DNA of 12,429 nucleotides from a virus (lineage: Duplodnaviria > Heunggongvirae > Uroviricota > Caudoviricetes), in the IMG/VR virus record IMGVR_UViG_3300035670_000139. The stretch is one strand, 5' to 3'. This document shows positions 1 through 12,429 of the stretch, in pieces (the stretch's first letter is position 1; the number at the start of each line of letters is the position of its first letter). A program made the position numbers and the translations under genes. The notes beneath the pieces are model-generated. The model ran no database searches. It saw only the letters and a list, made by a program, of their open reading frames with translations, and had not been told where the DNA came from.

Positions 1-63
1 AAAAATAAAAATCCAAACTTAATTAGATATATAAATTGTATATGTAAAATAATAAATTGTCAA
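1..63 (-). promoter_or_regulatory. Class I cassette copy 1: sigma70-type promoter + 5' hairpin + U-rich leader (driven gene lies left of the window)
   Basis: On - strand TTGACA (63-58), 17-bp spacer, TACAAT (40-35); hairpin ATCTAA-TTAAGT-TTGGAT at 28-11 with one U-G wobble; near-identical to six other copies. Confidence 0.85.
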
Positions 64-93
64 GAGTTATTTTGAAAATTTTACAAATAATCA

Positions 94-432
94 CTACTCT
101 TTGCAAAAATACTTCATTTTTTCTATAGCAGACATTTTACTGACTTTAATCACCTCCTCAGATGGATTGTTAAAATCTTTAATGGCATCACTATTTTGTC
201 TGACTGCATCTAACCGCAATGCTTCTTTGTATAATGCATGTTTTTGGTCTGGTGTTAAATCCTCTTCTATAAATGATACAGATTTGATGGCATTAGGGAA
301 CGGCAATCCTAGTGCTGCTAATTGCACTTTTATAGATGGGTCTTTTACAATTTTAATAGGATACCTATCTTTGTTTAATTCTTCTAACAAATATTGCTTT
401 TCTTTTTCACTAAACTTATTGAAATCTATCAT
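94..432 (-). CDS. Hypothetical phage protein, 112 aa, with two DUF4116-like helical repeat motifs
   Basis: ATG sits exactly at the end of the conserved cassette leader; motifs IKIVKDPSIKVQLAAL and AVRQNSDAIKDFNNPSEEV resemble the AVKQN..AI.YI.NPSEEVQL repeat type (recalled, not searched). Confidence 0.8.
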   Translation of the reverse strand: MIDFNKFSEKEKQYLLEELNKDRYPIKIVKDPSIKVQLAALGLPFPNAIKSVSFIEEDLTPDQKHALYKEALRLDAVRQNSDAIKDFNNPSEEVIKVSKMSAIEKMKYFCKE

Positions 433-515
433 AACAAAAATACAAACAACAAAAATAAAACAATCTAAACTTAATTAGATACATAAATTGTATATGTAAA
501 ATAATAATTTGTCAA
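433..515 (-). promoter_or_regulatory. Class I cassette copy 2
   Basis: TTGACA (515-510), N17, TACAAT (492-487); hairpin ATCTAA-TTAAGT-TTAGAT (480-463); U-rich leader to ATG at 432. Confidence 0.9.
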
Positions 516-720
516 GAGTTATTTTGAAAAAAATGTAAATATCTCGGGGCCGTAATCTTCACCCCTGCTATTATTGACTTGGCATCATCTTAACACTCTA
601 AATTATGCCATGTCGGGTCCGTCTTTTTATGTATTTATCTCACCATTTATTTGTTATTATTTTTATTATTTTCTTTTACCTCCCCCCTGCCCCGAACCCC
701 CAGATTCTTTTAAAACACTC

Positions 721-748
721 TTGACAAATTAAAAGATTATGTTAAACT
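721..748 (+). promoter_or_regulatory. Rightward sigma70-type promoter firing into a non-coding region
   Basis: TTGACA (721-726), 16-bp spacer, TG-n extended -10 TAAACT (743-748); resembles 9054-9083. Confidence 0.6.
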
Positions 749-754
749 TAATAG

Positions 755-881
755 TGAAGACATTTTGTAAGAATCACAAAACTGGCTTTAGTTCAAAAAA
801 GCTATTTCGGTTTAGTTGATAGTAAAACCTTACCCGCAAGTAATATTTATTTATTAACTAAACCTATTTACCTCTTTTTTT
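755..881 (+). ncRNA. Candidate ~125-nt small RNA (three predicted stem-loops then a U-tract)
   Basis: Downstream of the 721-748 promoter. Stems: 763-768/776-781; 783-789/798-804; 13-bp 809-821/852-864 whose one non-Watson-Crick pair is G-U only on the + strand, enclosing a C-GCAA-G loop (835-840). T-run ends at 881. No family recognised. Confidence 0.35.
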
Positions 882-1263
882 AAAATCCACTATATTAGCT
901 AAATAACTTAAATCTAAATACACGCACACAATTACTCTATATCTAACATTAATTACTCTGTCTATATATTAACTCATTTTAATTATTACTAAGCATTGTA
1001 ACCCCTTTTAAATCTATTTTAAGAATAAATACTCATTTACTAAGTATTTATAATTACTCTTCATGATTACTTTTTAATTATTCATTCTTTTAAATATTTT
1101 TACTTATGTAAATCAAGCACCTGCTTATATTTAAATATTCAATATAATACTAAATACTTATTAGCTTACTTAAAGCATAGCTTAAAAGCATTATTAAGAT
1201 ATACTAAAGCATTCAACCTAAAGTGTATAAGCCAAAGCACATATTAAGAAATACATACATACA

Positions 1264-1373
1264 ATCATATACAAATACACAACCATCATATACAAATACA
1301 CATAAGATGGTAAGCACACAAGAGCACGCCAAAGAATACAACAGAGAGCACGCAAGAGAGCACGCAAGAGAGC
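1264..1373. repeat. Clustered direct repeats in non-coding DNA (iteron-like)
   Basis: ATCATATACAAATACACA at 1264-1281 and 1285-1302 (21-bp period); AGAGAGCACGCA x2.6 at 1343-1373 plus a partial copy at 1321-1329. Confidence 0.85.
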
Positions 1374-1599
1374 TTTTGATGGTAATATTGAAAGTTTGTT
1401 AAAATGTTTTTGAAAACATGCAGAAAGTGTGTTAAGATGTTTTAAAGTAATGTTAAAAATGTGTTAAATTGTAATAAAAAGTAATGTTAAAATGTTTTAA
1501 AGGCGGGCAAAATGTGTTTTTTTGTTGAATTTTGGGGGGATTAATTCTCTTTTTCAACTAAAAACACCACAATTCCCTACACCCCCTCCCTCAAAAACA

Positions 1600-1816
1600 G
1601 GTCTCCACATAGGGGCAAAACCTGCCTCGCCCCCCATTCTATCAGCATTCATAATTTTACATAACATATTTCAACTTTTATCAATACAAGCAACTCCAGT
1701 TTTAGATTGTTTTAGCTAGTTTTTCACGGATTTTTTGACTATTTTTGAAAAAAGTGTAAAAAATTGACCCCTTGATTTTATTGGCTTGAATGCGGTTTTG
1801 ACCCCTAGTGGAGACC
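1600..1816. repeat. Imperfect 23-bp inverted repeat pair enclosing ~170 bp
   Basis: GGTCTCCACATAGGGGCAAAACC (1600-1622) vs reverse complement of 1794-1816, GGTCTCCACTAGGGGTCAAAACC: 22 matches, two 1-nt indels. Confidence 0.75.
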
Positions 1817-1847
1817 AAGTTTTATGTTGTTTTTGATTGAACGGATT

Positions 1848-2201
1848 TTAGTAAAATTTGTTTGGGTCATTATCTATTATTGTGATATGTAAAATCTTGA
1901 GTTTAAAGTCACTACTTATTCCTCCTAGTAAAAAAGCAATTATACTCACTATTACATTATGCCAAATTAAGTGTATCATTGTTAAGCAGTAAAGTCCGTT
2001 GATGCAAAATAATAACAACATCTTAAAGCAATGTAAATAACAATGACTTAATAATATTTTTAAGGTAAAAAGTATTTGTAATTTGCCATTTACTTTGATT
2101 GGTTGAACTTTATTCAAATTGACATCTTTTAACATAAAGTTTGTAAATCTTTTGTTGTTTAAAAACATTACAAGAGCAAGTATCAATTTTATAGCTTCCA
2201 T
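1848..2201 (-). CDS. Hypothetical hydrophobic (probably membrane) protein, 117 aa
   Basis: ORF track; hydrophobic N-terminus and two hydrophobic stretches in the C-terminal half; last gene of the leftward chain. Start uncertain. Confidence 0.55.
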   Translation of the reverse strand: MEAIKLILALVMFLNNKRFTNFMLKDVNLNKVQPIKVNGKLQILFTLKILLSHCYLHCFKMLLLFCINGLYCLTMIHLIWHNVIVSIIAFLLGGISSDFKLKILHITIIDNDPNKFY

Positions 2202-2239
2202 AACAAAATGAATAAATAAATCATCGCCACTGCAAGCAT
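2189..2239 (-). CDS. Candidate 16-aa hydrophobic peptide MLAVAMIYLFILLWKL
   Basis: Hand-translated; start overlaps the previous stop as TAATG and its end overlaps the next ATG (2201), consistent with translational coupling. Confidence 0.3.
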   Translation of the reverse strand: MLAVAMIYLFILLWKL

Positions 2240-2307
2240 TACAATATCACCACACATAAAATAACAAACATAAAAATACAACATCTTATCAATTTTACCA
2301 GTTCCAT
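2239..2307 (-). CDS. Candidate 22-aa hydrophobic peptide MELVKLIRCCIFMFVILCVVIL
   Basis: Hand-translated; N-terminus MELVKLI resembles MEAIKLI of 1848-2201; fills the gap in the gene chain. Confidence 0.4.
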   Translation of the reverse strand: MELVKLIRCCIFMFVILCVVIL

Positions 2308-2341
2308 CAATTTTAAAGCCCAGCTATATAGCTTCCATATA

Positions 2342-2617
2342 TTACATAGACTTTAGTCCAAATATTCCTATTAGAAATAATAATCCACTAAGAAGAACCA
2401 ATACAAAGGCACACCACTCATCAAAGCTATGTTCCACGCATCTGCCAGATGCTACGATATAAAATGTCATTCCAAAGCATAAAACACTACTAAAAAAACA
2501 AAATACACTAACACTCGGCAAGCCAAAGATTATTAAGCCAGTAAGATACATACCTAAGCCAATAGTAAGTAAAATACCGCTAATACTAAAATCAAAAAAC
2601 TTTTTAAACCAAAACAT
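2342..2617 (-). CDS. Hypothetical membrane protein, 91 aa, about 3 TM segments
   Basis: ORF track; three hydrophobic stretches; U-rich leader TTTTATTATTTTTATTTTGAATTATG identical to the one before 2752. Confidence 0.75.
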   Translation of the reverse strand: MFWFKKFFDFSISGILLTIGLGMYLTGLIIFGLPSVSVFCFFSSVLCFGMTFYIVASGRCVEHSFDEWCAFVLVLLSGLLFLIGIFGLKSM

Positions 2618-2641
2618 AATTCAAAATAAAAATAATAAAAA

Positions 2642-2752
2642 CTAATCTTCTTTTTCTAAGTTTGTAAGTAAATCTTTCATTCTTTGTAATATTTCTTGTA
2701 TATCTTTAAAGTTTTGTTCTATGTCTTTATTTAATTTATCATACTCTTCCAT
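2642..2752 (-). CDS. 36-aa charged helical peptide MEEYDKLNKDIEQNFKDIQEILQRMKDLLTNLEKED
   Basis: Hand-translated; shares a 26-nt leader+ATG block with the 2617 gene (2615-2640 vs 2750-2775); heptad-like pattern. Confidence 0.65.
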   Translation of the reverse strand: MEEYDKLNKDIEQNFKDIQEILQRMKDLLTNLEKED

Positions 2753-2808
2753 AATTCAAAATAAAAATAATAAAAAACCCAAAAAAATTAAACCCTTGAT
2801 TCTATTGA

Positions 2809-2955
2809 CTAAAATGCTTTTGGTAATATAATTGCTATCAAGCCACCTGCCAAGCAAGTCAATACTATGCCTTGCCAAAGATATACATCTTTTAATGTTG
2901 TAAAAAACAACAAAGTTCAAATCCAATACATTCTCATAAAAGTCTTTTTTTTCAT
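2809..2955 (-). pseudogene. 48-codon membrane-peptide frame interrupted by an in-frame TGA (2919-2917)
   Basis: MKKKTFMRMYWI-TGA-TLLFFTTLKDVYLWQGIVLTCLAGGLIAIILPKAF-TAG reads as one two-TM protein if TGA was TGG; alternatively a TTG start after the TGA. Confidence 0.4.
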
Positions 2956-2960
2956 ATTCA

Positions 2961-3041
2961 CTACTGAAAAATAATACAAAATAACAACACTATAGCCACC
3001 GCAGACAAAATTTTAAATCTGTTTAATAGAAATTGCAACAT
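2961..3041 (-). CDS. 26-aa membrane peptide MLQFLLNRFKILSAVAIVLLFCIIFQ
   Basis: Hand-translated; paralog of 4941-5021 (15/26 identical aa, same length, both end FQ-TAG). Confidence 0.7.
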   Translation of the reverse strand: MLQFLLNRFKILSAVAIVLLFCIIFQ

Positions 3042-3047
3042 ATAGAT

Positions 3048-3407
3048 TTAATTAGTAACAACCATTCTACATTGACTAAAATAGAAACCAGTCCACAATG
3101 ATAATATCTTAATCTCATCATAGTCTATATGTAATGGTATAGACCTGCAATATTCTAATTCACTTTTAGTAAATGGATTCTCTTCGTTAATTACATTTTG
3201 TTTTAACCATTGAATTAAAGTCAATGTATTTAATAATGCAATATCCTGCTCTTCTTTGAAACTATACCAAACTTTGTAAAATTGCATTAAATTAAAACTT
3301 TCACCAATATCTTTTAAAGCACTTATCCTGTCAATAAAGTTATTGTCTTTTGCAAACACTCTATCACTTTGCATTTTACTAATATCGGTTCTTATGATTC
3401 TAGCCAT
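3048..3407 (-). CDS. Hypothetical protein, 119 aa (start revised from 3464 to ATG at 3407)
   Basis: ATG preceded by U-rich TGTGTTATG leader; the track's extension overlaps the upstream 41-aa ORF. Confidence 0.7.
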   Translation of the reverse strand: MARIIRTDISKMQSDRVFAKDNNFIDRISALKDIGESFNLMQFYKVWYSFKEEQDIALLNTLTLIQWLKQNVINEENPFTKSELEYCRSIPLHIDYDEIKILSLWTGFYFSQCRMVVTN

Positions 3408-3430
3408 AACACATTCAATAACAATAAAAA

Positions 3431-3556
3431 CTAAACTTCTTGATTCAAATAAAATTGCAACCATTCTTCTTTGATTTTAGTGTATAGCTCGGCTTTAGAT
3501 TGCTCTTCTTCCGCTCTTATTTTATCATTAAAATAATCCATTATACACTTTAACAT
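3431..3556 (-). CDS. 41-aa peptide MLKCIMDYFNDKIRAEEEQSKAELYTKIKEEWLQFYLNQEV
   Basis: Hand-translated; ATG lies at the end of the class II promoter leader (TTTGTGTTTATG). Confidence 0.65.
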   Translation of the reverse strand: MLKCIMDYFNDKIRAEEEQSKAELYTKIKEEWLQFYLNQEV

Positions 3557-3633
3557 AAACACAAATATCAATAAAAATATCAAAGTATAAACTTTAATAC
3601 ATAAAGTTTATACTATTCTTTTTAAAATGTAAG
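3557..3633 (-). promoter_or_regulatory. Class II cassette copy A: promoter overlapped by a perfect 13-bp inverted repeat
   Basis: CTTACA (3633-3628), N17, TAAACT (3610-3605); AGTATAAACTTTA-N5-TAAAGTTTATACT at 3584-3614; duplicated at 5408-5489. Confidence 0.7.
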
Positions 3634-3667
3634 TATTATTTTGAAAGATTTTTATAAAATAATACAA

Positions 3668-4363
3668 CTAAGAAAATCTTTTTTGATATTCTACAGCCTT
3701 TTTAAACAACGCAGGGTCGTTTTCAAATACTTTATTACAATATCTAAAAGCAAAACCCAAAGACTTCCCATCCTTTATACAATACTCTACAGCCTTTTTA
3801 AACAACGCAGGGTCGTTTTTAAAAGCTTTATTACAATATCTAAAAGCCACACACAAATACCTCCCGTTCTTTATACAATACTCTACAGCCTTTTTAAACA
3901 ACTCTAAATCTTTTTCAAATACTTTATTGCAATATTCAAAAGCATCATACAAATACTCCCCCTTCTTTATATAATACTCTACAGCCTTTTTAAACAACTC
4001 TGGATTTTTTGCAAATGCTTTGTGGCAATATCTAAAAGCCACACACAAATACCCCCCCTTCTTTATATAATACTCTACAGCCTTTTTAAACAACTCTGGA
4101 TTTTTTTCAAACAATTCTTGACAATATCTAAAAGCATAATACAAATTCAACTTATTCTCTATAGCTAAATCCAATCCTTTTTTAAACTCCTCTATCGTCT
4201 CAACACATTGAAAAAGCAACACTGCAAAATAGTAGTTTTTATCCTTCAAACATCTTTCCATTAATTCAATTACTTCCCACTCTTGTTTTTCTAAAGACTT
4301 AAAGTATTTAATACCATCTCCATAAGCCTCCTTACTATTTAAAACACCTAAAGTAACTAACAT
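3668..4363 (-). CDS. Helical repeat protein, 231 aa: N-terminal domain + five 32-aa repeats (DUF4116-like solenoid)
   Basis: Unit AF[RE]YCNK.F.K[DN]P.LFKKAVEY.IK.G..L..; 96-bp DNA period (CTAC at 3691, 3787, 3883, 3979, 4075); paralog of 6792-7391. Confidence 0.85.
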   Translation of the reverse strand: MLVTLGVLNSKEAYGDGIKYFKSLEKQEWEVIELMERCLKDKNYYFAVLLFQCVETIEEFKKGLDLAIENKLNLYYAFRYCQELFEKNPELFKKAVEYYIKKGGYLCVAFRYCHKAFAKNPELFKKAVEYYIKKGEYLYDAFEYCNKVFEKDLELFKKAVEYCIKNGRYLCVAFRYCNKAFKNDPALFKKAVEYCIKDGKSLGFAFRYCNKVFENDPALFKKAVEYQKRFS

Positions 4364-4448
4364 AACAAAAATACAAACAACAAAAATAAAAACTATCTAA
4401 ACTAAGTTTAGATACATAAATTCTATAACATTTTCTTATTAAAGTCAA
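4364..4448 (-). promoter_or_regulatory. Class I cassette copy 3 (variant), overlapping the 3' end of the upstream ORF
   Basis: TTGACT (4448-4443), N17, TAGAAT (4425-4420); hairpin ATCTAAAC-TTA-GTTTAGAT (4413-4395). Confidence 0.8.
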
Positions 4449-4662
4449 CTGTTTTTTTAAAATGTAACCAATACGCATATTCTATTCTGCTATCCTTACT
4501 ACACCTCACCATCAATTCTAAAACATCCCATTCTTGTTTTTCTAATGTTTTAAAGTATTCCTTAAACCTATTACAAGCATTATACCTTTCTAAAAATTCT
4601 AAATTAATTATATCTTCCTTAAAGTTATAACATTTTACCAAGAAATCTAAATTAATATCCAT
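4423..4662 (-). CDS. 79-aa truncated paralog: N-terminal domain of the repeat proteins with no repeats
   Basis: LEFLERYNACNRFKEYFKTLEKQEWDVLELMVRCSKDSRIEYAYWL aligns with LDVLESKDACEAGIKYFKSLEKQEWEVIELMERCFKDKREDYATWL of 6792-7391; first in-frame ATG at 4662. Confidence 0.65.
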   Translation of the reverse strand: MDINLDFLVKCYNFKEDIINLEFLERYNACNRFKEYFKTLEKQEWDVLELMVRCSKDSRIEYAYWLHFKKTVDFNKKML

Positions 4663-4669
4663 ACAACAT

Positions 4670-4745
4670 AACAAACAAACAACAAAAATAATATCTAAAC
4701 TTAATTAGACATATAAATTGTATAACACTTTATTACCGAAGTCAA
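4670..4745 (-). promoter_or_regulatory. Class I cassette copy 4 (variant)
   Basis: TTGACT (4745-4740), N17, TACAAT (4722-4717); hairpin GTCTAA-TTAAGT-TTAGAT (4710-4693); shortened leader. Confidence 0.8.
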
Positions 4746-4753
4746 GTGTTTTC

Positions 4754-4867
4754 TTAAAATATTTTATTCAACAATACCTTCGGCAAGCATATACGGTTGT
4801 AACTACAAGTCAATCCTAAGTAAAGATTTTTTAATTCTTTGCTTTTTAAACCAAATTTTTTTAACAT
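4754..4867 (-). CDS. Candidate 37-aa peptide MLKKFGLKSKELKNLYLGLTCSYNRICLPKVLLNKIF
   Basis: Hand-translated; starts at a TTTTGTTATG leader; last 37 nt identical to 7480-7516 but read in another frame. Confidence 0.4.
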   Translation of the reverse strand: MLKKFGLKSKELKNLYLGLTCSYNRICLPKVLLNKIF

Positions 4868-4940
4868 AACAAAACTAAGAATTACTTAAAACAAGACATA
4901 CAATCCAAATAATAGTAACAAGTATAGTTAAACTAAAAAA

Positions 4941-5021
4941 CTATTGAAATAATATACAAAAAACCAATACAATACTCACGGCTCCCAAAACCTTCAATCT
5001 ATCAAAAATAAATATTTTCAT
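4941..5021 (-). CDS. 26-aa membrane peptide MKIFIFDRLKVLGAVSIVLVFCILFQ
   Basis: Hand-translated; paralog of 2961-3041 with conservative substitutions and diverged codons. Confidence 0.7.
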   Translation of the reverse strand: MKIFIFDRLKVLGAVSIVLVFCILFQ

Positions 5022-5068
5022 ATAACAAACTACAAATCATATTCACCTTAAAGAGTAAATGATAATTA

Positions 5069-5407
5069 CTAAATAACATCTTCCAAGCAATCATTTTCAA
5101 TTTCCGCAACCCTCTCTTGAATCCGTGTAAGTAAATTCTTACTTAATCTTTTAGCTGCATTCTTTGTTTTGTATTTACCTAAGTGCTTATTAGCTTTGTT
5201 AATTTTTTTAAGCTCTTCTTTGTCTTTTATATCCTCGCCAAAATATACATCTGTATAATAGACATCACCACAAGAGTAATCTAAGTTGCTACCAAACGAA
5301 CCTACAACATCACCATTCTTAAAGGCAATAGTTAAGCTATCTAGAAACTTCTTATTTTCAAAAATAATTACATTATCAAGAAAATTGTAATCTTGTTTTT
5401 TAGACAT
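5069..5407 (-). CDS. Hypothetical protein, 112 aa (start revised to ATG at 5407)
   Basis: ORF track; ATG at the end of the class II leader; basic C-terminal helix. Confidence 0.75.
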   Translation of the reverse strand: MSKKQDYNFLDNVIIFENKKFLDSLTIAFKNGDVVGSFGSNLDYSCGDVYYTDVYFGEDIKDKEELKKINKANKHLGKYKTKNAAKRLSKNLLTRIQERVAEIENDCLEDVI

Positions 5408-5489
5408 AATCAAAACACAAATATCAATAAAAATATCAAAGTATAAACTTTAATACATAAAGTTTATACTATTCTTTTTAAAATGTTAA
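5408..5489 (-). promoter_or_regulatory. Class II cassette copy B
   Basis: TTAACA (5489-5484), N17, TAAACT (5466-5461); identical 13-bp inverted repeat at 5440-5470. Confidence 0.75.
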
Positions 5490-5510
5490 GTATTATTTTA
5501 AAATAAATCT

Positions 5511-6272
5511 TTAGTTTTGACGGTAAATATACATAACATCCTTAAAAACTATTTGATTATCATTATCTGTTATGTCTAATGATATTTCATGTTCTTTACC
5601 ATTATAACCAGCTAAAACAACTCCCCTGCCGTCTTTTTTACAATCTGTAATAAATTGCTCTATATCAAAGTAACGCTCTATTTTTTCAAAAACATCCTCA
5701 TTAATTCCTAATAATTCTGCAACTGCAACATTATATCTATAATAATCATCAACCATATCGTCTGCCCTTGCATCATCTACGACTATATAATCTCTGTTAA
5801 AAATTTTAAATACTTCATCATCATTTTCTTCTGTTATTTCTAATAAACATTCTATAGGTAATAAAAACTTATTTTGTAAATGCTTTAATAAAGCCAAAGC
5901 CCTGCCAATATCATTAAATTTTACTTCATTATCAACTAAAAAGTTATTAATAATATCAAACATCTCTGTATCTGTTTTGTTATTTAATAATGCAATATCT
6001 CTCTTTCTTTCAACCTCTTCTACGGCTTCGCATAAAGAGTTAAATTCTGTCAAGTAAGCACCTTGTGTGTGGTCATGTTTTAAAACAAACTCTATTAAAG
6101 CATTTTGCCTTTCGTTAGCACCTTTCGCAACTTCAAGATTTTTTATACTACCCTCAATTGTAAATACATTATTATAAGCCCATTTTGTATCATCAGTATT
6201 TTGTCTATACTCATACTTTATTTTAATAGACTTCTTATGTAAATCTAAAAATTTTACCACTCTTTCTAACAT
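5511..6272 (-). CDS. 253-aa protein with an acidic C-terminal domain, possibly ArdA-like antirestriction/DNA mimic (start revised to 6272)
   Basis: C-terminal YFDIEQFITDCKKDGRGVVLAGYNGKEHE...YIYRQN recalls the YFD.E.F..D motif of ArdA C-terminal domains; D/E-rich middle. Family call from memory only. Confidence 0.5.
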   Translation of the reverse strand: MLERVVKFLDLHKKSIKIKYEYRQNTDDTKWAYNNVFTIEGSIKNLEVAKGANERQNALIEFVLKHDHTQGAYLTEFNSLCEAVEEVERKRDIALLNNKTDTEMFDIINNFLVDNEVKFNDIGRALALLKHLQNKFLLPIECLLEITEENDDEVFKIFNRDYIVVDDARADDMVDDYYRYNVAVAELLGINEDVFEKIERYFDIEQFITDCKKDGRGVVLAGYNGKEHEISLDITDNDNQIVFKDVMYIYRQN

Positions 6273-6320
6273 AATCAAAAAAACAAATAAAAAAACCTTA
6301 ATCAAAAAAACAAATAAAAA
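6272..6320. repeat. Tandem duplication of a 22-bp U-rich leader
   Basis: TAATCAAAAAAACAAATAAAAA at 6272-6293 and 6299-6320. Confidence 0.85.
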
Positions 6321-6324
6321 TAAT

Positions 6325-6675
6325 TTACATTTGTTTTAATAATGTTTCATCGCTAATAACTTTATCATAAAATCTTAAATCAAGACTTTTATCGCAAGAA
6401 ACTCTTACATCTTTCTTAAAAACATCTACTTGTTTTAAACTTTTTATCTGCCCTACATCAAGATATTTTAAACTAACAAAATCACTTAAGTCAATATTTG
6501 AGATTGGTAGTCTAGCAACATCTAAGCAAAGAGTGTCTTGTTGATTAACAAACTTTATCTTACCTTTTACTTTAACACTATTTACATAAGCAGGAACACG
6601 AACATCTTTTTGATTTTCGCAATCAAGTATTAGCACACTGCCTTCTTTACTAACCTTATTTATACTAAAAATCAT
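6325..6675 (-). CDS. Hypothetical protein, 116 aa, with an LRR-like stretch
   Basis: ATG at cassette copy 5; LPISNIDLSDFVSLKYLDVGQIKSLKQVDV shows LxxLxL periodicity. Confidence 0.75.
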   Translation of the reverse strand: MIFSINKVSKEGSVLILDCENQKDVRVPAYVNSVKVKGKIKFVNQQDTLCLDVARLPISNIDLSDFVSLKYLDVGQIKSLKQVDVFKKDVRVSCDKSLDLRFYDKVISDETLLKQM

Positions 6676-6758
6676 AACAAAATCAATAACAACAAAAATA
6701 AAAATCTAAACTAACATTTAGATATATAAATTGTATATGTAAAATAATAAATTGTCAA
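6676..6758 (-). promoter_or_regulatory. Class I cassette copy 5
   Basis: TTGACA (6758-6753), N17, TACAAT (6735-6730); hairpin ATCTAAA-TGTTAG-TTTAGAT (6723-6704). Confidence 0.9.
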
Positions 6759-6791
6759 GTATTATTTTAAAATTCTTTTAAAATAATAAAA

Positions 6792-7391
6792 TTAAGAAAA
6801 TTGTTTTTGATGCTCTAAGGCTTTTTTATGCAACGCAGGGTCGTTTTCAAAAGCTTTATTACAATATCTAAAAGCAAAACCCAAACACCTCCCCATCTTT
6901 ATCTCATACTCTACAGCCTTTTTAAACAACTCTGGATTTTTTGCAAATGCTTTATTGCAATCTTCAAAAACCCAATGCAAACACCACTCATTCTCTATAT
7001 AATACTCTACAGCCTTTTTAAACAACTCTGGATTTTTTGCAAATACTTTATTGCAATATTCAAAAGCAAAACCCAAAACCTCCCCCTTCTTTATATAATA
7101 CTCTACTGCTTTTTTAAACAACTCTAAATCTTTTTCAAAAGCTTTATTACAATATTCAAAAGCAAAATGCAAATACCCTTCATTCTTTATAGTTAAATCT
7201 ATTGCTTTTCCCAATTCCTCTATCGTCTCAACACATTTAAAAAGCCATGTTGCATAATCCTCTCGCTTATCCTTAAAACACCTTTCCATCAACTCAATCA
7301 CTTCCCATTCTTGTTTTTCTAAAGACTTAAAGTATTTAATGCCAGCTTCACAAGCATCTTTACTCTCTAAAACATCCAAAGTAACTAACAT
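6792..7391 (-). CDS. Helical repeat protein, 199 aa: N-terminal domain + four 32-aa repeats
   Basis: Paralog of 3668-4363, exactly 32 aa (one repeat) shorter; 96-bp period (6815, 6911, 7007, 7103). Confidence 0.85.
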   Translation of the reverse strand: MLVTLDVLESKDACEAGIKYFKSLEKQEWEVIELMERCFKDKREDYATWLFKCVETIEELGKAIDLTIKNEGYLHFAFEYCNKAFEKDLELFKKAVEYYIKKGEVLGFAFEYCNKVFAKNPELFKKAVEYYIENEWCLHWVFEDCNKAFAKNPELFKKAVEYEIKMGRCLGFAFRYCNKAFENDPALHKKALEHQKQFS

Positions 7392-7472
7392 AACAAAAAT
7401 ACAAACAACAAAAATAAAAATCTAAACTTAATTAGATATATAAATTGTATATCTAAAATAATAAAATGTCAA
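7392..7472 (-). promoter_or_regulatory. Class I cassette copy 6
   Basis: TTGACA (7472-7467), N17, TACAAT (7449-7444); hairpin at 7437-7420. Confidence 0.9.
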
Positions 7473-7489
7473 GAGTTTTTTAAAATATT

Positions 7490-7957
7490 TTATTCAACAA
7501 TACCTTCGGCAAGCATTTTGTGGTTCTTGTAATTACACAATCTTGCAAGACGTATAAGAGGTTTGTACTTCTCGGGGTTATCAAGTTTTTGCAATTGACT
7601 TTTAAATATTTGTGTAATCATTGTTTCTATATCTACCTCTCCCTTTTTTGCTTGCCATTCTTTTTTTATTCTATCTTGTGTGTCGTTGTCTGTTACTCTC
7701 TTGTCAATTTCAATAGTGTAATATTCTTGTTCCGACCAGTAAGATTGTCTGTTGTAGCTTAACTTGTAAGCGGCTTTAAAACTCTCGCTTCCATCTTCAT
7801 GTCTTTCTTTTACACTAAAGTAGCCTGTTAGACCTAAGCCTGTAGGCTTGCTAATTAAACATTCTATTATCAATTCTTTTGTTTTTTTTATTACGATTTT
7901 AATAGAATTTTGATTAGCTTCTTGAAAAACTAAAGCAATATGTTCTAGGTTTATCAT
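7490..7957 (-). CDS. Hypothetical protein, 155 aa
   Basis: ORF track; U-rich leader; third gene of the unit driven by copy 7. Confidence 0.75.
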   Translation of the reverse strand: MINLEHIALVFQEANQNSIKIVIKKTKELIIECLISKPTGLGLTGYFSVKERHEDGSESFKAAYKLSYNRQSYWSEQEYYTIEIDKRVTDNDTQDRIKKEWQAKKGEVDIETMITQIFKSQLQKLDNPEKYKPLIRLARLCNYKNHKMLAEGIVE

Positions 7958-7983
7958 ACATCCAATAATAATACAAAAAAAAA

Positions 7984-8466
7984 TTAAATTAATTTTAAAT
8001 ACTCATTATAATTTTCAACAAGTTCTTGACCTTTGTCTAAGCGATTCACTTGATATTCAATTATTTTCAATAAGTTTTTATCAAGTCTTTTGCATTCAAG
8101 CGGGCTTATGTAGGTGTAATAACCTTTTATAAAATCCTTAATTAAAGCCTTATTATCATAGTTTTTTATCATGTAATTAGCATAACACTCATCGGGGCGA
8201 CCATGATATTTTGCTTTTATTGCATTTTCTAAAAATACTCTATCATTGAGTTGTTCATGATTTGCTATACCATTTTCAAATTGAAATATTCCATTGTCAA
8301 ATTGCAATTTTGTTTTACTATGCTCATATTTAAAAACAAACCAATCTGTAGAATGCCAGCCCATTACATAACCATTAGAAAAATAGACAAATTGCCACTC
8401 TTTTTTTTTACTATACGGCTGTTTTATTACAAAGATTTTATTCAAAAAGTTTAAGTTTTTTTTCAT
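7984..8466 (-). CDS. Hypothetical protein, 160 aa
   Basis: ORF track; tightly packed between neighbours. Confidence 0.75.
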   Translation of the reverse strand: MKKNLNFLNKIFVIKQPYSKKKEWQFVYFSNGYVMGWHSTDWFVFKYEHSKTKLQFDNGIFQFENGIANHEQLNDRVFLENAIKAKYHGRPDECYANYMIKNYDNKALIKDFIKGYYTYISPLECKRLDKNLLKIIEYQVNRLDKGQELVENYNEYLKLI

Positions 8467-8478
8467 ATAGTTATTAAA

Positions 8479-8754
8479 TTAATATGCTAAAATTCTTGCA
8501 ATAAGCTCGTGTTCGTTGTTGCTTTCAATATAGCTTACGAAGTTACCACCTGCTCTTGCCTCAAGAAAAACTACTAGACTCTCTGCGGTTTGCTTGCAAT
8601 CCTTAGCAACTATTATGCTTTGTTTTGCAAGCCTGCGGATAGACTTGTAATAATCTTTTTTTATATGCTTATCTTTGCAAGTCAAACTTTCAAAATAAGC
8701 TTGTTTAATTACACTTTTGGCAAGTGTAATTACTGATTCATTTATTTCTAACAT
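8479..8754 (-). CDS. Hypothetical protein, 91 aa
   Basis: ORF track; ATG at the end of cassette copy 7 leader. Confidence 0.8.
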   Translation of the reverse strand: MLEINESVITLAKSVIKQAYFESLTCKDKHIKKDYYKSIRRLAKQSIIVAKDCKQTAESLVVFLEARAGGNFVSYIESNNEHELIARILAY

Positions 8755-8836
8755 AACAAAAATACAAACAACAAAAATAAAATCTAAATCAAGATTTAGA
8801 TATATAAATTGTATATCTAAAATAATAAATTGTCAA
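8755..8836 (-). promoter_or_regulatory. Class I cassette copy 7
   Basis: TTGACA (8836-8831), N17, TACAAT (8813-8808); hairpin ATCTAAAT-CTTG-ATTTAGAT (8801-8782). Confidence 0.9.
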
Positions 8837-9053
8837 GTGTTTTTTTAAAAATAATGTAAATATTTTTTAATCAAGTTGCGAGGTTGTGTTCCATTGAGTC
8901 AGGCTGCGGTAAAATATAAAACAGGGGGTGGGGTCAGTTGCCAAGCCCTTCTTAACCCCCCCAAATTTTTTTTTAAATTTTTTTTCCCAAAAATTCCCCC
9001 CTTTACCCCACACGCGCGATACCACATTTCCAAACTTTTGTCAACAAAAATAC

Positions 9054-9083
9054 TTGACAAACCAAAAATACTATGTTAAAACT
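9054..9083 (+). promoter_or_regulatory. Putative rightward promoter of the packaging operon
   Basis: TTGACA (9054-9059), N17, TG-n-TAAAAC (9077-9082; imperfect -10); similar to 721-748. Confidence 0.5.
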
Positions 9084-9106
9084 TTAAAAAATATTTGTGT
9101 TTTACA

Positions 9107-9511
9107 ATGACAAAGACAGAACAACTTAAGGCATGGAATGCACTATGTCGGCTTCGGCATCTCTTAACAAACCCAAATACTATTCATACAATAGAGTTAG
9201 GTATAGAAGATGCGGCTCGGCTAATTTACACAAACCAGTTAAGTAAAAAAATTTCGGCTCAGTTCAGATTAGAGATATTGAGTATTACACATATATGGAT
9301 TTCAAAAAAAGAAGAAGATAAAGAATTTAACACGGATTTTGATATTTTTACAATGAGTGAAGATGAAATATGCGGGCTAGTTCAAAAGTTAGAAATAGAA
9401 TCGCCAAAAATTTTTCATTGGGGTCAATTTGTAAAAATAAAAAAGGAAGTAAAGAGAAAGAAAAAGATACGGCAAATTTTGGCTTTTATAAAAAAATTTG
9501 TAAAAAGATAA
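9107..9511 (+). CDS. Hypothetical protein, 134 aa, basic C-terminus (start revised from TTG 9095 to ATG 9107)
   Basis: First ATG after the promoter, U-rich leader; stop is 1 nt before the next ATG. Confidence 0.75.
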   Translation: MTKTEQLKAWNALCRLRHLLTNPNTIHTIELGIEDAARLIYTNQLSKKISAQFRLEILSITHIWISKKEEDKEFNTDFDIFTMSEDEICGLVQKLEIESPKIFHWGQFVKIKKEVKRKKKIRQILAFIKKFVKR

Positions 9512-9512
9512 G

Positions 9513-11849
9513 ATGACATTGTTGTCGGATTTGAAGAGTGATATGAGTGAAGACATTGCTGTCTTTTCACTTACACCTAAAGAGTTACATACTTTTGTTT
9601 CCCTTAGGTATCCTTTTATATATAGATTTTTAACTTACTTTGCTAAAGAAGCAGTATATTTTTATAAACAAGAAGAGGTCAATTATTTTGCTCTCAGAGA
9701 TTCTAATGGTTCTTATACTAGATTAAGAATACAACTGCATAAAGATTTTTTATTAGAGTTTGAAGCAAAATATAGTAAGGCTATTACAAAATATTTAGAA
9801 GAGTGTAAAAAATATTTACTAGAGTATGGTAATGATGGATATTCACATGTTATAAGGAGTGATATTTACAAGAAACAAGATTTAACAAATTATTGTGCTG
9901 ATTATTTTAAGTATAACTGGCTTGAGGATAAAAATTATTTTGTAGATAGATTTAAGGTAATTGAGAAGGGCAAGAAAGTAGATATTACAGCAAAACATTG
10001 GATTGCTAATAATAAAGCTTTAACAATGGATTTTTCTAAAGCAGGTAAGATCACCTTTCCACAAATCAACATGTTAAAAAAAGCGGTAGAGCAAGGAAGA
10101 GGGATGAAGACTTTATTGCCAGAAGAGCAATGTATGGTTGAAGATGGTAAGTGGAATTTTGGATTTAACTATCCAGAGTGGATATATACAGGGGGCAATC
10201 TTAGGACTGCTTTGCCACTATATATATGCCATTCTTTTTTAAAAAAGTTTTATCTTTTAACTAAAGCTTTAATTCTTAGTTATCAAAATGAGTTAGAGGC
10301 AAGATGTTTATCCGCACAAGAATCGCATATTGCTTTAACTAAATTAAAACCCACTACTTCAGTTCCTAAATTTTTACTTGACCATCAAAAGTTAAGATTA
10401 CAAAATAGAAAAGAAATTGTGTTATTGTCAACCTATAAAGCATTAACACCTAAGCATGGTAATTTATCATATTCTAAAGTTAATTGTTTTACAAAAGACC
10501 AGCATAACTTAATAGATAAATTGTATGATGAAATGGCTAGAGAGGATGTTGCTGATATATCTACAAATGCAAAATTTGAAGAAGAGTTTTCAAAATTGGA
10601 TCCTGCTTTACAATTAATGGTAAATTTATCGGCTATGACACAAAAAACAGATTTAGAAAATGGAATTCAGGAGTGGCTCAAGATTTTGAAAAAAAATCCA
10701 AAGTTTTATGACTTAGTTCAGTCTAATATTTTACTAGAATACGACAAGCAAGCAAATCAAAATACTCAAAATTTAGATTTATGTATGACAAATATGCAAA
10801 AAATTGACAAATACAATAATGCCTTGATTAAAAAAGAGGAAAAAACATTGGCAAGCTATGATAAAAAATTTAAAAAGGTTTTGCAAGATGATAAAGACAT
10901 TGAGATAGAAATAAATAATGCGGCTATAAAGAAAAAAAAGGCATTAGACTACACTTTAAAAAATGCACCACAAAAATTGTTGCATAATGCCTTGTTAGGA
11001 GCAACACAATTATGTGAACTAGCAGGTATAGAGTTGCAAGATAATAACGAAATAATGCAAGTTGCCAAAAATAGTGCCAAAATGGAGCTTTATTATAAAC
11101 AAGTAGATGCACAATTGACTTTAATACACATGAATTTAAAAAATCTTAAAGAACAAAAGCAACAAGCTGAAAAAACAAAGATAGAAAGAATAAAGCAATG
11201 TAATAAAATGACACAAACTTTGTATATGAAGGCATTTGAACAGTATTCTGTAGGTGAAGAGGCTGGGAAAAATGTTACTACTATGATTGCAAAGGTTATT
11301 GAGTCTAAAAATGCAAGTGATAAACCTGCGGATAAAGAAATGTTAGATGTTTTGACTAAATTATATGAGTATTTTAATACTAAAAAGGTTGGAAAAGGTT
11401 ATCAAGATGAAAGTGGATTGATAGTTGCTGAAGTTGGACGCCAAAATGGTGAAAATTTTTACACCAAAAGCGTTGCAACAAATGATTTTATGAGTAATCT
11501 ACAAATAATTAACGGCACTTTGCAAAAATTATTTATAGACCCTATAAAACAAGAAATAGAAGCAATAAATGAGCAAATAAAAACTGAAGAAGAGGATATT
11601 GCAAGAATACAAAAAGATATACAGTTAAAAACTAAGCTACAAACAACACACAGTGGTATGATGTTGATGGAACTACGAGGATTGCAAGAAATTAAGGCAA
11701 ATAGATTGAAAAATGACTTGCAAAAACAAAAATTAGAAAAAGGTCATATTGAAAAAAATGGTTTAAATGATATGAAGATAATAAATGCTCCTGAGGCACA
11801 GATTATTATTGACAATGATTTTGATAATGAGATTATACAAGATGTATAA
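9513..11849 (+). CDS. 778-aa protein with a long C-terminal coiled coil, in the terminase small subunit position
   Basis: Long ORF; K/E/Q/L-rich heptads in the C-terminal half; ends 3 nt before the terminase ATG. No family recognised. Confidence 0.85.
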   Translation: MTLLSDLKSDMSEDIAVFSLTPKELHTFVSLRYPFIYRFLTYFAKEAVYFYKQEEVNYFALRDSNGSYTRLRIQLHKDFLLEFEAKYSKAITKYLEECKKYLLEYGNDGYSHVIRSDIYKKQDLTNYCADYFKYNWLEDKNYFVDRFKVIEKGKKVDITAKHWIANNKALTMDFSKAGKITFPQINMLKKAVEQGRGMKTLLPEEQCMVEDGKWNFGFNYPEWIYTGGNLRTALPLYICHSFLKKFYLLTKALILSYQNELEARCLSAQESHIALTKLKPTTSVPKFLLDHQKLRLQNRKEIVLLSTYKALTPKHGNLSYSKVNCFTKDQHNLIDKLYDEMAREDVADISTNAKFEEEFSKLDPALQLMVNLSAMTQKTDLENGIQEWLKILKKNPKFYDLVQSNILLEYDKQANQNTQNLDLCMTNMQKIDKYNNALIKKEEKTLASYDKKFKKVLQDDKDIEIEINNAAIKKKKALDYTLKNAPQKLLHNALLGATQLCELAGIELQDNNEIMQVAKNSAKMELYYKQVDAQLTLIHMNLKNLKEQKQQAEKTKIERIKQCNKMTQTLYMKAFEQYSVGEEAGKNVTTMIAKVIESKNASDKPADKEMLDVLTKLYEYFNTKKVGKGYQDESGLIVAEVGRQNGENFYTKSVATNDFMSNLQIINGTLQKLFIDPIKQEIEAINEQIKTEEEDIARIQKDIQLKTKLQTTHSGMMLMELRGLQEIKANRLKNDLQKQKLEKGHIEKNGLNDMKIINAPEAQIIIDNDFDNEIIQDV

Positions 11850-11852
11850 TAT

Positions 11853-12429
11853 ATGATGGACAATACCTCTTCGGCTTTATTTTTTACTCAAGAGCAGATA
11901 GAAAATAAAAGAGCAGAGTTTTTTGCTTTAGCCGATAGTTATTTTTGGTATTATACAAGGTATATAGAACTACATGATTGTGAATCGCTTGCAAAAGATA
12001 TTACATGTAGAACCCCATGGCATCCTGCTGCTGCAACTGCTTTACAAAAATTTGAAGAATGCGACTATGACACAAATTATTTTATTTTAAATGCAACAGT
12101 GCGTTTAGGTAAAACAAGACTTTGCACTGCCTTATGGGCTACTTGGCTTTTTGGTAAAGACCCAAAAACAAAAATTTTAATTGTTACAAAGCAAGATGAA
12201 AATAAAAAAAAGATAGCAAAAGAAATAGAAGCAATTTTATTATCTGAATGCTATCAAAAGTTATTTCCTAAAGTAAATATAACTGGTAAAGGTGTTAAAA
12301 GAATAGCACAAAAAGATGGAGGTGTTATACAGTTTAGCACAAGTGGAAGTAATGTTAGGGGTATGGGTTTTGACCATATTATTTTAGATGACTTTTTAGA
12401 TAAACAACATTTAATGGAGTCAAGTGGGG
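11853..12429 (+). CDS. terL: Terminase large subunit, N-terminal ATPase domain (partial, runs off the window)
   Basis: Hand-translated open frame of 192 codons: Walker A FILNATVRLGKT (RLGKT at 12102-12116), WLFGKDPKTKILIV, YQKLFP, Walker B GMGFDHIILDD (12360-12392), the motif order of Terminase_6-type large subunits. Confidence 0.85.
   Translation, partial: MMDNTSSALFFTQEQIENKRAEFFALADSYFWYYTRYIELHDCESLAKDITCRTPWHPAAATALQKFEECDYDTNYFILNATVRLGKTRLCTALWATWLFGKDPKTKILIVTKQDENKKKIAKEIEAILLSECYQKLFPKVNITGKGVKRIAQKDGGVIQFSTSGSNVRGMGFDHIILDDFLDKQHLMESSG

Follow-up and report, generated by a model that had tools for sequence, protein, structure and literature searches.

The closest described systems are the promoter-early stem-loop (PeSL) cassettes of the T4-like myoviruses RB49/phi1, T4/PST and KVP40/nt-1 (Arbiol et al., 2010, PMC2839356; Comeau et al., 2014, PMC4122927), whose stem-loops overlap the -10 element or sit just downstream of it and have terminator activity that was demonstrated by experiment (PMC2839356). 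The internal-protein (IP) loci of T-even phages, with AT-rich promoter and stem-loop elements, have been described as PeSL analogues (PMC2839356). The array reported here lies in an uncultured, AT-rich freshwater phage (28% GC) and, by analogy, would work like PeSL cassettes, in a phage that is not T4-like. Its TerL matches to any cultured phage are marginal (33% identity over 17% of the length). We suggest, with a probability of about three in four, that its repeats are one regulatory module that drives the cargo units and also supplies portable homology for gene shuffling by homologous recombination.

Two forms of the cassette

The window, that is, the whole 12,429-nt stretch analysed, was searched for TTGACW-N17-TASAAT followed by TTATRTRTCTAA, with at most three mismatches. 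Exactly seven matches were obtained, all on the minus strand (Table 1), against a mean of 0.00 and a maximum of 0 in 200 dinucleotide-preserving shuffles, confirming the seven-copy minus-strand block of a preliminary description as real. With nhmmer, a profile built from the copies finds every one of them again, at E values of 1e-15 to 5e-23 over about 105–115 nt; the first estimate of about 85 bp was somewhat too short, as conservation extends into the A/T-rich upstream tract. This C-type unit of about 110 nt comprises the A/T-rich tract, a promoter, a hairpin at the predicted +1, a U-rich leader and an ATG. The count of seven cassettes is correct for the C type and had overlooked two copies of a sister form, the V type, which bring the total to nine.

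The promoter proposed earlier, TTGAC[AT]-N17-TA[CG]AAT, has a 17-nt spacer in every C copy; the hexamers and their spacing are invariant, and the spacer itself is one of three unrelated sequences. Positions 5 and 7 past the -10 are purines in all copies. The promoter appears to be of near-consensus sigma-70 type (TTGACA-17-TACAAT) with an UP-like A/T tract, and the predicted transcription starts, promoter strength and early timing are read from this consensus. The stem-loop at the predicted +1 is likewise present throughout, with a (R)TCTAA...TTAGAT stem in every copy. At least eight loop variants occur on this one invariant stem, giving hairpins of 18, 19 or 20 nt with energies of -3.6 to -7.1 kcal/mol. 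The weakest of them are equalled by 9–11 of 200 shuffles, and for whole C-type cassettes folding is no stronger than in shuffled sequence (z +0.9 to -1.3). No two-sided covariation supporting RNA structure was found in the C-type stems, since the stem never varies.

Both V-type copies, which share 74 identical nt, have a degenerate -35, TAAACT as the -10, a 12-bp palindrome (-13.4 kcal/mol; z -4.2 to -4.6, or -3.1 to -3.4 with flanks) and then a U-rich leader. A relative whose TerL is 71% identical carries V-type cassettes only, ahead of the same genes and with an identical palindrome.

As previously described, the leader ATG is the start of the next ORF in five C copies (c2, c3, c5, c6 and c7); that of c4 is out of frame, and the downstream ORF begins 8 nt later, at 4662. 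The cassettes do lack Shine-Dalgarno sites, but this is not specific to them, as the same is true of every gene start in the window. The pairing of a canonical sigma-70 promoter with absent Shine-Dalgarno sites is unusual. A consensus scan for GC-rich terminators gave none between genes of the array (three in the window against 3.8 expected); the earlier view that no terminators separate the units thus holds for GC-rich ones only, as the hairpins and U-runs of both cassette types are candidates.

Table 1. Cassettes, cargo genes and scars of the array, with C-type pattern matches and the ORFs opened by a leader ATG.
Feature	Position	Strand	Pattern match	ORF from leader ATG	Remarks
c1, C-type	1..87	-	23-63		leader cut by window edge
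c2, C-type	433..540	-	475-515	94-432	predicted driver of 112-aa ORF
V1, V-type	3553..3655	-			palindrome over -10 and +1; ATG fused to gene remnant
c3, C-type	4364..4475	-	4408-4448	3668-4363	TTGACT-N17-TAGAAT; predicted driver of 231-aa repeat protein
c4, C-type	4670..4765	-	4705-4745		TTGACT, different spacer, short leader
V2, V-type	5409..5505	-			predicted driver of 112-aa ORF 5069-5407
c5, C-type	6676..6779	-	6718-6758	6325-6675	-35 6758-6753; predicted driver of 116-aa ORF
c6, C-type	7392..7494	-	7432-7472	6792-7391	-35 7472-7467; predicted driver of 199-aa repeat protein
c7, C-type	8755..8858	-	8796-8836	8479-8754	-35 8836-8831; -10 8813-8808; hairpin ~8801-8782; ATG 8754
112-aa ORF	94..432	-			cargo of c2; homologue in L036
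41-aa ORF	3431..3556	-			C-terminal remnant of 171-aa gene intact in L034
231-aa protein, family F2	3668..4363	-			32-aa helical repeats; cargo of c3
79-aa ORF	4423..4662	-			truncated F2 paralogue, N-terminal domain only
Scar	4764..4790	-			27 nt; copy of last 9 codons and stop of 155-aa gene (7490-7957), upstream of c4
253-aa cargo protein	5511..6272	-			C-terminal half weakly ArdA-like, from sequence only
116-aa ORF	6325..6675	-			cargo of c5; no family match
199-aa repeat protein, family F2	6792..7391	-			paralogue of 231-aa protein; cargo of c6
c7 cargo operon	7490..8754	-			ORFs of 91, 160 and 155 aa

Role of the hairpin

For the C type, our first choice is that the hairpin would act as a 5'-terminal stabiliser of the cassette's own transcripts. 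This role cannot hold for both types, as a V-type transcript would start within the palindrome. Alternatively, the C-type hairpin and the V-type 12-bp palindrome, each with its U-run, could be intrinsic terminators or attenuators that insulate each unit from read-through, like PeSL stem-loops, a possibility that we regard as real but doubtful. Because the V-type -10 lies in the 5' arm of the palindrome, only RNA from upstream could form that hairpin and be stopped, and the palindrome has both the stability given above and a U-rich tract behind it. A run of T's also lies directly 3' of every C-type hairpin, there is no other terminator between units, and termination by PeSL stem-loops is experimental (PMC2839356). 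Against this, the C-type stems are weak and hold one or two G-C pairs at most, they would form in the cassette's own transcripts too, and one cassette (L033, 4828-4904) has no hairpin.

It seems unlikely that the inverted repeats are DNA operators at which a dimeric phage or host regulator switches the promoter set, with C and V as two regulatory classes. The palindromes cover -10 and +1, where operators classically lie, the V-type palindrome is unchanged in the relative of 71% TerL identity, an 11-bp palindrome flanks the -10 in some C copies, and the stems show sequence conservation instead of covariation. However, that 11-bp palindrome is imperfect in most copies, the distance between C-type half-sites varies with hairpin length, which dimeric operators rarely tolerate, stem positions that depart from Watson-Crick pairing are, with one exception, compatible with G-U pairs on the sense strand only, and no DNA-binding domain was found in the window ORFs.

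Cargo and gene shuffling

The cargo consists mostly of small genes without known relatives, which are oriented away from the packaging and head genes and would probably be expressed early. Across 24 C-type copies in the contigs scanned, the first cargo gene belongs to nine unrelated families. No family match was obtained for the three ORFs of the c7 operon. ArdA proteins are anti-restriction factors; of the anti-defence proteins proposed earlier as cargo, the 253-aa protein is the single candidate, and its ArdA-like reading received no support from fold searches.

The comparison set consists of metagenome contigs from short reads (L001, L008, L030, L033–L036, L043 and L048), in which only two arrangements were recovered in two samples: the window gene order was re-assembled from another sample (L043 matches window positions 10-11896 at 99.96%), and L036 matches L034 at 99.8% over 4215 nt with a different sample and assembler. 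Gene order in these relatives is not fixed, and gain and loss bounded by cassettes are seen. Two deletions or insertions run cleanly from cassette to cassette, each leaving one hybrid cassette. Where L034 has a cassette, the 199-aa gene and a second cassette, L035 has a single hybrid with the left flank of the first and the right flank of the second. Where L034 and L036 have a cassette, five genes (2.4 kb), another cassette and then the homologue of the 112-aa ORF of c2, which in L036 stands behind another cassette 2.4 kb further on, the window and L043 lack the 2.4-kb block and have only c2, a hybrid of the two bordering cassettes, directly before the 112-aa gene. A third difference starts within the leader of c5, the left border of a 3.2-kb block with four more cassettes that is absent from L034. 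There L034 has a 171-aa gene instead, of which the window retains only the last 40 codons, behind the V1 ATG. In addition, L035 has an additional unit upstream of c7, and the cargo differs in L008 and L001. The crossovers map to the hairpin loop in the c2 event, between the -35 and mid-leader in the L035 event, and to the leader in the c5 event.

Other junctions fall beyond cassette sequence. The 41-aa remnant is joined in frame to the V1 ATG at an illegitimate junction, and the 27-nt scar with its upstream tract is a 37-nt exact match to the c6 flank; not all of the shuffling was therefore homologous. The 79-aa ORF runs into the c3 promoter, which lies inside its 3' end.

The copies also appear to exchange sequence. 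Relative to its L034 counterpart, c7 is 89% identical and the adjacent gene 98.6%; relative to L048, c7 is 90% identical and the neighbouring genes 85%, 73% and 56%. Cassette identity thus stays near 90% whether the flanks match at 99% or 56%, which indicates exchange among copies, and loop, pre-loop and leader variants are reassorted among array positions.

We consider it improbable that these are regulatory repeats only, i.e., ordinary reiterated early promoters whose apparent rearrangements reflect assembly artefacts or a tolerance of intergenic breakpoints. Lytic phages commonly reiterate strong early promoters, and the comparisons are all with short-read metagenome contigs, many of which stop within a cassette (the window start, the L035 start, the L008 end and both L030 ends), so that assembly graphs branch there and some joins could be chimeric. 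But two arrangements were each found in two samples; the longest exact match among C copies is at most 42 nt, which makes mis-joins unlikely; the flanks of the variant contigs diverge by 2–12% from one another, so these contigs belong to different lineages and are not one genome whose copies were collapsed; in a window assembled twice, diverged scars and gene remnants testify to real earlier events where cassettes begin or end; and cassette identity is uncoupled from flank divergence.

Under the favored reading of a shared module with portable homology, each copy would provide the transcription and translation start for a short unit with one to five small accessory genes, and the nine modules, seven of C type and two of V type, lying within 8.8 kb as direct repeats, would serve as portable homology as well. 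Recombination between copies, within one genome or among co-infecting relatives, would delete, insert, duplicate or swap whole expression units with regulation unbroken, and the same recombination would keep the copies alike. The likeliest mechanism is passive homologous recombination, since the scans gave no recombinase and the crossovers share no fixed point; general recombination or phage-encoded single-strand annealing would be preferred over a site-specific enzyme. In L033, a mosaic contig with part of the array in common, there are genes for a RecE-like exonuclease and an Erf-type annealing protein. The window ORFs and relatives' cargo that were scanned gave no match to an integrase, a transposase or any other recombinase family. 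The PeSL-like shuffling of the preliminary description is thus upheld as cassette-bounded events, but not as dedicated capture machinery. Such capture, with the hairpin as a recombinase site like integron attC and promoter-plus-gene units moving as circles, is very improbable: the invariant stem with a free loop resembles folded recombination sites, indels with a cassette at either end leave a single hybrid, and one crossover maps to the hairpin loop, but the scanned ORFs include no recombinase, the crossover intervals differ, some junctions lie outside cassettes, V-type and hairpin-less cassettes join in the same array, and homology of about 110 nt at about 90% identity is more than enough for recombination of the general or annealing type.

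Comparison with known systems

Bacterial transcripts are known to carry 5'-terminal stabilising stem-loops, as in the ompA 5' UTR, and S1-dependent A/U-rich translation enhancers. The C-type cassette may be analogous, with a hairpin that starts at the purine predicted to be transcribed first and, after it, an unstructured leader that is rich in U and lacks a Shine-Dalgarno site; unlike ompA-type elements, the V type cannot form a hairpin in its own transcript. Integrons (IntI, attI, attC) are alike in their one-orientation arrays of small unrelated genes, their repeated element with an inverted repeat, and the gain and loss of whole units. Integron cassettes, however, are promoterless, depend on one Pc promoter and are moved by a tyrosine recombinase at folded attC, whereas each unit of the array brings its own promoter, no recombinase was found and crossovers are unfixed.

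The IP loci are analogous, not homologous: their stem-loops are weaker, AT-rich, of variable size and beside early promoters, and flank small injected or adaptive genes that get shuffled, but they use T4-specific early promoters at two small loci, whereas the array has canonical sigma-70 type promoters over at least 8.8 kb. With PeSLs, the array cassettes have no sequence homology; their stems are AT-rich and weak where PeSL stems are polyG/polyC, in place of the Shine-Dalgarno site they have a conserved U-rich leader, and there are two interchangeable hairpin classes (C and V). The position of the hairpin is not a new feature, as PeSL stem-loops have already been described there (PMC2839356). 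In both systems an AT-rich tract comes after a stop codon, then a sigma-70-like -35/-10 with a stem-loop over or after the -10, the module runs up to the start codon of a small gene without known relatives, and the repeats are dense in a variable region; in both, close relatives differ by insertions, deletions and replacements, and a crossover within the motif leaves a chimeric motif.

Anatomy of the cassette array

Block alignment defines the recurrent unit of the array as a conserved C-type module of about 105-115 nt on the minus strand, in the order A/T-rich tract, TTGAC(A/T), 17-nt spacer, TA(C/G)AAT, six bases, inverted repeat ((A/G)TCTAA...TTAGAT), U-rich stretch and ATG. A degenerate cassette pattern matched the window exactly seven times, always on the minus strand, and never matched in 200 dinucleotide-preserving shuffles of it, confirming the seven copies (c1-c7) of the preliminary description; a profile of these copies recovers each one (E 1e-15 to 5e-23). 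The block of about 85 bp first described is thus a real repeat but falls short of the conserved module, and two sister copies, V1 and V2, had been overlooked. The latter are alignable with the C type end to end and have TAAACT as their -10, with a perfect 12-bp palindrome spanning the -10 and +1. Seven C and two V copies make nine promoter-like modules in 8.8 kb. As had been claimed for five copies, the next ORF opens at the leader ATG in c2, c3, c5, c6 and c7; in c4 the ORF starts 8 nt beyond this ATG, which is not in its frame, and c1 is truncated by the window edge.

The promoter signature TTGACW-N17-TASAAT, with a conserved A/T tract upstream, is present in 7/7 C copies. Hexamers and 17-nt spacing are invariant across copies; the spacer itself is one of three unrelated sequences, the first found in c1, c2, c5, c6 and c7, the second in c3, c4 and one relative's copy, and the third in the V type. 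After the -10, only positions 5 and 7 vary, with a purine in every case, consistent with transcription beginning at the hairpin's first base. By signature the cassette is a sigma-70-type promoter, whose activity and timing we infer. A Bacteroidota-type promoter (TTTG / TAnnTTTG), considered because the window lacks Shine-Dalgarno sites, by inspection fits neither the C nor the V cassettes.

No Shine-Dalgarno site was found at any gene start of the window, on either strand, and the cassettes have a U-rich leader in its stead, with a start codon present. The leaders are therefore free of Shine-Dalgarno sites, as first described, but this is not specific to the cassettes; since it holds for the whole window, it characterises the phage and presumably also its host. 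Two adjacent ORFs of 36 and 91 aa, the larger a predicted membrane protein, each follow an identical promoterless U-rich leader, so that U-rich leaders seem to be this phage's general start signal. A promoterless U-rich leader also stands in tandem duplicate immediately ahead of the 253-aa ORF, and the similarity between the window and the metagenome contig L008 stops near it. As a compact natural expression module of promoter, 5' hairpin and U-rich leader, the cassette could serve for testing translation start in hosts that dispense with Shine-Dalgarno pairing.

Coordinates of the modules, genes and other features discussed (window positions unless a contig is named)
Feature	Coordinates	Details
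C-type copies c1-c7 (block of about 85 bp)	1-63, 433-515, 4364-4448, 4670-4745, 6676-6758, 7392-7472, 8755-8836	
V1	3553-3655	sister module, 74 nt identical to V2
V2	5409-5505	sister module, 74 nt identical to V1
Repeat-protein family	3668-4363, 6792-7391, 4423-4662	also in contigs L030, L034, L035, L008, L033, L047
253-aa cargo	5511-6272	
36-aa and 91-aa ORFs	2617-2760	each leader ends GAATTATG
Tandem-duplicate leader	6263-6322	first copy ends AAG, second ATG
Region without convincing ORF	520-1860	1.3 kb within the array
Element of ~230 nt	about 1590-1830	ends form an imperfect ~30-bp inverted repeat (GGTCTCCAC...GTGGAGACC)
Array-packaging intergenic region	8860-9060; L047 about 2230-2330	G and C runs, long A/T runs
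778-aa protein	9513-11849	
RecE-like exonuclease	L033 1627-2631	
Erf-type annealing protein	L033 6717-7391	
IS1595-type transposase gene	L033 13874-14620	

In the C type the hairpin lies 6-7 nt after the -10, and every copy could form one of 6-9 bp (-3.6 to -7.1 kcal/mol) with an AT-rich stem. U-runs follow the stems of both types, and a GC-based terminator scan flags no C or V stem. Shuffled sequence folds as well as whole C cassettes do, and two-sided covariation in the hairpin was absent, no better than in shuffles, because the core stem is invariant in all 15 distinct copies compared across the window and relatives. There are at least eight loop variants, the hairpin ranges from 18 to 20 nt, and wherever the pairing departs from Watson-Crick it is G-U-compatible on the sense strand, except in a single copy of contig L048. 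This pattern argues against a fixed-spacing dimeric operator and speaks slightly for a hairpin in RNA or single-stranded form. One relative's cassette has no hairpin. A universal palindrome around the -10 was rejected, as only c6, c7 and a subset of the L048 copies have it in perfect form. The V palindrome is strong (-13.4 kcal/mol, z about -4.4); a V transcript would begin within it, so that a hairpin is possible only in read-through RNA or in DNA, and in read-through RNA it would be a terminator, with the U-rich tract next to it. Candidate roles for the inverted repeat are a 5' stabiliser of C transcripts, a terminator or attenuator like that of the promoter-early stem-loop (PeSL) cassettes of T4-like phages, and an operator.

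Rearrangement and exchange among relatives

Relatives were sought by a cassette-pattern scan of metagenome contigs, followed by exact-protein look-ups, which added further contigs. The scan gave 32 matches, among which the true carriers were four contigs from one sample, the others being single chance matches. In IMG/VR neither the cassette pattern nor two relaxed versions of it found a match, and 185,579 species genomes gave none either, so the family has been seen in metagenome contigs only; the 112-aa cargo has no identical protein on record. Contig L043 comes from another sample and is identical to window 10-11896 but for 5 mismatches, and L036 equals L034 at 99.8% over 4215 nt, from a different sample and a different assembler. 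The longest exact match among C copies, 42 nt, is under the largest k-mers that assemblers usually use. With these second-sample assemblies and this maximum repeat length we take the arrangements as real, with the caveat that several contigs end inside cassettes.

Comparison of the contigs reveals rearrangements that begin or end in cassettes. In L034 a 199-aa repeat-protein gene lies between two cassettes, and L035 has in its place one hybrid cassette, with an upstream flank like the first of L034 and leader and cargo like the second. Similarly, L034 and L036 have a cassette, five genes (2.4 kb), a second cassette and a homologue of the 112-aa gene, and the window and L043 have a lone hybrid c2 with the 112-aa gene directly after it; the identity of c2 is about 98% as far as the hairpin, and thereafter it matches the other copy. 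From the c5 leader onwards, 3.2 kb of the window (c5, V2, c4, c3 and V1 with their cargo) stand opposite a 171-aa gene in L034, of which only the final 40 codons survive in the window, joined in frame to the V1 ATG. Two of these events are indels bounded by a cassette on either side, and the third is a replacement starting in a leader; two of the arrangements were recovered in second samples, and the events bear out the proposal that the cassettes are sites of gene shuffling. Further traces include the final 27 nt of the 155-aa gene, duplicated upstream of c4; a 79-aa ORF ahead of c3 that is a truncated repeat-protein paralogue; an additional unit upstream of c7 in L035; the same cassette with different cargo in L008, L001 and L048; and, in L033, an IS1595-type transposase gene adjoining a cassette remnant reduced to its leader. 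The first cargo genes of 24 C copies fall into 9 unrelated families.

Cassette identity is uncoupled from that of the neighbouring genes. Relative to its positional counterpart in L034, c7 is 89% identical and the adjoining gene 98.6%; relative to an L048 copy it is 90% identical, with neighbouring genes at 85%, 73% and 56%. Pre-loop, loop, post-loop and leader variants are reassorted across positions and genomes, and a relative whose large terminase (TerL) is 71% identical has V-type modules in place of C-type ones before each of the same three genes. Taken together, this uncoupling, the reassortment and the C/V swap indicate that the copies behave as a sequence-exchanging pool under constraint.

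Crossover intervals vary by event, lying in the loop, anywhere from the -35 to mid-leader, or in the leader, and illegitimate junctions also occur. Among the window ORFs and relatives' cargo that were scanned, no integrase, transposase or other recombinase family was found. The mosaic contig L033, which has part of the array in common, has genes for a RecE-like exonuclease and for an Erf-type annealing protein; proteins of this kind work on short homologies. In L033 the array is placed beside replication genes. The varied crossovers, the illegitimate junctions, the lack of a recombinase and the annealing genes of L033 favour passive homologous or annealing-type recombination between reiterated modules, which would shuffle the genes and is the most likely cause, as has been proposed for PeSLs. 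The invariant stem and free loop might instead mark the hairpin as the target of a structure-specific recombination activity, so far unrecognised, whose gene lies in another part of the phage genome, an explanation we regard as very improbable; if true, it would amount to phage-borne integron-like capture, in which every mobile unit comes with a promoter and leader of its own and units travel as circles between co-infecting phages. The shuffling part of the plug-and-play interpretation is supported by the rearrangements among relatives, and its gene-capture part is not, as no such machinery was found in the scanned ORFs and crossover positions are not fixed.

Cargo and the phage carrying the array

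Most cargo proteins had no family above threshold in Pfam or PHROG. The commonest cargo is a set of paralogous proteins of 79 to 263 aa, with a common N-terminal domain and 32-aa (96-nt) helical repeats whose number varies among full-length members; they match Pfam DUF4116 under cut-off, with weak YdhT_N / Imm5-like structural leads (Atlas). The 253-aa cargo scores 15.3 bits against Pfam PF07275 (ArdA; cut-off 27), and 23 of its 36 homologues (phmmer, exhaustive) individually match ArdA, with a best E of 2.6e-8. This signal is weak, lies in the C-terminal half and is one of sequence only: neither Foldseek pdb nor the VIA wide search found an ArdA match for the AF2 model (pLDDT 89), and a PDB profile search left the ArdA lead unconfirmed. 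An anti-restriction role for this protein is only a lead.

The phage is AT-rich (window GC 26-33%), and the plus-strand end of the window encodes the TerL N-terminus (PHROG 38, E 2e-24). Searched at near-identity, the whole window had no nucleotide match among 50,697 phage records, and the TerL N-terminus had no relative in IMG/VR. Full-length TerL, obtained from a protein collection, matches cultured phages only marginally (Klebsiella myophages), with no T4-like among them, and its score for the Pfam T4-type terminase N-domain is under cut-off. Immediately upstream of TerL is a 778-aa protein with no Pfam or PHROG match, whose position is conserved in a distant relative (773 aa in L045). The array is oriented away from the packaging genes, and the G-run-rich intergenic region between them keeps its runs in the relative with TerL only 71% identical; this region may serve as an origin, in packaging or in regulation.

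Within the array, the region without a convincing ORF is 98.8% identical to L034, a higher value than for most genes beside it, and portions of it persist in the distant relative L048. It has several G-runs, unusual in 28% GC DNA, and no Rfam or tRNA match; Rfam at E up to 1 gave a spurious lncRNA match only, and the tRNA scan none. The element of ~230 nt folds at -63 kcal/mol (z -2.9) on the minus strand and -60 kcal/mol (z -4.0) on the plus strand, and the homology of L033, L037 and L038 breaks off precisely at window position 1600, in its right arm. A structured RNA, a small element bounded by inverted repeats and a module boundary are the candidate explanations.

Relation to integrons and PeSL cassettes

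Integrons combine an IntI gene adjoining the array, promoterless cassettes and a fixed attC crossover; here, in contrast, no recombinase was found in the scanned ORFs, each unit has its own promoter, and crossover positions vary. In PeSL cassettes, as defined by Arbiol et al. 2010 (PMC2839356) and Comeau et al. 2014 (PMC4122927), a sigma-70-like promoter with a stem-loop follows an AT-rich tract, and a Shine-Dalgarno site and ATG complete the motif; the stem-loop has five positional subclasses, among them those over and just after the -10 (PMC2839356). Their stem-loops, often polyG/polyC and stable, act as transcription terminators or attenuators, crossovers fall within the motif, recombination between neighbouring motifs forms mini-circles, and the carriers are T4-like myoviruses, in their hyperplastic regions (PMC2839356, PMC4122927). 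The present array resembles them in its sigma-70-like -35 and -10 with an AT-rich upstream region, in a promoter-attached stem-loop over the -10 (V) or just downstream of it (C), in the small genes without assigned function around the motifs, and in indels that leave chimeric motifs. It differs in having no sequence homology to PeSLs, in its AT-rich stems, in a start codon without a Shine-Dalgarno site, and in a phage that is not T4-like. In the literature searched, published PeSL-mediated shuffling concerns T4-like phages and related giant phages only, and the array is thus an independent, non-homologous instance in an uncultured AT-rich freshwater phage, with crossovers mapped at nucleotide level in natural populations from several samples. 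This supports the idea of reiterated early promoter/leader modules as a general phage route to the exchange of accessory genes, which may include anti-defence genes, with regulation undisturbed; the array works like PeSL cassettes but lies outside that family as defined.
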